This document shows positions 1 to 64,000 of a stretch of DNA of 64,000 nucleotides, in pieces (position 1 is the first letter of the stretch; each line of letters opens with the position of its first letter). The stretch is from contig PHBJ01000005.1 in NCBI GenBank assembly GCA_002840555.1, forward strand, positions 303,577 to 367,576. Direction: 5' to 3'. This DNA comes from Deltaproteobacteria bacterium HGW-Deltaproteobacteria-13. Its GTDB lineage: Bacteria > Desulfobacterota > Syntrophia > Syntrophales > Smithellaceae. A program made the position numbers and the translations under genes. A model generated the notes under the pieces. The model worked only from the letters and a program-made list of their open reading frames with translations. It was not told where the DNA came from and did not search any database.

Positions 1-2101
1 CCAGAGAGCGGGAAGTCGCATTCTTTAAAATTTCCGCGGTTTCCGTCATCTCCACCATAAACGTGCTTTGCCCCTTAATCAGACTGTCCGACGCACCGAT
101 GCGTGTGAATATTTTATCGACAAGGCCGATTCTGGCTTTCGCCGCCGGGACGAAACTTCCCATTTGCGCCAGAAGGACAATCAAGGCCACCTGCCTGATA
201 TAAGTGGATTTACCCGCCATATTCGGACCGGTAATAACGAGCAGCTTATTGTTCTGCAAGTCCATCAGACAATCATTGGGCACAAAGCCTTCCTTTTTCA
301 ACGCCGCTTCCACAACGGGATGGCGTCCGTCTTTGATTTCAATGGTATCGTCATCATTTATTTCCGGACAGGTGTAATGATATTTTTCGGCAACCTCCGC
401 CAGCGCGGCCAGAGCGTCCAGCTCAGCGACAAGAAATGAATTTTTCTGGATATCCGTGATATACTGATCAAGATGATCGCGCAGGGCAAAAAATAGCTCC
501 TGTTCTCTTTCTCCGATTTTTTCTTCCGCGTTTAAAACGGTTTGCTCAAATTCTTTCAATTCCTGATTAATGTAACGTTCGGCGTTAACCAGCGTCTGTT
601 TTCTTGTGTAGGAATCGGGAACCATCGCGGCATTGGCTTTGGTCACTTCAATGTAGTAGCCGAAAATATTATTGAAACCGATCTTCAGAGAATTAATTCC
701 TGTTTTTTTCCGCTCCTGGGCTTCCATCGCGGCAATCCATTTTTTCCCGTCGCGGCTGATGGATCTCAGTTTATCCAGTTCTTCGTCGAAGCCTGCCGCA
801 ATAAAACCGCCATCCTGTGTTTTTTGAGGCGGATCATCAATCAGCGCCCGGGAAATCAATTCGATGACGGCAGACATCTCCATGAACCGCGACCTGATCG
901 CGGCAATCGCCGGGGCCGTGCAATCCTTAAGCATCAATTTGAGTCCCGGTATGGCCGAAAGAGAAACTTTCAACGCGATGAGATCCCGGGGATTCGCCAC
1001 ACGCAGAGATACACGTCCGGCCAGTCTTTCCATGTCATAAATGTGCGACAACGCTTTGCGCAAATTTGACCGCAGGGTATGTTCATCCTTAATTTCGGCC
1101 ACCGCGGCCAGACGGGCTTTGATTTTTTCCGCATCCACCAGCGGATAATTCATCCACCAGCGCAGGCGGCGAGTTCCCATCGGCGTCAGCGTTTCATGGA
1201 ACAATGAAAAAAGAGAACCGGCTTTGGAGTTGTTCTGAATGGTCGTGAATATTTCCAGATTACGACGGGCAGCCTCATCAAGAAGAAGAAAATTTTCCGT
1301 GGAGTACCATTTAATTTCGCTGATGTGTTGAGGATTGATTTTTTGCGTCCGGTTAACATAACTTAAAATTGCTCCCGATGCGATCAGGGCCGCCGGATGT
1401 TCTTTTATCTTTGATCTGTCCAGCATGTCCGCGGTGAAATTCTGATCGAGCAAAGCCTCCGCCGTTTGCGTTTGAAAACATTCCTCATCCAGATAATTAA
1501 TCAGAAGCTCCGGCATTTGTATTTCCAGCATCTTGATCAGTATTTTGTCAGGGAAGGCCCTCGACAGGATCAGTTCTTTAAAATCAAGTCCGGCAATGGC
1601 AATGAAGAAAAATTCGCGGTCGGAAAACTCACTGATTTGAAATTCTCCCGTGGAAATATCCAGAAAAGCAAGGCCAAGATTATCTTTGCCGGCGCAAAGG
1701 CAGGCCAGATAATTATTTTCACCGGCAGCCAGATTTTCTTCATCCAGAAGAAGACCGGGGGTGATGACCCGGATCACTTCCCTTTTGACGATTCCCTTCG
1801 CTTTTTTGGGGTCCTCGACCTGCTCGCATATCGCCACTTTGAAACCTTTTTCCACAAGTTTGGTAATGTACGCGGACGCGGCATGATACGGAAAACCGCA
1901 AAGAGGCACACTGTCTTCTTTTCCTTTATTGCGTGAGGTGAGAGTGATTTCCAGAACAGGGGCGGCCGTTACCGCGTCTTCAAAAAACATCTCATAGAAA
2001 TCACCCATGCGGTAAAACAAAATGCAGTCGGGATATTTTTCTTTTATTTTTACATACTGCTTCATCGCCGGAGTCAAATCGAGCGTTCCCGCTACCGCCA
2101 T
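1..2101 (-). CDS. mutS: DNA mismatch repair protein MutS (C-terminus runs off the window start; absent from the ORF track)
   Basis: Manual minus-strand translation from ATG at 2101 gives MAVAGTLDLTPAMKQYVKIKEKYPDCILFYRMGDFYEMF. Near the window start it contains ITGPNMAGKST (Walker A) and GQSTFMVEM, both MutS signatures. Confidence 0.97.
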   Translation of the reverse strand, partial: MAVAGTLDLTPAMKQYVKIKEKYPDCILFYRMGDFYEMFFEDAVTAAPVLEITLTSRNKGKEDSVPLCGFPYHAASAYITKLVEKGFKVAICEQVEDPKKAKGIVKREVIRVITPGLLLDEENLAAGENNYLACLCAGKDNLGLAFLDISTGEFQISEFSDREFFFIAIAGLDFKELILSRAFPDKILIKMLEIQMPELLINYLDEECFQTQTAEALLDQNFTADMLDRSKIKEHPAALIASGAILSYVNRTQKINPQHISEIKWYSTENFLLLDEAARRNLEIFTTIQNNSKAGSLFSLFHETLTPMGTRRLRWWMNYPLVDAEKIKARLAAVAEIKDEHTLRSNLRKALSHIYDMERLAGRVSLRVANPRDLIALKVSLSAIPGLKLMLKDCTAPAIAAIRSRFMEMSAVIELISRALIDDPPQKTQDGGFIAAGFDEELDKLRSISRDGKKWIAAMEAQERKKTGINSLKIGFNNIFGYYIEVTKANAAMVPDSYTRKQTLVNAERYINQELKEFEQTVLNAEEKIGEREQELFFALRDHLDQYITDIQKNSFLVAELDALAALAEVAEKYHYTCPEINDDDTIEIKDGRHPVVEAALKKEGFVPNDCLMDLQNNKLLVITGPNMAGKSTYIRQVALIVLLAQMGSFVPAAKARIGLVDKIFTRIGASDSLIKGQSTFMVEMTETAEILKNATSRSL

Positions 2102-2502
2102 TTTCCATCGTCCCCTTTTCTTAAGTCGATATATTCGGGATCATTCGGTTTATCTATTTTATGATGGGAAATAAAAGAATTGGCCAGCCAACTGACAATG
2201 CTTATCACCAGAGAGCCTAAAAACGCGGAGAAGAAATTATCGATTTGAAATCCCGATACAAAATAAGACACGAGCTTCAGCAAAAACGCATTGATGAAAA
2301 AATAAAACAATCCCAGGGTCAGTATGCTCAGGGGCAAAGTCAGAAAAACTAAAATCGGTTTTACGAAAATATTGATAAGACCTAAAACACAGGCGGCAAT
2401 GACTGCCGTTGTAAGATTATCCACTCTGATACCGGGCACAAACTGCGAAGCAAGCAGAATTGCGACCGTTATGATCAACCATCTTGTTATAATAACTAAC
2501 AT
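2092..2502 (-). CDS. Phage holin family / YvlD (DUF360)-like 4-TM membrane protein
   Basis: Four hydrophobic segments with the pattern 'LGLINIFVKPILVFLTLPLSILTLGLFYFFINAFLL..V..F.I..F..AFLGSL', typical of this widespread chromosomal family. Confidence 0.85.
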   Translation of the reverse strand: MLVIITRWLIITVAILLASQFVPGIRVDNLTTAVIAACVLGLINIFVKPILVFLTLPLSILTLGLFYFFINAFLLKLVSYFVSGFQIDNFFSAFLGSLVISIVSWLANSFISHHKIDKPNDPEYIDLRKGDDGKWR

Positions 2503-2507
2503 ATATT

Positions 2508-2558
2508 ACCTTTCACCTTTCACCTTTCACCTTTCACTCTTCACTCTTTCACTTTTCC
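2508..2558 (+). repeat. Heptamer tandem repeat (ACCTTTC)x4 plus degenerate copies
   Basis: acctttc acctttc acctttc acctttc actcttc actctttc acttttcc, read directly between two co-oriented genes. Confidence 0.9.
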
Positions 2559-3391
2559 ACATTAACGGTTTTTGCCGATTTATAGAATATCCAGGAAAGA
2601 CTGATACCGCTCATAAAGGAAGTTTCCCTTTTCACCAAAGCGCTGTCTTCAAAAACCGCTCCCTGAAGAAAATCAGCGCTCACAAAAGCATTAAAAATAA
2701 ATTGCTTATAGGTCTTGCCCAAACCAACGGTAAGCGTCGAACCGCTGTATCCGCCGCCTGCCGAATATGCCGGGCGCTCCGCCGTCGCGTAAGCCGGCTC
2801 CACTGTGTAGTAATAGGCATGATAACCGCTGTCGGCAAACATCGGTCCTGCGGATATTCCCAGATTTAATCCGGTATCAGGGATTAAATCATCTTTGACA
2901 ATATTAATTCGCGGGCTGAACACCCAACCCTCGCGGCTCACGGAAGTAAAATCCGTAGAAAAAAAAGCCCGGACCGGCAGGGACAAGCTTATTTTAAACT
3001 GATCCTCCCTGCTTTCCCAAAGTCTGATCTTTAAAGCCGGTCCTAATTCAAAAGTCGCATCAAGATCCGGCATCCCGGTGCGGGCAGTGTTATTGGAACT
3101 CTTAACCGGCACTGCGCCAAAACCACTAAAATCCAGTAATACACGATCTGTTTTAAAAATCTGTCCCGTAATGCGCTGCTCTTCTATTTTTAAAATATCG
3201 CCGCGATAAATGACGTAAGGATATGGCAGAAGATACAACCGGTTCTCGTCCGAGCCCCGATAATCAGGCATCTGGAGCAGCCCCAGACCCACGCCTATTT
3301 CCAGAAGCGGCTTTTCTTCACAAATTGCGCCGCCGGGAAATAAAAAGCTCAAAAGCAACAAGGCAATCACTGCTCGATAACGAATGCGCAT
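2549..3391 (-). CDS. MipA/OmpV family outer-membrane protein
   Basis: Signal peptide, then 'EIGVGLGLLQMPDYRGSDE...LLPYPYVIYRG', 'RTGMPDLDATFELGP', 'YYYTVEP..AT..RPAYSAGGGYSG' and beta-strand-like periodicity. Confidence 0.85.
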   Translation of the reverse strand: MRIRYRAVIALLLLSFLFPGGAICEEKPLLEIGVGLGLLQMPDYRGSDENRLYLLPYPYVIYRGDILKIEEQRITGQIFKTDRVLLDFSGFGAVPVKSSNNTARTGMPDLDATFELGPALKIRLWESREDQFKISLSLPVRAFFSTDFTSVSREGWVFSPRINIVKDDLIPDTGLNLGISAGPMFADSGYHAYYYTVEPAYATAERPAYSAGGGYSGSTLTVGLGKTYKQFIFNAFVSADFLQGAVFEDSALVKRETSFMSGISLSWIFYKSAKTVNVEK

Positions 3392-3433
3392 ATTTTCACC
3401 TTATAAACTTGAGTGGGTTATAATCGATTACTC

Positions 3434-3931
3434 TTACTCACTAAAAGGGACAAACATTTTTGCCGGGGCGCCGCAAACCGGACATACTTCGGGCAAAACG
3501 CCATCCGATACATAACCGCAAACCTCACAAACGTAGTAAGTGGTTTCTCTTTCTTCCATGAAGTCCGACATGGCCTGTTTGTATAGCTTGGCATGAGTTT
3601 CTTCCACATCCTTACTCTGGCTGAAATGCAGCACTGCCTCTTTATTGCCCGCTTCTTCCGCCAGCTTTACAAACTGATCGTAAGCGACTTCGGCAACTTT
3701 TTTTTCCGATTCAAAACTCGCGGCCAGATTTTCTTCCGTACCTTTGATTTCCCTGAGCACTCTTAAGGCTCTCGCGCCGTGAATTTCTTCCGAAAAAGAA
3801 ATAACGCGGAAAAGACGGGCCATTTGTTTGTAGCCTTCCTCTTCGGCCTTCTTCGCGTAAACTTTGAGCCGCAGGGCTGCTTTTGCTTCACCGGTATAAG
3901 CCTGATTCAACGCATCCTGGATTTTATCCAT
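3434..3931 (-). CDS. rbr: Rubrerythrin family protein
   Basis: Ferritin-like di-iron motifs (GEAKA..., EEIHG, EETHA) and a C-terminal rubredoxin-like CEVCG...CPVCG. Confidence 0.9.
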   Translation of the reverse strand: MDKIQDALNQAYTGEAKAALRLKVYAKKAEEEGYKQMARLFRVISFSEEIHGARALRVLREIKGTEENLAASFESEKKVAEVAYDQFVKLAEEAGNKEAVLHFSQSKDVEETHAKLYKQAMSDFMEERETTYYVCEVCGYVSDGVLPEVCPVCGAPAKMFVPFSE

Positions 3932-3958
3932 TGATTTATCCTTTCATCACAATAAAAA

Positions 3959-4117
3959 TCATTCCGGCGCGAATTCCTCTTTCGCCGCCCCGCAAACCGG
4001 ACAGGACCAGTCATCCGGCAAATCTTCAAAAGACGTTCCAGGAGCAACGCCCCCGTCCTTGTCTCCCTTGGCCGGATCGTAAATGTAACCGCATACTCCG
4101 CAAACATATTTTTTCAT
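3959..4117 (-). CDS. rub: Rubredoxin (52 aa; absent from the ORF track)
   Basis: Manual translation [52 protein letters not shown] with two CxxCG motifs and a GGAG RBS upstream. Confidence 0.97.
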
Positions 4118-4176
4118 TTTTCACTCCTTAATATTTTTTCAATTCGAGTTTTAATCGTTACGTCCACATAAAATAT

Positions 4177-4287
4177 TTCCCCTCCCCTGGAGGGAGGGGA
4201 TAAAGGGGAGGGGGTAATTTTGTTTTTCAACCGACATACGCCAGTCTTCACCCTCACCCTAACCCTCTCCCCTCAAGGGAGAGGGAA
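4177..4287. repeat. REP-like inverted pair of palindromic units (divergent subtype)
   Basis: Left unit ttcccctcccctggagggaggggataaaggggaggggg. The reverse complement of the right unit is ttccctctcccttgaggggagagggttagggtgagggtgaa, giving the same hairpin-plus-G-tail layout. Confidence 0.8.
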
Positions 4288-4307
4288 TTAAAGCTTCTTC
4301 CGTATAT

Positions 4308-5522
4308 TTAATTGGCCACAGTAGCTCTTTTGAGCAGCTCCGCCGCTATGGCCTTACCCATTTCGTGACATTTTCTCAAAACATCGTCATCGGGAACATT
4401 CTTCACGGCAATTGACTCCGCGGCAATTTCCACCTTCATTTCTTTGAGCATTGCCTCTAAGTGCTTGACTGATTCTCCGCTCCAACCATACGATCCGAAA
4501 GCCGCGCCAATCTTATTGGCCGGTTTTAATCCCTTCAGATAGGTCATTACATCCGCCATCTGGGGCAGAATATTGTTGTTCAATGTCGGTGAACCGACGA
4601 TCAGCGCGCCGGCATCAAGCACTTCATAAATGACTTCACTGCGGTGAGTTTCATTCATCGACAAAAGCTTTACCTTCACGCCTGCCTGGGCCAAAGCTTC
4701 GCTGATGGCGCCGGCCATCTTCTCCGTGGAGTGCCACATCGTGGCGTAAACCACAACCGCCTTGGCCGTGGGTTTTTGCGAAGCCCATTTTTTATAAAGA
4801 TCAATAATCCATCCGATATCTTTGCGCCAGACCGGTCCGTGATCGGGAGCTATCACTTTGATTTTCATTCCCGATGCCGCAACCTTATCCAGCGTCTTCA
4901 AAACAACCGGCGAATAAGGCAAAACAATGTTGGCGTAATACGTCGCTCCTTCATACTCCAGCGTCGACGCAGGAATTTCATCGGCAAAGCGCTCCAAGCT
5001 CGCCAAATGCATACCGAAAGCGTCCTGTGAAAATAAGAGTTCATCCTTGGCCAGATAAGTAAACATGCTGTCCGGCCAGTGAATCATACGCGTTTCCATA
5101 AAAGTCAATTCCATATTGCCGAGGCTCAGCGTTTCACCGTCTTTTACGGGTGTGATTTCATGCGTATCATGGAACAATTCCTTCAATGTCTTTACACCGA
5201 CCGTCGAAGCGAAAACTTTTTCAGGCTTTATGAAATCAATCACTTCGGACAGACAACCGGAATGATCCATTTCGGAATGGTTGGAAATAATATATTTTAT
5301 TTTGGAAGGATCGACAACGGATCGAATGCGGGAGAGCATTTCATCCTTGAACGGCGCCTTGACCGTATCTATTAAGGTAATATCATCCGCCATGACCAGA
5401 TAGGCGTTATAAGTACTGCCGTGCGGCGTGGTATAGCCATGAAAATCCCGGATTGTCCAATCGATGGCGCCAACCCAGTAAACATTATCCGTTACTTTTA
5501 TTGCCGAATAAACATCCTTCAT
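4308..5522 (-). CDS. fprA: Flavodiiron protein FprA (A-type flavoprotein; O2/NO reductase)
   Basis: Metallo-beta-lactamase motif NHSEMDHSG, 'HWPDSM', 'APDHGP', and a C-terminal flavodoxin domain (GSPTLNN, AFGSYGWSGE). Confidence 0.95.
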   Translation of the reverse strand: MKDVYSAIKVTDNVYWVGAIDWTIRDFHGYTTPHGSTYNAYLVMADDITLIDTVKAPFKDEMLSRIRSVVDPSKIKYIISNHSEMDHSGCLSEVIDFIKPEKVFASTVGVKTLKELFHDTHEITPVKDGETLSLGNMELTFMETRMIHWPDSMFTYLAKDELLFSQDAFGMHLASLERFADEIPASTLEYEGATYYANIVLPYSPVVLKTLDKVAASGMKIKVIAPDHGPVWRKDIGWIIDLYKKWASQKPTAKAVVVYATMWHSTEKMAGAISEALAQAGVKVKLLSMNETHRSEVIYEVLDAGALIVGSPTLNNNILPQMADVMTYLKGLKPANKIGAAFGSYGWSGESVKHLEAMLKEMKVEIAAESIAVKNVPDDDVLRKCHEMGKAIAAELLKRATVAN

Positions 5523-5836
5523 TCCTTCACCCCTCGGTTAATTTGCATTGACGATAATATAAGTTCTAATCGGGTCATGTCAACCACTACTTATACTAAT
5601 TTGCTGGTAATTTCCACCCGGCAAAATGAATTTTCAACAGATTTCAGACAATTTTATTTTGTGGATATCAGGGATAGAAGACAGACGTCTTGACTTAAGA
5701 GAAAGTTATTACAGAAAAACCGGTTTGTGACAAATTCTGAAGGCTCATATTACTTTTTTATAAGGTTGACAGGCTTTTCTTTTGTTCCTATAGTTTTACA
5801 GAAGACATATCATCATGGGAGATTTTTCATATCGCT

Positions 5837-6778
5837 TTGAACAAAAACAAAGAAATTTTAAAGACAAATCATTTATCCTGGCCCCTTGATCTGCCATGGT
5901 TTTTCCTGCAGCGAAAATTCCTGGGGCGCAAATTACCGCTTCTGGCCAGCTTCAAGGTTACCTATCGCTGCAATCTGACCTGCCGCGCCTGCCCTTTTCA
6001 TCTGCGGGCTGATCGTGAGGAGGCTCACATGTCCTGGGATACGGCCATTGGGACATTGGACTCCCTGCGCCGGCTCGGCGCCCGTATGATCGTTTTTGAA
6101 GGCGGTGAACCGCTGCTGTGGCGCGACGGTTCTCATCGCCTTCACGATCTTGTTCTTTATGCCCGGAAACACTTTCTGCGTGTGGCGGTGACAACCAACG
6201 GCACCCTGCCTCTGGATGTTCCCTCCCATACGCTCTGGGTGAGCCTCGACGGCTTGAAGGATATCCACGATTATTTGAGAAGTGATTCCTTTGACCGTAT
6301 TTGCTCCAACATTGAAAAGACCAGGCACTCCCGGGTTTTTATTCATTGCACGTTGAATCGCCGCAACTGGCAGACGGTTGATTCCTTGGCAAAATGGGTG
6401 CAGGAAATGCCGACATTGAAAGGGATGACCGTTCAGTTCTTTTATCCTTATCATCAGGGGGAAGATGATCTTTCTCTTTCATCCGAAGATCGCCGTGCCG
6501 TTATTGAAAAATTGCTGAAACTGAAAAAATCGGGTTTGCCTATTTTGAATTCGTCGGGCAGACTAAAAGCAATGATTGAAAATAACTGGGCCTGCCATGA
6601 TGACATTCTGATTAATGCCGATCCGGATGGAACCATTACGAAAGGCTGCTATGTCAAAAACCGGGGTAAAATAAATTGCGGCGCGTGCGGATTTACACCG
6701 GTCGCAGAAGCGTCCGGCGCTTTGGACTTAATTCCGGAATCGCTGTATGCGGGATGGCGGTTATTTCTTCGAGCGTGA
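5837..6778 (+). CDS. Radical SAM protein with C-terminal Cys cluster (twitch/SPASM-like)
   Basis: CNLTCRAC (CxxxCxxC), 'FEGGEPLL', 'VTTNGT', 'VSLDG', and C-terminal C-x(18)-C...CGAC. The start codon is uncertain (TTG). Confidence 0.85.
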   Translation: MNKNKEILKTNHLSWPLDLPWFFLQRKFLGRKLPLLASFKVTYRCNLTCRACPFHLRADREEAHMSWDTAIGTLDSLRRLGARMIVFEGGEPLLWRDGSHRLHDLVLYARKHFLRVAVTTNGTLPLDVPSHTLWVSLDGLKDIHDYLRSDSFDRICSNIEKTRHSRVFIHCTLNRRNWQTVDSLAKWVQEMPTLKGMTVQFFYPYHQGEDDLSLSSEDRRAVIEKLLKLKKSGLPILNSSGRLKAMIENNWACHDDILINADPDGTITKGCYVKNRGKINCGACGFTPVAEASGALDLIPESLYAGWRLFLRA

Positions 6779-6888
6779 ACACAACCCGGGGAAAATAAAG
6801 AAAGCATGAAATGAGGGTTACGGATTACACCGGCTCAATGTCAGCATGGTACCGTGTTCAAATTTGAAGATTATCATTCATGACATTA

Positions 6889-9099
6889 TTATTCATGAAA
6901 AATCATATCTCTTCCGTTAGTCTTAGCTTTATACATGAGTTGATCCGCCCGATGAACAAACGATTTCATTTCTTCCTTGGCCTTGTACTCCGCCAGACCG
7001 ATACTCACCGTCACATAAATCTTTTGACTCACCACGGGAGAGAACGTCTCTTCCGTTAATTCTTTTTGGATTCTTTGCGCCGTGATCATTCCTTCCTCGC
7101 GAGTGGTCATCGGCAGCAGGATTGTAAATTCCTCGCCGCCGTAACGATAAGCGGAATCGGTCTCCCGCAGACATCGTTTGATAACCTGACCGAGTCGGGA
7201 TAACACATTATCTCCTTCAACATGACCATAGGTGTCGTTGAACTCCTTAAATTTATCGAGATCCAGAAGCAGAAGGGTTAACGGCTGTTTATAGCGATTC
7301 GAACGCTCTATTTCCTTTTTCAGCTGATCATAAAAATGTCTTGAGTTGTAAAGCTGTGTGAGATCGTCGATGATGCTCAGTTCCAGGTACCGCTGTTCGC
7401 TTTCTCTCAGAACTTCTTCCGCCTTCTTACGTTCGGTTATGTTCCGGTAATTAACAATTACAGCTTCAACAACATTATTGTTTATCAGATTGCTTCCCAC
7501 AGCTTCGAGCGTAAGCCAGCTGCCGCCCTTATGACGAAGACGCATTTCACCCTTTATAACATGAGGGTTTGGATCCGCGACCAGGGTCGTGAATGATTCT
7601 GCCAAAAAGCTCATATCATCCGGGTGAATGAGTTCAAATCCCTTGGCCCCAATCCTTTCTTCAGGCTTGTATCCTAAAACATGCTCCACTGCGGGATTGA
7701 TATAAGAGATCGTACCTTTCAAATTAACGACAACAATGATATCGGAAGAGTGTTCTATTAATGCGCGGAACCGTTGCTGCTCAGAGCGTAATCTGTCTTC
7801 TATAAGTTTGCGCTCGGTGATGTCTCTCCCTTCGCCAAGAAAGGATAAAAGTTTCCCGTCTTTATCCTTTATCGACGTAAAGACACATTCCAACCATACG
7901 GTGCGGCTGTCTTTACAAACAAATTCCAATTCGAGTGAACGGGTTACAGTATAATCTGAAGAAGCCAGAGCCCTGGGCATCTCCATGGAAGAGAAATCCA
8001 TCGCTGCCTTAAAAGAGGCTGAGGTGAGAAGTTTATCCAACGGCAGTTCTTTGATTTCATCAAGTGTGTACCCTATTAACTTTTCTATGGATGGACTGAT
8101 GTAGGTCGCTTTTAATTTCAGATCCATGATCCACACCTGGTCTCTCATGTGATCCGCCAGAAGGCGGTATTTGCCTTCGCTTTGTTTGAGCAACTCTTCC
8201 GCCTTTTTGCGTTCGGTGATATCTCTGAACACGCCAACGGCGTATTCCTTTTTATTTAAAGTGATCAGGGAACCGCTTATATCCGCGAAAAAAACTGTTC
8301 TATCTTTTTTAAGAACAGGGATGTCCTTTGCGATAATCATTTCTCTTTTGATGAGTTTTTTAAATTGATCCGTAACGAAAGAGACCGCTTCCGGAGGATG
8401 GAGATCAGATATGTTCAACTTGAGAAGTTCCTCTCTTGTATAGGCCAGCATATTGCAGAATTTGTCATTGGCGTCCGAAAATTTCCCTTCGCTGACATTT
8501 AATACGATGATTCCATCCGACGCGGAATCAAAAATTGTGCTGAATTTTGACTCCGTTTCTTTAATTTTATAATAGGCATTGGAAATCTTGGCCTTGAGCC
8601 GGGTAATGTATCCTCCCACAAGTGAAAACCAGGGCAGAACGATCGCCAGAGCCACGAGGTTCAACATTTCGGTTTTAACATTGATGGATTGAGGATGGTT
8701 TTTGTAAAGGAGCAGGAGGACGGTTGCATAACCGGCAATGGTGAAAAAAGACAGAAAAAGAAATTGCCGGACATTTAACTTGAAAAGTCCGAAAATAAAT
8801 ATGGCGAAATAAAGAAGCAGCGCCATGCCTCTCGTCGTCTCAGCGTAGTACAAAACCTCCATGGTCCAGAAAGTAGCTATCAGAATCTGCAGAAACGTCA
8901 GACTCGGATCTTTAAACCGTCTGCTAAATCCGGTTCTGATCATCATATATATCAAAATATTGCCGGCAAGAATTCCTAACTGAGAAACAGCCAGAACATG
9001 TAACGGTACGGAGGTAAGTCCCAGTGAAAAACTGAAGTCGGTTAAAGCACAAAATATTAAGTACGATACAAAGGCAATGAGAAATCTTTTGATTCTCAA
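6889..9099 (-). CDS. Membrane-anchored multi-PAS diguanylate cyclase
   Basis: N-terminal TM bundle, three PAS/PAC repeats (…DITERK), GGEEF active site, and an RETD (RxxD) I-site five residues upstream. Confidence 0.93.
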   Translation of the reverse strand: MRIKRFLIAFVSYLIFCALTDFSFSLGLTSVPLHVLAVSQLGILAGNILIYMMIRTGFSRRFKDPSLTFLQILIATFWTMEVLYYAETTRGMALLLYFAIFIFGLFKLNVRQFLFLSFFTIAGYATVLLLLYKNHPQSINVKTEMLNLVALAIVLPWFSLVGGYITRLKAKISNAYYKIKETESKFSTIFDSASDGIIVLNVSEGKFSDANDKFCNMLAYTREELLKLNISDLHPPEAVSFVTDQFKKLIKREMIIAKDIPVLKKDRTVFFADISGSLITLNKKEYAVGVFRDITERKKAEELLKQSEGKYRLLADHMRDQVWIMDLKLKATYISPSIEKLIGYTLDEIKELPLDKLLTSASFKAAMDFSSMEMPRALASSDYTVTRSLELEFVCKDSRTVWLECVFTSIKDKDGKLLSFLGEGRDITERKLIEDRLRSEQQRFRALIEHSSDIIVVVNLKGTISYINPAVEHVLGYKPEERIGAKGFELIHPDDMSFLAESFTTLVADPNPHVIKGEMRLRHKGGSWLTLEAVGSNLINNNVVEAVIVNYRNITERKKAEEVLRESEQRYLELSIIDDLTQLYNSRHFYDQLKKEIERSNRYKQPLTLLLLDLDKFKEFNDTYGHVEGDNVLSRLGQVIKRCLRETDSAYRYGGEEFTILLPMTTREEGMITAQRIQKELTEETFSPVVSQKIYVTVSIGLAEYKAKEEMKSFVHRADQLMYKAKTNGRDMIFHE

Positions 9100-9302
9100 A
9101 GTCTGCTCGTAATCGTCTTTGGGGAATATATTAAAAATACATTACCTCCTCAGCAACTTTAAAGTAACCCAACATTTTCTTTTTTATTGTTTTTTAACAC
9201 ATGTTAAATTTGAGTTCAAATTTTAATTCATACCGGTTCAAAGAAAGCATGCTTAATAAAAATAATTATTTGTTTTTTTCAGGAAGCAAAAGATAATCCG
9301 CA

Positions 9303-9914
9303 TTAAAGCATTTTTGCGCCGGCATCAAACGCTTTCAAATTTATTTCGCGCTTACCGGCGGGGATGCTTTTGGTAATTTCTTTTTCAAAGGCACGTCGGC
9401 CAATGGGCAACAATGACGTTGAGGCCAGCGCGCCGATCATGACAATGTTACTCAAAACGGGATTACCCAGATCAACCGCCACGGACGTGGCATCGATGAT
9501 CCAGTTTTTCGCGGATATTTTTTCAAACATCGTTTTGACTTCATCCAGAGTTGGATAATTAAATTCTCCGGTGATAACGCCCATGGGATAAACCATGCGC
9601 GAATTGGTCAGAACCGCAACATGGGGATTACCATACTTGACCAGCACCCTGAGGGCTTCCACCGGCTCAAGCGCAATCACAATATCCGCCCTGCCCTGCG
9701 GAATCTGCGGACTCAAAACGGACGTTGATGATACGCGCAAGTGGCTCATCACGGAGCCGCCGCGCTGGGACATGCCGAAGGTTTCCCCGATGGTGACGAT
9801 AAAGCCCGCGTTAACCAGCATTCCGGCCAGCACGCGGGATGCCATAACGTTCCCCTGCCCGCCGACGCCGGTGATAATAACATTTGTAGGATCATTCGAT
9901 AATAACATTTTCAT
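9303..9914 (-). CDS. iorB: Indolepyruvate:ferredoxin oxidoreductase beta subunit
   Basis: 'IITGVGGQGNVMAS', 'ETFGMSQRGGSVMSHLR'. The ATG at 9914 overlaps the iorA stop (ATGA); the ORF track extends the gene to 9965. Confidence 0.92.
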   Translation of the reverse strand: MKMLLSNDPTNVIITGVGGQGNVMASRVLAGMLVNAGFIVTIGETFGMSQRGGSVMSHLRVSSTSVLSPQIPQGRADIVIALEPVEALRVLVKYGNPHVAVLTNSRMVYPMGVITGEFNYPTLDEVKTMFEKISAKNWIIDATSVAVDLGNPVLSNIVMIGALASTSLLPIGRRAFEKEITKSIPAGKREINLKAFDAGAKML

Positions 9915-11851
9915 CCATCCGCCTCCGTTCTGATAATCGCTTTCTGCGGACAAATCGAATAACAAACGCCGCAGCCGGCGCAGATGACTTCGTCAATTGC
10001 GGCTTTCTTTTTAGTTCTGTCCCAGTTCAGCGCCGGACAGCGGAAAATCCTGGTGCATAAACGGTTGCAGCCGCAACTCTCACCGAGGCAAAGTTCTTCG
10101 TTGATCTTCATCTGATACTGTTTCTTGCCCTTTTTTTCGGGGCTCAAAGCACACGGCTGTTTCATGATCAATACTTTCAACGAGCCGCGCTCCGCCATAA
10201 AATCCGTTAGAATTCTGCTTGTCGCTTCCAGATCGAAAGGATCGCTGATGGCGACTTTTGCGCCAATCGCCTGGCAGATTGCGGCAATTTCAACAGAAGG
10301 AAGAGGCTCGCCGATGGCGCTTTCATGAATACCGGGATGCGGCTGGAATCCGGTCATCGCTGTTCCTGCGTTATCCAGAACGATAAAGGTCATATCCGCT
10401 TTGTTATGGTGGGCGTTGATGAGCGCCGGGATCACGGCGTGATAAAAAGTGGAATCGCCGCAAACCGCCATAACCGGTTTATCCAGACCGAAAGCTTCCA
10501 GCTTGGCAAAACCGCTCGCCAGTCCCGTACCCGATCCCATGGAATGAAGCGTGCGCACGGTATGGAAACCAATAGCCGGCCAAAGCGACGCCATCGCGTA
10601 GCAGCCGATATCGCCGCAAACAATCCCATCGCGGCCATCCAGTTTCAACGCCGTATTAATGTTCCAGAAAGACGCACGGTGCGGACAACCGGGGCAAAAC
10701 GTCTGCTCCCGTAGAGGGATCAACGGCGCTATCTTTTGTATTTCCCGCATATAACCGGCAGGCAATAATTTTCGTTTTACTTTCATTAATTTGCTTAAAG
10801 CCGCGGCAACAATATCCGGATTCAACTCACCGACAGAAGGCAGTGTTTTATCCATTTTTCCGTAAAAAGTTTTGATGCCGGTTTCTTTGAGCATGCCCAT
10901 GGCGGCGACTTTGATATTTTCTTCGAGAAACGGCAGGACTTCTTCCACAACCATAATTTTATCGGTCAGGCGCAGATATTTTTTAAGAAGCTTCACGGGC
11001 AAAGGCCAGGTGCAGCTGAGTTTTAAAATCCCGACACGCTTTTGCAGACCCAGCATCTCTAATGCTTCTTTGCTGTAAAGGAAACAGGCGCTGCTGGTGA
11101 TGATCAGAAGTTCCGGACGCTTGGGACCGGAGTAATCGTTAAAAGGACTCTTCTCAAAAAGTTCAGCAGCGATTTGCAATTTTTTCTGCTGGAGATCGTG
11201 TTTGACCACCACCGGCGTGCTGACAACCGGTCCTTTCAGGGGATCCATAAACGATCCGTCGGAAACAAATTCAGCAGATCTAAATTTCTCCGGAAGCTTG
11301 CCGCAGATGACGTTACCGCTGGCATGCGACATACGGGTCACCGAACGCAGGATGACAACATTCCTGATTTTTTCCGATAACTCAAACGCCCATTGGGTCA
11401 AATCCTTGGCTTCCTGAAGACTGGCCGGCTCCAGTAGCGGAATTTCCAGCATGCGCGCGAAATACCTTGACTCGCCTTCATTAACACTCGATAGAGCGCC
11501 GGGATCTTCACATTCGACCAGAACGATCCCTCCGCGCGTCCCCGAAGAGGCCAGATGCAAAAGAAAATCGGAGGCGACATTGACGCCGTTTTGCTTCATC
11601 ACGCACATCGAGCGCAAACCGGCAAAAGAAGCGGCGGCGGCCACCTCGAGGGCCACCTTTTCATTGGTTGACCACTCCACGTAAAGCTTTCTCTCGCGGG
11701 CGACATCGGATAAGCGTTCGATTACTTCCGAAGATGGGGTTCCGGGATAACCGGAAACGACACTGACGCCCGCCTCCAGCGCGCCGCGCGCTATGGCTTC
11801 ATTGCCCATGAATAAAACTTCGGTTTGGGCCGGTGACAATAATTTGTTCAT
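9911..11851 (-). CDS. iorA: Indolepyruvate:ferredoxin oxidoreductase alpha subunit
   Basis: 'MGNEAIARGALEAG..SGYPGTPSSE', 'FCPGCPHR', TPP-binding 'GDIGCY' and 'GDSTFYH', and a C-terminal ferredoxin (CAGCGVCYSICP). Confidence 0.95.
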   Translation of the reverse strand: MNKLLSPAQTEVLFMGNEAIARGALEAGVSVVSGYPGTPSSEVIERLSDVARERKLYVEWSTNEKVALEVAAAASFAGLRSMCVMKQNGVNVASDFLLHLASSGTRGGIVLVECEDPGALSSVNEGESRYFARMLEIPLLEPASLQEAKDLTQWAFELSEKIRNVVILRSVTRMSHASGNVICGKLPEKFRSAEFVSDGSFMDPLKGPVVSTPVVVKHDLQQKKLQIAAELFEKSPFNDYSGPKRPELLIITSSACFLYSKEALEMLGLQKRVGILKLSCTWPLPVKLLKKYLRLTDKIMVVEEVLPFLEENIKVAAMGMLKETGIKTFYGKMDKTLPSVGELNPDIVAAALSKLMKVKRKLLPAGYMREIQKIAPLIPLREQTFCPGCPHRASFWNINTALKLDGRDGIVCGDIGCYAMASLWPAIGFHTVRTLHSMGSGTGLASGFAKLEAFGLDKPVMAVCGDSTFYHAVIPALINAHHNKADMTFIVLDNAGTAMTGFQPHPGIHESAIGEPLPSVEIAAICQAIGAKVAISDPFDLEATSRILTDFMAERGSLKVLIMKQPCALSPEKKGKKQYQMKINEELCLGESCGCNRLCTRIFRCPALNWDRTKKKAAIDEVICAGCGVCYSICPQKAIIRTEADG

Positions 11852-11896
11852 AATTTTCTGCTCATTTTTATATTATGCCCGTATTGCTACTATACA

Positions 11897-11932
11897 TTCC
11901 CCTCTTTCCTAAAGAGGGGTTAGGGGAGATTT
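11897..11932. repeat. Single REP-like palindromic unit
   Basis: ttcccctctttcctaaagaggggttaggggagattt differs at 2 of 36 positions from the reverse complement of the unit at 50171-50206. Confidence 0.9.
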
Positions 11933-11934
11933 CT

Positions 11935-13101
11935 TTACTTTTTCTTCTCCGTTCTATTCTTGCCCTTAACTCCCAAATATTTTTTTACTACCGCATCATT
12001 ACTTTTCAAATATAAAAGATTCTTTACCGAACCGCTTTTTCGAATAATATTTTTCAGCGCGTTTTTCTTCTTATTTGCAGCGGCGTCTTTAAGTTCCTGC
12101 AAACTGGCAGCAGGAGCTTCCCACACTTCCAGAACTCCCCTTTTTATAGCCAAATCCACCCATTCTCTGCCCTTTTCCGTCCGCACGATCAATTGATTCC
12201 ACTCACGCACTTCTTCCCAATTTCCGGCAAAGCGCGCCGAGCCGACCGAAACATCGGCATATTCCGCCGTGCTGTCCATGCAATATTGACAGGCATCCCG
12301 AATACAGGCTTGCACTTCGTCAAACGGAATCGATATCGCGCCGTCATCCGTGTAAAGCTCCAGAATATTCTTTCCTGCCGGAATATCCATTTTCTTTATG
12401 GATTCCGGAACAATATTTTTCTCAGACAACAACTTTGTATATTTTTCCATGGAAAGCGTCCAGCCGCAATATAAACCGACGACCAGTTTCAGTTGACTGA
12501 TTCTTGAATTATTTTCCTTAATGGACTTCATCTTGGCCAGCGCCAGCGCCTGACAGGGAGTCGCTACAACCCCCACATTGCCAGCTTCTTGTGTGACCAG
12601 TTGATTAAAAGCCGCAACGGTTGGCGATACGATGAACTTGCTTCCGGCATTTTTTCTTATTTCCACTCTGTCCTTGACGAGGGCTCCGTTTTGTAAAAAT
12701 TGCTGATCGCGGGAAGAGACGATGGCGGAATCAATCAAACCTTCGGCCAGCGCCAACTCCAGCAAAGCCGTGACCGTGGCCCCATGCTGGGCAACCGCGC
12801 GCAAATGGGGATCAACAGCCCGGGAAAAGTAATAATCCTTCACCGCGCCGATTTCCGGCGTCAGGTCGGCCGGCTCAAAAAGAAGTTTTCTTAAAGGGGT
12901 GTGGTCAGCTGCCGTTCTGGGGCAAGAAGCGCAGCATTTGCCGTTTTCCAGATCACATGGATGCAACTGCACTGTCCGGTCATGATAGATTACCTGATAA
13001 GGGCAAAGGTTCACGCAAGCGCCGCAACCGGTGCATAACCCTTCATCCAGAACGTATTTTTTCAGAAATCCCTGACTGCCTGCTTTAACTTTGGAACTCA
13101 T
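11935..13101 (-). CDS. FrhB/FdhB-like (coenzyme F420 hydrogenase beta subunit family) Fe-S flavoprotein
   Basis: N-terminal CTGCGACVNLCP, 'QHGATVTALL', 'GSKF..SP', 'VATPCQ', 'GLYCGW', 'C.YC.D.TAEYADVSVGS'. Confidence 0.88.
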   Translation of the reverse strand: MSSKVKAGSQGFLKKYVLDEGLCTGCGACVNLCPYQVIYHDRTVQLHPCDLENGKCCASCPRTAADHTPLRKLLFEPADLTPEIGAVKDYYFSRAVDPHLRAVAQHGATVTALLELALAEGLIDSAIVSSRDQQFLQNGALVKDRVEIRKNAGSKFIVSPTVAAFNQLVTQEAGNVGVVATPCQALALAKMKSIKENNSRISQLKLVVGLYCGWTLSMEKYTKLLSEKNIVPESIKKMDIPAGKNILELYTDDGAISIPFDEVQACIRDACQYCMDSTAEYADVSVGSARFAGNWEEVREWNQLIVRTEKGREWVDLAIKRGVLEVWEAPAASLQELKDAAANKKKNALKNIIRKSGSVKNLLYLKSNDAVVKKYLGVKGKNRTEKKK

Positions 13102-13387
13102 TCGCCATCCCGTCCTCTAAAGTTGCGCTTTTATATCCCATCATTATTATTGAGGCAAGAAAATGATACGGCTTGATAAATAAATTTTAGTCGTAAAATA
13201 TTAAAACATATCAGACCAATTTGGTATTTTTAGAGAATTGACAAACTATTTTAATATTTTACATAAATATTTAATTGATGTTGACATCTGTCCGTTCTTG
13301 TATTATGAAGCGCCAGAAAAAAATTTCCCCGGTAATTTGACAGTAAATGAACCACCGGGTGAAAAGATTGAACCTTTGAAAATATGT

Positions 13388-13463
13388 TCCCCAGTAGCTC
13401 AGTCGGTAGAGCGGCTGGCTGTTAACCAGCATGTCCGTGGTTCGAGTCCGCGCTGGGTCAATC
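13388..13463 (+). tRNA. tRNA-Asn(GTT) with a damaged 3' acceptor strand (possible pseudo-tRNA)
   Basis: D arm, anticodon arm (GCTGG-CTGTTAA-CCAGC) and T arm (CGTGG-TTCGAGT-CCGCG) are canonical. The 3' strand reads CTGGGTCAATC, whereas pairing with the 5' TCCCCAG requires CTGGGGA, so pairs 1:72 and 2:71 fail and CCA is not in register. Confidence 0.8.
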
Positions 13464-13721
13464 CAGACGCGCTTTTATTTTTTATTCATCCACAAAGTTA
13501 ACTCACAGGGCTATTCATCTCCGGTATTGTACAAATTGATCTATTTGATTTATTTGGTATTTATAAAATTTCTCCGCATATACCAAAAGACTCCTTGAAA
13601 TAGAAGGCATTAAGTTATATTATTTTAAGTGTTAATGTTCTTTCCAAGAAGACGACGTGTGACATCAGATTTTTTTGATTCCAGGTATAAACGTCCCAAT
13701 TCTGCTGTTGTGTATTACATC

Positions 13722-13748
13722 TCTGTTTATTCTGTTTATTCTGTTTAA
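13722..13748 (+). repeat. 9-bp tandem repeat (TCTGTTTAT)x3, last copy imperfect
   Basis: tctgtttat tctgtttat tctgtttaa upstream of the acyl-CoA dehydrogenase gene. Confidence 0.8.
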
Positions 13749-13833
13749 TTCAACTATCTAGATATTACCGCGCAATGTTTGTAATATATGAAATTCATTA
13801 GAAATAAAGTTTTACAAAACAAGGAGGTTTTTT

Positions 13834-15693
13834 ATGTCGCTAAATCCGTTGGTAGATTCGCGGGATGTCCGGTTTATTCTTTTTGAATTGCTGGAGTTGG
13901 AGAAATTAAACCGTTTCGAAAAATATAAAGATTTTGATCGAAGCGCGTATGAGGATACGCTGGAGCTGGCGGAAAAGATTGCTCTTGATCAGTTCTATGC
14001 CTGCAATGCCGATGGGGATAAAAACGGATTGCAATTCGATCCCAAGACGCATGAGGTAAAAGTGCCCGAATCATTCCACAAAGCATTCAGGGCGCACATC
14101 GATGCGGGTTTCCACAGCCTGTCGTTTTCCCCGGAAGAAGGGGGAATCGGCATGCCCTCCAGTATCTCCATGGCGGCCGCGGAATATTTCAATGCCGGCA
14201 ACACGTCATTAACCATGTACTGCGGTTCGATCACCGGAGCAATGCACATCATTGCGCACTTTGGTTCCGAAGAAGTTAAAAACATGTTTCTTCCCCAAAT
14301 GATGTCGGGAGAATGGGGCGGCACCATGTGCCTTACCGAACCGTCTGCCGGTTCAGATGTCGGAGCGCTGAAATCAAAAGCCGTCAAACAAGCCGACGGC
14401 ACCTACCTGATCACCGGCCAGAAAATTTTCATCTCGAACGGCGAAAATGATCTGGTGTCCAACATTATTCATCCGGTACTGGCCCGAATTGAGGGGGATC
14501 CCGAAGGGACAAAGGGAATCTCCATTTTCATCGTGCCGAAGTTTCTTATTAACAAAGACGGCTCGCTCGGCGAGCGCAACGATATGGTCTGCACGGGCAT
14601 TGAACACAAGATGGGGCTCAAGGGCAACGCCACGTCATCACTGAGTTTCGGCGATAACGGCAAGTGCGTCGGCTATCTTCTGGGTAACGAACGCGAAGGC
14701 ATGAAGATTATGTTTATGCTCATGAACGCGGCCCGTATCCATACCGGTGTTCAGGCGGAGGCGCTTTCCAGCGCAGCTTACATGCACGCCATAACTTACG
14801 CCAGGAACCGGATACAGGGAGAAGCTAAACCGAAAGGACCGAAATCCCCCATCATCGAGCACATCGACGTCAAGCGCATGCTGCTTTACATGAAGAGCAC
14901 CGTCGAGGCGATGCGGATGCTCACACTGTTTTTGGCCTATCATGAGGACATCATGTACTCATCGCCTCTTGCCGATGAAGTTAAAGAAGCAACGGCCATC
15001 GTTGAAATCCTTACCCCCATCGTTAAAGCCGGCATTTCGGATGCCTCGTGGCTGGTGACGGCGGAAGCCATGCAGGTCTATGGCGGTTACGGCTATTGCC
15101 AGGAGTATCCCGTTGAACAGTATGCCCGCGACTGCAAGGTCCTTTCGATTTATGAAGGCACCAACGCCATTCAGTCTCTGGACCTTCAGATGCGCAAGAT
15201 CCTGATGAATCCGGGACAGTATAATTATGCCATCCTGAAAAAACGCATGACGGAAACAATCGATAAAGCAAAGGGCATCGTTGACGACAAATATATCGCT
15301 CCGGTGGAAAAAGGCTTAAAGACGCTGGACGACATCATCACAATGATGAGCACCCAGCTGATGGAAGGCAAGATTGCCGCCCTTTTCGCCAATTCAACAC
15401 CGCTGCAGCAAGCCATGTTCCCGCTGATCTCAGCCTGGCTGCACCTGTGGAGCCTGACGATTACAATTCCCAAAATGAAAGCCCTGGTCGGAGATCTCAA
15501 AGGCGCGGACCGCAGGAAGCTGCTGGCTGATAATGCCGAGGCCGCCTATTACTCCGGACGCGTAATGTCGTCTCAGTTTTTTATCGCCGCGGAATTCCCC
15601 AAATTCTTCGGCAAGACGGAGTGTATTATGAATAATGACGCAACCGCGATTTTTGCTACGTCTGATGTCTTCACGGGAGCGCCCAAAGAGTAG
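13834..15693 (+). CDS. Acyl-CoA dehydrogenase (long, FadE-like)
   Basis: 'GTMCLTEPSAGSDVG', 'ITGQKIFIS', 'IEHKMG', 'QVYGGYGY..EYPVEQYARD.KV.SIYEGTN.IQ'. Confidence 0.95.
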   Translation: MSLNPLVDSRDVRFILFELLELEKLNRFEKYKDFDRSAYEDTLELAEKIALDQFYACNADGDKNGLQFDPKTHEVKVPESFHKAFRAHIDAGFHSLSFSPEEGGIGMPSSISMAAAEYFNAGNTSLTMYCGSITGAMHIIAHFGSEEVKNMFLPQMMSGEWGGTMCLTEPSAGSDVGALKSKAVKQADGTYLITGQKIFISNGENDLVSNIIHPVLARIEGDPEGTKGISIFIVPKFLINKDGSLGERNDMVCTGIEHKMGLKGNATSSLSFGDNGKCVGYLLGNEREGMKIMFMLMNAARIHTGVQAEALSSAAYMHAITYARNRIQGEAKPKGPKSPIIEHIDVKRMLLYMKSTVEAMRMLTLFLAYHEDIMYSSPLADEVKEATAIVEILTPIVKAGISDASWLVTAEAMQVYGGYGYCQEYPVEQYARDCKVLSIYEGTNAIQSLDLQMRKILMNPGQYNYAILKKRMTETIDKAKGIVDDKYIAPVEKGLKTLDDIITMMSTQLMEGKIAALFANSTPLQQAMFPLISAWLHLWSLTITIPKMKALVGDLKGADRRKLLADNAEAAYYSGRVMSSQFFIAAEFPKFFGKTECIMNNDATAIFATSDVFTGAPKE

Positions 15694-15782
15694 AACAAAA
15701 AAAGTATACTGAAGTGCAATATAGAGGGCGCCGCGAAGATTCACGGCGTCCTCTATCAGAAGAATTTTATAGGAGTAACACC

Positions 15783-17576
15783 ATGTATCAAATTGACAAA
15801 CCGGATAATGTCGTAGAGATTTTGGAACAGAGCGTCGCTAAATTTCCCAAGCGGCCGTTCCTGGGAACCAAGAATAAACAGAAACAATATGACTGGACAA
15901 CTTACGAGGATTTCGGCAAACGTGTGGACAATGTAAGGAGCGGCCTGCAGCAGCTCGGCATACAAAAAGACGATGCGGTGGGAATCATAAGCAATAACAG
16001 CGAAGACTGGGCCGTATGTTTTTTTGCCTCATCAGGACTCGCGGCGCGCTTTGTTCCAATGTATGAAGCCGAACTGGTTCAGACATGGAAATATATCATC
16101 GCCGACGCCAACGTCAAAGTGCTGTTTATCGCCAAAAAAGAAATCTATGATAAGATAAAAGACTTCACTACTTCATTACCTGCATTGAAGAAAGTAATTA
16201 TCATTGAAGGCGAAGGCCCGGATACGCTCGCGGAGCTTGAGAAAAAGGGAGCCGCCATGAAGGTTAAGAGCGTCCGCCCGGATCATACCACAATCTGCAT
16301 CCTGATCTATACATCAGGAACCACGGGAGACCCGAAAGGCGTGCTGCTTTGCCAGCACAATATCACATCAAACGCCAACGCCACGGTGGCGGCTTATCCG
16401 AATGTGAACGAAAACGACTGCTCCCTTTCGATCCTGCCCTGGGCGCATGTTTACGGCCTCGGTGAACTGATTACCTTCTGCCGTCTGGGAGCGTCAGTTG
16501 GTCTGGCGGAAAAAGCGTCCACTGTTGTTGAAGATATCATGCTGGTCAAGCCTACCTTCCTGACCGCTGTTCCCACCATTTTCAACAGGGTTTACGACGG
16601 TCTCTGGACAAAGATGAATGAAGAAGGCGGCCTTCCCAAAAAGTTATTCGTCATGGGAGTGGAAAGCGCCAAAAAGAAGCGCGAGCTCGCCGCCGAGGGA
16701 AAATCCTGCTTCATGACAAACCTGAAATTTAAGATTGCGGACGCGATGGTTTTCAGCAAGGTCCGGGAAAAACTGGGCGGCAGACTGAAAGGGTCCATGA
16801 CCGGCAGCGCTGCCATGAACGTGGATATCTCCCATTTCTTCTGGGATATAGGGATACCGCTGTATGACGCGTACGGATTGACGGAGACGTCTCCCGGCGT
16901 CAGCCTGAATGGTCCGACTAAATACAAACTCGGCAGCGTGGGACCCATTATGAAAAATTACAAGGTCGTGATTGACAAATCCATGGTTGATCCGGATGCC
17001 AAGGACGGTGAAGTTGTGGTTTACGGACCCAATGTCATGCAGGGCTATCATAACAAGCCTGAGGCGACGAAGGCTGTCATGACTCCGGACGGCGGTTTCA
17101 GAACCGGCGACCGCGGCAGGCTTGATGAAGATGGTTTCTTGTTTATCACAGGCCGGCTCAAGGAACAGTACAAACTGGAAAACGGGAAATATGTGTTTCC
17201 GGCGGCGATTGAGGAAGATATAAGGCTCAACCACTACATCGAAAATGCCATGATCTACGGGGAAGGACGCGCCTATAATGTATGTATTGTTATTCCGGAT
17301 TTCGTCGCTCTGGGGAAGTGGGCGGAAAAAAACAATCTGCCTAAAGAACCTGCCCAATTAGTCCAGCGCGATGAGATGAAAAGCTTTCTTACCAATGAAA
17401 TACTCAATTCCATCAAAGGAAAATACGGCGGTTATGAAATCCCCAAGAAATTTATTTTCCTCGGCGAGCCTTTCAGTCTGCAAAACGGAACGCTGACTCA
17501 GACCATGAAGCTGAAACGGCGGGTTGTTTCCGAGAGACTTAAAAATCAGATTGATGCGCTTTATGCCGAAAAATAA
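15783..17576 (+). CDS. fadD: Long-chain fatty acid--CoA ligase
   Basis: AMP-binding motif YTSGTTGDPKG, 'YGLTETSP', 'GFRTGDRG', 'ITGRLKE'. ATG at 15783 follows AGGAG; the ORF track starts at 15714. Confidence 0.93.
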   Translation: MYQIDKPDNVVEILEQSVAKFPKRPFLGTKNKQKQYDWTTYEDFGKRVDNVRSGLQQLGIQKDDAVGIISNNSEDWAVCFFASSGLAARFVPMYEAELVQTWKYIIADANVKVLFIAKKEIYDKIKDFTTSLPALKKVIIIEGEGPDTLAELEKKGAAMKVKSVRPDHTTICILIYTSGTTGDPKGVLLCQHNITSNANATVAAYPNVNENDCSLSILPWAHVYGLGELITFCRLGASVGLAEKASTVVEDIMLVKPTFLTAVPTIFNRVYDGLWTKMNEEGGLPKKLFVMGVESAKKKRELAAEGKSCFMTNLKFKIADAMVFSKVREKLGGRLKGSMTGSAAMNVDISHFFWDIGIPLYDAYGLTETSPGVSLNGPTKYKLGSVGPIMKNYKVVIDKSMVDPDAKDGEVVVYGPNVMQGYHNKPEATKAVMTPDGGFRTGDRGRLDEDGFLFITGRLKEQYKLENGKYVFPAAIEEDIRLNHYIENAMIYGEGRAYNVCIVIPDFVALGKWAEKNNLPKEPAQLVQRDEMKSFLTNEILNSIKGKYGGYEIPKKFIFLGEPFSLQNGTLTQTMKLKRRVVSERLKNQIDALYAEK

Positions 17577-17595
17577 ATTTCATTACGGTAACCAT

Positions 17596-17850
17596 CTAGC
17601 ATAAAAAGTCAGGACATACCGGCGCCTGCCTGCAAAAGATATCAGAAGGCTGATTGATGCAGGCAGGCACCGGCCGTTCACTGCGTTTGCAGAAGCCGAT
17701 TCTCTTAAATATTTCCTTCAGGTAATTTTTCACCGTATATTCCGTGATGAAGAGCTTGCCGGCAATCTCCTTGCCGGAATGTCCCATAGCGGCAAAAAGA
17801 GCGATTTCTTCCCGTCTGATGGTCTGCGCATTTATAATAAATACTTTTTC
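17596..17850 (-). pseudogene. LuxR-type helix-turn-helix remnant
   Basis: The reading frame gives ...RREEIALFAAMGHSGKEIAGKLFITEYTVKNYLKEIFKRIG..., a GerE/LuxR HTH pattern, with no sensor domain and a degenerate tail. Confidence 0.6.
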
Positions 17851-18153
17851 TTAGAAATTGAATATTTCTTTCAATATTAGATAGTTCAGCAAACTTGACA
17901 GGTATTATTTCATGTGTTACTCAATAGTTATAAGCTCATTGCCCTGTCCGTGAGCTTAAGTTCAATTCGGCCGCCACCATACGGCGGAAATTACAATCAA
18001 TGTATTTGATGTTTGTTTAAAAAAGGTTTCATGCTCATGTGTCGAAACTTTTTTTCAATCTCGTATCGAAATATGCACTGCCTCAAAAGCGGATTATTAT
18101 GGAACAGGTTTTCGACTAAAATAAACAGGGTCTCTTGTCCTTAAATAAAATTA

Positions 18154-19143
18154 ATGAAAACATTAAACGATTTATATCCGACTCCCTACGATTTAAAAGA
18201 ATCACTCCAATGTTTATTGCGCATCTGTTTTAGAACAGGAAGAAAGAATCCGCTTGATGTGCAATTTATAGATAAAAAGATTTGTTTGAATCCAATAAAA
18301 AAGCAAAATAAAATTGGTTTCATTGGAGATATTATGCAGGTCATGGGGAAAAAGGTGCGTTTTTCTCCTGAAATGAAAGATTTTTTTAAGGGATGCGACG
18401 CTATTATCGGAAATTTCGAGGCAACAATCACAAACGTGGAACATCAAAGAGTTGCGCTAAGACAGGATGAAATTATTATTGATGACTTAAAGGAATTATT
18501 TCCGCCGGATAAATTTTATCTGTCCATCGCCAATAATCATGCCGGTGATTTCGGAGAAACGGCCTGCAGAAAATCCGCTCAACTGCTGACAGATAACGGT
18601 TTTCATGTCTTTGGATTTAAAGAAAGTCCATTTATTGATATTAACGAAAATGTCCGTGTCTGGACCGGTACCATGTGGAGCAATGAACCGTGTGATTATA
18701 TTGCCAGGTTTGATGATTTACTTGATTTAAAAACAACGCATCCCGGCAATAAAAATGATCATATCTTATTTAATATCTGTTACCCCCATTGGGGATATGA
18801 AATAGAACTCTATCCCCGCGCGGATATCGTCAATAAAGGTCTTCTGCTTTTAAAAGAATTCGACATGGTCATCGGGCATCATTCACATACCGTCCAACCT
18901 GTTGCTAACAATATAATTGACGCTGTCAATAAGTTGACCGCGTACTCTCTTGGTGATTTTTGTTTTTGTTATAATTTACATAAATATATTTATGGCGAGA
19001 TCGTTACCGCTGAGATTGGACCGGATATTAAAGATAAATGGCTGGCCGGTCATGTGAATTGGTCATTCATTAAAAGCTCTCCGGATAAACAGGAAATACT
19101 CGTCTCGCTTGCCGGACAAATACCGTTTTTCCCAAATCTTTAA
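18154..19143 (+). CDS. CapA/PGA_cap-family metallophosphoesterase (no signal peptide)
   Basis: Motifs 'GFIGDIM', 'GNFE', 'IANNHAGDFG', 'PHWGYE', 'IGHHSH', 'YSLGDF'. Confidence 0.85.
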   Translation: MKTLNDLYPTPYDLKESLQCLLRICFRTGRKNPLDVQFIDKKICLNPIKKQNKIGFIGDIMQVMGKKVRFSPEMKDFFKGCDAIIGNFEATITNVEHQRVALRQDEIIIDDLKELFPPDKFYLSIANNHAGDFGETACRKSAQLLTDNGFHVFGFKESPFIDINENVRVWTGTMWSNEPCDYIARFDDLLDLKTTHPGNKNDHILFNICYPHWGYEIELYPRADIVNKGLLLLKEFDMVIGHHSHTVQPVANNIIDAVNKLTAYSLGDFCFCYNLHKYIYGEIVTAEIGPDIKDKWLAGHVNWSFIKSSPDKQEILVSLAGQIPFFPNL

Positions 19144-19214
19144 TGATCTTTTTTTGAAAACCAATTTATTAAATGATGATTTGACAAACTATTTCGCAGG
19201 CGATAAATTTAGTC

Positions 19215-20387
19215 ATGGGTAAACGTTATACCAGAAAGGTATCTTTAAACGAAAAAATCTGGATTTCTGCCGACCGCGTATTCCATCCCTTTGTCAATCG
19301 ACTGATGATAGAGGGAAACGGCACAATCGATGCTCATATCCTGAGATCGGCGGTAGAAGCCGCTTCCGAAGCAAATCCGGGAAGCCGAATTGTTCTGGGC
19401 GGAATTCCAGGAAGAGCCCGATGGATAGATTCAGGGGCAACACCCCGAATCACGGAAGTTGATGGAAGCGGTTGGTCGGGATTCAGTTCAGAAGGAGCTC
19501 CTTTCCTGCTTGAGACATTTCCCCATGTATCGAAAGGGCCCCTTTGTGAAGTGATGCTCATTCAGGGCACTCCTCTGAGAATTTGCTTCAGGACCCATCA
19601 CGCGATAATGGACGGACGCGGCACAATGCACTGGATTGAGGATATATTCAGGGCGATGAGAAATGAGCCGCTCATCGGATCAAGTTCCACGCTTACCGAT
19701 ATGGATCTCCCCATTTCTTTTAAAAATAATTTATCCGGACCGCGCCCCGGAGGATGTATCGCTCCGACAGGAGCGTCTGACGGAAACGAACGCGGAACGA
19801 TATGGATACGCCGGTATATCAAAGGGCGCTTTAAAAACCTGCTTCCGAGAATCGCCGTTCTCACGGCGGATGAGGCTAGAAAACATTCCGAGGGGAAGGT
19901 CATCTTCAATGTGCCCGCTGACCGCAGAACAGACCATATCAGTCCTTCAACCGCGAACCTCACCGTCGGCGTGAATATAGAGGTGCCGCCCGGGACAACC
20001 CCTGATTTTTTTGCCGATATGCTAAAAAAACAGGTACGGGACCAAAGCAGGAATATAGGTCTTTTATTTCGGACACTATATCCATTGATCCCTACATGGC
20101 TTATGGCCATGGGGCTGGATTCAGCGACCAAAAGGATGAGATCGTCAGGACGATATCAGATATCGGGACTCATAACAAACCTCGGGAGGGTACCTGTTGA
20201 TCGCTACCGCGCGGCGGGCTTCCAGGCCACCAGCGTATTTTTGCTCCCGCTGAATTTCGATTCCATTCCGACTTTTATTACGATGAGCGGAACTGAGAAT
20301 TCTGCCGATATAATACTGGGCGTGCCGCGAATGCTCGCAAGCAGGAACAGGATTGAAACATTGCTGGAGCTCATTTCAACTATCTGA
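19215..20387 (+). CDS. Stand-alone condensation-domain / CoA-dependent acyltransferase-fold protein (paralog 1)
   Basis: HHxxxDG motif THHAIMDGRG. No A or T domain. Clearly similar to the 27599 and 47436 ORFs. Confidence 0.75.
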   Translation: MGKRYTRKVSLNEKIWISADRVFHPFVNRLMIEGNGTIDAHILRSAVEAASEANPGSRIVLGGIPGRARWIDSGATPRITEVDGSGWSGFSSEGAPFLLETFPHVSKGPLCEVMLIQGTPLRICFRTHHAIMDGRGTMHWIEDIFRAMRNEPLIGSSSTLTDMDLPISFKNNLSGPRPGGCIAPTGASDGNERGTIWIRRYIKGRFKNLLPRIAVLTADEARKHSEGKVIFNVPADRRTDHISPSTANLTVGVNIEVPPGTTPDFFADMLKKQVRDQSRNIGLLFRTLYPLIPTWLMAMGLDSATKRMRSSGRYQISGLITNLGRVPVDRYRAAGFQATSVFLLPLNFDSIPTFITMSGTENSADIILGVPRMLASRNRIETLLELISTI

Positions 20388-20488
20388 AGAACAGCTCAAA
20401 ATAACAAATCAAATAAATATCACTTCCGAATAGAAATGGACGGTCGCCGCCCCTGAGCTCTTCGGAATCGCTCGTTATAGATTTTGAT

Positions 20489-20518
20489 CGGTGTGGCGCT
20501 CTGAAGAGCGCCACACCG
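20489..20518. terminator. GC-rich hairpin between convergent genes (probable terminator)
   Basis: cggtgtggcgctct-ga-agagcgccacaccg, a perfect 14-bp inverted repeat. Confidence 0.65.
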
Positions 20519-20533
20519 GGTGTAAACTGTTTT

Positions 20534-21712
20534 TCATCGCGACGGCAGCGGAGTGCCAACTGCCGCTTGGGCGAAATACTGACCGACAATTTTCGATACC
20601 CATGAGGTGGGATGGTTCATATCCCAGAACAGGTAATTTCCCGGATTATCGCATACCGGCCCGGGCAATCCAAAGAATGGCGGCGTGTAACATGACTCTG
20701 TAACGTTGTAACCCAGATCGGCGTATTTCTGCTTTTCCGCTGTTAAAACGGTAAAAGTGTCGAAAGTGCGCACTTTGGCCAGCGGATATTGCCTGGCAAA
20801 TGATTTCAGCATTGCATTCAATGCATTGCTCATTTCAATGCTTCTTGTACGTGCCGCTTCTGTGTAGCCCTTCGTATTAATTTCGTATGCTCTCGCCGCG
20901 GGCGTGATGCTTAAATCAGGCATCCCGGGAATGAAGAAGTTGCGCGCGCCGCGATAGTACAACTTGGTCATCGCGGTCTTGATGTTGTTCGCTACATTCG
21001 TTGCCGTTGAGGTTCTGTAAATGTTGAAGCCTTTATAAAAATCGTCCGGGCCTGTCCAGATAACATACAGCGCCTTAGAGTCGGCCGGCCTCCAACCCAG
21101 GTTGCTGATATAATCATCTACTTCATCGAGCATCCCGATATAGAAGCCGTAAGCCGGTATCAGACTTTCCCTGCCGGACTCAGCTCCTCCAAAGGCATAG
21201 TTCACCAATGGCCGGTTTAATACGTCGCTCATTATTTCGAGGATAACCGGCCCGTTGGAAAAGCGGCCTTTGTCGTTCGGCGGCATGGGTAACCCCCAGT
21301 TGGCAAGATCCATACTAATCTGAAACATATTGCCGTTATCACTCATGCTGTCACCAAACGAGATGACCTGCGTGTAGTTATTTGCAAGAACATAGTCCAC
21401 TGCTGAAAGGTCGGGCGGAGTTGCGGCGGGTTTGAGCTTCGGTGCTTTCTTCAACGCCACTTGGCGCAGTTCCTCTTTGACGCCGGACACGACAGGCAAC
21501 AAATTATCGACCATGGCATACCACACATCCTTATTCAGCGCGAACGGATAGGCAAGTCCGGGGGTAGCAATTTCATAAACCAATCTGGAGGCTTGAGCTA
21601 TTGCCGAGGCAAAAGCGGCATCATAAGCATCATCAGCACTGGCGGGAACAGCGGGTATCAAGAAACATATGACCAAAGCAATGGCAATAAAGCAACGCTT
21701 GAATTTCATCAT
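20534..21712 (-). CDS. Secreted SGNH/GDSL hydrolase (phospholipase/acyltransferase-like)
   Basis: Sec signal ending PASA, block I FGDSMSD, 'RFSNGP', 'NYAFGGA', block V FWDMNHPT. Confidence 0.88.
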   Translation of the reverse strand: MMKFKRCFIAIALVICFLIPAVPASADDAYDAAFASAIAQASRLVYEIATPGLAYPFALNKDVWYAMVDNLLPVVSGVKEELRQVALKKAPKLKPAATPPDLSAVDYVLANNYTQVISFGDSMSDNGNMFQISMDLANWGLPMPPNDKGRFSNGPVILEIMSDVLNRPLVNYAFGGAESGRESLIPAYGFYIGMLDEVDDYISNLGWRPADSKALYVIWTGPDDFYKGFNIYRTSTATNVANNIKTAMTKLYYRGARNFFIPGMPDLSITPAARAYEINTKGYTEAARTRSIEMSNALNAMLKSFARQYPLAKVRTFDTFTVLTAEKQKYADLGYNVTESCYTPPFFGLPGPVCDNPGNYLFWDMNHPTSWVSKIVGQYFAQAAVGTPLPSR

Positions 21713-21782
21713 AAAAATATCCTTTCTTTAATTTTATGTTTACTTTGTTTCAATTTACTCATTCGCATTTCCGGAATTTTCG

Positions 21783-22961
21783 CTACGTCAGGACCATCTC
21801 ATGTCCGACATGAATATCATAGTCCTCCTCCCTGATAATGTCCTGGGAATCAGGATGGACCATTTGATAAAGGTGAGTCGGCGTTTTCTGAAGAATATAA
21901 TCTTTATCCATACCTTCGCTGATATTTTGCCTGTCATAATCGCAAAAAGCTATCATATGATATTTCTTATTAATTTTGCTTTTATATAACGAATCGAGCA
22001 TTTCATTAAAGACGTATTTCTTCTGATCAGCCGTAAGAGCATGCGATAATTCAAGCGTGGTCAGGTACAGTATCTCCAGTTCCGCCCCCTGTTTCGGCGC
22101 CTTTCTGCCCACGAGCTTGACAATATTCACGGCCGTACCAAGCGCTTTGGGAAATTTGTCAATTACGATCTTTCTGCCTCTGGTTGGATTCCACAACGCA
22201 AAACATCCGATCACCTTGCCCTTCTCGTCCCTGGCGATATAAAAAGATTTTATTGAAAAATCATCCCAATCTTTAAATCGCCTGGCAAGTTCGTCATGTT
22301 CCCCGGCAAAGACATAGCCCAGCATTCTCTTTTTGTTCTGAGAATCAAGAAACTCCTTCAGGTCATTTGTATCCTTATCCTGACCTGTGGCCACCGTAAC
22401 TTTCATACCCGGATTCTTATGCGATTTTTTTCCGAGAAGTTTGAGAGGTTTCCTTCCGATAATGCTTACCATGCGATAACGGGATATTTCACTGATACCA
22501 AAAGGAGATCTCTCCTTGAAAGCTGTTACAGCCTTCCTGTTCGCCATGATGTATGAACCGAGTATGTAACGACATCCTTTCAGCTCTTCAATTTCGCGAT
22601 ATTTCGCCAGGATCGCCAGGCTGAATTGCTTCCAGTCAAAGTTTGTCTTTCTTTCTTTTTTGGGTATTGCCCTCAGATCTGAAAAGTGACCGACATATTC
22701 AACCTTTCCGTCAATATAGCAGGGACGGACGGAAAGAGAACCCATCACCTCCAGCCGGCCTTCACTGTTTTTAAAATACAGCACATAATGAATCCTGCTC
22801 TCATACTCCATAAAGGTAAAGTAATCAGGACCCTTCACAAATTTTATATTAAATTTTCCACCCTGCATGACCAGTGAATGATAAAAATCAAGGACCGTCT
22901 GATTGTCCTCTTTTGTGGCAATCGTGCATCCAAGATTGTCTATGAATTCCTGAATTTTCAT
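21783..22961 (-). CDS. Hypothetical protein, probable (tandem) GNAT fold
   Basis: 'GSLSVRPCYIDGKVEYVGHFSDLR' resembles GNAT beta4 regions. The length fits two GNAT lobes. Fold assignment is by eye. Confidence 0.5.
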   Translation of the reverse strand: MKIQEFIDNLGCTIATKEDNQTVLDFYHSLVMQGGKFNIKFVKGPDYFTFMEYESRIHYVLYFKNSEGRLEVMGSLSVRPCYIDGKVEYVGHFSDLRAIPKKERKTNFDWKQFSLAILAKYREIEELKGCRYILGSYIMANRKAVTAFKERSPFGISEISRYRMVSIIGRKPLKLLGKKSHKNPGMKVTVATGQDKDTNDLKEFLDSQNKKRMLGYVFAGEHDELARRFKDWDDFSIKSFYIARDEKGKVIGCFALWNPTRGRKIVIDKFPKALGTAVNIVKLVGRKAPKQGAELEILYLTTLELSHALTADQKKYVFNEMLDSLYKSKINKKYHMIAFCDYDRQNISEGMDKDYILQKTPTHLYQMVHPDSQDIIREEDYDIHVGHEMVLT

Positions 22962-22992
22962 AATAGCTCCTTTATATTCCCCGGCTGAGTTT

Positions 22993-23841
22993 CTAGATTA
23001 ATTGCTTTTTTTTATGAAGACTTAAGCCATCATGAATTTCAGCCGCTTCTTTATCCTGCCGCATCTTTCTTATCTGCTCCCGGCTTCTACTTCCAAAGAT
23101 TTTATTCCGTAGCTTTCTGCAGGCAAAGGGGATAGGACGCCACAAAAGGAATGACCAGCTTATGTCGGCAAGGCAGGGCAACTCCGTACCTTCTCTCCAG
23201 GTCGGATTTACTTGCTCGAAAAAGGAGATTTTAGGATACTTCTCTTTCATCTCTTCGGTTATTTCGGCGATATCTTCTTTTAATTTCTGATAATTATCGC
23301 CGAATTTTAAGAGTCCTGTTTTCTCATCATAGACCCCTTCAAAGAGATGGTTCGAGAAGGTCTTGACAATGGACTTCCTCTTTTCATCTTCCGTCTTATC
23401 ATATTTGGGATAATAACTATCCCAGTTATTGGCCATAAGAAGATAGGTTTTGTAACCTTTCGATATCAGGAACCAGTAAAGATTTGTTAATGGATATTTT
23501 ATTCTCGTCTTGATCATAAAGCGGAGAAAAGCTGTTTGAAGATTCGGCAAGCCCCAATATTCTTTTTCTATCACCGTGTCGCCACTGAACATGCCCAGGC
23601 ATCTTTTCTTATTAATTTCTTTTTCAATTATTCCTATGGTGGAAAATCCCACAATCGTATCGTCATCAATTTTTTTAACCAGGATTGCCCCTATTTTTTT
23701 CTTCAGGTCTTGGACAAATGTTTGATAATCGGCATTATAGTAATATTTAACAAACACATCATGCATGACCTTAATATCTTCATATGTTATTTTTTCCAGC
23801 GGATAAAAGTCCGCCTTGATGACACTTTGCTTCTCTTTCAT
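22993..23841 (-). CDS. Hypothetical GNAT-like protein associated with GH3 gene
   Basis: 'IVGFST...FSGDTVIEKEYWG' resembles GNAT motif A, followed by 'LYWFLISKGYKTY'. Confidence 0.55.
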   Translation of the reverse strand: MKEKQSVIKADFYPLEKITYEDIKVMHDVFVKYYYNADYQTFVQDLKKKIGAILVKKIDDDTIVGFSTIGIIEKEINKKRCLGMFSGDTVIEKEYWGLPNLQTAFLRFMIKTRIKYPLTNLYWFLISKGYKTYLLMANNWDSYYPKYDKTEDEKRKSIVKTFSNHLFEGVYDEKTGLLKFGDNYQKLKEDIAEITEEMKEKYPKISFFEQVNPTWREGTELPCLADISWSFLLWRPIPFACRKLRNKIFGSRSREQIRKMRQDKEAAEIHDGLSLHKKKQLI

Positions 23842-23969
23842 TGTAAAGCCTCCCTACATGGTCGTACTTAATGAAGAAATTAATACTATACCAATCTCTT
23901 CAGGATGATCTTTTCCAAAAGATAAAAGACAGTCTAACCCCTTTATTCAATTATACTTTTAATGCATTG

Positions 23970-24048
23970 ATCCTTTGAAACGTACAACTTTGATCCATGT
24001 GAGGCAACGTACAGCTTGGCATCCGTGTGAGGCAACGTGCAGCGTGAA
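23970..24048 (+). repeat. Three degenerate direct repeats (23-28 bp)
   Basis: atcctttgaaacgtacaactttg / atccatgtgaggcaacgtacagcttggc / atccgtgtgaggcaacgtgcagcgtgaa. Confidence 0.7.
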
Positions 24049-24070
24049 ATATTTTTTACAAATACAATCA

Positions 24071-24108
24071 TATCGATGAAGAAATTATGCGTAATTTCTT
24101 CATCGATA
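24071..24108. other. Perfect 17-bp inverted repeat (terminator or operator)
   Basis: tatcgatgaagaaatta-tgcg-taatttcttcatcgata. Confidence 0.75.
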
Positions 24109-24383
24109 ATCTTTCCCGAGAGATAGAAATCAATTTCAGCGTTAAGTCATTACATGATGTAATACACTTAAATTACAAATTATTCAGAGTCAAAACGATA
24201 TGTGATGTTTGTATATAATATCATTGCGGCATATAGTCAACAAAAAAATGTGAAAAAATATTCATAATATTTTCTTTATATATTCAAAATATCATCAACA
24301 TATTCTTCCGCTTCGCAATTATTATTCATTTAATCATTCCGATATATTAGGGTGGGATGACCGATGCAGTTGCAAATATTTCT

Positions 24384-26051
24384 TTACTTGAAACCGACGG
24401 TAATCATTTGCCATTCTTCATTGGAGCATTGCACGAGAGGCTCCAACTTGAGATTGCCGGAAATCATGCCCTTGATCTCCGATCTTTTCTGATAGATACC
24501 CCTGGCCAGAGGATGAAACAACGCCCCGGCCGGAGCAAGTTGATGAAGGTCACGGGCAAGTTTGTAATGAAATGATTCCAGAAGAATACTTTCCGCCATT
24601 TTTTTCACATTCTCAAAGGCGGGATGATCGCTTTCCTTCTCGCATAACATGATATATCTCGGTTTCATTCCGCTCGATTTTTCACCGGTCACGGCAAAAA
24701 TCGTCAGGGCATTTACTTTAAAATTACGGTTTACCGAATTGATGATTTCCTGCGCTATTTCGGGGGACATCTTTTCACCCACCATGTCCGCGCCTTCCAG
24801 CCTGCCCAGAAATTCAAAGCAGGGACAATTCCCGGCGAAGTCCACCACTTTTATTTTATCATTCATCGTATATCTGAACAATCCGGATCCGGTCGTCAGG
24901 AGCGGTTTTAAGACCTGCCCCTTCTGCAATTTCCACGCGGGAAATATCTCGCCCGAATCGATGTCCATAAATTCATAAAAATGGCTGGTGACGGCCAGCG
25001 GATATTTTCCTTCAAAAGGAAAGGTGATGACGCCTTCGGTTGCCCATAATCCCTTTCCAATGAAAGTAGCCTTCGGGAAAAGTTTCATCAACTCATCCGC
25101 CCAGAACTTTGAGGTCGAGGTCGCCCAGGAGCTTATCAGTCCCATGCCGGGCCAGAGCTTTTCAAAGAAGTCCCCGGTCAAGGCTCCATCCCAGTTTTTC
25201 AGAAGCAATGATGCTGTCCTTGATCGCGGACAGGGGATAAAAGACAACTCCTTCCTCCATCCGCGCCAGTCGCCGCTGCCGAGTATTTCGGCCAGTTCAT
25301 ACCTGTGATTGCTCATCTGTTCAAACATATTCATGGCGAAGGTGGGACTCCAGACGGAAATAAGGGCAAGGTGTCTTTTTGACGCCATGTACGCGAGTGA
25401 CGCAATCATTGAAGCTTCGGAAGTTTCGGCAAAAGAAACAGCGGAGGGAACCGCCATCGTCTGTGACGCGACCATCTTTTTCCACCAGGGCAGAACTTCA
25501 AGATCGTCATTGGTGTTGGAATCATCATCTTTTCTCAAATCGGTCGGTATCCATGAAAGCGACCAGTACTGACTGCCGTAAAACAGCCTCTTTTCCCTGT
25601 TATAGCTGTCAACAATAATAGGAGACACGACCGCATCGATTTCGGACAGGAATCTTTTCGTATAAGGAATCCATTTCACCTTGGATGTTGAACCGCTGGT
25701 GGGCTGATATCTGGCACATGTCTCCCCGCTGAGAATCAGTTGGCCGCTTTTTTTCTGCCGCAGGATCATGTCCTCCCAATCGCCGTACTTGGTGACAGGC
25801 AGAACGTCGTTAAATTTCTCCCAGGACATTTCTTTTTTCAGATGACGGCTTTGACCGAATTCGGTTTGTTCGGAATATTCCAGAAGCTCGGAAAGTTTCT
25901 TCCGCTGAACGGCTTCGACATGTGTGAGGGAATTTTTAAAGCGTGCGTAACCGGCCCTGCAGAATTGATAAATCAGCCTGTTCATGACATACACGGATAC
26001 ACTGTTCATGCTCAATTTTATCCTTCTTGAAGTCAGAATAATTACAAACAA
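24384..26051 (-). CDS. GH3 family acyl-acid amido synthetase (start may be about 26009)
   Basis: 'QPTSGSTSKVKWIPYT' (GH3 motif I type), 'LWATEG', 'LLTTGSGLFRYTMND...V', 'FLGR....DMVGEK'. Confidence 0.88.
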   Translation of the reverse strand: MFVIILTSRRIKLSMNSVSVYVMNRLIYQFCRAGYARFKNSLTHVEAVQRKKLSELLEYSEQTEFGQSRHLKKEMSWEKFNDVLPVTKYGDWEDMILRQKKSGQLILSGETCARYQPTSGSTSKVKWIPYTKRFLSEIDAVVSPIIVDSYNREKRLFYGSQYWSLSWIPTDLRKDDDSNTNDDLEVLPWWKKMVASQTMAVPSAVSFAETSEASMIASLAYMASKRHLALISVWSPTFAMNMFEQMSNHRYELAEILGSGDWRGWRKELSFIPCPRSRTASLLLKNWDGALTGDFFEKLWPGMGLISSWATSTSKFWADELMKLFPKATFIGKGLWATEGVITFPFEGKYPLAVTSHFYEFMDIDSGEIFPAWKLQKGQVLKPLLTTGSGLFRYTMNDKIKVVDFAGNCPCFEFLGRLEGADMVGEKMSPEIAQEIINSVNRNFKVNALTIFAVTGEKSSGMKPRYIMLCEKESDHPAFENVKKMAESILLESFHYKLARDLHQLAPAGALFHPLARGIYQKRSEIKGMISGNLKLEPLVQCSNEEWQMITVGFK

Positions 26052-26210
26052 GTTTTTGAAATTGAAATTTTACAAATGAATCTTAAACAAGTCGATGTTG
26101 CCTGTCAAATCTATTTCATCATCACTATCTTCAATATTCTCCGGAATGCTTTGATATCCTGCTTCGTGATGATGCGGCATTGTTTGTTGTTTCATCTTTT
26201 TAATTTTTTT

Positions 26211-27551
26211 CTATGCCTTCAGCTCCAGGAGCCGCAAGAATTCCTCATCGAGATCTTTATATAATTTCCTGATGTCGTCCACCGTGTGCTCAGCTTCAGG
26301 ATACGTGAAAAACGATTGTATCTCTCCATCAAGGGTGGAAAGGCCGAAGAACAAGGCATGATGGGCGGTTGCCGTATAATATCCGCAAAGATGGGCCTTA
26401 TCCCCATGAGCGTTCAAAAAATCCATGCTTCCGACGGTTGAATGATGGCACGTCATTCGCATAATTTCCTTTCTTTTGCTGCCCTTGATAATTCGCGCGA
26501 AGTTTTTTCTGCCGATAAATTTCTGCAGTTCCTCTATCATCCACGGAAAGAGAATTTCCTTATTTTCGAGATGTTTCCTGAAAACGTTCATCTGCTCCTG
26601 AAGATCTTTCATCATCTCCTTAGGATGATCAAAATGTTTTCTATGCGCCCTCAACATTGTGGCCCTCAGGTAATTTCCGATGACAGGTCGATTATCGCCG
26701 AAATAGGGTCTCATATCAAAACTGCTGAGAATACCCACCGTATCGCCCTTATCCTCTCCCTGATTACGCAGGATGGAAAGCGCAAGGGCCGTTGTCATGA
26801 ATATTGAAACGCCGCATCCCAGTTCCTTGGCTTTCGACAAGATAGGTTTAATGCCAACACTAAACGGCTGAGAATATGAATTGATCGGACCGAAGTAATC
26901 GGTATGCGTGTCCGACACCTCAATGATTTTATCATTTTTGTTCTTCCTGGATTCTTTTCGGAGTATCCTGTAGGACTTCAATAGCTGAAGCGGGATCTTG
27001 AAATAATTCTTTTCGAACAGCGCAGGCTTCATGCTGGAATCGTCAAGGTGAAGAAAGTCAGGTCTTTTCCCGTTAAGGTAGGCCATCAGGGAATCGATGA
27101 TAAACGCCTGAGACATGCCGTCACCGGTGACGTGATTTAAAACGATGATTAATGCAGGATTTGGATCATCAGGAAGATAATGAAATTTAATTCCCAGCCG
27201 GTTATCCAGCAAACAGGGTTCATTCACCAGGCCTCTTCTGTACTGGAAAAACTCCTCCGTTCCAAAGGCCATATTGCGTTTGACCTGAAACGCATCGTTA
27301 AAGAGCGCGTCCACCCGGCTATTCCCGTTGTCCAGTATCATCATACGGTATGAAAACAGGGTCGGCACGATAATGGATCTGAGTCTCGGATACATCGCCA
27401 GCATGTAGCGCGCAGCTTCCCGGATCTCTGCGACGCTGTGAGTTGTCTTGAAACGAATCGTTACAGCCTGATTCAACGGCAGAATATCATTCGTTAATAG
27501 AAACAAAAAATCCGAACGATTTAATTTTAACAGTTTGGCGTCTTTCGGCAT
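26211..27551 (-). CDS. Condensation-fold / PapA5-like acyltransferase (divergent paralog 2)
   Basis: 'LNHVTGDG' (HxxxDG), 'YPRLRS', 'SSFDMRPY'. No carrier or adenylation domain. Confidence 0.7.
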   Translation of the reverse strand: MPKDAKLLKLNRSDFLFLLTNDILPLNQAVTIRFKTTHSVAEIREAARYMLAMYPRLRSIIVPTLFSYRMMILDNGNSRVDALFNDAFQVKRNMAFGTEEFFQYRRGLVNEPCLLDNRLGIKFHYLPDDPNPALIIVLNHVTGDGMSQAFIIDSLMAYLNGKRPDFLHLDDSSMKPALFEKNYFKIPLQLLKSYRILRKESRKNKNDKIIEVSDTHTDYFGPINSYSQPFSVGIKPILSKAKELGCGVSIFMTTALALSILRNQGEDKGDTVGILSSFDMRPYFGDNRPVIGNYLRATMLRAHRKHFDHPKEMMKDLQEQMNVFRKHLENKEILFPWMIEELQKFIGRKNFARIIKGSKRKEIMRMTCHHSTVGSMDFLNAHGDKAHLCGYYTATAHHALFFGLSTLDGEIQSFFTYPEAEHTVDDIRKLYKDLDEEFLRLLELKA

Positions 27552-27598
27552 GATGTTCCCCCTATGATCGGTCTACGGAAGATATTTTTCTTTTCCGG

Positions 27599-28807
27599 TT
27601 ATTTTTTTTCAGGCGCCAGCTGTGATGTAATGCTTTCCATGATCGCTTCTATTCGCCCGTTGCTTGCCAATCCCTTATGCATTGTAATCATAACTTCAAC
27701 ATCTTTTCCGTTGCCGATCATCGCGATAAAAAACGGAAACACATCCAGAAAGGGAGGAATAGCATAGGTAACTGAAGGATAGAATCCGCCTCCGGTATAC
27801 GTCTCGAGAGGAATGACTCCAAGCGTCACAACGATTCCGGAAGCCAGATAACGGCCGGAATCATGCATTTTTTTGCTGATGCTCCGGACAAAACCATTTA
27901 TCATTCCGATGGGAACACAAAACAAGAGTCTATTCAGCCTGGAATAAGTTATCTCACGCTTTTCGTTTAAATTCTTTTTCAATAGTTCCGTTATCTTTTC
28001 CACCGTGTATTCCGGTTTAATTTCCATAAAAAAATTATTGGAAAGAAATCCTGTGGCTCTTGTTTCAGGAGGCAGATGACGCCTCAGATCAACAGAAATG
28101 CAGAAAACCACAGAGCCATCTGAATCTTTCCATGCCTCGCGCGCCGACAGGCAAACGACCTGAGACAGCAAATTGCGAAAACGCCCGTGAATTGTCTTGC
28201 GCAGCCATACGAATCCCTGATCATCTCCCTGAACTTTTCCACCGGGCGTTATATTGTTTTTAGGTATTTTTTCCTTTTTTATTTTAGGCAGATTTCCGGC
28301 GATTTCCTCATCATTCAACGCAAATTTTGAACCAAGAACAGGCTCGCCCCGAAGAGCCCGGAATACATCCTCCGCCCAGAACAAGGTCCCTCTGGCATCC
28401 ATAACCCCGTGATTGGATCTGAAAACCACTCTCAGAGGATTGCCTCGGACAAGAACGACTTCGCAGGTGGGGCCTTCAACAGGCGATAACGGGTCCAGAA
28501 GAAAAGGAGCCCCTTCATGACTGTATCCCGTCCACTCAGAACCGTCCACCTCCCTTACCCTGGGTGTAATGCCTGAATCTACCCAGCGGCTTGCAAAGGG
28601 ATACCCCTTCATGATCAAACGGCTCCCGGGATTGGCGGCTGAAGCTGTTTCTACGGCAGTCAGCCACCTGGCCTTATCCAAAACACCATGGCCTTCAAGT
28701 ATAAATTGATTATTGAAAGAGAAATATCTGTCCCGGGCAATCGATATCAGATCGTTTGTTGAAAGTTTGCGCGAGTATTTCGTTGTGGTTTTATTCACCA
28801 ATGACAT
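27599..28807 (-). CDS. Stand-alone condensation-fold acyltransferase (paralog 3)
   Basis: 'SNHGVMDARG', 'SVDLRRHL'. The N-terminus from Met 28807 aligns with the starts of paralogs 1 and 4; the ORF track extends it to 28942. Confidence 0.75.
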   Translation of the reverse strand: MSLVNKTTTKYSRKLSTNDLISIARDRYFSFNNQFILEGHGVLDKARWLTAVETASAANPGSRLIMKGYPFASRWVDSGITPRVREVDGSEWTGYSHEGAPFLLDPLSPVEGPTCEVVLVRGNPLRVVFRSNHGVMDARGTLFWAEDVFRALRGEPVLGSKFALNDEEIAGNLPKIKKEKIPKNNITPGGKVQGDDQGFVWLRKTIHGRFRNLLSQVVCLSAREAWKDSDGSVVFCISVDLRRHLPPETRATGFLSNNFFMEIKPEYTVEKITELLKKNLNEKREITYSRLNRLLFCVPIGMINGFVRSISKKMHDSGRYLASGIVVTLGVIPLETYTGGGFYPSVTYAIPPFLDVFPFFIAMIGNGKDVEVMITMHKGLASNGRIEAIMESITSQLAPEKK

Positions 28808-29278
28808 TTTGCACATTCTTTTCTTAATATGTGAAAATACTGTCAGCCGCGCTGAATCACGGATATGATCCCTCAAGCAACCTTTGGAAACAGTTTCCGC
28901 AATAAGCTGCGGGGTGACACACCCTCCGTTTCGCGGGAGCATCCGACTAACACTTCCTATTGTCAGCGAGTTTCATGATACTTTACCCATTCCGCAGTGC
29001 TTTGCTTTCGGAATTGGAGTTTCACGAAAATATCTGTAAATTGAAAATAAGTTTAAGCGATGGAAAAATAATATATCCACACGCTGGTTATGTCAATTTT
29101 TTTTATCTTAGCCGCCTTGCACCCCTTGATGATCAGGCCTGTCTGCCTGGAACTATCATGGGTATGCTATATCCGGATTTTTGATGTAATTACCTCCTTG
29201 ACATATAATTAGAATTTACCTATGTTTTTATTTAATGAATGCGGATTTTGATCAAACACTCCAATTAAAAAATAGACA

Positions 29279-30523
29279 GTGGGAACGATGAATTTTCTTA
29301 TTCATGCTATAGGTTCATATGGTGATGTCCTGCCCCTGATTGCTATTGGGCGGGAATTGCAAATACGCGGCCATGCCGTCCACTTTTTTGTCGATCCTTA
29401 TTTTATCAAACACGCCCAAAACGCGGGATTGGCAAGCACTCCCATCAGCGATGGTTTGTATGAAGCGTTGCTGAAAAGCCCGCTTGCCAACAACCATCTG
29501 AAAGTTCATGATTTACTTTCTGAGGGCTGTGCCGTCTATGGGGAATTGGCGCTGCAAGCCATGGAGCCGCACATTGATAATAACCAAACTACCGTGACTG
29601 TGTGCAATTCATATTCCGGCAGAATACTGCGCGAGTTACGCGGTTGTCCCACGGTATCCGTAAACTATGCGCCTTGTTCTATCCGCTCCAGCATTAACCC
29701 GCCGCGTTATCTGCCACGCGCCATAAAACTGCCGGGAACAGCTTATAAAATATTCTGGTGGATGCTGGATGTCTTTTTCATCGACCGTGTTTATGGCAAG
29801 CCCTTAAATGCTTTGCGCAAAAGACTAGGGTTAAAGCCTGTCCGGCGGATGTGTAATACATGGATGTATAGTGCAGATGTGCAATTAGGATTGTTTCCCG
29901 CCTGGTTTGCCCAAACTCAGGCGGATTGGCCGGCACACTTGCAAAAAACGGGTTTCCCGTTGTTTGACGCAGGTGACGGCACACTGCCCCGGCAAGTGAA
30001 AGCCTTTTTAGAGGCGGGTGAAAAACCAATTGCCTTTGCAACGGGCACATTTAATACAAACTTTAACGATTTTTTTGACGCGTCGATCAAAGCCTGCCGG
30101 CAACTGGGCAAACGCGCCATGCTGATCAGTCCTACACAAGAGCATATTTCACAGTCTTTACCCGAAGGAATAGCTCATTTCAGCTATGTGCCATTTGGCG
30201 CACTCATGCCGCATTTAGCCGCATTTGTGCATCATGGCGGCATTGGTTCTTTGGCCCAGGCCATGGCCGCAGGCATTCCGCAGCTTATCCGCCCGATGAT
30301 CGGGGATCAATTTGACAATGCCCAGCGGATGACAGGTCTGGGCATTGCCAAAGAAGTATTGCCAAAAGATTACACACCGGAAAACGCGGCAAAAGCACTG
30401 TCAGAACTGGTGGATAATCCCGTATACAAACAAAACGCTCTGCGTTACGCCGCTATGCTGAAAAAAGAAAACGGCATCAGCAACGCCTGCGATGCTATTC
30501 TAAAACAATTCGGCGCGCTTTAA
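29279..30523 (+). CDS. GT1-family glycosyltransferase, RhlB/rhamnosyltransferase-like
   Basis: N-terminal 'IHAIGSYGDVLPLIAIGREL..RGH' and the C-terminal UGT box 'FVHHGGIGSLAQAMAAGIPQLIRP...DQFDNA'. Confidence 0.85.
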   Translation: MGTMNFLIHAIGSYGDVLPLIAIGRELQIRGHAVHFFVDPYFIKHAQNAGLASTPISDGLYEALLKSPLANNHLKVHDLLSEGCAVYGELALQAMEPHIDNNQTTVTVCNSYSGRILRELRGCPTVSVNYAPCSIRSSINPPRYLPRAIKLPGTAYKIFWWMLDVFFIDRVYGKPLNALRKRLGLKPVRRMCNTWMYSADVQLGLFPAWFAQTQADWPAHLQKTGFPLFDAGDGTLPRQVKAFLEAGEKPIAFATGTFNTNFNDFFDASIKACRQLGKRAMLISPTQEHISQSLPEGIAHFSYVPFGALMPHLAAFVHHGGIGSLAQAMAAGIPQLIRPMIGDQFDNAQRMTGLGIAKEVLPKDYTPENAAKALSELVDNPVYKQNALRYAAMLKKENGISNACDAILKQFGAL

Positions 30524-30743
30524 ATTGTGGCACTCTGTCCCCCGCTGGCGCGAAGTCGATAAAGTTTCCGAGGGGTGACCCGATGCGAAATCGGAACGGG
30601 GTGGAATTTTCTCCCCCCCCCTTAACCCTTAAATCTTAAAACTTGAATCTTCTCTTTTCTCCATTTTATTCTTGCAATGTTTTCAAGAAGTTGTATTATT
30701 ACGCGTAGCCTAAAAATAAGCGAAATACAATCCAATCAAAATA

Positions 30744-33095
30744 ATGACAACTAAAAAAGACCTGACGGAACGTGATATTTGCACGAAATACATTACTCCA
30801 GCCTTAGAAAAAGCAGGTTGGGATACAATCACACAAATACTAGAAGAATATTCCCTTACTAAAGGGCGGGTTATTGTGCGTGGCAAGCTTCATACAAGAG
30901 CAAAGAATAAACGCGCCGATTATGTTCTCTTCTATAAACCGAATATCCCCATCGCGATTATTGAAGCAAAGGACAACAACCGCACTATCGGTGACGGCAT
31001 GCAGCAAGCTTTAGGTTATGCAGAGCTTTTGCATGTACCTTTTGTTTTTAGTTCCAATGGTGATGGCTTTCTATTTCACAATAGCATCGCAACCGACGGG
31101 ACTGTTGAACGCGAAATTAGCTTAGATGAATTTCCGTCACCAGAAACATTATGGCGCATGTGGTGCGCAAACAAAGGCATAACGAGCGAACAGGAATCGA
31201 TTGTTACGCAGGATTATTATAGTGATAGTGGCAATAAAATACCACGCTACTACCAGATACTGGCAATAAATAAGACCATCGAAGTCATTGCAAACGGCAA
31301 TAATCGTATTTTATTGGTTATGGCAACTGGTACAGGTAAAACATATACTGCGTTTCAGATTATTTGGCGGCTATGGAAAGCACGAGCAAAGAAGCGAATA
31401 CTGTATTTAGCAGATCGGAACATTCTTATTGACCAGACTATGACCAACGATTTTAAGCCTTTCGGTTCTGTAATGACGAAAATTCAGAAGAGACAGGCAA
31501 ATAAATCATACGAAATTTATTTGTCACTTTATCAAGCCGTCAGCGGGACGGAAGAAGAACAAAATATCTATAAACAATTTTCACCAGATTTTTTTGATCT
31601 TATTATAGTTGATGAGTGCCATCGTGGGAGTGCGGACGAAAATTCCAATTGGCGCAAGATTCTTGATTATTTCGTATCGGCCACGCAGGTGGGTATGACC
31701 GCAACACCAAAAGAAACAGAGGACATATCAAACTCGATCTATTTTGGCGATCCTATTTACACATACTCATTACGACAAGGCATCGATGACGGATTTCTTG
31801 CACCATATAAAGTCGTGCGCATTGATATTGACAAAGACCTAACCGGTTGGCGTCCGGATAAGGGCATGGTCGATAAATATGGCAATGAGATTGAAGACCG
31901 AATTTATAACCAGAAAGATTTCGATAAAACTTTGGTTCTTGAAGAGAGGACCATCTTAGTCGCTAAGAAAATATCGGAATTTCTAAAACAGACAAACCGC
32001 TTTGATAAGACAATTGTCTTTTGTGACAATATTGATCATGCCGAGCGTATGCGGCAAGCGTTGGTAAATGAAAATGCTGACTTGGTGGCCGAAAATAATA
32101 AATATGTAATGCGCATAACAGGCGACAATGAAGAGGGGAAATTTGAGCTAGACAACTTCATTTTCCCGGAATCAAGGTACCCTGTAATTGCTACTACCTC
32201 AAAATTAATGTCTACAGGCGTTGATGCCCAAACATGCAAATTGATTGTATTAGACCAGATAATAAAGTCACCAACAGTATTCAAACAGATTATTGGACGT
32301 GGTACGCGTATTAATGAAGATTATAACAAATATTATTTCACAATCATGGATTTCAAAAAGGCAACGGAACTTTTCGCTGATCCTGCTTTTGATGGTGATC
32401 CGGTCGTAATATACACGCCTAAGCCGGGAGAGTCACCGGTGCCACCTGATGAGCTAGAAAGTAGTGATCAGGTAGATGGGGGTACAACTTTAACAGATGA
32501 TTGGATTAACCCGGATAGCGAGGAACCGGTCAAGATTAAGAAGTATTATGTTGCCGACGTACATGTCTCAATTGTTGCTGAAAGAGTTCAGTACTATGAC
32601 GCTAAAGGCAAGCTTATTACGGAATCTCTCAAAGATTATACAAAGAAGACGCTTGATAAAGAATTTACTTCTCTTGATGATTTTCTTACAAAGTGGAGTT
32701 CCGCGGACAAAAAGCAAGTCATTATTACAGAACTTGCGAATGAAGGTGTATTCTTTGATGCATTGGCAGAAGAAATTGGAAAGGAACTGGATCCCTTTGA
32801 TATTGTCTGTCACGTTGCATGGGATAAACCACCGCTAAGTCGTAAAGAAAGAGCCGAGAATGTTAAAAAGAAAGATTACTTCTCAAAATACAGCGAACAA
32901 GCACAAAGAGTTCTTAACGCCTTACTGGAAAAATACGCAGATGAAGGCGTTGTGCACATTGAAGAGACACAGATTTTAACTATTAATCCGTTTACACAGT
33001 TCGGGACACCGATGGAAATCATAAAAATATTTGGCGGTGTAGATCAATATCAACATGCCGTTCAGGAACTGGAAAAGGCTATCTACGCAGCATAA
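30744..33095 (+). CDS. hsdR: Type I restriction enzyme R subunit (EcoAI/EcoEI, type IB-like)
   Basis: 'RADYVL...IAIIEAK' nuclease motif, 'MATGTGKT', 'DECHRG', 'TATP', 'QIIGRGTR', and an EcoEI-like C-terminus. Confidence 0.95.
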
Positions 33096-33110
33096 GTAAG
33101 GGAGTATACA

Positions 33111-34565
33111 ATGCCGATTGGAACACTAATAAAAGTCATTCAGGATATCATGAGGAAAGATGTCGGCGTCGACGGAGACGCCCAGCGCATCAGCCAGATG
33201 GTCTGGCTTCTTTTTCTGAAAATCTTTGATGACAAAGAGAAGGAATGGAGAATAACGAAAAAGAAGGACTACAAGTCTCCATTACCAAGCCGTTTCCAAT
33301 GGTCGAATTGGGCAGCTAATCCCGAAGGTGATACGGGAGAAGAACTGATTGACTTTGTAAATAACGATCTGTTCCCTGCGCTTAAGAAGCTGGCAACAAC
33401 AGCTGGCGTTTCTCCGCCTGGCAGAGTTGTCGGTAGCGTGTTTGAAGATGCCTATAACTATATGAAATCCGGTACACTGCTTCGGCAGGTGATCAACACC
33501 ATTCAGGAAGATGTTGATTTTAATTCTTCGGAGGATAGACATCTTTTTGGCGATATTTATGAAAAGATTCTGAGCGATCTGCAATCAGCTGGTAACGCCG
33601 GAGAATACTATACGCCACGCGCGGTAACCAAATTCATGGTTGACATTATCAACCCACAACTTGGTGAAACGATTTTAGACCCGGCGTGTGGTACCGGTGG
33701 CTTTTTAGCTAACAGCATTGAACATCTTAAAAAGCAGCTCAGGACAGGCAAAGACACTGAAATTTTGCAAAACTCTATTCGTGGTGTGGAGAAGAAGCCC
33801 ATGCCACACATGTTGGCCATGACCAATATGATGCTTCATGGAATTGATGTACCTACTAATATTCTACATGATAATACGCTAAGCCGACCACTAAAGGACT
33901 ATGGCCCCAAGGATAGAGTTGATTGCATTATTACCAATCCTCCTTTTGGTGGCATGGAAGAGGATGGCATCGAAGGTAATTTCCCTAAAAAGTATCAGAC
34001 TCGGGAAACAGCTGACCTTTTTCTAGCTTTGATCATGCATCGCCTGAAACCGGACACGGGAAGAGCCGCAATAGTTTTGCCTGATGGATTTTTATTTGGT
34101 GAGGGCGTCAAGACAACCATCAAGAAAGAGCTTCTCCAAGAATTTAATTTACATACAATTGTTCGTTTACCCAATGGTGTATTCAGTCCGTACACTGGAA
34201 TTAAAACAAACATTTTATTTTTTGAAAAAGGCACACCAACAAAACAACTCTGGTTTTTTGAACATCCCTATCCTGAAGGTTACAAATCTTATTCGCGTTC
34301 AAAGCCACTGACTATACAGGAATTTGATCTTGAGAAAAAGTGGTGGAACAAACGCAAACAGAATCAATATGCCTGGAAAGTGTCAGTTAAGGAGATTGAA
34401 GATAAGCATTATAATCTCGACTTCAAAAATCCCCATGTTGTAGATGTTGAACATGGCGATCCGGATGAACTGATGAAGGAGTATGAAAAAATTTCAAAAC
34501 AACTCATTGCTACCCGTGATGCGCTAAAGAAAGAGCTGATGCAATCGCTCGGAGGCGGCAAGTAA
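33111..34565 (+). CDS. hsdM: Type I restriction-modification N6-adenine methyltransferase M subunit
   Basis: 'GEYYTPR', 'DPACGTGGFL' (SAM binding), 'TNPPF' (catalytic). Confidence 0.96.
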   Translation: MPIGTLIKVIQDIMRKDVGVDGDAQRISQMVWLLFLKIFDDKEKEWRITKKKDYKSPLPSRFQWSNWAANPEGDTGEELIDFVNNDLFPALKKLATTAGVSPPGRVVGSVFEDAYNYMKSGTLLRQVINTIQEDVDFNSSEDRHLFGDIYEKILSDLQSAGNAGEYYTPRAVTKFMVDIINPQLGETILDPACGTGGFLANSIEHLKKQLRTGKDTEILQNSIRGVEKKPMPHMLAMTNMMLHGIDVPTNILHDNTLSRPLKDYGPKDRVDCIITNPPFGGMEEDGIEGNFPKKYQTRETADLFLALIMHRLKPDTGRAAIVLPDGFLFGEGVKTTIKKELLQEFNLHTIVRLPNGVFSPYTGIKTNILFFEKGTPTKQLWFFEHPYPEGYKSYSRSKPLTIQEFDLEKKWWNKRKQNQYAWKVSVKEIEDKHYNLDFKNPHVVDVEHGDPDELMKEYEKISKQLIATRDALKKELMQSLGGGK

Positions 34566-36259
34566 TGAAGCTGCTGGAACGCCACTTTGAGATAGCGCTG
34601 GAAACACCAGATGGTATAACCAAACTGCGCGAACTGATACTTTTACTAGCAATGCAGGGAAAGTTGATTGAGCAGAATCCAAAGGATGAGCCAGTTCAAT
34701 TTCTACTGTCCAGAATTCATGACGAAAAAAATAAACTGAATTTAAAAATTGAACAAGGTAATAACAGTTGTACTGGACTGGCTGGACTCCAAATTCCTGT
34801 AACTTGGAAATGGCAATGCCTAAACAACATTTTAGTTTTTGGGCCGACAAATGGGTATTCCCCAAGAGTTGTTCAATACGAAACTCCAGTTCGTTCTCTT
34901 ACACTAAGTGCTACAACCACTGGCAAATTCAAAGGAGAATACTCGAAATTCATTCCGGACAATATTCCATCTGATTCTCATCTCTGGCTTCGAGACGGGG
35001 ATATTCTAGTCCAGCGCGGCAATACATTAGAATACGTAGGTGTTCCTGCTGTCTATCGGGGTGAACCGAATCACTTTATATATCCGGATTTAATGATGAA
35101 ACTTCGGGTTTCGCGTGAAATTGATACAAACTTCATTTATTTTATGATGAGTTCCGAACCATGCCGTAATTTTCTCCGATCTCATGCATCAGGTACATCT
35201 GGAACTATGCCTAAAATTAATCAAGCTACACTAAAGAGTCTGCCCATCCCTGTGCCACCATTAGCTGAACAAAAGCGTATAGTAGCTAAAGTCGAACAGC
35301 TCATGTCCCTCTGTGACAAACTGGAAACCGAACGCATTGATAAAAACAACAAACGGTTTAAAGTCCATGCTGCTGCGGTCAAAAGGCTGCTTTCTGCATC
35401 AGATGCACTTTGTTTCCATTCATCGTGGAAATTTATTACGAAGAATTTTGACGAACTTTATTCTGTTCAAGAAAATGTCGAAGAATTGAAGAAAACTATC
35501 CTACAACTTGCCGTAATGGGTAAACTGGTGCCACAAGATCCGAAGGAACTACCGACTAGTGAATTATTGAAAGAGATTGCAGTGGAAAAGGCGCGTCTAA
35601 TGAAAGCAGGAAAAATTAAAAAGCAGGAGTCGCCACCACCAATCAAACCAGAGGAGATGTCTTATGCCATACCTCGCATGTGGGAATGGGTGCGACTAAG
35701 TGGAATTGGTAGAATATTTAATGGGAATAGCCTTAATGATCAACAAAAAAGTATATATTCAAAAAATAATTCTGGGTTACCTTATATTTCGACAAAGCAT
35801 GTAGGTTATGGAGCAGATCAGATTGATTATTTGGGTGAAATCATTATTCCCCTCAATGAGGATAAGTTTAGAGTAGCACATAAAAACGCTTTATTAATTT
35901 GCTCAGAAGGCGGTAGCGCTGGTAAGAAAATAGGGCTTATTGATAGAGATGTTTATTTCGGTAATAAGCTTATCGCCAATGAGGTTTATCCAAACGTTGA
36001 CGTGAAATTGATCTTTTATATTTATCAATCTCCTTATTTTCAAGATTTATTCAGAGCAAAAATGACAGGCATAATTGGTGGAATCCCATTTAGCGCATTC
36101 CTAAATATGCCAATTCCCCTACCACCGCCCGCCGAACAAAAGCGCATTGTCGCGAAAATTGATCAACTCATGGAACTCTGCAATACCCTTGGGCAGCAGA
36201 TTAAAGATTCCACAATAAGGCAGACTGCTATTCTCGATTCCGTCTTGGCAAGGTTGTAG
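34565..36259 (+). CDS. hsdS: Type I restriction-modification specificity subunit
   Basis: Two TRDs, each followed by 'P.P.PP.AEQKRIVAK..QLM.LC..L', and repeated 'L...IL.LA..GKL..Q.P'. The start overlaps the hsdM stop (TAATG). Confidence 0.95.
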   Translation: MKLLERHFEIALETPDGITKLRELILLLAMQGKLIEQNPKDEPVQFLLSRIHDEKNKLNLKIEQGNNSCTGLAGLQIPVTWKWQCLNNILVFGPTNGYSPRVVQYETPVRSLTLSATTTGKFKGEYSKFIPDNIPSDSHLWLRDGDILVQRGNTLEYVGVPAVYRGEPNHFIYPDLMMKLRVSREIDTNFIYFMMSSEPCRNFLRSHASGTSGTMPKINQATLKSLPIPVPPLAEQKRIVAKVEQLMSLCDKLETERIDKNNKRFKVHAAAVKRLLSASDALCFHSSWKFITKNFDELYSVQENVEELKKTILQLAVMGKLVPQDPKELPTSELLKEIAVEKARLMKAGKIKKQESPPPIKPEEMSYAIPRMWEWVRLSGIGRIFNGNSLNDQQKSIYSKNNSGLPYISTKHVGYGADQIDYLGEIIIPLNEDKFRVAHKNALLICSEGGSAGKKIGLIDRDVYFGNKLIANEVYPNVDVKLIFYIYQSPYFQDLFRAKMTGIIGGIPFSAFLNMPIPLPPPAEQKRIVAKIDQLMELCNTLGQQIKDSTIRQTAILDSVLARL

Positions 36260-36263
36260 ATAT

Positions 36264-38135
36264 ATGCGTTTACAATCAATCTACATAAGCGATTACAAAA
36301 ACCTCAAAAATTTCAAACTCGAATTTGATGGTCAAAGCTTCATTGATGTGTTTGTCGGGAAAAACGGAACAGGTAAATCAAATCTCTTTGAGGCGCTCAT
36401 CGAAATATTTCAACATCTATATGAGTTCGGCAAATACGATATCAGTTTTGACTATTCCATAAAGTATCAAATTGGTCCTGCAAATGTCGAAATTACTTGG
36501 CAGAGAAATAATCTATTCATAAATGGCGCAAGTCGGAAAACTCTACGTGGCACATCACTACCGGATAATGTTCTTATTTACTATTCTGGTCACAACACTA
36601 AAGTTACAGACCTTGTTCAGTCTTATGAAGAATCATTCAAAAAGGCCATCAAGCGAGCGGAAATAACGGATACGCGGGAATTTATCGGAATTGGAAAAGA
36701 ATACAAACAACTACTTCTGTCTATTTTGCTGATGCAGAAAAATGATAACAAAGCGAAGCGTTTCATCTGCCAAAAATTGGGCATTAAAACTGTTGCGCCT
36801 TTAGTAAAAGTCATTTTGCAACGTCCCTCCTATGCAGAAGGCAATTCTACCTACGATATCGTAAACAACGACGAAACTGATCGCTACTGGAAACCGGCTG
36901 GGATCACAAAGATATTTCTGGATCGGTTATCAAGATGTATAGATAAAGATTTAGGTAGCCCCGTACGATCAGAAGGGTATTTCCCGGTAGATGACGAGTA
37001 TGACCGAGGTGATTACTACATCCTGTACTTTAGCATTGAAAAGATTCAGGAGGAATTCAGCGATTTAAGTGCGCAGGAACTTTTCCGTCAATTCGATAAC
37101 CTAAAAACTCTCGGGATGTTGCAAGACATTTCAATAGATATTAAACTCGACAACGGTGCTGATGCAACAACTGATTATTTCAGCGACGGTCAATTTCAAT
37201 CGGTTTATATTTACTCTATTATTGAGCTTTTCAAAGATCGTAATTGTTTAACTCTACTCGACGAACCAGACTGTTTTCTCCATCCCGAATGGCAGTTCAA
37301 TTTTCTGAATCAGGTATTTGAGATAACCGACACCGCCGCTAAGAACAACCACGTCCTGATGAGCAGCCATAGCGCATCGACAATTACTTCATTGACAGAT
37401 TCGCATATTAATATTTTCGAAATTAGTGGGAATAAAGTAGTTGTAAATCGAATTGCAAAACCTGATGTGATAAAATCACTGTCGGCGGGTCTAATCACAC
37501 TTTCTGAAAGCGAAGCTAGATTAAGCATTCATCATGTATTGAATAATACTACTGGCGCAGTTGTGTTTACGGAAGGTATTACTGACGAAATGATTCTTGA
37601 AACTGCATGGTCAAAGTTGTTTCCAGGTGAAACCAGAAAATTTGAAATCCAAAACGCGTTTAGCTGCGGTTTTCTCCGTAATTTAATCAAAGAAGGTGAA
37701 ATATTTCGTAATTATCCTGGTCGTATTTTTTTCTCTGTTTTTGATTTTGATGAGGCTTACGATGACTGGAACCAATTGGGTGCAGAAATTCAAAGTGACC
37801 CTTGCAAGTGCCTTACGAAAAAGCATAGTACCTATGAGGCATATTCTTTTCTTTTGCCGGTTCCCCAAAGTCCTATTATATCAAAACAGGTGATCAATCC
37901 TAATAATGGAAAAACTTATGGCAACAAATCATTATTAACGATTGAATTGTTATTTCATGGCATCCAGGGCCTTGATAAATACTTTGTTGTTGATATCGAA
38001 CGAACAGACGGTTTTTTAAAATTTATTAGCGATAAAGCTAAAGAAACATTTGCAAAAGATGTTGTTCCAACTATCGAACCTACACATTTTGAAGTTTTCC
38101 GTCCGATGTTTGATTTTATAAAAAGCAAATGTTGA
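36264..38135 (+). CDS. ABC-type (AAA_21-like) ATPase fused to a C-terminal TOPRIM-like domain (OLD/AriAB-like)
   Basis: Walker A GKNGTGKS, signature-like FSDGQ, Walker B/D-loop LLDEPDCFLHP, H-loop SSHS. The C-terminal part has 'VVFTEGITDE' and 'FDFDE', a TOPRIM E...DxD pattern. Confidence 0.8.
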   Translation: MRLQSIYISDYKNLKNFKLEFDGQSFIDVFVGKNGTGKSNLFEALIEIFQHLYEFGKYDISFDYSIKYQIGPANVEITWQRNNLFINGASRKTLRGTSLPDNVLIYYSGHNTKVTDLVQSYEESFKKAIKRAEITDTREFIGIGKEYKQLLLSILLMQKNDNKAKRFICQKLGIKTVAPLVKVILQRPSYAEGNSTYDIVNNDETDRYWKPAGITKIFLDRLSRCIDKDLGSPVRSEGYFPVDDEYDRGDYYILYFSIEKIQEEFSDLSAQELFRQFDNLKTLGMLQDISIDIKLDNGADATTDYFSDGQFQSVYIYSIIELFKDRNCLTLLDEPDCFLHPEWQFNFLNQVFEITDTAAKNNHVLMSSHSASTITSLTDSHINIFEISGNKVVVNRIAKPDVIKSLSAGLITLSESEARLSIHHVLNNTTGAVVFTEGITDEMILETAWSKLFPGETRKFEIQNAFSCGFLRNLIKEGEIFRNYPGRIFFSVFDFDEAYDDWNQLGAEIQSDPCKCLTKKHSTYEAYSFLLPVPQSPIISKQVINPNNGKTYGNKSLLTIELLFHGIQGLDKYFVVDIERTDGFLKFISDKAKETFAKDVVPTIEPTHFEVFRPMFDFIKSKC

Positions 38136-38142
38136 ATAATTG

Positions 38143-38172
38143 TAATTCCGGGAAGAGTATATTAATTATTGA
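38143..38172 (+). repeat. Direct repeat copy 1 flanking the TA module
   Basis: taattccgggaagagtatattaattattga; 26 of 31 aligned positions match copy 2. Confidence 0.75.
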
Positions 38173-38175
38173 CAA

Positions 38176-38445
38176 TTATCGGAACAAATCGGCATGGGTT
38201 CCGGTGCGTTCAAAAACTATCTTGTTTTCATCAAATCGATAAATCAAGAGCCAATCAGGCTCCAGATGGCATTCCCGACGATCTTTAAAGTTCCCTCTGA
38301 GCAGATGATCCTTCATTTTGATCTCAAGCGGTTTTTCGTTTATCAGTAAAATAATTGCAGCTTTAATTTTAGATACATCACACCCACGTTTTCGCATTCT
38401 TTTTAAATCTTTTTCAAAACGGGTTGTATATACCGGTATAAGCAT
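38176..38445 (-). CDS. yafQ: YafQ-family (RelE superfamily) mRNA interferase toxin
   Basis: 'DHLLRGNFKDRRECHLEPDWLLIY' and 'RTGTHADLF'. Confidence 0.93.
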   Translation of the reverse strand: MLIPVYTTRFEKDLKRMRKRGCDVSKIKAAIILLINEKPLEIKMKDHLLRGNFKDRRECHLEPDWLLIYRFDENKIVFERTGTHADLFR

Positions 38446-38705
38446 TAGATACCTAATTTACGGAACATATCTTTTGCAGATTTACTTTCCACAAGCCCCT
38501 TGCCGGAATCGCTGTTCCTGAATGTTTTGAGAGTTTCTTCATTAGGAATTTCCACGGGGAAAGGAAGACCGCGTCTCATCTTGACCTGATGGAAAAAAAG
38601 ATTCAACGCCGCAGTTGTAGAAAGTCCCAATGCTGAAAATATTGCTTCGACTTCCTTTTTCAATTCTGTCTCTGTACGGGCATGGATCATTGCTGATTTT
38701 GCCAT
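38445..38705 (-). CDS. dinJ: DinJ/RelB-family antitoxin
   Basis: RHH-like N-terminus, then 'GLSTTAALNLFFHQV....GLPF....PNEET'. Overlaps the toxin start. Confidence 0.92.
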   Translation of the reverse strand: MAKSAMIHARTETELKKEVEAIFSALGLSTTAALNLFFHQVKMRRGLPFPVEIPNEETLKTFRNSDSGKGLVESKSAKDMFRKLGI

Positions 38706-38739
38706 AATTTCACCTCTTGTATTTAAATCTCGTGTATTT

Positions 38740-38761
38740 TTGTATCACATTTGAGATACAA
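38740..38761. promoter_or_regulatory. Probable TA autoregulatory operator palindrome
   Basis: ttgtatcaca-tt-tgagatacaa (9/10 arm match) just upstream of dinJ. Confidence 0.6.
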
Positions 38762-38771
38762 AGTCAATTGA

Positions 38772-38802
38772 TAATTCCGGGGACAGTATGCTTGATTATT
38801 GA
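38772..38802 (+). repeat. Direct repeat copy 2 flanking the TA module
   Basis: taattccggggacagtatgcttgattattga. Confidence 0.75.
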
Positions 38803-38817
38803 AATAAGAAGCAATGA

Positions 38818-39744
38818 TTAGACGTTAAATTTTCTCGCGTAGGTGACGAACACATCCTCCAGGCTGGGAAGTATCTTCTCGATACTGAAATCATTAAAAC
38901 CTTTTTCCCCCAAAAAAATGCCGAGCGTTTTCTCCAAGGGGAATTCAACGTCTGACAAGATGTGTATATCGCTTCCGAATATCGCCGCCTCATGAATATA
39001 CTCCTGACCGGAGAGAAGATCAAACACCTCGACGAATTTGTTAATCCTTAGAGAATGGACATTGTAAGCAATAGATTTTTTCAAATGATCAGGAGAATCC
39101 AGAGCGATGATCCGGCCGGAGATGAGCAGGGCTATTCTGTTGCAGTGTTCAGCTTCATCCAGGTAATGGGTCGTGACAAATATGGTTTTCCCTTCCTTTG
39201 AAAATCTATAAATGAGTTCCCAGAAATTTCTCCTCATGATGGGATCCACTCCCGATGTCGGCTCGTCAAGAAAAAGCACAGGCGGATCATGGAGTATCGC
39301 CGCGCCGATGGCCAGACGCTGTTTGATACCGATCGGGAGGCTTTGCACCATCTCGTTCTTCTGTCCGCTGATTTCAGCCATATCCAGAACCATGTTCACC
39401 CGTTCCTTTAATTTATTTCCTTCAAGGCCGTAGATGCTGCCGAAGAATTCGAGATTATCCACCACATTAAGATCGTCATAAAGGGCAAACTTCTGAGACA
39501 TGTATCCGATGATACTCTTAATCGCCGTCTGTTCCTTGACGATATCATAACCGGAAACATGGCCGCTGCCGGAAGTGGGGGAAAGAATCCCGCAAAGCAT
39601 TTTTATCGTGGTGCTCTTCCCGGCTCCATTCGGACCTAAGAACCCGAATATCTCTCCCCGGTTGACCTCAAAACTGATATTATCAACCGCGGTAAAATCG
39701 CCGAACTTTCTTGTCAAATTTTCCACTGAAACGGTGGTTTCCAT
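38818..39744 (-). CDS. ABC-2 exporter ATP-binding protein
   Basis: GPNGAGKST, degenerate signature LPIGIKQ, LDEPTSG. Confidence 0.92.
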   Translation of the reverse strand: METTVSVENLTRKFGDFTAVDNISFEVNRGEIFGFLGPNGAGKSTTIKMLCGILSPTSGSGHVSGYDIVKEQTAIKSIIGYMSQKFALYDDLNVVDNLEFFGSIYGLEGNKLKERVNMVLDMAEISGQKNEMVQSLPIGIKQRLAIGAAILHDPPVLFLDEPTSGVDPIMRRNFWELIYRFSKEGKTIFVTTHYLDEAEHCNRIALLISGRIIALDSPDHLKKSIAYNVHSLRINKFVEVFDLLSGQEYIHEAAIFGSDIHILSDVEFPLEKTLGIFLGEKGFNDFSIEKILPSLEDVFVTYARKFNV

Positions 39745-40898
39745 TATTCAAACCCCTTGCTGAATTTCCTCGCACTGATATAAAAGAACAGCACTCCCAG
39801 TAAGGTCATCAATAAAAATTCCATCCACAGTACTTCTATTCCCACTCCCTTCAGGAAGACGGCTCTGGATATCGTAACAAAGTATCTCATGGGATTGATA
39901 TAGGTGATATACTGAATAAACTGGGGCATGGCATATATCGGAAATGCGAAGCCGGAAAAAATTACCGAAGGCAGATAGAACATGAAGGTGGAGAGAATGG
40001 CCTGCTGCTGCGTTTTTGATATGGCCGATATGTAAAGCCCCATGCCTGTGGCGGAAAAGATGAACGCCAGGCTGGCGCACATAAGAAAAAAGACATTTCC
40101 CTTGAAAGGGACATGGAACCATAACATCCCCACGGCTGTCACCATAAATAAAATAATATAGCCCAGGATGACAAACGGAAGCGTCTTGCCGATGATGAGT
40201 TCCATGATGCTGACGGGAGAGACCATAACCTGATCGATGGTGCCCATTTCCTTCTCCTTGACGATGGACATGGAAGTCATGGTGAGGCTCAATGACGATA
40301 CCAGAAGGCAGAGGATACCCGGCAGGAAAAAATTTGTGCTGATCAACTCCGGGTTATACAGGAACCTCTCCTTCAAATCGACACTGCTTTTGATCTTCAC
40401 CACCTTTATTTCTTTGCTCATGGCAAGGGTTCTGATCCTGTTTTTCAAAAATTCCATTGAATAATTTGACGCGATCTCGTTCACATAGGACACAATGACC
40501 GCGGCCCGGCTGGAGTCGGTACCGTCAACAATGATCTGCACCATGGAAATTTTGTCTGACGCTATCCCTTTGGAAAACCCCTTTTCAATCTCAAGGAATA
40601 CCTCTACCTCGCCGGTATCGAGAAGCCGTGAGGCTCCTTTGGCCGACCCGATATAAGCGTGTGGAACAAAATATCCTGAAGAGGTGAATTTATCGATAAG
40701 CGCCCTGCTCTGGCGGGTCTTATCCTGATCGAGGATAGCCATTCGTACTTTATACACATCCGTGCTGATCGCATAGCCGTTGAGAAGAATCAAAACCAGC
40801 GGCGTAATAAAAGTGAGCAGTATCATCCTCGTATCCCGGAAGACCTGTTTAAATTCCTTTTTCAAAAAACTTTTTATTATATTTTTCCGTATAATCAT
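39744..40898 (-). CDS. ABC-2 type permease (YbhR-like)
   Basis: 'KEFKQVFRD', large periplasmic loop, 'KEKEMGTIDQVMVSP'. Confidence 0.9.
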   Translation of the reverse strand: MIIRKNIIKSFLKKEFKQVFRDTRMILLTFITPLVLILLNGYAISTDVYKVRMAILDQDKTRQSRALIDKFTSSGYFVPHAYIGSAKGASRLLDTGEVEVFLEIEKGFSKGIASDKISMVQIIVDGTDSSRAAVIVSYVNEIASNYSMEFLKNRIRTLAMSKEIKVVKIKSSVDLKERFLYNPELISTNFFLPGILCLLVSSLSLTMTSMSIVKEKEMGTIDQVMVSPVSIMELIIGKTLPFVILGYIILFMVTAVGMLWFHVPFKGNVFFLMCASLAFIFSATGMGLYISAISKTQQQAILSTFMFYLPSVIFSGFAFPIYAMPQFIQYITYINPMRYFVTISRAVFLKGVGIEVLWMEFLLMTLLGVLFFYISARKFSKGFE

Positions 40899-42052
40899 TT
40901 ATTTTCCACATCCAGTTTGAAAGAAAGCTTTTTGAGGCTGATCGCAACAACCACGACGGCAAAAAGAACGAGAAATATTATTTGCGACCACATCAGGGTA
41001 AATCCGATCCCTTTCAAAGTGATGCCTTTCATGTAATAAATAAGGTATCGCGCCGGTATGAAATAAGTTATTCCCTGTATAACAGCCGGCATATTCTTGA
41101 TCGGGAATATGTATCCGGACAGGAGAATCGTGGGCATATACGTTACGGTCATCGCAAACTGAACCGCCAGCATCTGGTTTCTTGTGGAAGAGGATATCAA
41201 CAGTCCGAGGCCTGACGTTCCGATCAGAAAAAGAAACGATACGATATAGAGTTCCACAACACTTCCCTTGATCGGCATATCAAAGATGAAATGGCCTGCC
41301 GATACCGTGACAACGACATCAAAAAGGACGATAAAAATGTACGGAATCAGCTTGCCGAAAAATATTTCGTACTTTCTGACCGGCGTCGTGATCAGGGTTT
41401 CCATGGTCCCCCTCTCCCACTCTTTGGCGATGGTCAGCGACGTGATGAGCGAGGAGATGATGGCCATGATGACAACAATGGTACCGGCAACAATAAAGTT
41501 TTTGCTCTTCAATTGGGGGTTGTACCAAATCCTGGTGCGGACATCGACGGGAACCCGGAGATCTGAAATGCCGGCGTTACTGAGCACTTTAAAGGTCAGA
41601 TTCTTGTTGAATTCATACATGATCATTTTAACATACCCGGCGGCAACCAGTGCGGAATTAGGATCGGAGCCGTCAACAAGAAGTTGTGCGTCAGCCTTCT
41701 TGCCGGCAAGATACATTTTCTCAAATCCGGGCGGTATGACAATCGCCAGAATAATCTTTCCCTTATCCAGCAGGCTGTCTATCTCCTTCTGACTGTTTAC
41801 ATATTTATATATTGATATATATTCGGTATGAGAGAATTTTTCGATGAGGCTGCGGGACATCGGCGTTCTGTCCTGATCATACACGGCGGTTTTAACATGC
41901 GTCACATCCATGGAGAGCGCATAGCCGAAGAGGAACAGCATAATAATAGGAAGACCGATGGAAAGCAGCAGGCTTCTGGCATCCCGTCTGATATGCACCC
42001 ATTCTTTCTCGGCAATCGCTAAAATTCTAAATAAAGAATGGAAATGCATCAC
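40895..42052 (-). CDS. ABC-2 type permease (YbhS-like)
   Basis: 'KEWVHIRRD', 'YNPQL', 'KEWERGTMETL..TP'. Confidence 0.9.
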   Translation of the reverse strand: MMHFHSLFRILAIAEKEWVHIRRDARSLLLSIGLPIIMLFLFGYALSMDVTHVKTAVYDQDRTPMSRSLIEKFSHTEYISIYKYVNSQKEIDSLLDKGKIILAIVIPPGFEKMYLAGKKADAQLLVDGSDPNSALVAAGYVKMIMYEFNKNLTFKVLSNAGISDLRVPVDVRTRIWYNPQLKSKNFIVAGTIVVIMAIISSLITSLTIAKEWERGTMETLITTPVRKYEIFFGKLIPYIFIVLFDVVVTVSAGHFIFDMPIKGSVVELYIVSFLFLIGTSGLGLLISSSTRNQMLAVQFAMTVTYMPTILLSGYIFPIKNMPAVIQGITYFIPARYLIYYMKGITLKGIGFTLMWSQIIFLVLFAVVVVAISLKKLSFKLDVENK

Positions 42053-42963
42053 GCCCCCTTGACCACGATTTCAACAAAACAATCTTCCAGCGAAGGCAGT
42101 TTTTCTTCTATCGATAAAATACCAATTCCATGCTTTTCCAATATCGACGGAATGAACCGCTTCGCCTTCTGAACATCATCAACAAACAATCTGAGCGACT
42201 TACCGGTAAGAATGACCCCCTTGAATTCATCCACTTCTTTGAGCAGCATTTCACTGAGCAGCGGATTCGTCGTGGCCAATTCAATAAATATTCCTTTCAT
42301 GGAATTCTTGACTTCCTGCGGAGTGCCGCCGGCAATAAACCTGCCTCCATACATCATGGCGATGCGGTTGCATCTTTCGGCCTCATCCAGATAGGAGGTG
42401 GAAACGACAATCGTTACGCCTTCCGCCAGAAGATCGTACAGTATTTTCCAGAACTCCCTTCTGGACACCGGATCAACACCGTTTGTAGGCTCGTCAAGAA
42501 GAATGATCTCCGGGCTGTGCACGAGACAGCAGGCCAGACCGAGTTTTTGTTTCATTCCACCCGAGAGATTTCCCGCCAGCCTGTCCTTAAAAGGTTCCAG
42601 CCTGCTGAATTCATACAGACGATTTTCCTTTTTCCGGATATCTTTTTTGGACAGTCCGAAAAGTCTTCCGAAAAAATAAATATTTTCTTCAACGGTCAGG
42701 TCCTCATACAGACCAAACTTTTGAGGCATATAGGCAAGATTTTCCTTGATGGCATAAGGGTGGTCGTGGATATTGACATCTTTGATCAGGACACTGCCGC
42801 TGTCGGGTTCCAGGATAGTGGACATGAGCCGCAGGAGTGTGCTCTTTCCGGCGCCGTCCGGCCCGACAATGCCGTAAATTTCACCCTTGTTTATTGTAAA
42901 GCTAAGTGCGGAGACGGCTTCGTTACTTCCAAAGTGTTTTGTCAGATTGACAACATTAATCAC
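42049..42963 (-). CDS. ABC-2 exporter ATP-binding protein
   Basis: GPDGAGKST, LSGGMKQ, LDEPTNG. Confidence 0.93.
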   Translation of the reverse strand: MINVVNLTKHFGSNEAVSALSFTINKGEIYGIVGPDGAGKSTLLRLMSTILEPDSGSVLIKDVNIHDHPYAIKENLAYMPQKFGLYEDLTVEENIYFFGRLFGLSKKDIRKKENRLYEFSRLEPFKDRLAGNLSGGMKQKLGLACCLVHSPEIILLDEPTNGVDPVSRREFWKILYDLLAEGVTIVVSTSYLDEAERCNRIAMMYGGRFIAGGTPQEVKNSMKGIFIELATTNPLLSEMLLKEVDEFKGVILTGKSLRLFVDDVQKAKRFIPSILEKHGIGILSIEEKLPSLEDCFVEIVVKGA

Positions 42964-43763
42964 TTTTCCTTCTCCAGAAGAATCGTCGCGTCCGCAGGCA
43001 TGCCCGGCTTTAGTTCCATCCCGGGATTCTCAACCGCAATCTTCACGGCATACATCAACTTGACCCTCTCATCCTTTGTCTGGATGGTTCGCGGAGTAAA
43101 TTCCGCTTTATTGGAAATAAGTGTAACCACACCGGGGAATTTTTTGCCGGGGATACTGTCTATCTTCACATAGGCTTTCTGACCCAATTTAACCAATCCC
43201 AGTTTCTTTTCATCGATATAAATATTGATCCACGGTTTTTTTAAATCGGCCAGCGTAATGATCGCCGACCCCGGAAAAGCCATTTCTCCGATTTCCAGAT
43301 TTTTCTCGAGCACGACGCCGTCAATCGGCGAATTGATTACCGCACTGTCTATCGTGGCTGAAACAAGATTGACGTTTGCATGGGACACCTTCGCCGCCAT
43401 CTCGGCGTTCTCCAGCTCCCTGTCGGAAACAACCCCTTTCTTAAACAGCTGCCGCATTCTTTCCAGATTCTTCTCGGTATTGGAAAAATTAGCCATGGCT
43501 GATGAATGCTGAGCTCTGAGCTCATCATAATTAAGCTGTACGACGAGATCACCTTTTTTCACCGCGCTTCCCTCGCTTACCGGGAGGATTAACACCCTTC
43601 CCGCAACTTTGGAGCTTATCTCTATTTCGGTAACCTCGATGGTGCCGGAACCTTCGATCTTCAATTTATCGTCACCCAGATACCTGAACACATCGAAGTA
43701 CATAGCTGATACAATAACCGCCAATGCAACTATCGCTATCGGCAAAAATTTTTTTATGTTCAT
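42960..43763 (-). CDS. HlyD-family periplasmic adaptor (YbhG-like)
   Basis: 'SGTIEVTEIEISSKVAGRV', 'INSPIDGVV', 'AEFTPRTIQTKDER', 'LKPGMPAD'. Confidence 0.92.
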   Translation of the reverse strand: MNIKKFLPIAIVALAVIVSAMYFDVFRYLGDDKLKIEGSGTIEVTEIEISSKVAGRVLILPVSEGSAVKKGDLVVQLNYDELRAQHSSAMANFSNTEKNLERMRQLFKKGVVSDRELENAEMAAKVSHANVNLVSATIDSAVINSPIDGVVLEKNLEIGEMAFPGSAIITLADLKKPWINIYIDEKKLGLVKLGQKAYVKIDSIPGKKFPGVVTLISNKAEFTPRTIQTKDERVKLMYAVKIAVENPGMELKPGMPADATILLEKEK

Positions 43764-43922
43764 TTCCTTTCTCCCCTGAAATTAATACTTAATTTCATCC
43801 CGTTTCATTTATATTAAAATATAAACTCCTGATACTTCCGCAGGCATATCCATTAACAGACATCCCCGGCGTCAAACACGGCCATGCCATTCAAGGCCCC
43901 CCTGCAACCGAACAAGTGATGT

Positions 43923-45848
43923 CTATTTGAGCGAAGCAAGGGTCTCCTTGTATATTTTCCATTCGCCGTTTACTTTTTTCAGCTTCAATTTCTTCCCGGT
44001 TTTATCTTTCATTAACGGGGAACTGTAGTATTGGGTAAAAACCGCCTCCGCAACGGACTTCTTTTCATCCGATGATATTTTCAAATTTTCAATGCGGATG
44101 CTTATGTCTTTATTTTTCTGGTGAACCTTAGTTTTGTGAGCCACCCAGGCGTTCAAGTCCATTCTTTTGGAATGAAAATCAGCGGCATAACAGTCGCGGT
44201 AAGCTTTCATATCGCCAGACTGCCAACCGGCCAGCCATTTACCCACCAGATTTTTGACATCTTCTTCGGGAATGGATTTCTTCGTGCTTTGTCCAACACG
44301 GACCGGGGCCGACTTTTCGGTGACAGCGGGTACGGCAACCTGCGCGGCGCTGTTATTTGTCTGTTTGCTTTCCGGCAGCGCACTGTCGGATGTCCCGTGG
44401 CTTACTTCTTCCGTCCTGGGACCTGCTTTGTCCGTCGTAATATTGCCTTCGCCTGCCTTAATATTCCCTTCATCTTTCTTCGGTTTTTCTTCATCCGTTC
44501 CCCGGATGATTCCCATGGCTTTCTGCAGTTTGGCGTAATTTATATTGTAATCTCCCAGCGCATTGGCGTATTCCGATTTTGCTCTGGTTAAAAGCGTCTG
44601 CGCTTCGAGAACATCCGTGGACGTAGAAATTCTTTCCTTGTATCTTTCTTCGGAAATGCGGAAATTTTCCTGGGCCTGCTCGATGACTTTCTGTGAAACA
44701 AGAATTTGATTTTCTGTTTCCTGAAGTTTCAGGTAAGCATTGGCTACATCTAAAGTAACCATGTCATTTAATTCTTTGGATGATTCTATCGCCTGATTTT
44801 CTCTGGCCTTGCTGGCATCGACTCTGAATTTCGTTTTACCCCATTCCCAGAAATTCCAGCTGGCCACCGCCATAACATACCAGGTTTCCATATCTTTATA
44901 GTCGGAGCCGGAAACAGACGCGTCATCGCCAAATCTTGTGTAATTACCGACGACGCTCAAAGAGGGGAGAAAATCACTCTGCGCGGCGCGTACCAATTTA
45001 CCCGCCTGCCTGGCCTTCAGCGCTGATACTTTCAGCTCCGGCCTTGACTCTCTGGCAATATCCAGACAAGATTCGAACGATCGGTTAAGCTTATGATAAT
45101 TTAAAATATCCACAATCTCCAGGGGGGTGGATATATTTCGTCTTAAAACCTTATTCAAATTGTATTTAGCCAGTTCCAGCGTGTTTTGAGCCACGATGAG
45201 AGCCTGTTTGCCGTTAGCCAGTTCGACTTCAGTGTGCAGCAAATCATTTTTGGGAATCATGCCTACCTTGAAATAATTTTCAGCGATATCGCGATGAGCG
45301 CTGAGCATCTCAACCGACTGTTGTGTCGCTTCCTGAATTTTCTGCGCCCGCAGCACATTGAAATAAGCGACTTGCACTTCCAGTACCACATCCTGAATTT
45401 TCGCCTTTTCTTCCATACGGGCGGCATCCTCGCCGATGCTGCTGGCCTGATAATTAGCCCAGATACCTCCGCCGGCAAATAACGGTTGTTTGGCTTCAAT
45501 GACCCAGTTGTAATTATCGGCGGTACCGGCAGGAATTTCCTTACCGTCGAGCATACTCAGGGGAGGACCAAAGGATGACAAACCGGTAAACCTGGAAAAC
45601 GGCGCTTCGCTCAAGCGAGTGTAACTGTAGGACGTACTGAACTTGGGCAGAAATCCGGTCAAGGCCTCTCTTTTCTGAGCGGTAGCGCCTTTCAAACCTT
45701 CTTTCGCAATATTCAAAGTGATACTGTTTCTCAAAGCGATGTTAATGCTCTCGTCCAAAGTCAACGGTTCTCCGGCAAAAACAACCTGCGTAAAAAATGC
45801 AACTGTTAAAATCGTTAAAACAATGATCCGCCAATTTTTACTAATCAT
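43923..45848 (-). CDS. TolC-family outer-membrane channel with low-complexity linker and an extra C-terminal NTF2-like domain
   Basis: About 450 aa OEP repeat region ('ISTSTDVLEAQ'), then a K/E/S/A/P-rich linker, then about 105 aa 'W.AGWQSGD..AY.DCYA.DF...W...K...F.Q.Y.S.....K.L.L.K.NGEWKI..E'. Confidence 0.85.
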   Translation of the reverse strand: MISKNWRIIVLTILTVAFFTQVVFAGEPLTLDESINIALRNSITLNIAKEGLKGATAQKREALTGFLPKFSTSYSYTRLSEAPFSRFTGLSSFGPPLSMLDGKEIPAGTADNYNWVIEAKQPLFAGGGIWANYQASSIGEDAARMEEKAKIQDVVLEVQVAYFNVLRAQKIQEATQQSVEMLSAHRDIAENYFKVGMIPKNDLLHTEVELANGKQALIVAQNTLELAKYNLNKVLRRNISTPLEIVDILNYHKLNRSFESCLDIARESRPELKVSALKARQAGKLVRAAQSDFLPSLSVVGNYTRFGDDASVSGSDYKDMETWYVMAVASWNFWEWGKTKFRVDASKARENQAIESSKELNDMVTLDVANAYLKLQETENQILVSQKVIEQAQENFRISEERYKERISTSTDVLEAQTLLTRAKSEYANALGDYNINYAKLQKAMGIIRGTDEEKPKKDEGNIKAGEGNITTDKAGPRTEEVSHGTSDSALPESKQTNNSAAQVAVPAVTEKSAPVRVGQSTKKSIPEEDVKNLVGKWLAGWQSGDMKAYRDCYAADFHSKRMDLNAWVAHKTKVHQKNKDISIRIENLKISSDEKKSVAEAVFTQYYSSPLMKDKTGKKLKLKKVNGEWKIYKETLASLK

Positions 45849-46479
45849 TTTTTTTCACCCCATATAAAAAAATATCCATAATAAATTTCTTTCTGGAAAG
45901 CAGAGACTCCTTCGTCGACTTTATCATCCATGTCACGGATGATGCTCTGATCAGGTAAAATAATGCCTCTGCCATATCACGAGGCGGCAGGCTGCGTAAC
46001 AAACCCCGATCCACGCCGTCTTTTAATAAATTTTCAATGAATGTTATGTGATCATAATAACCATAAGCAAGCTTCTTGTTTAATGATTCCATATCTTCCG
46101 ATGAAGATGTTTTTTCACCTTTTATGAATAAAAGAAGGAAATTTGTGTTCTTTTCGACAAATTGCAAATGTGCATCAATCAGCATTTCAATCTTTTCGAT
46201 TACATCTGCGGCGGCAGCCGGCGCTTTTCTGACTTCAGCGTACATTAAATCGAGTTTTTCGCTGATCATCGTCGTGTAAAGATTTTCCTTGCCTTCAAAA
46301 AACTGATAAAGCGAACCGATAGAAAAACCCGAGGCAGCGGCAATCTCCGCCATCGTAACGTTATGAAAACCTTTCGTGGCAAATATCTTTTCCGCCTGTT
46401 CCAGGATTTGCGCCCGTCGCGCGTTATATTCGCGCTCTTTTCGTTCCAGTCTTTCCATCAGCGAAGTAAGCCCTTGCAT
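45841..46479 (-). CDS. TetR/AcrR family transcriptional regulator (start may be 46458)
   Basis: 'ILEQAEKIFATKGFHNVTMAEIAAASGFSIGSLYQFFEGKENL'. Confidence 0.93.
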   Translation of the reverse strand: MQGLTSLMERLERKEREYNARRAQILEQAEKIFATKGFHNVTMAEIAAASGFSIGSLYQFFEGKENLYTTMISEKLDLMYAEVRKAPAAAADVIEKIEMLIDAHLQFVEKNTNFLLLFIKGEKTSSSEDMESLNKKLAYGYYDHITFIENLLKDGVDRGLLRSLPPRDMAEALFYLIRASSVTWMIKSTKESLLSRKKFIMDIFLYGVKKND

Positions 46480-46481
46480 AT

Positions 46482-46517
46482 TTGAATATATATTCTAGAT
46501 CTTGAATGAGTATTCAA
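46482..46517. promoter_or_regulatory. Two tandem 16-bp palindromes, probable TetR operators
   Basis: TTGAATATATATTCTA (46482-46497) and TTGAATGAGTATTCAA (46502-46517) directly upstream of tetR. Confidence 0.65.
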
Positions 46518-46808
46518 AATATAGAATATTTATTATTTGTCAAGAAAAATATTTAGAGATGAAAACATTTTATAAAGGATATGCTATTAAATATTTTATT
46601 CGATTTTTTTAAAAAATTTAACGTTTCTTTCAATATTAAATAATTAAATGAACATATTTAAATCTGACAGAAATAAGATCTAATAAATTTAGTGTTCAAT
46701 ATCATATACTTATAACTTTAATGGTCTCTCGGGGCAATTTGGCACACTTATTTCATAGTAAAAGACAGAAAAGTTATTAAGATTGGACGTAAAGGAGAGA
46801 TAAAAGTT

Positions 46809-47084
46809 ATGAAAAAAATATTGCACACAACACTTTTAACGGCTTTCGTAATATTGGTAACAGCATCTTTCAGCTATGCCCAATTCAGCGTTACCGGAAA
46901 TGATAATTTTCCTTTCTTTCATCTTGGTTGTTTAATTGTTGGCGGATTGATTATCGTTTCCCTGAAAAGAAAATATAGTAAATTATATATGAGCGAAGCC
47001 ATTGGGTCATTTGCCCTTTACACTGTTATGGTTTCTATTTTTACCGCACCAGTGGTTGATGCTCTCAAAAATTTAATTAATTAA
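46809..47084 (+). CDS. Small membrane protein of unknown function
   Basis: AGGAG RBS, signal-like N-terminus, two further hydrophobic segments, terminator downstream. Confidence 0.65.
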   Translation: MKKILHTTLLTAFVILVTASFSYAQFSVTGNDNFPFFHLGCLIVGGLIIVSLKRKYSKLYMSEAIGSFALYTVMVSIFTAPVVDALKNLIN

Positions 47085-47123
47085 ACCCTTCCCCCCACTT
47101 CTCTTCAAATAGTTGTCACCTCA

Positions 47124-47151
47124 AGAACCCCGTACTCTCCTACGGGGTTCT
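47124..47151 (+). terminator. Hairpin terminator
   Basis: agaaccccgta-ctctcc-tacggggttct, an 11-bp perfect stem. Confidence 0.65.
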
Positions 47152-47435
47152 CCTTATTATCAGCTCTTTAAAAATTCTAAAAGCGACCAACATCGCGACA
47201 GGATCTTCCCGCAAACAACTTTATCAACCCCTGACGCTTTGCGGTCAATTTATCATTGACATAAAATGTTGTTTTCCCTAGACTTCTTCTAATGAAAAGC
47301 AAGTTCTTATTAAAAGAGATACTGTGTTGATAATACCCTCACTGGGAAATATTCAGAAATATTTGGATTGCAAGGCGCTTGCGGTACGAAGGTTATAACT
47401 CTTAAGGGATTTACTTCATCATAAGGATAGGGTTA

Positions 47436-48626
47436 ATGAATACCAGATATCGGAGACCCGTTTCATCAGGTGAACGCTTGTGGCTGGCGGTGGATAGCAT
47501 ATCTCCACCGTTTGTGAATCAGATGGTTTTGGAAGGCACGGGAACCTTTGATTTTGAGCGACTCTATGATGCCGTGGCCATGGCATCGGAGGCGAATCCC
47601 GGATGCAGATTGATCATAAAAGGAGCTCTGCGGAGCTGTTACTGGCTGGATTCAGGTGTAACACCACTGCTGCGCAGGATAAGCGATGCAACGTGGGATG
47701 GGTATAGTCAGGATAACGCGCCATTTTTAAACGATAGATTACCGTGTGATGGTCCAACATGCGAGGTCCTCTGGGTGGAGGGACCTAAGCAGCGTCTCAT
47801 CTTCAGATCCCACCACGGTGCTATGGATGGCCGCGGTTGTATGATATGGGCGGAAGATGTTTTTAGAGCCTTGCGGGGAGAGGAACTTCCGGGCTCGCGT
47901 TCAAACATTTCCAAGCTGGATATTATGACCGGCATCACTGATCAGACCAGGAAGCCGCGTCCCGTTAAATGTATAGCACCCACAGGGAAAGACCGGCCCG
48001 GATCACCGGGAGTAACGTGGAAGCGTCTGAGCGTTACCGGCAAGTTTCACAGGCTGTTGGGAAAAGTGGGATGGGCTTTAGCGCAAAGCGCCTGGCAGTA
48101 TGATGAAGGTCCGGTACGCTTCCTGGTACCCGTGGATCTGAGGTCCAGGCAGCCGGGCGTGCTCTCAACCGGCAACTTGAATGCTGCGCTTTATCTTGAT
48201 GTTACCAGAGAGTCCAGTCCGGATTCCATAACGCAGGATATTTTGAAACAACTCGAAAACAAGAATGATTGCATGCGTGTGGAGGGTGAAAACTTCTACG
48301 ATATGATTCCGCTGAAAGTGATAGGGATCGGGTTGAAAATGATTTCCAGATCGAGTCATACCCAGGGACGTTACAATTTGTCCGGGGTGATCTCCAATCT
48401 GGGGAGAATAGATACCACAAAGTTTTGCAGCAGCGGATTTCGTACGGATACGGTCTTTTTCATACCGCCGAAATCAGATATCATTCCGGCTTTCATCACT
48501 CTTACCGGCTGCACAGGCGTGGAAGAAATATGCGTATCCGTGCCCAATGGCCTTGGCAGCGAGAACCGTTTTGAGCGTTTATTGCAGGACATCCGCCTGG
48601 CAGTTTCCCCGGATGCGGTTAGATAG
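47436..48626 (+). CDS. Stand-alone condensation-fold acyltransferase (paralog 4)
   Basis: 'SHHGAMDGRG', 'VPVDLR', 'ISNLGR'. Aligns end to end with paralogs 1 and 3. Confidence 0.75.
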   Translation: MNTRYRRPVSSGERLWLAVDSISPPFVNQMVLEGTGTFDFERLYDAVAMASEANPGCRLIIKGALRSCYWLDSGVTPLLRRISDATWDGYSQDNAPFLNDRLPCDGPTCEVLWVEGPKQRLIFRSHHGAMDGRGCMIWAEDVFRALRGEELPGSRSNISKLDIMTGITDQTRKPRPVKCIAPTGKDRPGSPGVTWKRLSVTGKFHRLLGKVGWALAQSAWQYDEGPVRFLVPVDLRSRQPGVLSTGNLNAALYLDVTRESSPDSITQDILKQLENKNDCMRVEGENFYDMIPLKVIGIGLKMISRSSHTQGRYNLSGVISNLGRIDTTKFCSSGFRTDTVFFIPPKSDIIPAFITLTGCTGVEEICVSVPNGLGSENRFERLLQDIRLAVSPDAVR

Positions 48627-48685
48627 AAAGTTATTCCCTGCCGTCACCCCCTGTATGCTTTTATCTGCTGTCCGAGACTCGTATC

Positions 48686-49216
48686 CTAAACGAGTTCATT
48701 GAGACGAAGTGATAATGACTGGGCCAGCTTCTGCAAAAGATTGGTTTGCATATCCGGTGTGTAACGATTTTGGCGGGAATCTCCATTATTCCAGCTTCCA
48801 ACAATCTCTTTATTCACTTTAAACGGAACCAGGGCCATTGATTTGACAAAATATTTTCTATTGGCCGGCAACAATTTATAATAAACGTTTAAATTCTTAT
48901 TCACTAAAACCGGTTTCAGGCCGGAAGAAAAAATTTCGCTGAATGACTCCGGCTTTATTACATTAAGCCTGTCTTTTAAAACATCAGAAGATTTTATTGC
49001 CTCAATAATGGGCGCAGCCGTAACAGTATTGGTCAAGGTCAGCCAGACAAAGGGAACCTCAAATTCTTTTTCTATTCCAGCAAAAAGAATTTCAAAGAGC
49101 CGGGCGACCGTTTTGGCCTCGGCCAGTCCCTTTTCAATATTTTCAAAACCGGAGGCAATTTTCGTATTGATGCCTTCAACATTTTCTTTTTTATCCATTT
49201 CTGTTACCCCTACCAC
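48686..49216 (-). CDS. DUF484/GAF-like hypothetical protein
   Basis: Coiled-coil N-terminus plus GAF-like 'SMALVPF.....[10 protein letters not shown]...RY.PDM.T.LL..LA'. Confidence 0.6.
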
Positions 49217-50019
49217 TGCGCATAGAAAATTAGATGATCGGACGGCTTTTCAACAAGTCTTGATTCCAAATCAATCGTGCAGCTTTTTGATTTTGCGGCA
49301 AGCAATTTTGTCGCCAGCATATGATCAACCCGCCAGCCCAGCTTGCGCCTTACCGAATCCTTGACGCGATAATCATAAAAAGTATATTGACCGGGAACAC
49401 CGGGATGATGTTTGCGGAAGACATCCGTGAAGCCCCATGATTTAACATCTTCGTATGCCTTCCAAACTTCAGGATTAAAACATACGTGTCCCAATATTCT
49501 TTTCGGGTCGTGAACATCTATCGCTTCCGGCGCGACGTTAAGATCGCCGCACCAGATTATTTCATTTTGCGGCTGAAAATGCTTCTGCAGATATTTCTTG
49601 AAACGCGCGAACCACTCCAGTTTATAGGCGAATTGCGGGCTCTCGATTTCCTGGCCCTGCGGGACATAGGTATTGATGATCGTCAGGCCATTATATGCTG
49701 CGACGATCAAACGATCCGGATCGGCAGGTTCGCTGTCGAAGCCAAAAGTGACTTTCTGCGGTTTTTGTTTCGATGCGATGGCCACGCCTTTATACTGCTT
49801 ATCGCCTTTAAAAACGACATGATAACCAAAAGCCTCGAACTCGGCAGCGGGAAAGCCGGCATCGGCGACTTTGGTTTCCTGCATGCAGAAATAATCGGGG
49901 CTGTTTTTTTGCAGCCAGGGCATAACAATATGCATGCGGGAACGGATGGAATTCACATTGTAAGTAGCGATCTTCAAATTAAGCGCCGCCTTTCGTAAAT
50001 TATTGGTGATTAATATCAC
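49210..50019 (-). CDS. xth: Exodeoxyribonuclease III (start probably TTG at 49977)
   Basis: '[10 protein letters not shown]', 'MQETKV', 'YVPQG', 'GDLNVA', 'GWRVDH', 'SDH'. Confidence 0.95.
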
Positions 50020-50115
50020 GGCCGAAGGCTGCGCTCAAGTTTTTTTGCTCCGGCCATTAAAATCTTGTATATTCTTAAAATATGTTACTGTAGAAGTACA
50101 TTGCTGTTATTAACA

Positions 50116-50206
50116 TCCCCCTTTTGCAAAGGGGGATGAAGGGGGATTTTTCAATCAATTCAATTTCGTAAAATCTCCCCTAACCCCTCTTTAAAAAAGA
50201 GGGGAA
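50116..50206. repeat. REP-like inverted pair (copy C)
   Basis: tcccccttttgcaaagggggatgaagggggattt ... aaatctcccctaacccctctttaaaaaagaggggaa. Confidence 0.9.
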
Positions 50207-50234
50207 TTGAACAGTCGGATTTGGAGTTGGAGAC

Positions 50235-51329
50235 ATGGAGAAAGTAGATATTACCATCATAGGTGCCGGCGTAATCGGGCTGTCCATTGCCGCCGAAATG
50301 GCCCGGCCGGATTTAAACGTCTTTATTTTGGAAAAGAATCCCACGTATGGCGGCGGCATCAGTTCCCGCAACAGTGAAGTCATACACAGCGGAATATATT
50401 ATCCTGACGGGTCTTACAAAGCTTCTCTTTGCGTTGCCGGAAACAAAATGCTCTATGATATTGCTTCTGCAAACAAGATTCCTCATAAAAGAACGGGGAA
50501 ACTAATCGTCGCAATAAAAGACGAAGAAATGGAAGAACTCGAACGCCTTTACGCTAATGGCCGGAAAAACGGCGTCACGTCGATATCGATGATCAGCAAA
50601 AAACAAATTGCCCGAATGGAACCAAATGTTCGTGCCCGGGCGGCTCTTAGCTTATCCGATACCGGCATTATCAGCGTTCATGATTTAATGAATTATTTTT
50701 TAGCCGGGGCTCAAAGCAGGAAGGCTCATATTGTTTATCAAACGAAAGTCGTGCGGATAGAAAAGGAATCGGACCGCTACCGGATTTTCACCCGTAATGA
50801 GAAAGGAGAAAACTTCGAATTTTCTTCCGCCATAGTTATCAATGCCGCCGGCCTGGAATCCGACACCATCGCCAACATGATCGGGACGAATTATCATCTG
50901 CATTACTGCAAGGGCGATTATTGCAGTGTTTCGAGAGTAAAACCGGGAATGGTGCAAAGGCTGATTTATCCGGTTCCGCCAAATAATCATGTCGGCCTCG
51001 GCGTTCATTTAACATTGGATTTAAATGGACGGTTTAAACTCGGCCCGGACACAACTTACATCGACCGCCGGGAAGACTATCGGGTCGCGGAAGAAAAAGC
51101 TGATCTTTTCTATCAAAGCGCCGTAAAATTTCTGCCTTTTATAAAAGCAGATAAGGTCCATCCCGACATGTCCGGCATAAGACCTAAATTACAGGGGCCT
51201 GATGAAGATTTCCGTGATTTTGTCATTAAAGAAGACTCTTCCGGGTTCATCAATCTTGTCGGGATTGAATCACCGGGAATGACCGCATCTCCCGCCATCG
51301 CGCAGTTTGTAAAAGCAATGTTATTTTAA
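50235..51329 (+). CDS. FAD-dependent oxidoreductase, L-2-hydroxyglutarate oxidase (LhgO)-like
   Basis: GAGVIG, 'SSRNSEVIHSGIYY', 'GVHLT', 'SGIRPK', 'GIESPGMTASPAIA'. Confidence 0.88.
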   Translation: MEKVDITIIGAGVIGLSIAAEMARPDLNVFILEKNPTYGGGISSRNSEVIHSGIYYPDGSYKASLCVAGNKMLYDIASANKIPHKRTGKLIVAIKDEEMEELERLYANGRKNGVTSISMISKKQIARMEPNVRARAALSLSDTGIISVHDLMNYFLAGAQSRKAHIVYQTKVVRIEKESDRYRIFTRNEKGENFEFSSAIVINAAGLESDTIANMIGTNYHLHYCKGDYCSVSRVKPGMVQRLIYPVPPNNHVGLGVHLTLDLNGRFKLGPDTTYIDRREDYRVAEEKADLFYQSAVKFLPFIKADKVHPDMSGIRPKLQGPDEDFRDFVIKEDSSGFINLVGIESPGMTASPAIAQFVKAMLF

Positions 51330-51336
51330 AGGGAAC

Positions 51337-51419
51337 TTCCCCCTTTCATAAAGGGGGATTGAGGGGGATTTTTCATTTCTATAAAATCCTCCCTAACCCT
51401 CCTTTAGAAAAGGAGGGAA
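51337..51419. repeat. REP-like inverted pair (copy D)
   Basis: ttccccctttcataaagggggattgagggggattt ... aaatcctccctaaccctcctttagaaaaggagggaa. Confidence 0.9.
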
Positions 51420-51519
51420 TAAATGGATTCAATATTATTCTTCTCTTTTTCATTGACAGCACCCTGCCCTTCCCTTATAACCTGTGACAAAATATAGAAG
51501 CAGAAAGCAGGAGATATCT

Positions 51520-52683
51520 ATGAAAAAATCGACATTACTCATTATTCTTTTAACAATTTTCCCGCTGGGCATTTTGGGCTGCGGCGACGATTCTTCCAAA
51601 ATCAAAATCGGTGTTATTGCCGAACTGACCGGTGATGTTCCGGCCGTAGGCGCATCCTGTAAAAACGCGGCGGAAATGGCCGTAGCGGAAGTCAACGACG
51701 CCGGTGGTATTCAGTTGGGCGACAAGAAATATAAAATCAAATTAATTATCGAGGACAACGCCGGGAAGGCCGATCAATCGGCATCCTCCGCGCAAAAACT
51801 GATCACACAGCAAAAAGTCACGGCCATTGTCGGTCCCAACGCCAGCCGCTACGCTCTGCCTGCCGCGGAAATTGCCGAATCGGGCAAAGTTGTATTGATT
51901 ACCCCCTGGTCCACCGCTCCTAAAGCCACGCTGGATTCCAAAACAGGCGCTTCCAAAAAATATGTTTTCCGCGCATGTTTTATCGATCCATTCCAGGGAC
52001 GGGTTCTGGCGAAATTTGCGTTGGACGATCTCAAACTGAAAAAAGCGGCTGTTCTTTATGACGTGGCTTCCGAATATAATAAAGGCATTGCCGAATTTTT
52101 CAAGGAAGTCTATGAGCAGAATGGCGGCAAAGTCGTCGCGTTTGAAACCTACACGACCAACGATAAGGATTTTTCATCCCAGCTGACCAAAATCAAAAAA
52201 GCGGCGCCGGATGTTATTTTCCTGCCCAACTATTACAGCGAAGTGCCTTTGCAAATTCAGCAGGCCAAGCGGCTGGGCATCACAGCACCCTTTATTGGCT
52301 CTGACTCCTGGGGGTCCGAAGAGCTTTTGAAACTTTGCGGCAAGGACTGCAACGATTATTATTTCAGCACGCATTACGCAGCCGACGCATCGACTGACAC
52401 CACGAAGAAATTCATCGCGGCTTATAAAGCGAAATTCGGCACCACGCCCGATGACGTGGCCGCTCTGACCTATGACTCCTTCGGACTGCTGTGGCAGGCT
52501 CTCAAAACCGCCGGGAAGAATGACCGCCAGGCCGTGCGCGACGCGCTGGCTAAAATTCCGCAATATGAAGGTGTTACCGGAAACATGCAGTTCAAAGAAG
52601 GCTCCGGCGACCCGGTCAAGAGCGCGGTAATTTTAAAAATAAAGGATGGGAAGTTTACGTGGTTTGCCAACGCCAAACCATGA
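51520..52683 (+). CDS. livK: Branched-chain amino acid ABC transporter substrate-binding lipoprotein
   Basis: Lipobox-like ILGC, 'IKIGVIAELTG', 'FRACFIDPFQG', 'YDSF'. The ORF track starts at 51484. Confidence 0.88.
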   Translation: MKKSTLLIILLTIFPLGILGCGDDSSKIKIGVIAELTGDVPAVGASCKNAAEMAVAEVNDAGGIQLGDKKYKIKLIIEDNAGKADQSASSAQKLITQQKVTAIVGPNASRYALPAAEIAESGKVVLITPWSTAPKATLDSKTGASKKYVFRACFIDPFQGRVLAKFALDDLKLKKAAVLYDVASEYNKGIAEFFKEVYEQNGGKVVAFETYTTNDKDFSSQLTKIKKAAPDVIFLPNYYSEVPLQIQQAKRLGITAPFIGSDSWGSEELLKLCGKDCNDYYFSTHYAADASTDTTKKFIAAYKAKFGTTPDDVAALTYDSFGLLWQALKTAGKNDRQAVRDALAKIPQYEGVTGNMQFKEGSGDPVKSAVILKIKDGKFTWFANAKP

Positions 52684-52734
52684 TGTAACGGCTTATTAAA
52701 AAGCTCATTAAAAGTAATTTCCCCACTTTTAATC

Positions 52735-52815
52735 TCCCCCTTTCTTAAAGGGGGATTAAGGGGGATTTAATTTTTCACAAAATCCTCCCTAACCCTCCTT
52801 TAAAAAAGGAGGGAA
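52735..52815. repeat. REP-like inverted pair (copy E), directly upstream of DUF559 gene
   Basis: tccccctttcttaaagggggattaagggggattt ... aaatcctccctaaccctcctttaaaaaaggagggaa. Confidence 0.9.
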
Positions 52816-52837
52816 TAATAATGTAAGGTATTTTTGA

Positions 52838-53206
52838 ATGCTGCCTTTCGAAAGGAAGCTTAAACCTCTTGCCCGTAATTTAAGAAACAACATGACTGAT
52901 GCCGAGCAGTTTATCTGGTCGAAAATCAGGAGAAAACAGATAAACAATGTACAGTTCTATCGGCAAAAAAATATAAGTCATTTCATAGTAGATTTTTACT
53001 GTCCAAAAGGAAAACTAGTTATAGAGGTAGACGGTGGACAGCATTATGATAAAGAGGGGTCTGAGAAAGATCAGATTAGAGATAGATATTTAAAAGAACT
53101 TGGATTAACCATTATGCGTTTTTCTGATATCGATGTTCTTAAAAATATTGATGGGGTACTTGAAAGCATTCATGAGCATTTAAAAATCTCCCTTAAGATA
53201 TCTTAA
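52838..53206 (+). CDS. DUF559 / Vsr-like (PD-(D/E)xK) endonuclease
   Basis: 'ARNLRNNMTDAE..IW..IR..QI....FYRQ..I..FIVDFYC....LVIEVDGGQH...D..RD.YL..LG..IMRF'. Visibly more AT-rich than the surrounding liv genes. Confidence 0.93.
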   Translation: MLPFERKLKPLARNLRNNMTDAEQFIWSKIRRKQINNVQFYRQKNISHFIVDFYCPKGKLVIEVDGGQHYDKEGSEKDQIRDRYLKELGLTIMRFSDIDVLKNIDGVLESIHEHLKISLKIS

Positions 53207-53225
53207 AATGGGGAACACATAATTA

Positions 53226-53304
53226 TCCCCCTTTGCTAAAGGGGGATACAGGGGGATTTGAATAAAAATCCTCCCCAGCCCTCCTTTAGAAAAGAAGGGA
53301 GGAA
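53226..53304. repeat. REP-like inverted pair (copy F), directly downstream of DUF559 gene
   Basis: tccccctttgctaaagggggatacagggggattt ... aaatcctccccagccctcctttagaaaagaagggaggaa. Confidence 0.88.
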
Positions 53305-53327
53305 TAAGGAAACTTTGTATTCAAACT

Positions 53328-54203
53328 ATGGCTTATATTTTTCAACAAGCTCTTAACGCCCTGCAACTGGGAAGTATCTACGCTCTCATCGCCCTGGGCT
53401 ACACCATGGTCTATGGCATTTTGACGATGATCAACTTCGCCCACGGCGATCTGTTCATGGTCGGCGCTTTCTTTTGTTTTCTCATTGCTTTTTATCTGCA
53501 TCTCTCGTTTGTTCCGACGCTTCTTTTATCCATGACGGGCGTGGCATTTTTAGGCGTGGTCATTGAACGGCTCGCGTATAAACCGCTGCGCAACGCCCCG
53601 CGCGTTTCCGCCATCATCACCGCGCTGGGCGTCGGCCTCTTTCTGGAAAATTTCACACTGGCTCTTGCGCCCTATCCCAAACATATTCCTACGCTTCTGG
53701 AAAACACGACCTGGACGCTGGGGACTCTTTCCATTTCTTCTCTGCAGATTATCGTCATTGTCCTTTCGCTTGTTTTGATGCTGATTCTTGATTTTATTGT
53801 GCAGCGAACAAAAGCGGGGATGGCCATGCGCGCCATTTCCTGGGACAAGACGATTGTCCCGCTGATGGGCGTGCCGGTTAATAAAATCATTTCGCTTACT
53901 TTTGCCCTGGGCACGGGCCTGGGGGGAGCTGCCGGGATGATGTACGGGCTGGCCTATCCGGTAATTGATCCCTATATGGGCATCATGGTCGGCTGGAAAG
54001 CATTTATCTGCGCCGTGGTTGGCGGCATCGGCAATATTCGCGGAGCCATGATCGGCGGTTTTATCCTGGGCGGTGTGGAAATTATGGTAGCCGCATTCTT
54101 CCCCTCCACCTATCGTGATTTTGTGGCCTTCACGCTGCTTCTTGTTCTATTAATCGTCAGGCCTTATGGAATTCTGGGTAAACCCCAGCCGCAAAAGGTG
54201 TAG
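53328..54203 (+). CDS. livH: Branched-chain amino acid ABC permease
   Basis: 'GSIYALIALGYTMVYGIL..INFAHGD', 'KAFICAVVGGIG'. Confidence 0.93.
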   Translation: MAYIFQQALNALQLGSIYALIALGYTMVYGILTMINFAHGDLFMVGAFFCFLIAFYLHLSFVPTLLLSMTGVAFLGVVIERLAYKPLRNAPRVSAIITALGVGLFLENFTLALAPYPKHIPTLLENTTWTLGTLSISSLQIIVIVLSLVLMLILDFIVQRTKAGMAMRAISWDKTIVPLMGVPVNKIISLTFALGTGLGGAAGMMYGLAYPVIDPYMGIMVGWKAFICAVVGGIGNIRGAMIGGFILGGVEIMVAAFFPSTYRDFVAFTLLLVLLIVRPYGILGKPQPQKV

Positions 54204-54205
54204 CC

Positions 54206-55249
54206 ATGGCCAAGCTTTCTTCAACATATGAAAACATCCAAGAGCATTGGCACGCGCTCACCGATAAAAAATACTTCTGGCCGCTTTTCATGATCGCAGG
54301 CATTGCGTTTTGCATGGCCGCCTCAACTTTTGAATTTCTGGATTTATATCTGCAGCTGATTTTAATTTATGTAGGCATCAACATCATCCTCACCGTCAGC
54401 CTGAATCTGATCAACGGTTACATGGGAGAATTCTCCGTCGGCCACGCGGGCTTCATGGCTATCGGTGCCTATATTGCCTCTCTTTTGACGGTGCACGTAT
54501 TTCCGCCCACTGCGCAAAACCTGCTTTTCCCACTGGCAATACTCGCAGGCGGCTTAGGCGCGGCGCTGGTAGGATTCCTTGTGGCAATCCCCTCTTTTAA
54601 AACACGCGGCGACTATCTGGCCATTGTCACGCTGGCCTTCTGCATGATTGTCAAATCCGTTCTGGAAAACATCGACGCCGTCGGCGGACCGCGCGGGCTG
54701 CTGGGCATGGAAAAGCTCACCACCCTGCCTTGGGTTTTTTTCTGGACGGCGCTTTCCGTTTGGGTAATCCGTAATTTGGTTTATTCCAATTTCGGGCGCG
54801 GTGTTTTGTCCATCCGCGAAGATGAAATCGCGAGCGACCTGATGAGCGTCAACACGCGCCAGGTCAAAATCATCGCTTTTGTCGTTTCATCTTTTTTCGC
54901 GGGCATTGCCGGGGGACTGTTCGCCCACGCGCTTCAGTTTATTAACCCGCGCATGTTCGACATTCTTAAATCCACGGACATTCTGATCATGGTGTACCTG
55001 GGCGGCATCGCGTCCATTTCCGGATCGATCATCGGCGCGGTCATTTATACCATTTTGCTGGAAATCCTGCGTCCGCTTGGCGTCTGGCGCATGGTGCTCA
55101 TGCCGCTGATGCTGGTGCTCCTGATGATCTACCGTCCGCGCGGCATCATGGGCATGAGAGAAGCCCGCCTGTTTACGCCGCTGCGCGACTTTGTGACGGA
55201 AAAACTCTGGCGTCAGAAGAAAAAGGAGGCCGGCGATGCCACTCCTTGA
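54206..55249 (+). CDS. livM: Branched-chain amino acid ABC permease
   Basis: 'SLNLINGYMGEFSVGHAGF', 'RGDYLAIVTLAF', 'SIREDEIA', 'MVYLGG'. Confidence 0.93.
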   Translation: MAKLSSTYENIQEHWHALTDKKYFWPLFMIAGIAFCMAASTFEFLDLYLQLILIYVGINIILTVSLNLINGYMGEFSVGHAGFMAIGAYIASLLTVHVFPPTAQNLLFPLAILAGGLGAALVGFLVAIPSFKTRGDYLAIVTLAFCMIVKSVLENIDAVGGPRGLLGMEKLTTLPWVFFWTALSVWVIRNLVYSNFGRGVLSIREDEIASDLMSVNTRQVKIIAFVVSSFFAGIAGGLFAHALQFINPRMFDILKSTDILIMVYLGGIASISGSIIGAVIYTILLEILRPLGVWRMVLMPLMLVLLMIYRPRGIMGMREARLFTPLRDFVTEKLWRQKKKEAGDATP

Positions 55250-56006
55250 AATACAAAAGCTCACACACCGTTTCGCGGGCCTTTGCGCCGTATCCGATTT
55301 CAATCTGGCCGTCGAACCGCATGAACTGATCGGCGTTATCGGTCCCAACGGCGCGGGCAAGACCACCGTTTTCAATTTGATCACCGGCGTCTATCGGGCA
55401 AGCGAGGGCAGCATCAAGCTCGACGGCCTTGAGCTTGTAGGCCTTACCCCTCATCAGATCACGAGATCGGGCATCGCCCGTACCTTTCAAAACATCCGTC
55501 TCTTCAAGGAACTAAGCGTTCTGGATAATGTTCGCATCGCGCACTACGGCCAGATTGCCTACACGCCCGCTGAAGCGCTCCTGCACATCGGACGCTTCCG
55601 CGCGGAAGAGCGGCGCATCACCAATCAGGCGCTGGATCTGCTCTCTATTTTCAAGCTGGATGAAATGGCGGGAGAGAAAGCAAAAAATCTGCCTTATGGT
55701 TTGCAGCGCCGGCTGGAGATCGCCCGCGCGCTCGCCACCGAGCCCAAGCTTCTGCTTCTGGATGAACCGGCGGCCGGAATGAACCCCAACGAAATTATTC
55801 AGCTCATGGACTTCATCGGCTGGATTCGTAAAACATTTTCGGTGACGATTATTCTGATCGAACACCAGATGCGGCTGGTCATGGGCATTTGCGAACGCCT
55901 GGTGGTGCTGGATTTCGGCGCGACCATCGCGACCGGCCGCTGCTCGGACATTCAAAATAATCCGAAGGTTCTTGAAGCGTACTTAGGCGAAGAGGTGGCA
56001 ATATGA
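55236..56006 (+). CDS. livG: Branched-chain amino acid ABC ATP-binding protein
   Basis: GPNGAGKTT, 'IARTFQNIRLF', 'LPYGLQRRLEIARAL', LDEPAAG. Confidence 0.94.
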   Translation: MPLLEIQKLTHRFAGLCAVSDFNLAVEPHELIGVIGPNGAGKTTVFNLITGVYRASEGSIKLDGLELVGLTPHQITRSGIARTFQNIRLFKELSVLDNVRIAHYGQIAYTPAEALLHIGRFRAEERRITNQALDLLSIFKLDEMAGEKAKNLPYGLQRRLEIARALATEPKLLLLDEPAAGMNPNEIIQLMDFIGWIRKTFSVTIILIEHQMRLVMGICERLVVLDFGATIATGRCSDIQNNPKVLEAYLGEEVAI

Positions 56007-56722
56007 CGCCTTCTGAAAAAATTCTTGCCGTTTCTCATTTGAGCGTTGACTACGACAGCATTCACGCGGTTGACGATATTTCTTTTGATGTCGGCAAGGG
56101 AGAAATTGTCACGCTGATCGGCGCCAACGGCGCGGGAAAATCGTCCATCCTGCGCGCGATTTCCGGCCTTATTCCTTACAACGGCAGCATATCCTACGCG
56201 GGAAAAGATTTGAAAAACATTGAGGCCGATCAAATTGTCGCCGCGGGCATCGCCCACGTGCCGGAAGGCCGGGGCATCTTCGGCAATCTGACGGTAATGG
56301 AAAATCTTAAACTCGCTACATGGCAGCGAAAAGATAAAGAGCAGATTAAAAAAGATTTCGAAAATGTTTTTTCACTGTTTCCGCGGCTGAAGGAACGAAG
56401 AAAGCAGCAGGGCGGTATGCTTTCCGGCGGCGAGCAGCAAATGCTGGCCGTGGGCCGCGCGCTGATGACCGACGCGCCCATGCTGCTGCTGGACGAACCG
56501 TCCATGGGGCTTTCGCCGGTTTTGGTGCGGGATATTTTCAAGATCATTCAAGACATCAATCAGGCGGGGAAAACCATCCTGCTCGTCGAACAAAACGCCA
56601 ACATGTCGCTGCATATCGCTTCGCGCGGCTATGTTCTGGAAACCGGCCGCATTGTACTTTCCGGCACAGGCAGGGAACTGACGGGAAATCCGAAGGTGAA
56701 GGAAGCCTACCTGGGCGGCTAA
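56003..56722 (+). CDS. livF: Branched-chain amino acid ABC ATP-binding protein
   Basis: GANGAGKS, 'VPEGRGIF', LSGGEQQ, LDEPSMGL. Confidence 0.94.
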   Translation: MTPSEKILAVSHLSVDYDSIHAVDDISFDVGKGEIVTLIGANGAGKSSILRAISGLIPYNGSISYAGKDLKNIEADQIVAAGIAHVPEGRGIFGNLTVMENLKLATWQRKDKEQIKKDFENVFSLFPRLKERRKQQGGMLSGGEQQMLAVGRALMTDAPMLLLDEPSMGLSPVLVRDIFKIIQDINQAGKTILLVEQNANMSLHIASRGYVLETGRIVLSGTGRELTGNPKVKEAYLGG

Positions 56723-57174
56723 AAGCCAATGGGTCTTCATCGGAGGTCCTGCCGGAAAACCTTTCGCCTGAAAAACATTGCCAATAAAATCATTACAAAG
56801 AAATTGACAGACAAAAACGGATTGCTTATACTATTTCAAACAAAAGTAATTTTTTGCCAATATTTTATTTCTTCTGATAATGCCTGCTTAGAATCAACCT
56901 TTTGGAGCAGAGAATGAAAAGAAGATATTACGCGAAGTTACCTGTCGAAAGCTTCCAGGGGCGAATATGCCCTTTTGGAGGCTTGTTTTTTTCTTGTGAA
57001 TAATTCTCCCCAATGAATCTTACCGGCAAATTTTCTCATCTAACCCCATGAGCGGCGTTAAAAATACCGATTATAACTATTGTCGTTTGCCGGTAGATGG
57101 AGACGGCAATTTTGATCGGGGAAATCAAATTATATTTTAAACCCCAAAGAAGGGCGGGAAGGAGGAAGCATAAA

Positions 57175-58287
57175 ATGATGAACCCACGTCATATGATTGA
57201 AGAAATATTAGAGCCTGCCGGGATTCATGTCAATGGAAGTAATCCGTGGGACATTCAGGTCACAGATGACCGGATCTTTTCGCAGGTGCTCAAGAGCAAA
57301 AATTTGGGCCTCGGCGAAGCCTATATGGAAGGCTGGTGGAACTGCCGGCAACTGGATGAATTAATCTACAGAATATTGAAATTCAGGCTCGATGAAAAAA
57401 TCAAAACAGGATATAGATTTCTCGTTAATTCATTATTTGCCGTCCTTGTCAACATGCAGTCCAAAAAACGTTCTCCCATTGTTGCCGAACAGCACTATGA
57501 TCTTGACAACAATCTTTTCATGTCCTTCCTGGGCGCATACAATCAGTATAGCTGCGCTTATTTCGATGGCACGGAAGACCTCAACGATGCCCAGATCAAA
57601 AAAATGGAACTGATCTGCAAAAAGATCGGTCTTCGTAAAAGTGATCGCGTTCTGGACATCGGCTGCGGCTGGGGAGGTTTTGCCGGATATATGGCGGAAC
57701 ATTACGGCTGCAATGTGACCGCCATCAATATATCATCCGAGCAGATTCGCCATGCGAAGGATTTATGTAAAAACCTGCCGGTAAAAATCCTGTTTTGTGA
57801 TTACCGTGATCTTGAGGGCACCTTTGATAAAATAATTTCCGTAGGGATGCTGGAACACGTGGGCCAGAAAAACTACAAAACCTTCGCAAAGGCTGTCCAT
57901 CGCTGCCTTGGAGAAAATGGGATTTTTCTGCTGCACACGATCGGCCGTAATGACTCCGACGTCGAAGGCGATCCATGGATGACCAAATACATTTTCCCCA
58001 ATGGGATGATGCCGAGTATAACTCAGATAAGCAAAGCCATAGAAGGTCTCTTCGTCATCGAGGACTTGCACAACTTAGGACCTCATTATGAAAAGACACT
58101 GCTGGCCTGGCATGAAAATTTTCAAAAATCATGGGACACGTTAAAAAACAGATATGACGATAAATTCAAACGAATGTGGGATTATTACCTGCTGTCCTGC
58201 GCCGGCGCTTTCCGTGCACGAGACCTTCAGCTCTGGCAGATCGTCCTTACCCGGTACGGAACGTCTCAGCCTTTCTGCCGTTATTAA
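57175..58287 (+). CDS. cfa: Cyclopropane fatty acyl phospholipid synthase
   Basis: 'LGLGEAYMEGWW', 'HYDL', 'YSCAYF', 'LDIGCGWGG', 'SVGMLEHVG', 'KYIFPNG', 'RMWDYYL'. The ORF track starts at 57097. Confidence 0.95.
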   Translation: MMNPRHMIEEILEPAGIHVNGSNPWDIQVTDDRIFSQVLKSKNLGLGEAYMEGWWNCRQLDELIYRILKFRLDEKIKTGYRFLVNSLFAVLVNMQSKKRSPIVAEQHYDLDNNLFMSFLGAYNQYSCAYFDGTEDLNDAQIKKMELICKKIGLRKSDRVLDIGCGWGGFAGYMAEHYGCNVTAINISSEQIRHAKDLCKNLPVKILFCDYRDLEGTFDKIISVGMLEHVGQKNYKTFAKAVHRCLGENGIFLLHTIGRNDSDVEGDPWMTKYIFPNGMMPSITQISKAIEGLFVIEDLHNLGPHYEKTLLAWHENFQKSWDTLKNRYDDKFKRMWDYYLLSCAGAFRARDLQLWQIVLTRYGTSQPFCRY

Positions 58288-58511
58288 AACACCTTCTTTA
58301 AAAATGATGAGCTTTTTAAACGAGGGCGTCTCCTAAGCAGGAAGTAAGGTAATTGACCGTCGGCCTTTTAACCAAGATTTTCTTGACATACACGCATTGC
58401 TACCCTACACTCATTTTAAATAAAAGTAAGTTCTTATCAAAATTTTTTCTGTGAAAATTAAATTTGATTGAAAGTCCTTTTCGATCGGAAATGCACCGGA
58501 GGGTGTTGTCA

Positions 58512-58802
58512 ATGAGCGATTACGATAAAAGAAAATACATCAGGTATCCTGCCGAGCCGAACGAGTTTGTCACGATTCATTATCTGGATGAGAGTGATGA
58601 GAAGACGGGACAGCGCATTGGTCTGGGCCAGAATGAAAGTTTCAAGGGGTGCTGTGTCGTTTTTGTGGGCGAAGTAAGTTTCAAAAAGGGACAGGAAGTT
58701 TTTTGCCAATGCGGCAAACTTCCCAAAATGAAAGCCAAAGTCGCGTGGATCAGGAAACTGGAAGATCAGATTACCAAGGTAGGATTCTCCATGATCGAAT
58801 AA
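58512..58802 (+). CDS. PilZ-domain protein
   Basis: RKYIR (RxxxR), 'NESFKGC' (D/NxSxxG), 'AKVAWIR...VGF'. Confidence 0.8.
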   Translation: MSDYDKRKYIRYPAEPNEFVTIHYLDESDEKTGQRIGLGQNESFKGCCVVFVGEVSFKKGQEVFCQCGKLPKMKAKVAWIRKLEDQITKVGFSMIE

Positions 58803-58984
58803 CCCCGTCTCAACTCTATGTAGCACATTTCAAATCGTAAACTGCACTTTTGAAGACAGTGAAATACTCATCCTGAACAGCTAAAGCCGGCAGACGCCAT
58901 TCCTCAAGTTATGTCCTTGATATATTTCCATGAATATTATAGGTTTAAGCCCGTACTTTATAGAGCTTAAGGAGTTTAAAACGT

Positions 58985-60667
58985 ATGACGCAAGATACAA
59001 CCTCTAACCCCACTGATTTCATCCGTGATATTATCGATGACGACCTGAAAACCAACAAGAACAACGGAAAAGTCGCTACCCGTTTTCCGCCGGAACCGAA
59101 CGGCTATATCCATATCGGACACGCCAAGTCCGTATGCCTCAATTTCGGCATCGCCCGGCAGTATCAGGGAACCTGTAACTTAAGACTTGATGATACCGAC
59201 CCGGCGGGGGAATCCATGGAATTCGTGGAATCGATCATTCATGACATCCGCTGGCTGGGATTTGACTGGGAGGATCGCCTGTTTTATGCCTCCGATTATT
59301 TCGAGAAGATTTATCAATTTGCCATCGAACTGATTAAATCCGGCAACGCGTATGTATGCTCTCTGAGCCCCGATGAAATCAGGGAGCTTCGCGGAACATT
59401 TACTGAACCGGGCAAAGACAGTCCCTATCGCAATCGAACCATTGAAGAAAATCTTGACCTGTTTGGCCGGATGCGGGCAGGCGAGTTTGCCGACGGCGCC
59501 CATGTTCTGCGCGCCAAAATTGACATGGCCGCGCCGAACATTGTCATGCGCGATCCCATTATCTACCGCATCAAACGGGAACCGCATTACCGGACAGGGA
59601 CAAAATGGGTCATTTATCCCATGTACGACTTCGCTCATTGTCTCTCCGACGCGCTGGAAGGCATCACCTACTCCATCTGCACACTGGAGTTTGAAAACAA
59701 CCGCCCCCTGTATGACTGGATTGTGGAGCGGTTGATCACCGGCTTGCGCCCCCGGCAGATCGAATTCGCCCGTCTCAATTTGAGTTACACGGTTCTGAGC
59801 AAACGCCGTCTTATCGAACTGGTGCAGGAAGGCCATGTGAAAGGATGGGACGATCCGCGCATGCCCACCGTCACGGGTCTGCGCCGCCGGGGCTACACTC
59901 CGGAAGCCATTAGAAATTTCTGCGCCCAGATCGGCGTTGCCAAAAACGACAATCTGATCGACGTGGCTCTGCTGGAACATTGCATCCGCGAAGACCTCAA
60001 TGAACACGCGCCCCGCGCAATGTGCGTTTTGCATCCCCTGCGCGTTGTCATCGACAATTACCCTGAAAACCAGGTGGAGCAATTCGAGTGCGCCAACCAT
60101 CCGCAAAATCCGGAAATGGGCACGCGAAAAATTCCTTTCTCTAAAGTTTTATACATCGAACAAGACGACTTTATGGAAAATCCGCCGAAAAAATATCATC
60201 GTCTGGGGCCAGGACGCGAAGTCCGCCTCAGAAACTCATATGTGATAAAATTTGAAAGCATGGTGAAGGACGATCGGACCGGCAACGTGTTGGAATTGCA
60301 CTGCACTTATGATCCGGATACGCTCAACGGCCCGCCGGCGGACGGCCGCAAGGTGCAGGGTGTTATCCACTGGGTGTCGGCGCAGCACGGTATCCCCGCC
60401 GAGATACGCCTATACGACCGTCTGTTCAGTATCGAGGATCCGGGAAGTGAAGAAAATTTTGTCAAGTATCTGAATCCGAATTCGTTGGAGATCCTGACGA
60501 CCTGCTATGTCGAACAAAACCTGAAAAACGCGGAACCGGGAAACCAATACCAGTTTGAAAGACTGGGGTATTTTTGCGTTGATGCGAAGGACACGGCCGC
60601 AGGGAAGCCTGTTTTCAACAGGGTTGTGCAGCTACGGGATTCGTGGGCCAAGATTGCAAAAAACTAA
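58985..60667 (+). CDS. glnS: Glutamine--tRNA ligase
   Basis: '[18 protein letters not shown]', 'YPMYDFAH', 'VLSKR', 'WDDPRMPT', 'QFERLGYF'. Confidence 0.97.
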
Positions 60668-60669
60668 TG

Positions 60670-60773
60670 AAAAACGCTCATCTGCTGCGTTGCGCTTCAG
60701 CTCTCGTTGCTCACGTACGTTAAAAGTACGCTCCGCTACTCGATCCTCGCGCGCCTTGCATCTAAGCATTTTT
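60670..60773. repeat. About 105-bp imperfect palindromic intergenic element (MITE/REP-like)
   Basis: Ends aaaaacgctcatctgc ... gcatctaagcattttt are imperfectly inverted around a central cgtac-gttaaaa-gtacg. Only one copy in the window. Confidence 0.55.
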
Positions 60774-60820
60774 GAATAGTCTTAAAAAGTTGGATTTTTG
60801 TAAGAATCTGATTTTAAATT

Positions 60821-60894
60821 TGGCTGGGGAATAAGGATTCGAACCTTAATAAACGGAGTCAGAGTCCGTTGTCCTACCATTGAACGATTCCCCA
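60821..60894 (-). tRNA. tRNA-Gln(CTG)
   Basis: TGGGGAATCGTTCAATGGTAGGACAACGGACTCTGACTCCGTTTATTAAGGTTCGAATCCTTATTCCCCAGCCA: complete cloverleaf with encoded CCA. Confidence 0.96.
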
Positions 60895-61302
60895 GCAAGG
60901 AATATTGAAAAGCGCCGCAGGTCCTGTTCTTTTTAGGGAAACGAACTTTCAGGCGGCGTGAATATAATGCGATTGCTTTATTATGTCAACAATTTTTCTT
61001 CTTTCTTTACTCCAGCCTTTTCCTCAATATCTCCGTATGCTTCTGATAATATTATTCGTGAATTAAAGGTACCCTTATAAATAAATTCAAATTTAACAAG
61101 AGGCTTTTTTCAGAATTATTTCCGCTAACTGCCGCCTTAAATTCCTGTTTCTCCATCCTGTCTTTTTATGTTACATTACAATATGCAATGGTTGGAATTA
61201 AACGGCACTGCCGGGGAACCGGAAACACACCGGGAAAAAACCATTGAGGTTGCGGATAATGATCATAACGGCTATCTTTGTTTTATCAATAAGGCGCGCA
61301 TC

Positions 61303-63627
61303 ATGACGGACAGCGATTTGGCCGCAAAACGCAGCAGACTCATGAGTAGAAGGAAATTTTGCGGCATTCTGGCGGGATCGCTGATCAGCACGGGATTCCT
61401 TCCGCCAATTTTGCAGGCACGGATTATGGAAACAACACCCAAAGAAGATATTTTCGCTTTTATGGATCGCACGGTGGGCAGGTTTGACCGCACAACTTAC
61501 CGGCAGCTCATCGGAGCAGCCAATGCGTTCAAGGAAGGTGATCAAATCATGGGCCTCGCCGCTACCGACGAGGCGATACGATCAAAAGCACGCCAGCTTT
61601 TATCCAACACCCGGATTGGCGATATTCTGCAACATCCGTTATTCGAAGACAAACTGTATTCCCGCCTGCTCGAAAATCTCTCTCCGGATTCGGTAAAAAA
61701 GCTCAGCTCCATGACGATGGGAGATCTGAAAGAATTTCTTCTGTCGCGAAAAGCCTCTGAAATTCAACCCATTCTCAATGGCTTGAGCAGCGATGTCATC
61801 GGGTGCGTGGTCAAGATCATGTCCAACGAAGAACTCATCGCCGTTGGACGGAAAATATTCAATCCTCTTGCCGGAACAGGCATTGGCGCCCAAGGATATA
61901 TGGGCGCCCGCATCCAGCCCAATTCCCCGACGGATAATCCCGATGACGTAATCTGGCAGATCTTTTCCGGATGGTCTTATGCGACAGGCGATGTTATTCT
62001 GGGAGTCAATCCGGTGAGCAGTTTACCGGAATCCGTTGCAGTCCTGGAAACAACGCTTTCCGAGCTCCGCAGCGTTTTTAAAGTTGAAGACATCATCCCT
62101 CACAGTGTTCTGGCTCATATAGATATTCAGGCGGCGGTGGAAAAACTGCAACCCCAAACCACGGGAGTCTGGTTTCAAAGCCTTGCCGGCAGCGACAAAG
62201 CAAACGCCACATTTGATATCTCCCTGGAAAAGATGCTTGACTATGCAGAGCAGAGGACGGGGCAATACGGATTTTATTTTGAAACCGGCCAGGGCGCGGA
62301 TTTCACCAACGGCAGCGGTCAGGGAACGGATATGGTTATTCACGAATCGCGTAAGTATGGTTTTGCCCGTCTGCTGAAAATGAAGATCGCTGAACAGCAG
62401 CAAAAATCCGGGCACATCCCTGCGCCGTGGGTGCATGTAAACGATGTGGCCGGGTTCATCGGACCGGAAGTCTTTCGCACCCGCGAACAACTGGTGCGCT
62501 GCTGTCTGGAAGATATCGTGATGGGCAAACTCCACGGGCTTACCATCGGTCTGGATATCTGCTCAACCCTGCATATGGACGTTACGCTGGATGACCTGGA
62601 CTGGTGCCAGGATCAGATCATGCCGGCCAATCCCGCGTACCTTATGGCCCTGCCGACTAAAAATGATCCCATGCTGGGATATCTGACAACCGCCTTTCAG
62701 GATCATGTCCGCCTTCGCGAAAAATTCGGTTACAAGGTCAATGACAGGATGTGGCAATTCTTTAAGAAGCTCGGCATCATTGACGCCGGGGGGCGTCCCA
62801 CGACTCTCTTTGGCGACCCTCTCTGGGTATGGTATCAGTACAGGCGTGCCAAAGGCGATACCCGTTCAAAAAATGAAATCATCCGTGAAGGAAAACAAAA
62901 GATGAAGGAAGTCCGCGCTCGCGGCGTTTATCTGGCGGAAGGATTTGACCGGAAAACCTGGAAAATGTCGCCGGCGCTTGATCGTGAAATTCGAGACCTT
63001 TACGCGGACGCCAAGAAATCCATCTGGGTCGAACTTGACCCGTCTTTTGTCGCGGCTATCCCGAAAGCGGTCCCTCTGAAAACCCGCTCACAGGATCGAA
63101 CCGATTATATCCTGCATCCGCAAACCGGAGAAGAATTGGATGAGCCCTCTTTGCAGACGATCAAAGCGCTTAAGGCAAAAAGAAGCGGGCAAAGCCAGGT
63201 GCAAATCATTATTTCCGATGGTCTGAATGCCCACGCCATCATGGATCAGGGGCATCTGGCTCCGTATCTTGCCACTCTCGCAAAATGTTTGTTAAAGAAT
63301 AATTTGAAACTTGCCCCTGAAATTCTGGTGATTAAAGGCGGCCGGGTCCGGGTGGGCTACCGCATTGGAGAAATCCTGTTTGATGCATTACCGGATGCGC
63401 AGGAACACAAGGCCATCATTCACATCATTGGCGAACGTCCCGGAACCATGCATCATACATTTTCAGCTTACATTTCCGCGCCAAGCGCAGGAATCTGGTC
63501 AAAGGCCAACATCGATCACAACATTACCCGTGTGGTTTCCGGTATAGCGGATACGGCGCTGGCCCCCGATATTGCCGCTCAAGAAACAGTAAAAATTATG
63601 GATGGTCTATGGAAAACGACAAGCTGA
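61303..63627 (+). CDS. eutBC: Fused ethanolamine ammonia-lyase large+small subunit (EutB-EutC) with N-terminal twin-arginine signal
   Basis: EutB motifs RIQPN, GVNP, FQSLAG, YFETGQG, GFIGPE, LED..MGKL. EutC motifs ISDGLNA, RVRVGYRIGE, IIGERPG. N-terminal SRRKFCGILAG...LQA. The ORF track starts at 61168; 61303 or 61342 is more likely. Confidence 0.88.
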   Translation: MTDSDLAAKRSRLMSRRKFCGILAGSLISTGFLPPILQARIMETTPKEDIFAFMDRTVGRFDRTTYRQLIGAANAFKEGDQIMGLAATDEAIRSKARQLLSNTRIGDILQHPLFEDKLYSRLLENLSPDSVKKLSSMTMGDLKEFLLSRKASEIQPILNGLSSDVIGCVVKIMSNEELIAVGRKIFNPLAGTGIGAQGYMGARIQPNSPTDNPDDVIWQIFSGWSYATGDVILGVNPVSSLPESVAVLETTLSELRSVFKVEDIIPHSVLAHIDIQAAVEKLQPQTTGVWFQSLAGSDKANATFDISLEKMLDYAEQRTGQYGFYFETGQGADFTNGSGQGTDMVIHESRKYGFARLLKMKIAEQQQKSGHIPAPWVHVNDVAGFIGPEVFRTREQLVRCCLEDIVMGKLHGLTIGLDICSTLHMDVTLDDLDWCQDQIMPANPAYLMALPTKNDPMLGYLTTAFQDHVRLREKFGYKVNDRMWQFFKKLGIIDAGGRPTTLFGDPLWVWYQYRRAKGDTRSKNEIIREGKQKMKEVRARGVYLAEGFDRKTWKMSPALDREIRDLYADAKKSIWVELDPSFVAAIPKAVPLKTRSQDRTDYILHPQTGEELDEPSLQTIKALKAKRSGQSQVQIIISDGLNAHAIMDQGHLAPYLATLAKCLLKNNLKLAPEILVIKGGRVRVGYRIGEILFDALPDAQEHKAIIHIIGERPGTMHHTFSAYISAPSAGIWSKANIDHNITRVVSGIADTALAPDIAAQETVKIMDGLWKTTS

Positions 63628-63737
63628 ACCGGCGGAAAGGAAATCTGCGGCTGTCCCTAGTGAAGCATTGAACTTTCGCACCCTACGAAGGCAGTGATTT
63701 ATCAACTTTTAAAAAAAGAGAAAAGGAGATATACATC

Positions 63738-64000
63738 ATGAAGAAGAGTTTGATTATTTTTGTTGTTCTTTTGTCCATGCTCTGGAGCGCAGGCGCCTTT
63801 GCGGAAATCAAAGAAGGATTATGGGAAATCACGACGCAGGTGGAGATTAAAGAGATGCCGCAAGCCATGCCGCCCACCACGACCCGTCAATGCATAACCC
63901 AAAGTGATCCCGTTCCCAAAAACGAGGATAAAAACCATGATTGTAAAATCATCGATCAGAAGGTCAGCGGCAGCAAGATCAGCTATACTGTGGAATGCAA
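63738..64000 (+). CDS. DUF3617-like exported protein (truncated by window end)
   Basis: Manual translation MKKSLIIFVVLLSMLWSAGAFAEIKEGLWEITTQVEIKEMPQAMPPTTTRQCITQ...CKIIDQKVSGSKISYTVEC, with AGGAG RBS. Confidence 0.8.
   Translation, partial: MKKSLIIFVVLLSMLWSAGAFAEIKEGLWEITTQVEIKEMPQAMPPTTTRQCITQSDPVPKNEDKNHDCKIIDQKVSGSKISYTVEC

Follow-up and report, generated by a model that had tools for sequence, protein, structure and literature searches.

A DUF559 nuclease gene at a livK-livH junction and its possible partnership with a family of triplex-type repeats

The DUF559 gene and the repeat units around it

The window, a stretch of 64,000 nucleotides from Deltaproteobacteria bacterium HGW-Deltaproteobacteria-13, carries a small nuclease gene inside a transporter operon, together with short structured repeat units that lie close to the gene and at several more distant places (Table 1). 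DUF559, to which the gene belongs, is among the large families of uncharacterised nucleases. The match of the ORF to PF04480 in Pfam is strong (E=1.1e-33, profile positions 2-108 of 109), and its GC content of 34.1% contrasts with 49.7% for livK, 51.6% for livH and 45.7% for the genome. As the livK-livH junction is only 6 bp long (TTTAAT) in three congeneric genomes without the insertion, the gene interrupts that junction. The first-pass annotation, which had described an AT-rich gene of 122 residues splitting livK from livH, was thus correct, and the relatives with an empty junction that it proposed to look for do exist.

Table 1. Positions of the DUF559 gene, repeat units and associated features in the window
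Feature	Position	Strand	Details
Type-B (BoxC-like) doublet	4178-4285		includes unit 4251-4285 (-)
Solo type-A unit	11899-11931	+	CCCCTCTTT cct AAAGAGGGG tta GGGGAGATT
Gene-less L+R doublet	50116-50204		upstream of oxidoreductase gene; R arm of GAGGGG subfamily
Gene-less L+R doublet	51338-51417		between FAD oxidoreductase gene and livK
TTCCCCACTTT	52719-52729	+	complementary to AAAATGGGGAA at 53205-53215 (inverted-repeat pair I10)
Upstream gene-less doublet	52735-52813		L-type unit 52735-52767 (+), TCCCCCTTT ctt AAAGGGGGA tta AGGGGGATT; R-type unit 52781-52813 (-), purine arm GGAGGG
Possible remnant of cassette L end	52822-52837	+	..AAGGTATTTTTGA ahead of ATG; low confidence
DUF559 (Vsr-fold, PD-(D/E)xK) nuclease gene	52838-53206	+	122 aa, intact; PF04480
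Decayed R end of cassette	53184-53215	-	inverted-repeat pairs I8 and I10
Downstream gene-less doublet	53226-53301		L-type unit 53226-53258 (+); imperfect R-type unit ~53264-53301 (-)

The encoded protein has a sequence match to PDB entry 3HRL (E=1.6e-17), and the top folds for its AlphaFold model (pLDDT 90) are 3HRL and the homing endonuclease I-Bth0305I (structure 3R3P; Foldseek E=2.4e-4, TM 0.62/0.76). Residues D52, E63, D65 and H69 are kept in at least 99% of homologues (n=163) and dN/dS is 0.08-0.2; judged from these sequence comparisons, the gene is under purifying selection and its predicted catalytic residues are intact. It differs from the Vsr repair endonuclease in that Pfam assigns it to DUF559 and not to Vsr (PF03852), in that its neighbours are livK and livH, not a Dcm-type methyltransferase, and in that the top fold matches of the model do not include Vsr. 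No transposase family in Pfam matched the gene. A role as an anti-phage defence component was also considered and rejected, as PADLOC gave only partial fold-level matches (DpdF and mREase_II, over ~50-80 residues) and the context of the gene is an operon for transport, not defence.

Inverted pairs of units stand on both sides of the gene, as had been described. The two flanks as a whole (D1 and D2) are direct repeats of each other with 83-88% identity, each of them containing one such pair. The upstream pair is a heterodimer of convergent L and R units, as are the other 15 type-A doublets of the genome, and the units of the downstream pair were recovered by nhmmer with E=5.6e-11 and 2.5e-10. 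A further, degenerate unit, into which the last codons were said to run, does overlap the stop codon and final codons; it retains its third block AAATCTCCC and the spacer TTA, its hairpin arms being broken. At the equivalent place in L004, G002 and G005 an intact R unit houses the end of the ORF. The start of the gene offers a similar picture, since GAGGGGGATTTGA-ATG stands at the equivalent place in L004 and G006 and the window keeps only a recognisable tail of it. In addition, TTCCCCACTTT and AAAATGGGGAA have the appearance of a split hairpin arm, which hints at a rearrangement around the cassette, as we call the gene with its end units.

Copies of the same family without the gene had been noted elsewhere in the window, with a second subtype near position 4177, and all of these were confirmed. 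The doublet at 51338-51417 is missing from the orthologous gap in G003, G014 and G016, and in G021 it has the opposite orientation.

Repeat class and genome-wide organisation of the units

Repeats of the BoxC/PIT/TM class have been known since the early 1990s, and the earlier works on them are said to include those of Bergler (1992) and of Hoyne and Maher (2000, 2002). Each unit in the window is laid out as a pyrimidine arm, a loop, a purine arm, a spacer of ~3 nt and a mirror-image purine block, and by this layout the flanking units are members of that class, which has been described as one of intrastrand-triplex motifs (Holder et al. 2015; PMC4666352). Consequently the earlier view of the repeats as a novel hairpin family did not survive, as the class is published (PMC4666352) and the third block mirrors the purine arm. 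Type-B units match the TMECO consensus, CCCTCNCCC N3-6 GGGNGAGGG N3 GGGNGAGGG (PMC4666352), and the unit at 4251-4285 (CCCTCTCCC ttgag GGGAGAGGG tta GGGTGAGGG) is near-identical to E. coli TMECO no. 2, given as CCCTCTCCCTTGAGGGAGAGGGTTAGGGTGAGGGT in the TMECO table of the same paper. Type-A units (TCCCCCTTT nnn AAAGGGGGA nnn AGGGGGATTT) follow the same block design with letters that depart from TMECO, and are an A/T-clamped variant outside the consensus.

The mirror relationship was established by finding hairpins first without bias and then scoring the third block under both a mirror and a direct model, the former being an antiparallel third block that follows purine-motif rules (G.G, A.A or T.A). 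In the own genome 50 third blocks favoured the mirror model and none the direct one, with 17 ties; the corresponding counts over 162 DUF559 loci were 213 and 18. Examples are the pairing of GAGGGG with GGGGAG and of GGAGGG with GGGAGG. Identity among copies is 95-99% in the three blocks and 51-65% in loops and spacers, a conservation in place that could stem from a host-level role of the repeats independent of any nuclease. A search against Rfam with permissive filters over positions 49900-53500 returned only generic hairpins far below gathering scores, and a known RNA was therefore dismissed.

The units resemble the published motifs in further respects. Both are intergenic and tied to variable loci, and both occur either solo or as inverted pairs that always join two subtypes, E. 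coli having the same A+B subtype pairing (Holder et al., PMC4666352). The difference concerns a protein partner. None is named in published work on BoxC/PIT/TM, and the words 'endonuclease' and 'ycjD' are absent from the main text of PMC4666352, whereas here a cognate DUF559 gene lies beside each family.

Genome-wide, 83 units obey the three-block rule, compared with 7 in a reversed-sequence control. They form two families, 47 of type A and 36 of type B, with one adjoining DUF559 paralogue each: the window copy (A clade) pairs with type-A units, and a paralogue on contig C19 (B clade, 49% identical to the window copy) pairs with BoxC-like type-B units. There are 22 convergent doublets with 4-26 bp between the inverted third blocks, and all 16 of those that are type A join one L-type unit (G5A) to one R-type unit (GAGGGG or GGAGGG). 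The sole long-spacer convergent pair of the genome encloses the C19 gene, and both DUF559 genes are included in the mere four of 2940 ORFs (at least 100 aa) that have units at both ends. One observation counts against a partnership of nuclease and repeat, namely that the commonest solo type-B unit (TCCCTCCC...) is unlike both ends of the resident B cassette.

Several other candidates were rejected. An apparent third DUF559 copy on C23 proved to be a weak tblastn match (E=0.001) within an unrelated ORF. A RAYT/HUH gene as the true partner of the units was discounted, since the sole clear PF01797 gene (on C14) has different, 26-bp inverted repeats, and neither this gene nor a weak second PF01797 match on C3 has a triplex unit nearby. 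A stretch of C21 rich in repeats turned out to be the trp operon. The doublet spacers bear no convincing similarity to gene ends of which they might be remnants. Neither a target-site duplication nor a target motif was detected at the flanks of doublets or in comparisons of filled with empty sites, where the intergenic flanks have diverged.

Association of DUF559 genes and units across bacteria

The association extends well beyond this genome. A unit was found within 130 bp of 135 of 165 DUF559 genes (162 loci from many phyla), and 261 of the 420 units in these loci fall in the gene-flanking 7.6% of sequence. Flank-to-flank repeats, whose presence around DUF559 genes the first-pass annotation had suggested checking across genomes, occur in 61% of DUF559 homologues versus 3% of control ORFs (p=3e-18). 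Of 120 pairs of neighbouring units with a spacing of 150-1500 bp, 96 enclose DUF559 and only 3 of the remaining 24 are convergent; across phyla, no gene other than DUF559 was found in this spacer position. The link between gene and repeat is supported far above chance, both in the own genome and across phyla. It is mainly a chromosomal one: carriage of the family by plasmids or phages was set aside, with 40 of 72,556 plasmid records, mostly of megaplasmids, and two phage records containing it.

The repeats also co-vary with the protein phylogeny, a point that the first-pass annotation had proposed to check, the repeat class changing 4 times on the protein tree versus ~39 times when shuffled. 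Among the relatives, A genes are always found with A units and B genes with B units, and a third clade has a third unit. The matching holds within single genomes bearing two or three paralogues, including G028, in which an A gene and a B gene stand 1 kb apart, each with its own unit type. Such co-variation is also expected from the mere physical linkage of a passenger gene, and in that respect it counts against a partnership. Possibly, the units spread or arise without a dedicated enzyme, by replication slippage at folded DNA, recombination or a host factor, and DUF559, as a small gene of selfish or addictive nature, merely survives in the space between them, its co-variation reflecting only linkage in horizontal transfer. 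This would agree with the E. coli studies of BoxC (PMC4666352), in which local genomic instability was tied to the motif itself and no protein partner came to light, with the repeat-rich genomes described below that have no detectable gene, and with the junctions in the window being hot spots for several unrelated small elements. We regard it as unlikely, since a passive carrier should hold varied cargo, whereas the spaced pairs mostly hold DUF559, and since the gene is under purifying selection with an intact active site. The strict L/R polarity common to cassettes and doublets also argues for their shared origin, as do the unit types specific to a clade within one genome.

The typical layout of a cassette is an L unit on the plus strand, the gene, and an R unit on the minus strand (67 of 83 cases). 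Because of this, and from the form of the cassettes in relatives, the intact doublets that bracket the window gene were ruled out as its termini. The earlier claim that the gene is flanked by its own repeat family therefore stands with regard to the linkage of gene and family, but the intact doublets are not the gene's own ends.

Comparisons with relatives provide evidence of mobility. In the closest relative the livK-livH junction is occupied by a solo R unit, and G002 and G005 carry the same cassette at another site, which is empty in the own genome. A cassette locus at a hemB/radical-SAM site is kept in 4-5 genomes of several species. Synonymous divergence of the cassette is out of step with that of its neighbours, being lower between the window and L004 (dS 0.48 versus 1.25 for livK and 0.83 for livH) and higher between the own genome and G016 (2.3 versus 0.75 for the flanks), although these estimates come from only ~100 codons.

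Repeat load was compared with gene presence among 41 relatives, using patterns derived from the own genome to count units. The median was ~19 units in genomes with the gene and 1 in those without (p=1e-5; within the genus p=2e-4; kinship ignored). The correlation that the first-pass annotation had proposed was thus found, but unit-rich genomes in which no gene was detected also exist: G019 has 27 units (100% complete), G035 and G024 have 11 each, and G010 and G015 have 8 each. In addition, the DUF559 copy of G007, a genome with 125 units, is truncated or divergent. Cassettes may have been lost in assembly in these cases, since the unit-rich genomes without a gene are fragmented MAGs and contigs of G007 often end in units.

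A correlation of this kind would also arise if folded units stall replication until the Vsr-like nuclease has nicked or resolved them, and unit-loaded genomes are therefore selected to keep a matching nuclease in an addiction-like or domesticated upkeep, not for dispersal. Points consistent with such a repair factor are the single gene copy under purifying selection, its retention at the hemB/radical-SAM site, the conservation of the blocks in place, and the block to DNA polymerase that PIT elements cause in vitro according to literature summarised in PMC4666352. It seems to us the least probable of the readings, and highly unlikely, as it accounts neither for the position of the gene exactly between L and R ends, nor for its AT-richness and patchy distribution across phyla, nor for repeat-rich genomes that manage without the gene.

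A possible nuclease-repeat partnership and its likeness to known systems

Our main reading is that the DUF559 nuclease acts in trans as the partner of its own unit family, which we hold at about even odds (roughly 0.5). We infer the binding and cutting of the repeat, and every copying step, from the patterns described above. The gene would be the coding core of a cassette of ~420 bp with two unlike triplex-type ends, an L unit directly ahead of the start codon and an inverted R unit holding the stop codon. The dispersed L+R doublets would be gene-less, MITE-like derivatives of it, a common origin that is suggested by the strict polarity that both share. The nuclease may recognise the three-block unit, be it as a fold of single-stranded DNA or as a pseudo-palindrome in duplex form, and cut there, after which host replication or repair would copy, keep or rearrange units. 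We know of no route by which a PD-(D/E)xK nuclease could rejoin strands, unlike HUH enzymes, so copying would have to rely on such host steps. As for the window copy, the cassette entered the livK-livH junction and its own L and R ends decayed afterwards, and the intact doublets beside it are insertions of their own, which probably reached this local hot spot at a later time. The fuller proposal, of a mobile or domesticated partnership in which each nuclease clade has co-evolved its own 'code' of blocks and cuts drive the copying, upkeep or rearrangement of doublets, is more tentative, and we would place the odds somewhat against it.

The doublets might instead be the targets of the nuclease and not its products. 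In this alternative a homing-type selfish gene encodes a nuclease, probably a dimer, that cleaves a gene-less L+R doublet at its centre, and repair from a copy that has the gene, for which the L and R units provide short stretches of homology, installs the gene there; the doublets themselves would spread by other means. The nearest characterised structure is that of an EDxHD homing endonuclease, I-Bth0305I, which binds a pseudo-palindromic site as a homodimer (PMC3239194). Furthermore, the gene occupies exactly the position of the doublet spacer and would split its presumed site, as homing endonuclease genes do, and the discordant dS values fit turnover at a fixed site, although they rest on few codons. 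Active homing within the genome should, however, have filled the 16-22 unoccupied doublets, against which there is a single gene copy per family, the half-site spacing varies from 4 to 26 bp, and the arrival of doublets and many solo units at new sites would still need another cause. We therefore find this account doubtful.

Comparison of the proposed partnership with such homing endonucleases (I-Bth0305I, PMC3239194; 'fractured genes', PMC2677866) reveals an acidic/His motif in common (E63, D65, H69), a selfish, patchy distribution, and a gene at the centre of a pseudo-palindromic DNA element. The window protein differs in being a single domain of 122 aa without extra DNA-binding domains, in being encoded by a free-standing intergenic gene and not within an intron or intein, and in being tied to a dispersed repeat family instead of one conserved host-gene target.

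A second comparison is with REPtrons (RAYT/REPIN), to which the first-pass annotation had likened the system. The parallel in layout stood up: in both, a short structured repeat in inverted orientation brackets a single-copy gene, doublets lacking the gene are scattered through the genome, a genome holds several repeat families with a single gene for each, and the gene evolves under purifying selection, often staying at the same locus in related genomes. The HUH-type rejoining chemistry did not carry over. RAYT is a Y1 HUH transposase (PF01797), whereas the enzyme here is an unrelated PD-(D/E)xK nuclease of Vsr fold, for which the mechanism must differ because it could not rejoin DNA covalently as HUH enzymes do, and the repeat is a three-block triplex motif with unlike ends, not a simple palindrome. 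The logic is probably RAYT/REPIN-like, with one gene per family and many non-autonomous copies, and the chemistry nearer to that of a nicking or homing endonuclease. With IS elements and their MITEs the system shares two distinct inverted ends and short gene-less copies that keep both in the same polarity, but it has no DDE, serine, tyrosine or HUH transposase, no detectable target-site duplication, and only one coding copy per genome.

In the literature we found no published description of a pairing between DUF559 and triplex repeats. The only hint in print was a table row in which DUF559 is 14-fold enriched among predicted inversion targets (PMC9881135). On present evidence the DUF559 nuclease is the best candidate for the enzyme that has been missing from BoxC/triplex repeats for 30 years. 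Should the fuller proposal hold, the BoxC/PIT repeats, which occur in E. coli and in hundreds of further genomes, would gain their first protein partner, and DNA able to form a triplex would count among the substrates that enzymes recognise in vivo. If gene and repeats belong together, they would make a second partnership of nuclease and repeat, independent of RAYT/REPIN and differing from it in chemistry and DNA structure. The own genome, with two paralogues and two repeat families, represents a natural experiment in specificity, and one relative has both cassettes 1 kb apart.

The partnership idea is directly testable in E. coli K-12 through ycjD. YcjD (b1289, NCBIfam NF007294) has no published function; its sequence identity is 49% with the C19 paralogue and 35% with the window copy. 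The E. coli copy has decayed ends, its ORF ending in a degenerate BoxC-like block with TMECO no. 9 ~175 bp downstream, and in other phylogroups the ycjD site is taken by eefRABCD (PMC12817139).

Repeat units in the window and its genome

The first-pass annotation had described a DUF559 gene bracketed by inverted repeats between livK and livH, and this layout was found at the coordinates given in the table. The gene has a GC content of 34%, versus 50–52% for its neighbours and 46% for the genome, a Smithella-like assembly of 3.5 Mb in 29 contigs in which the window is C6:303577-367576. Its dN/dS is 0.08–0.2, and residues D52, E63, D65 and H69 are kept in at least 99% of 163 homologues. An AlphaFold model of the protein (pLDDT 90) gave the DUF559 structure 3HRL as its top match, followed by the catalytic domain of the homing endonuclease I-Bth0305I and then the PvuRts1I/AbaSI nuclease domains, with TnsA a weak match to the predicted fold. 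A survey of PD-(D/E)XK proteins places DUF559 together with Vsr and I-Bth0305I (PMC3424549).

Genes and repeat units of the window and the second DUF559 gene of the genome (contig C19)
Feature	Position	Strand	Remarks
livK-like substrate-binding gene, branched-chain amino-acid transporter	51484-52683		5' neighbour of DUF559 gene
DUF559 gene, 122 aa	52838-53206	+	Pfam DUF559 end to end, E=1.1e-33
Permease gene, same transporter	53328-54203		LivH model; 3' neighbour of DUF559 gene
Upstream units	52735-52767; 52781-52813	+; -	
Downstream units	53226-53258; ~53264-53301	+; -	
Degenerate unit	53184-53215		Overlaps last codons of DUF559 gene
Gene-less copies	11899; 50116; 51338		
Second-subtype (type B) units	4178-4285		
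Second DUF559 gene	C19:73569-73922		49% identical to window copy

In each unit a loop of 2–5 nt joins a pyrimidine arm to its complementary purine arm, and a spacer of 3 nt then leads to a third block, again of purines, whose sequence mirrors that of the purine arm, T being tolerated opposite A (GAGGGG occurs with GGGGAG, GGAGGG with GGGAGG). When hairpins were located first and the third block was scored afterwards under both models, an unbiased procedure, mirror outnumbered direct matches by 50 to 0 in the window's own genome and by 213 to 18 in 162 loci of other genomes. To ordinary duplex-binding proteins a mirror repeat is meaningless; it is what characterises an intrastrand purine-motif triplex. 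As judged by sequence, the units are of the same design as the BoxC/PIT/TM repeats of E. coli. The E. coli consensus of Holder et al. 2015 (PMC4666352) fits the type B units of the window genome, the E. coli motif TMECO no. 2 of that study is almost letter for letter the type B unit at 4251-4285, and type A, the family of the window gene (TCCCCCTTT nnn AAAGGGGGA nnn AGGGGGATTT), is an A/T-clamped variant. That study gives no protein partner for the repeats, and neither "endonuclease" nor "ycjD" occurs in its main text; no Rfam family matched the units in a search of 49900-53500.

A structural detector identified 83 units in the genome (47 type A, 36 type B), versus 7 in the reversed genome. 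Units were present at both ends of only 4 of 2940 ORFs (≥100 aa), including both DUF559 genes, of which the genome has exactly two. It also contains 22 convergent doublets. In each of the 16 type-A doublets, a G5A unit of L type (the kind found before a start codon) is paired with a GAGGGG or GGAGGG unit of R type (the inverted kind containing a stop), and these doublets form two subfamilies with related spacers. Since the three blocks are 95–99% identical among copies, and the loops and inter-block spacers only 51–65%, constraint must act on the blocks, whether on resident copies or at every copying round.

Association of DUF559 genes with their units

Two scans of species-representative genomes provided 160 loci with relatives of both paralogues, the phyla represented being Cyanobacteriota, Bacteroidota, Pseudomonadota, Thermodesulfobacteriota, Nitrospirota, Calditrichota, Patescibacteria and others. 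The expectation that DUF559 genes are repeat-flanked more often than other genes was borne out: flank-to-flank repeats were found for 61% of 77 DUF559 genes versus 3% of 183 ORFs taken from these loci as controls (p=3e-18). A triplex-type unit lay within 130 bp of 135 of 165 DUF559 gene copies, on both sides in 81, and 62% of the units in these loci fell in the gene-flanking 7.6% of sequence.

Repeat type also co-varied with protein phylogeny, as had been predicted. The repeat class (A/T-clamped or BoxC-like) requires 4 changes on the protein tree, versus ~39 when shuffled, a result partly confounded by host phylogeny, for which single genomes with several paralogues are a control. The clade of the C19 paralogue had 74 type B and no type A repeats, and that of the window copy 45 type A and 13 type B. 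Among congeners and relatives at the order level, A units accompanied every A-clade gene and B units every B-clade gene; in one genome (G028) 1 kb separates an A gene from a B gene, and each is accompanied by units of its own type. A third DUF559 clade has a third unit, TCCCCC gctggc GGGGGA tta AGGGGG.

The further proposal that repeat number tracks gene presence stood in part. Among 41 relatives' genomes, all 12 with a strong DUF559 hit had at least 3 pattern matches (median ~19), whereas the median was 1 for the 29 without one (Mann-Whitney p=1e-5, or p=2e-4 when only the genus is considered; the p values ignore kinship). Against this, three genomes with no detected gene were rich in units (G019, 27; G035, 11; G024, 11), and in G007, of the same genus (2.8 Mb), 125 type-A units were counted, many of them where contigs end, with only a truncated/divergent DUF559 copy. 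The G007 pattern reflects either an artefact of assembly or a proliferation of units in which no gene is obvious. A 0.5-kb repeat-bounded cassette is what a short-read MAG would lose, so not finding the gene counts for little. The protein nearest to that of the window gene (88% identical) is encoded on a 1036-bp contig of a Bacteroidales bin, probably mis-binned, that consists of units plus the gene and exemplifies such cassettes dropping out of MAGs.

Type B units enclose the C19 gene, with L(+) before it and R(-) after it. Its cassette is in frame with a downstream radical-SAM gene, with a 505-aa open frame across the translated R unit (L002:1462-2979 = G000:C19:73569-75086). The frame is also open in G003 and G016 (linkers of 45, 37 and 26 aa across the three) and could reflect a true N-terminal fusion or translational coupling, or else have stayed open by chance, stop codons being scarce in G-rich DNA.

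The genome also encodes one clear Y1/HUH (RAYT/TIRYT-like) protein, of 222 aa (G000:C14:165700-166500), whose gene adjoins an Rhs-like toxin tip. It was ruled out as the partner of the units because it has its own 26-bp inverted repeats (GAATTCGGGGGACATAACACTCAATT), unrelated to the triplex units, and it serves as an internal control.

Cassettes, doublets and empty sites

In two relatives (G002, G005) the cassette is ~417 bp long and consists of an L unit, 2–22 nt, and an ATG and ORF whose last codons and stop lie inside the inverted R unit. A MAG locus (L004; 85% protein identity) with the gene at the same livK-livH site keeps this layout, and the order unit(+), gene, unit(-) was found in 67 of 83 cases. 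The first-pass view of the intact doublets as the window gene's own ends was therefore abandoned: the unit nearest the start codon and the intact unit after the gene both point the wrong way, a (-,+) configuration seen in only 6 of the 83. The cassette's own R end is the decayed unit 53184-53215, and of its L end a possible trace of tail is left before the ATG; given this decay and the rare order, the intact doublets are separate L+R elements that landed beside a worn-ended cassette. Between 50.1 and 53.3 kb, four consecutive gaps are each filled by a doublet. Positions 52719-52729 (TTCCCCACTTT) are complementary to 53205-53215 (AAAATGGGGAA), 475 bp apart and enclosing the upstream doublet and gene; they look like two arms of an insertion-split hairpin, with TTAA at both joints.

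Relatives with an empty livK-livH junction had been anticipated, and three (G003, G014, G011) have a gap of 6 bp (TTTAAT). The closest relative by LivK (G019, 92%) has an 84-bp gap with a solo R unit inside, and other relatives have unrelated small elements there. At the oxidoreductase-livK gap the window has a doublet (51338-51417), G003, G014 and G016 have none, and G021 (L184) has a reverse-oriented one, which points either to two independent insertions at the site or to a doublet that flipped without moving; the right-hand flank is common to the window and G021 (AATAAATGGA). The A cassette of G002 and G005 occupies another site, empty in the window genome. No target-site duplication was seen at doublets or at the filled and empty sites compared. 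We read the gene and its ends as one unit, gained, lost and transferred together.

In congeners (L183-L195), the gaps matching window 52684-53327 and 51330-51484 are hot spots for several unrelated small elements, including one of ~200 bp starting GGCTTGTTAAAAAGCTCAT (the same start occurs in the window's left flank), GC hairpin repeats of CCGGCATGACAAAA type and a (CACCATTCACC)n-like tandem array.

Possible roles of the nuclease

The DUF559 literature searched contained no paper linking DUF559 to repeats, the nearest lead being a 14-fold enrichment of DUF559 among predicted inversion targets, given as one row of a table (PMC9881135). Gene-less doublets have the polarity of the cassette, and neither other cargo nor another enzyme accompanies them. 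It would be most economical to suppose that the substrate of the nuclease is its own family of units, and we give an enzyme-substrate link with action in trans a probability of roughly 0.5. Such a RAYT-like relation is favoured because a single gene copy accompanies many empty doublets, solo units are many and the blocks are conserved. Pure homing, which we consider unlikely, is favoured by a predicted fold like that of I-Bth0305I, by the gene lying where a doublet has its spacer and by the dS values. Synonymous divergence of the cassette does not follow that of the flanking genes. Between the window cassette and L004, dS is 0.48 for the gene, 1.25 for livK and 0.83 for livH; for B cassettes versus flanks it is 0.57 versus 0.94 in one pair and 2.3 versus 0.75 in another, which suggests turnover at fixed sites, although from only ~100 codons. 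It is similarly doubtful that DUF559 is a passenger gene, and a maintenance or repair role seems least probable. Under the favoured trans relation, the nuclease would act at the units and copying would have to fall to host repair or replication because, to our knowledge, a PD-(D/E)xK enzyme cannot rejoin DNA.

The E. coli homologue YcjD is 49% identical to the B paralogue versus 35% to the window copy, and no function is given for ycjD in papers mentioning that gene. The fabI-sapF site holds ycjD in E. coli K-12 and the eefRABCD operon in other E. coli phylogroups (PMC12817139). A degenerate BoxC-like block closes the ycjD ORF, with TMECO no. 9 located ~175 bp downstream. Between the two, in K-12 (NC_000913.3:1349800-1353200), there is a degenerate second copy of the ycjD 3' end (translating as ...ETVLENIRQGLNRPS).

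What the first reader, a model, noticed from the sequence alone, without database searches (positions are those of the whole stretch)
61303..63627. Single-chain EutB-EutC with an apparent Tat export signal
Seen: one ORF contains both subunits' motifs, preceded by MSRRKFCGILAGSLISTGFLPPILQA (twin-arginine consensus S-R-R-x-F, hydrophobic stretch, plausible cleavage site). No eutA reactivase, transporter, aldehyde dehydrogenase or microcompartment genes are nearby. Established: ethanolamine ammonia-lyase is an adenosylcobalamin radical enzyme known as a cytoplasmic, two-subunit protein; Tat exports folded cofactor-loaded proteins. Inference: a periplasmic B12 radical enzyme, which could release ammonia and acetaldehyde outside the cytoplasm or act on a different amino alcohol. 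Several motif substitutions (e.g. PNSPTDN, CSTLH, GYLTTAFQD) hint at altered specificity.
Basis: partly seen in the sequence, partly recalled or inferred. Interest (0 to 1): 0.7.

Follow-up and report, generated by a model that had tools for sequence, protein, structure and literature searches.

The report
Exported single-chain ethanolamine ammonia-lyase (Tat-EutBC)
This gene encodes a vitamin-B12-dependent ethanolamine-splitting enzyme whose two subunits are fused and preceded by a conserved folded-protein export signal, so it probably works outside the cytoplasm, a location I found reported for this enzyme class in no paper I could search.

Summary
Window 61303-63627 (+) is one 774-aa protein with a twin-arginine leader (aa 1-40), a EutB domain (65-500), a helical linker and a EutC domain (563-770).

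The leader is translated and selected. Its pN/pS is 0.30, against 0.27 for the mature start. In three close relatives the residue before S-R-R is Ile, so their start lies upstream.

About 80% of some 200 relatives from at least eight phyla carry [MLI]-[SN]-R-R-x-F-[CL]. At least 15 of these add a lipoprotein box, and one has a Sec-like leader instead.

The genome has TatA, TatB and TatC, and ten other RR-leader proteins from classic Tat families. It has no EutA, EutH or microcompartment shell. It does have a CobA adenosyltransferase, a riboswitch-controlled B12 uptake locus and four aldehyde:ferredoxin oxidoreductases.

All ten checked E. coli active-site positions are conserved, so a changed substrate is not indicated.

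My best reading is a Tat-exported periplasmic ethanolamine ammonia-lyase. Export itself is untested. I found no paper describing this. Earlier notes of this scan reached the same reading in other genomes.

New here: Sinorhizobium meliloti strains carry a 56%-identical Tat-leader homolog and offer a tractable test system.

The parts
61290..61294 (+). Shine-Dalgarno-like TAAGG, 8 nt before the ATG at 61303
   Evidence: Read directly from the sequence. No comparable motif precedes the ATG at 61342 or the ATG at 61168.
61303..63627 (+). Complete coding sequence of the fused Tat-EutBC (774 aa plus stop)
   Evidence: It is the only EutB homolog in the genome.
61303..61341 (+). n-region extension of the leader (aa 1-13, MTDSDLAAKRSRL)
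   Evidence: The Met position is conserved in nine close relatives. The sequence itself is weakly constrained (pN/pS 0.73).
61342..61422 (+). Twin-arginine motif S15-R16-R17-K-F-C, h-region GILAGSLISTGFLPPIL, c-region L-Q-A. Predicted cleavage after A40 (61422|61423).
   Evidence: pN/pS is 0.30. The consensus over 164 relatives is [MLI]-[SN]-R-R-x-F-[CL]. Mean hydropathy is 1.09, like the genome's classical RR-leader proteins (0.81-1.52) and below its Sec/TM-like RR hits (2.1-3.0). AF2 pLDDT is below 50 for aa 1-30.
61495..62802 (+). EutB (large subunit, TIM-barrel) domain, aa 65-500
   Evidence: Pfam PF06751, E 1e-134. Foldseek TM-score 0.86 to 3ABO chain A. R203, Q205, N236, F291, E327, F385, D418, M448, L458 and Y460 align with E. 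coli R160, Q162, N193, F245, E287, F329, D362, M392, L402 and Y404.
62803..62988 (+). Conserved helical linker, aa 501-562. It replaces the N-terminal part of a free-standing EutC, which in E. coli and Salmonella carries the microcompartment-targeting peptide (my own knowledge).
   Evidence: Alignment to E. coli EutB and EutC. AF2 helices 506-516, 523-539 and 557-573 lie in 10-residue blocks with mean pLDDT of about 78-97. The motif PLWVWxQYRxAKGD is conserved across the clade.
62989..63612 (+). EutC (small subunit, cobalamin-side) domain, aa 563-770
   Evidence: Pfam PF05985, E 8e-32. Foldseek TM-score 0.70-0.72 to 3ABO chains B and D. The stretches VQIIISDGLN and IGERPG align with E. coli VQVVISDGLS and VGERPG.

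Best explanation
The gene encodes a catalytically competent, adenosylcobalamin-type ethanolamine ammonia-lyase built as one chain (EutB, helical linker, EutC) behind a functional twin-arginine signal peptide.

Proposed mechanism:
- The protein folds in the cytoplasm. It probably binds AdoCbl there, made from imported cobamide by the genome's CobA-type adenosyltransferase.
- TatABC moves it across the inner membrane, and signal peptidase I cuts after L-Q-A40.
- In the periplasm it splits ethanolamine, for example from phosphatidylethanolamine head groups of decaying biomass, into ammonia and acetaldehyde.
- Ammonia is taken up as a nitrogen source. Acetaldehyde diffuses in and is oxidised by the genome's aldehyde:ferredoxin oxidoreductases.
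- Working outside the cytoplasm would do what the microcompartment does in enterobacteria, namely keep acetaldehyde away from the cytoplasm. It would also remove the need for an ethanolamine permease.

Shown here: the domain architecture, intact active-site positions, a translated and selected leader, conservation of the leader across phyla, Tat machinery in the genome, and absence of EutA, EutH and shell genes.

Inferred: export itself, the cleavage site, cofactor loading before export, the substrate, and the physiological role.
For: Enzyme identity:
- EutB and EutC domains lie in one chain.
- The AF2 model has mean pLDDT 85. TM-scores are 0.86 to 3ABO_A and 0.70-0.72 to 3ABO_B/D.
- All ten checked E. 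coli active-site positions are conserved here and in 74-75 of 75 signal-bearing crown-clade members.

The leader is real:
- pN/pS is 0.30 for codons 14-40, against 0.27 for codons 41-110 and 0.73 for codons 1-13.
- Three close homologs have Ile before S-R-R, so their start must be upstream.

The leader is conserved by its features, not its sequence:
- 100 of 119 database homologs carry an RR or RK leader (13 of them with a lipobox). So do 66 of 80 genome loci, counting four RK/KK variants.
- The loci come from Thermodesulfobacteriota, Planctomycetota, Myxococcota, Bacteroidota, Balneolota, Acidobacteriota, Verrucomicrobiota and Pseudomonadota.
- The motif consensus is [MLI]-[SN]-R-R-x-F-[CL].
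- At least 15 members have RR followed by a strict lipobox such as LLGCG.
- The Riflebacteria member has a Sec-like leader further upstream in frame.
- The S. meliloti homolog is 56% identical in the mature part. Its leader does not align with the window's but has the same build: GLTRRDLLLMAGATATLASYSHA|A.
- Different export signals on the same enzyme argue that the selected trait is an extracytoplasmic location.

The genome is competent:
- TatC with an adjacent TatB-like gene, plus a TatA-like gene elsewhere.
- Ten other RR-leader proteins were scanned. Most belong to classic Tat families: NiFe hydrogenase small subunit, two molybdopterin oxidoreductases, Fe-S subunits and FAD flavoproteins.
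- CobA/BtuR next to methylmalonyl-CoA mutase.
- A cobalamin riboswitch before a TonB-dependent receptor and ECF transporter genes.
- Four AOR genes.

No cytoplasmic eut apparatus: EutA, EutH and BMC shell families are absent. There is no conserved neighbour: among the 67 same-strand adjacent ORFs scanned, drawn from the 80 loci, no family occurs more than four times.

Positive-inside rule (inference): the R/K residues sit on the N-terminal side of the h-region, so the catalytic domain would face outwards even if the leader were not cleaved.
Against: - No experimental localisation exists for any member.
- The Pfam PF10518 and NCBIfam Tat-signal models give no hit on the window's own leader, even at E up to 10. 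The same Pfam model reaches its cut-off on only 1 of 10 RR-leader proteins of this genome, so the test is weak.
- Canonical EAL is a large multi-subunit complex (about 0.5 MDa; my own knowledge). That would be far larger than known Tat cargo, so this enzyme would have to travel as a monomer or dimer and assemble outside, or not assemble that way at all.
- Canonical EAL inactivates during turnover and needs the ATP-dependent reactivase EutA (my own knowledge). There is no ATP in the periplasm. P. carbinolicus, which has fused EutBC, also lacks eutA, and strains of that species grow on ethanolamine (PMC3543383).
- Signal-less members exist inside the clade: a Myxococcota paralog clade and P0053/P0059. 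The enzyme therefore also works, or once worked, in the cytoplasm.
- The gene is present in only 3 of 25 genomes of the same genus, the window's own included.
Confidence: 0.68

Rival explanations
1. The leader is a real Tat signal, but signal peptidase I does not remove it. It stays as an N-terminal membrane anchor, as in Rieske proteins, so the enzyme is tethered to the periplasmic face of the inner membrane rather than soluble.
For: L at position -3 of L-Q-A is tolerated but not ideal for signal peptidase I (my own knowledge). At least 15 relatives have converted to lipoprotein anchoring, so membrane tethering is compatible with function. Some Planctomycetota leaders lack an obvious A-x-A site.
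Against: The close relatives keep a small residue at -1 in L-Q-A, preceded by the helix-breaking P-P. The h-region is short and only weakly hydrophobic (mean hydropathy 1.09), which is poor for a stable transmembrane helix.
Confidence: 0.13
2. The RR leader is vestigial or has been put to another use, as in the remnant Tat motif of NarG. It might bind a chaperone or hold the enzyme at the cytoplasmic face of the membrane, and the enzyme works in the cytoplasm.
For: AdoCbl supply, adenosylation and any repair are cytoplasmic processes. Signal-less paralogs and stem-group fusions exist. The Tat-signal profile models do not score this leader.
Against: The leader has a complete n-, h- and c-region and is under purifying selection. 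Relatives have exchanged it for Tat-lipoprotein leaders, and one for a Sec-like leader, which makes no sense for a non-export function. No chaperone-like gene is a conserved neighbour. The genome has no ethanolamine permease of the EutH type.
Confidence: 0.1
3. The enzyme is exported, but its physiological substrate is another vicinal amino alcohol, for example an aminopropanol or a larger amino alcohol released in the envelope, and not ethanolamine.
For: Clade-wide substitutions lie close in sequence to the active site: E. coli Y365 to S421, N367 to L423, N403 to G459/S, plus a 15-residue insertion after aa 356. There is no eut regulon context.
Against: All ten checked E. coli EutB active-site positions are identical. 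[quoted passage not shown] I could not confirm that those copies belong to the signal-bearing clade.
Confidence: 0.15
4. Gene-call artefact: the true start is the Met at aa 42 (METTPK), and the RR stretch is untranslated 5' sequence.
For: An in-frame ATG exists at aa 42.
Against: pN/pS over the leader is 0.30. The frame is kept open with a conserved start position in nine close relatives. Features are conserved in about 160 distant ones. Most homologs have L or I, not M, at the position of M42.
Confidence: 0.02

Closest known systems
Canonical ethanolamine ammonia-lyase EutB + EutC of E. coli, Salmonella and Listeria (PDB 3ABO, 2QEZ; EC 4.3.1.7)
   Same: Both domains, the fold (TM-score 0.86 and 0.70) and all ten checked active-site positions match. 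The EutC stretches VQxxISDGL and GERPG are kept.
   Different: It is one chain, not two. It has a 40-aa Tat leader, and a helical linker replaces the N-terminal part of EutC. The clade has its own cysteines (C168, C400, C401, C435) and a 15-aa insertion. It sits in no eut operon, and the genome has no EutA reactivase, no shell proteins and no EutH. The mature EutB part is about 30% identical to E. coli EutB (Foldseek).
Fused EutBC1/EutBC2 of Pelobacter (Syntrophotalea) carbinolicus (Pcar_0491, Pcar_0467; PMC3543383)
   Same: Single-chain EutB-EutC in an anaerobic deltaproteobacterium whose genome has no eutA. Aldehyde:ferredoxin oxidoreductase is the proposed sink for acetaldehyde.
   Different: There the genes sit in a 43-gene cluster with a periplasmic binding protein, a multi-transmembrane protein and cobalamin genes. 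Here the gene stands alone. The paper does not mention a signal. I could not fetch those sequences to check their leaders.
Tat-exported corrinoid reductive dehalogenases (PceA/RdhA type)
   Same: This is a precedent that a corrinoid-loaded enzyme can be a Tat substrate (my own knowledge, not tested here).
   Different: Those enzymes use a non-adenosylated corrinoid plus Fe-S clusters for reductive chemistry. I know of no AdoCbl radical eliminase or mutase described as exported.
Eut bacterial microcompartment (metabolosome)
   Same: It would solve the same problem, keeping volatile and toxic acetaldehyde away from the cytoplasm (inference).
   Different: The compartment here would be the periplasm, not a protein shell. 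The shell family PF00936 is absent from the genome.

Membership tests
Ethanolamine ammonia-lyase (EutB/EutC) | EutB large-subunit domain above curated cut-offs | tested here: met
   Pfam PF06751 scores 449.9 bits against a cut-off of 25. NCBIfam NF011649 scores 585.6 against 554.
Ethanolamine ammonia-lyase (EutB/EutC) | EutC small-subunit domain above curated cut-offs | tested here: inconclusive
   Pfam PF05985 scores 110.9 bits against 25.8, so it is met. The NCBIfam equivalog NF003971 scores 82.3 against 230, so it is not met. The fold matches 3ABO_B at TM-score 0.70.
Ethanolamine ammonia-lyase (EutB/EutC) | Active-site residues of E. coli EutB: R160, Q162, N193, E287, D362 (substrate-bonding, from my recollection of the structure papers) plus F245, F329, M392, L402, Y404 | tested here: met
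   All ten are identical in the pairwise alignment. They are also identical in 74-75 of 75 signal-bearing crown-clade members.
Ethanolamine ammonia-lyase (EutB/EutC) | Two separate subunits encoded by adjacent genes | tested here: not met
   There is one ORF with no stop between the domains. The fusion is shared by the whole clade.
Ethanolamine ammonia-lyase (EutB/EutC) | AdoCbl-dependent conversion of ethanolamine to acetaldehyde and ammonia | not testable with these tools
   This needs an enzyme assay.
Tat (twin-arginine) substrates | S/T-R-R-x-F-L-K-like motif between a polar n-region and a weakly hydrophobic h-region, followed by an A-x-A-type c-region | tested here: met
   The leader reads S15-R-R-K-F-C, h-region GILAGSLISTGFLPPIL, c-region L-Q-A. 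Its hydropathy (1.09) lies within the range of the genome's classical RR-leader proteins.
Tat (twin-arginine) substrates | Match to the curated Tat-signal profile models (Pfam PF10518; NCBIfam's Tat-signal model, TIGR01409 as I recall it) | tested here: not met
   No hit at E up to 10. As a control, the Pfam model reaches its cut-off on only 1 of 10 RR-leader proteins of this genome. One Bacteroidota homolog scores 18.9 bits, below the cut-off.
Tat (twin-arginine) substrates | Tat translocase encoded in the genome | tested here: met
   TatC scores 253.7 bits at C18:74642-75277. A TatB-like 103-aa ORF lies directly upstream, and a TatA-like 60-aa ORF is on C22.
Tat (twin-arginine) substrates | Tat- and RR-dependent export shown experimentally | not testable with these tools
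   No experiment was found for any member in the papers searched.
eut operon / Eut microcompartment system | Shell proteins, EutA reactivase and EutH permease accompanying EutBC | tested here: not met
   PF00936 gives 0 hits. PF06277 gives only a 22.8-bit hit, below the cut-off. PF04346 gives 0 hits. None is a neighbour in the 80 related loci.

The most novel reading that the evidence does not exclude
A multi-phylum clade of single-chain EutBC enzymes performs adenosylcobalamin radical chemistry outside the cytoplasm. As far as I could find, it would be the first extracytoplasmic AdoCbl enzyme. On this reading the periplasm replaces the Eut microcompartment as the acetaldehyde-containing compartment. 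The enzyme would work without an ATP-dependent reactivase, either as a limited-lifetime catalyst or because it is intrinsically resistant to suicide inactivation. A bolder sub-variant, which I give about 15%: the apo-enzyme is exported and picks up adenosylcobamide arriving through the TonB-dependent receptor, at least in the member with a Sec-type leader.
Probability: 0.55. Interest if true: 0.8.

Novelty: new variant of a known kind. Interest (0 to 1): 0.62.

Why it matters
Ethanolamine ammonia-lyase is a textbook AdoCbl radical enzyme. Everything known about it assumes a cytoplasmic or microcompartment setting: cofactor adenosylation, EutA-driven reactivation and acetaldehyde containment.

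A conserved export signal on several hundred homologs would mean three things:
- B12 radical chemistry also runs in the periplasm.
- Bacteria have a second, shell-free way to handle acetaldehyde toxicity.
- Ethanolamine from membrane turnover can be mined for nitrogen without a permease.

It would also add a new cofactor class to Tat cargo. It raises a testable question about how the enzyme survives without repair.

Lab strains of Sinorhizobium meliloti carry a homolog, so these points can be tested directly by genetics and cell fractionation.

Tried and rejected
- **Riboswitch or other RNA element upstream:** none found. There is only a tRNA-Gln(CTG) on the opposite strand at 60821-60894.
- **Conserved operon partner** (transporter, chaperone, reactivase, aldehyde dehydrogenase): 827 neighbour ORFs from the 80 loci were clustered. 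Of the 71 same-strand adjacent ORFs, 67 were scanned against Pfam. Nothing recurs beyond lineage noise such as kinases, sulfatases and DUF1501.
- **Tat-signal profile models:** no hit on the window's leader. The control shows the test is insensitive.
- **Foreign-island idea:** the gene's GC (0.47-0.52) matches its neighbours, so there is no compositional sign.
- **Periplasm-specific cysteines:** C168, C400, C401 and C435 are specific to the crown clade. They are equally kept in its signal-less members, so they do not track export. I could not measure distances because model coordinates are not exposed.
- **Promoter and terminator scans:** no more sites than in shuffled sequence.
- **Literature:** ten full-text searches found no report of an exported EAL. 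The S. meliloti Tat-secretome papers of Pickering and Oresnik are not held. The E. coli EAL structure paper is not held either, so the roles I give to residues rest on my own knowledge plus the alignment.
- **P. carbinolicus sequences:** they could not be fetched, so I did not test their leaders.
Full report
**1. The observation**

The window holds one long ORF, 61168-63627 on the + strand. From the ATG at 61303 it encodes 774 aa.

Pfam places EutB at aa 65-500 (E 1e-134) and EutC at aa 563-770 (E 8e-32) in the same chain. The NCBIfam EutB model passes its cut-off (585.6 against 554 bits). The EutC equivalog model does not (82.3 against 230 bits).

The N-terminus reads MTDSDLAAKRSRL-MSRRKFCGILAGSLISTGFLPPILQA|RIMETTPKEDIF. 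This is the only EutB homolog in the 3.51-Mb, 29-contig genome.

**2. Which start, and is the leader translated?**

- A TAAGG lies 8 nt before the ATG at 61303. Nothing comparable precedes 61342 or 61168.
- Nine close relatives (74-83% identical) all begin with a Met 13-14 codons before S-R-R. In three of them the residue just before S-R-R is Ile, so their start must be the upstream one.
- Nei-Gojobori counts over these ten sequences give pN/pS of 0.73 for codons 1-13, 0.30 for codons 14-40 (RR motif to L-Q-A) and 0.27 for codons 41-110.
- The leader is therefore as constrained as the enzyme itself. pS is about 0.6, so the ratios are approximate.
- Most homologs have Leu or Ile where the window has M42.

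**3. How general is the leader?**

- The word-indexed search returned 120 fused EutB-EutC proteins at 60-100% identity. By a simple rule set, 100 of 119 carry an RR or RK motif followed by an uncharged hydrophobic stretch. Several of the rest are visibly truncated gene calls.
- A scan of one genome per species kept 80 loci.
- Of those 80 loci, 66 have an RR-type leader (62 with RR, four with RK or KK). They come from Thermodesulfobacteriota, Planctomycetota, Myxococcota, Bacteroidota, Balneolota, Acidobacteriota, Verrucomicrobiota and Pseudomonadota.
- Over 164 leaders the consensus is [MLI]-[SN]-R-R-x-F-[CL]-x-x-[LM]-A. Arg occupies the two key positions in 163 and 160 sequences, and Phe follows in 128.
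- At least 15 members, mostly Myxococcota, follow RR with a strict lipobox such as LLGCG.
- The Riflebacteria member has no RR. Its open frame continues upstream into a Sec-like leader.
- The leaders of distant members do not align with the window's leader but have the same build. That is how signal peptides evolve.
- The switch between signal types is my strongest argument that the selected trait is a location outside the cytoplasm.

**4. Evolution**

A maximum-likelihood tree of 102 sequences was rooted on canonical-type enzymes.

- Next to the outgroup come fused but signal-less stem lineages. These include eukaryote-like proteins.
- Then comes a crown group of 86 rows (SH-aLRT 96) in which nearly all members bear the leader.
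- Signal-less members of the crown are a Myxococcota paralog clade of 8 rows (support 100) and the pair P0053/P0059.
- Several Archangium genomes hold both that signal-less paralog and a Tat-lipoprotein copy.
- P0053/P0059 are nested inside the Smithellaceae clade that contains the window protein, so they represent a loss.
- The window protein sits in a starred 12-row clade with Smithella and Smithellaceae sequences. The organism is therefore probably a Smithella-like syntroph.
- The gene is accessory. It is found in 3 of 25 genomes of the same genus, the window's own included, and in 0 of 16 genomes from other families of the order.
- Phyla are interleaved in the tree, which points to horizontal transfer.

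**5. Is it still an ethanolamine ammonia-lyase?**

- I aligned the protein to E. coli EutB and EutC taken from MG1655.
- R160, Q162, N193, F245, E287, F329, D362, M392, L402 and Y404 are all identical.
- The first three plus E287 and D362 are, from my recollection of the E. coli structure papers, the substrate-bonding residues. That paper is not held. E287's catalytic role is cited in PMC8473560 and PMC4413051.
- The same residues are kept in 74-75 of 75 signal-bearing crown members. The one exception is the degenerate P0131.
- The AlphaFold model (83-sequence alignment, mean pLDDT 85, pTM 0.87) is disordered for aa 1-30, as expected for a signal peptide.
- The model superposes on 3ABO chain A (TM-score 0.86) and chains B/D (0.70-0.72).
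- Clade-wide differences are Y365S, N367L, N403G/S, a 15-residue insertion, four extra cysteines and a helical linker in place of the N-terminal part of EutC.
- I read this as the same chemistry, most likely on the same substrate. Altered specificity is possible but not indicated.

**6. Does the genome support the model?**

- *Tat machinery.* TatC is present. A TatB-like gene lies directly upstream of it, and a TatA-like gene is on another contig.
- *Other Tat cargo.* A loose RR-motif scan of 3356 ORFs gave 56 hits. Ten with classical leaders were annotated. They include a NiFe hydrogenase small subunit, two molybdopterin oxidoreductases, Fe-S subunits and two FAD flavoproteins. Their h-region hydropathy (0.81-1.52) brackets that of EutBC (1.09). 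Sec/TM-like hits with a chance RR score 2.1-3.0.
- *A weak negative.* The Pfam and NCBIfam Tat-signal models do not score the EutBC leader. The Pfam model passes its cut-off on only one of the ten controls.
- *Cofactor.* There is no PduO/EutT-type adenosyltransferase and no CobS. There is a CobA/BtuR adenosyltransferase next to methylmalonyl-CoA mutase. One cobalamin riboswitch precedes a TonB-dependent receptor and ECF transporter genes. The organism therefore salvages cobamides and can make AdoCbl in the cytoplasm. This fits loading before Tat export but does not prove it.
- *Downstream metabolism.* Four aldehyde:ferredoxin oxidoreductase genes are present.
- *Missing eut apparatus.* EutA, EutH and BMC shell genes are absent.

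**7. Context**

- Upstream lie a cyclopropane-fatty-acid synthase, a small unassigned ORF, glnS and a tRNA-Gln on the opposite strand.
- Downstream lie a DUF3617 secreted protein, a PAS/HD-GYP regulator and others.
- None of these recurs next to homologs. No Pfam family occurs in more than 4 of the 67 same-strand adjacent ORFs scanned.
- There is no compositional anomaly.
- The gene looks like a self-sufficient, stand-alone unit.

**8. What is known**

- Ten full-text searches found no description of an exported EAL.
- The only mention of fused EutBC is the Pelobacter carbinolicus genome paper. It calls the fusion unusual and notes that eutA is missing. It does not mention a signal.
- Earlier AI notes of this scan report the same family and the same reading in at least nine other genomes. 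I treated them as leads and re-derived the evidence independently.

- Selection statistics on the leader.
- The genome-internal Tat control set.
- The cofactor-supply picture for this genome.
- The tree with signal losses.
- A tractable model. A 782-aa homolog, 56% identical in the mature part, has the leader GLTRRDLLLMAGATATLASYSHA|A.
  - It sits on megaplasmids of 16 S. meliloti records at 99% nucleotide identity or more, including Rm41, SM11, GR4, BL225C and RU11/001.
  - It sits at 80-83% identity in S. fredii, S. terangae, Ensifer canadensis and Pararhizobium.
  - In the one annotated record the CDS start includes the RR leader.

**10. Verdict**

Open problems:
- Export is untested.
- The oligomeric state compatible with Tat transport is unknown.
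- How the cofactor is loaded is unknown.
- How the enzyme copes without a reactivase is unknown.

I rate it a new variant of a known kind. It is of real interest to B12 and Tat specialists. It is not new within this scan.

Noticed in passing
P0124 (metagenome protein, 1110 aa); also P0128 and P0130: Stem-group fused EutBC proteins look eukaryotic. P0124 carries two C2 (lipid-binding) domains in front of EutB-EutC. P0128 and P0130 have long low-complexity inserts. A B12-dependent EAL in protists, perhaps targeted to membranes, is not something I know to be described.
   Followed up: partly
P0131 (779 aa, groups with locus L058 in the tree): A long-branch member keeps a Tat-lipobox leader but has lost several active-site residues (R203H, Q205R, N236D, F291H, F385A in window numbering). 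It may be an exported pseudo-enzyme or binding protein.
   Followed up: partly
L022/L032 (Archangium sp. SMAG_U3264) and L027/L060 (A. violaceum Cb vi76): The same Archangium genomes hold two fused EutBC paralogs, one with a Tat-lipoprotein leader and one with no signal. This is a natural pair for comparing periplasmic and cytoplasmic versions.
   Followed up: partly
L014 9650-12238 (Candidatus Riflebacteria): The annotated protein (P0075) starts without a signal. The open frame continues upstream into a Sec-like leader (MENSRFSGTLVLPVLALGLLLQPGFSQ). A Sec route would imply that the cofactor is loaded outside the cytoplasm.
   Followed up: no
L106 5845-8193 (S. meliloti BL225C megaplasmid); L108 8001-10349: S. 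meliloti, S. fredii, S. terangae, Ensifer canadensis and Pararhizobium megaplasmids carry a stand-alone Tat-leader EutBC next to glycosyl-transferase and glucoamylase-family genes. No record named strain 1021 appears among the 25 matching records.
   Followed up: partly
G000 C9:126880-131370: The genome's only cobalamin riboswitch precedes a TonB-dependent receptor. It is followed by a 178-aa BioY/CbrT-like membrane protein and EcfA- and EcfT-like genes. This pairs an outer-membrane receptor with an ECF-type importer for B12. CobS and PduO/EutT-type adenosyltransferase are absent from the genome.
   Followed up: partly
G000 C12:19884-20438 and C19:115744-116397: Two Tat-leader molybdopterin oxidoreductase ORFs stop after 185 and 218 aa, just past the Fe4S4 domain. 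This would fit an in-frame TGA selenocysteine codon, as in formate dehydrogenases. I did not check the codon.
   Followed up: no
window 58985-60894: glnS (GlnRS) is followed by a convergently oriented tRNA-Gln(CTG), directly upstream of the EutBC gene.
   Followed up: no
window 63738-64000, continuing to L002 4157: A 139-aa Sec-signal DUF3617 protein lies 110 nt downstream on the same strand. It is not conserved next to homologs.
   Followed up: partly
crown-clade alignment, window aa 168, 400, 401, 435: Four cysteines, including the vicinal pair in R-C-C-L-E-D, are nearly invariant in the crown clade and absent from canonical EutB. They are kept whether or not a signal is present. Their role is unknown.
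   Followed up: partly
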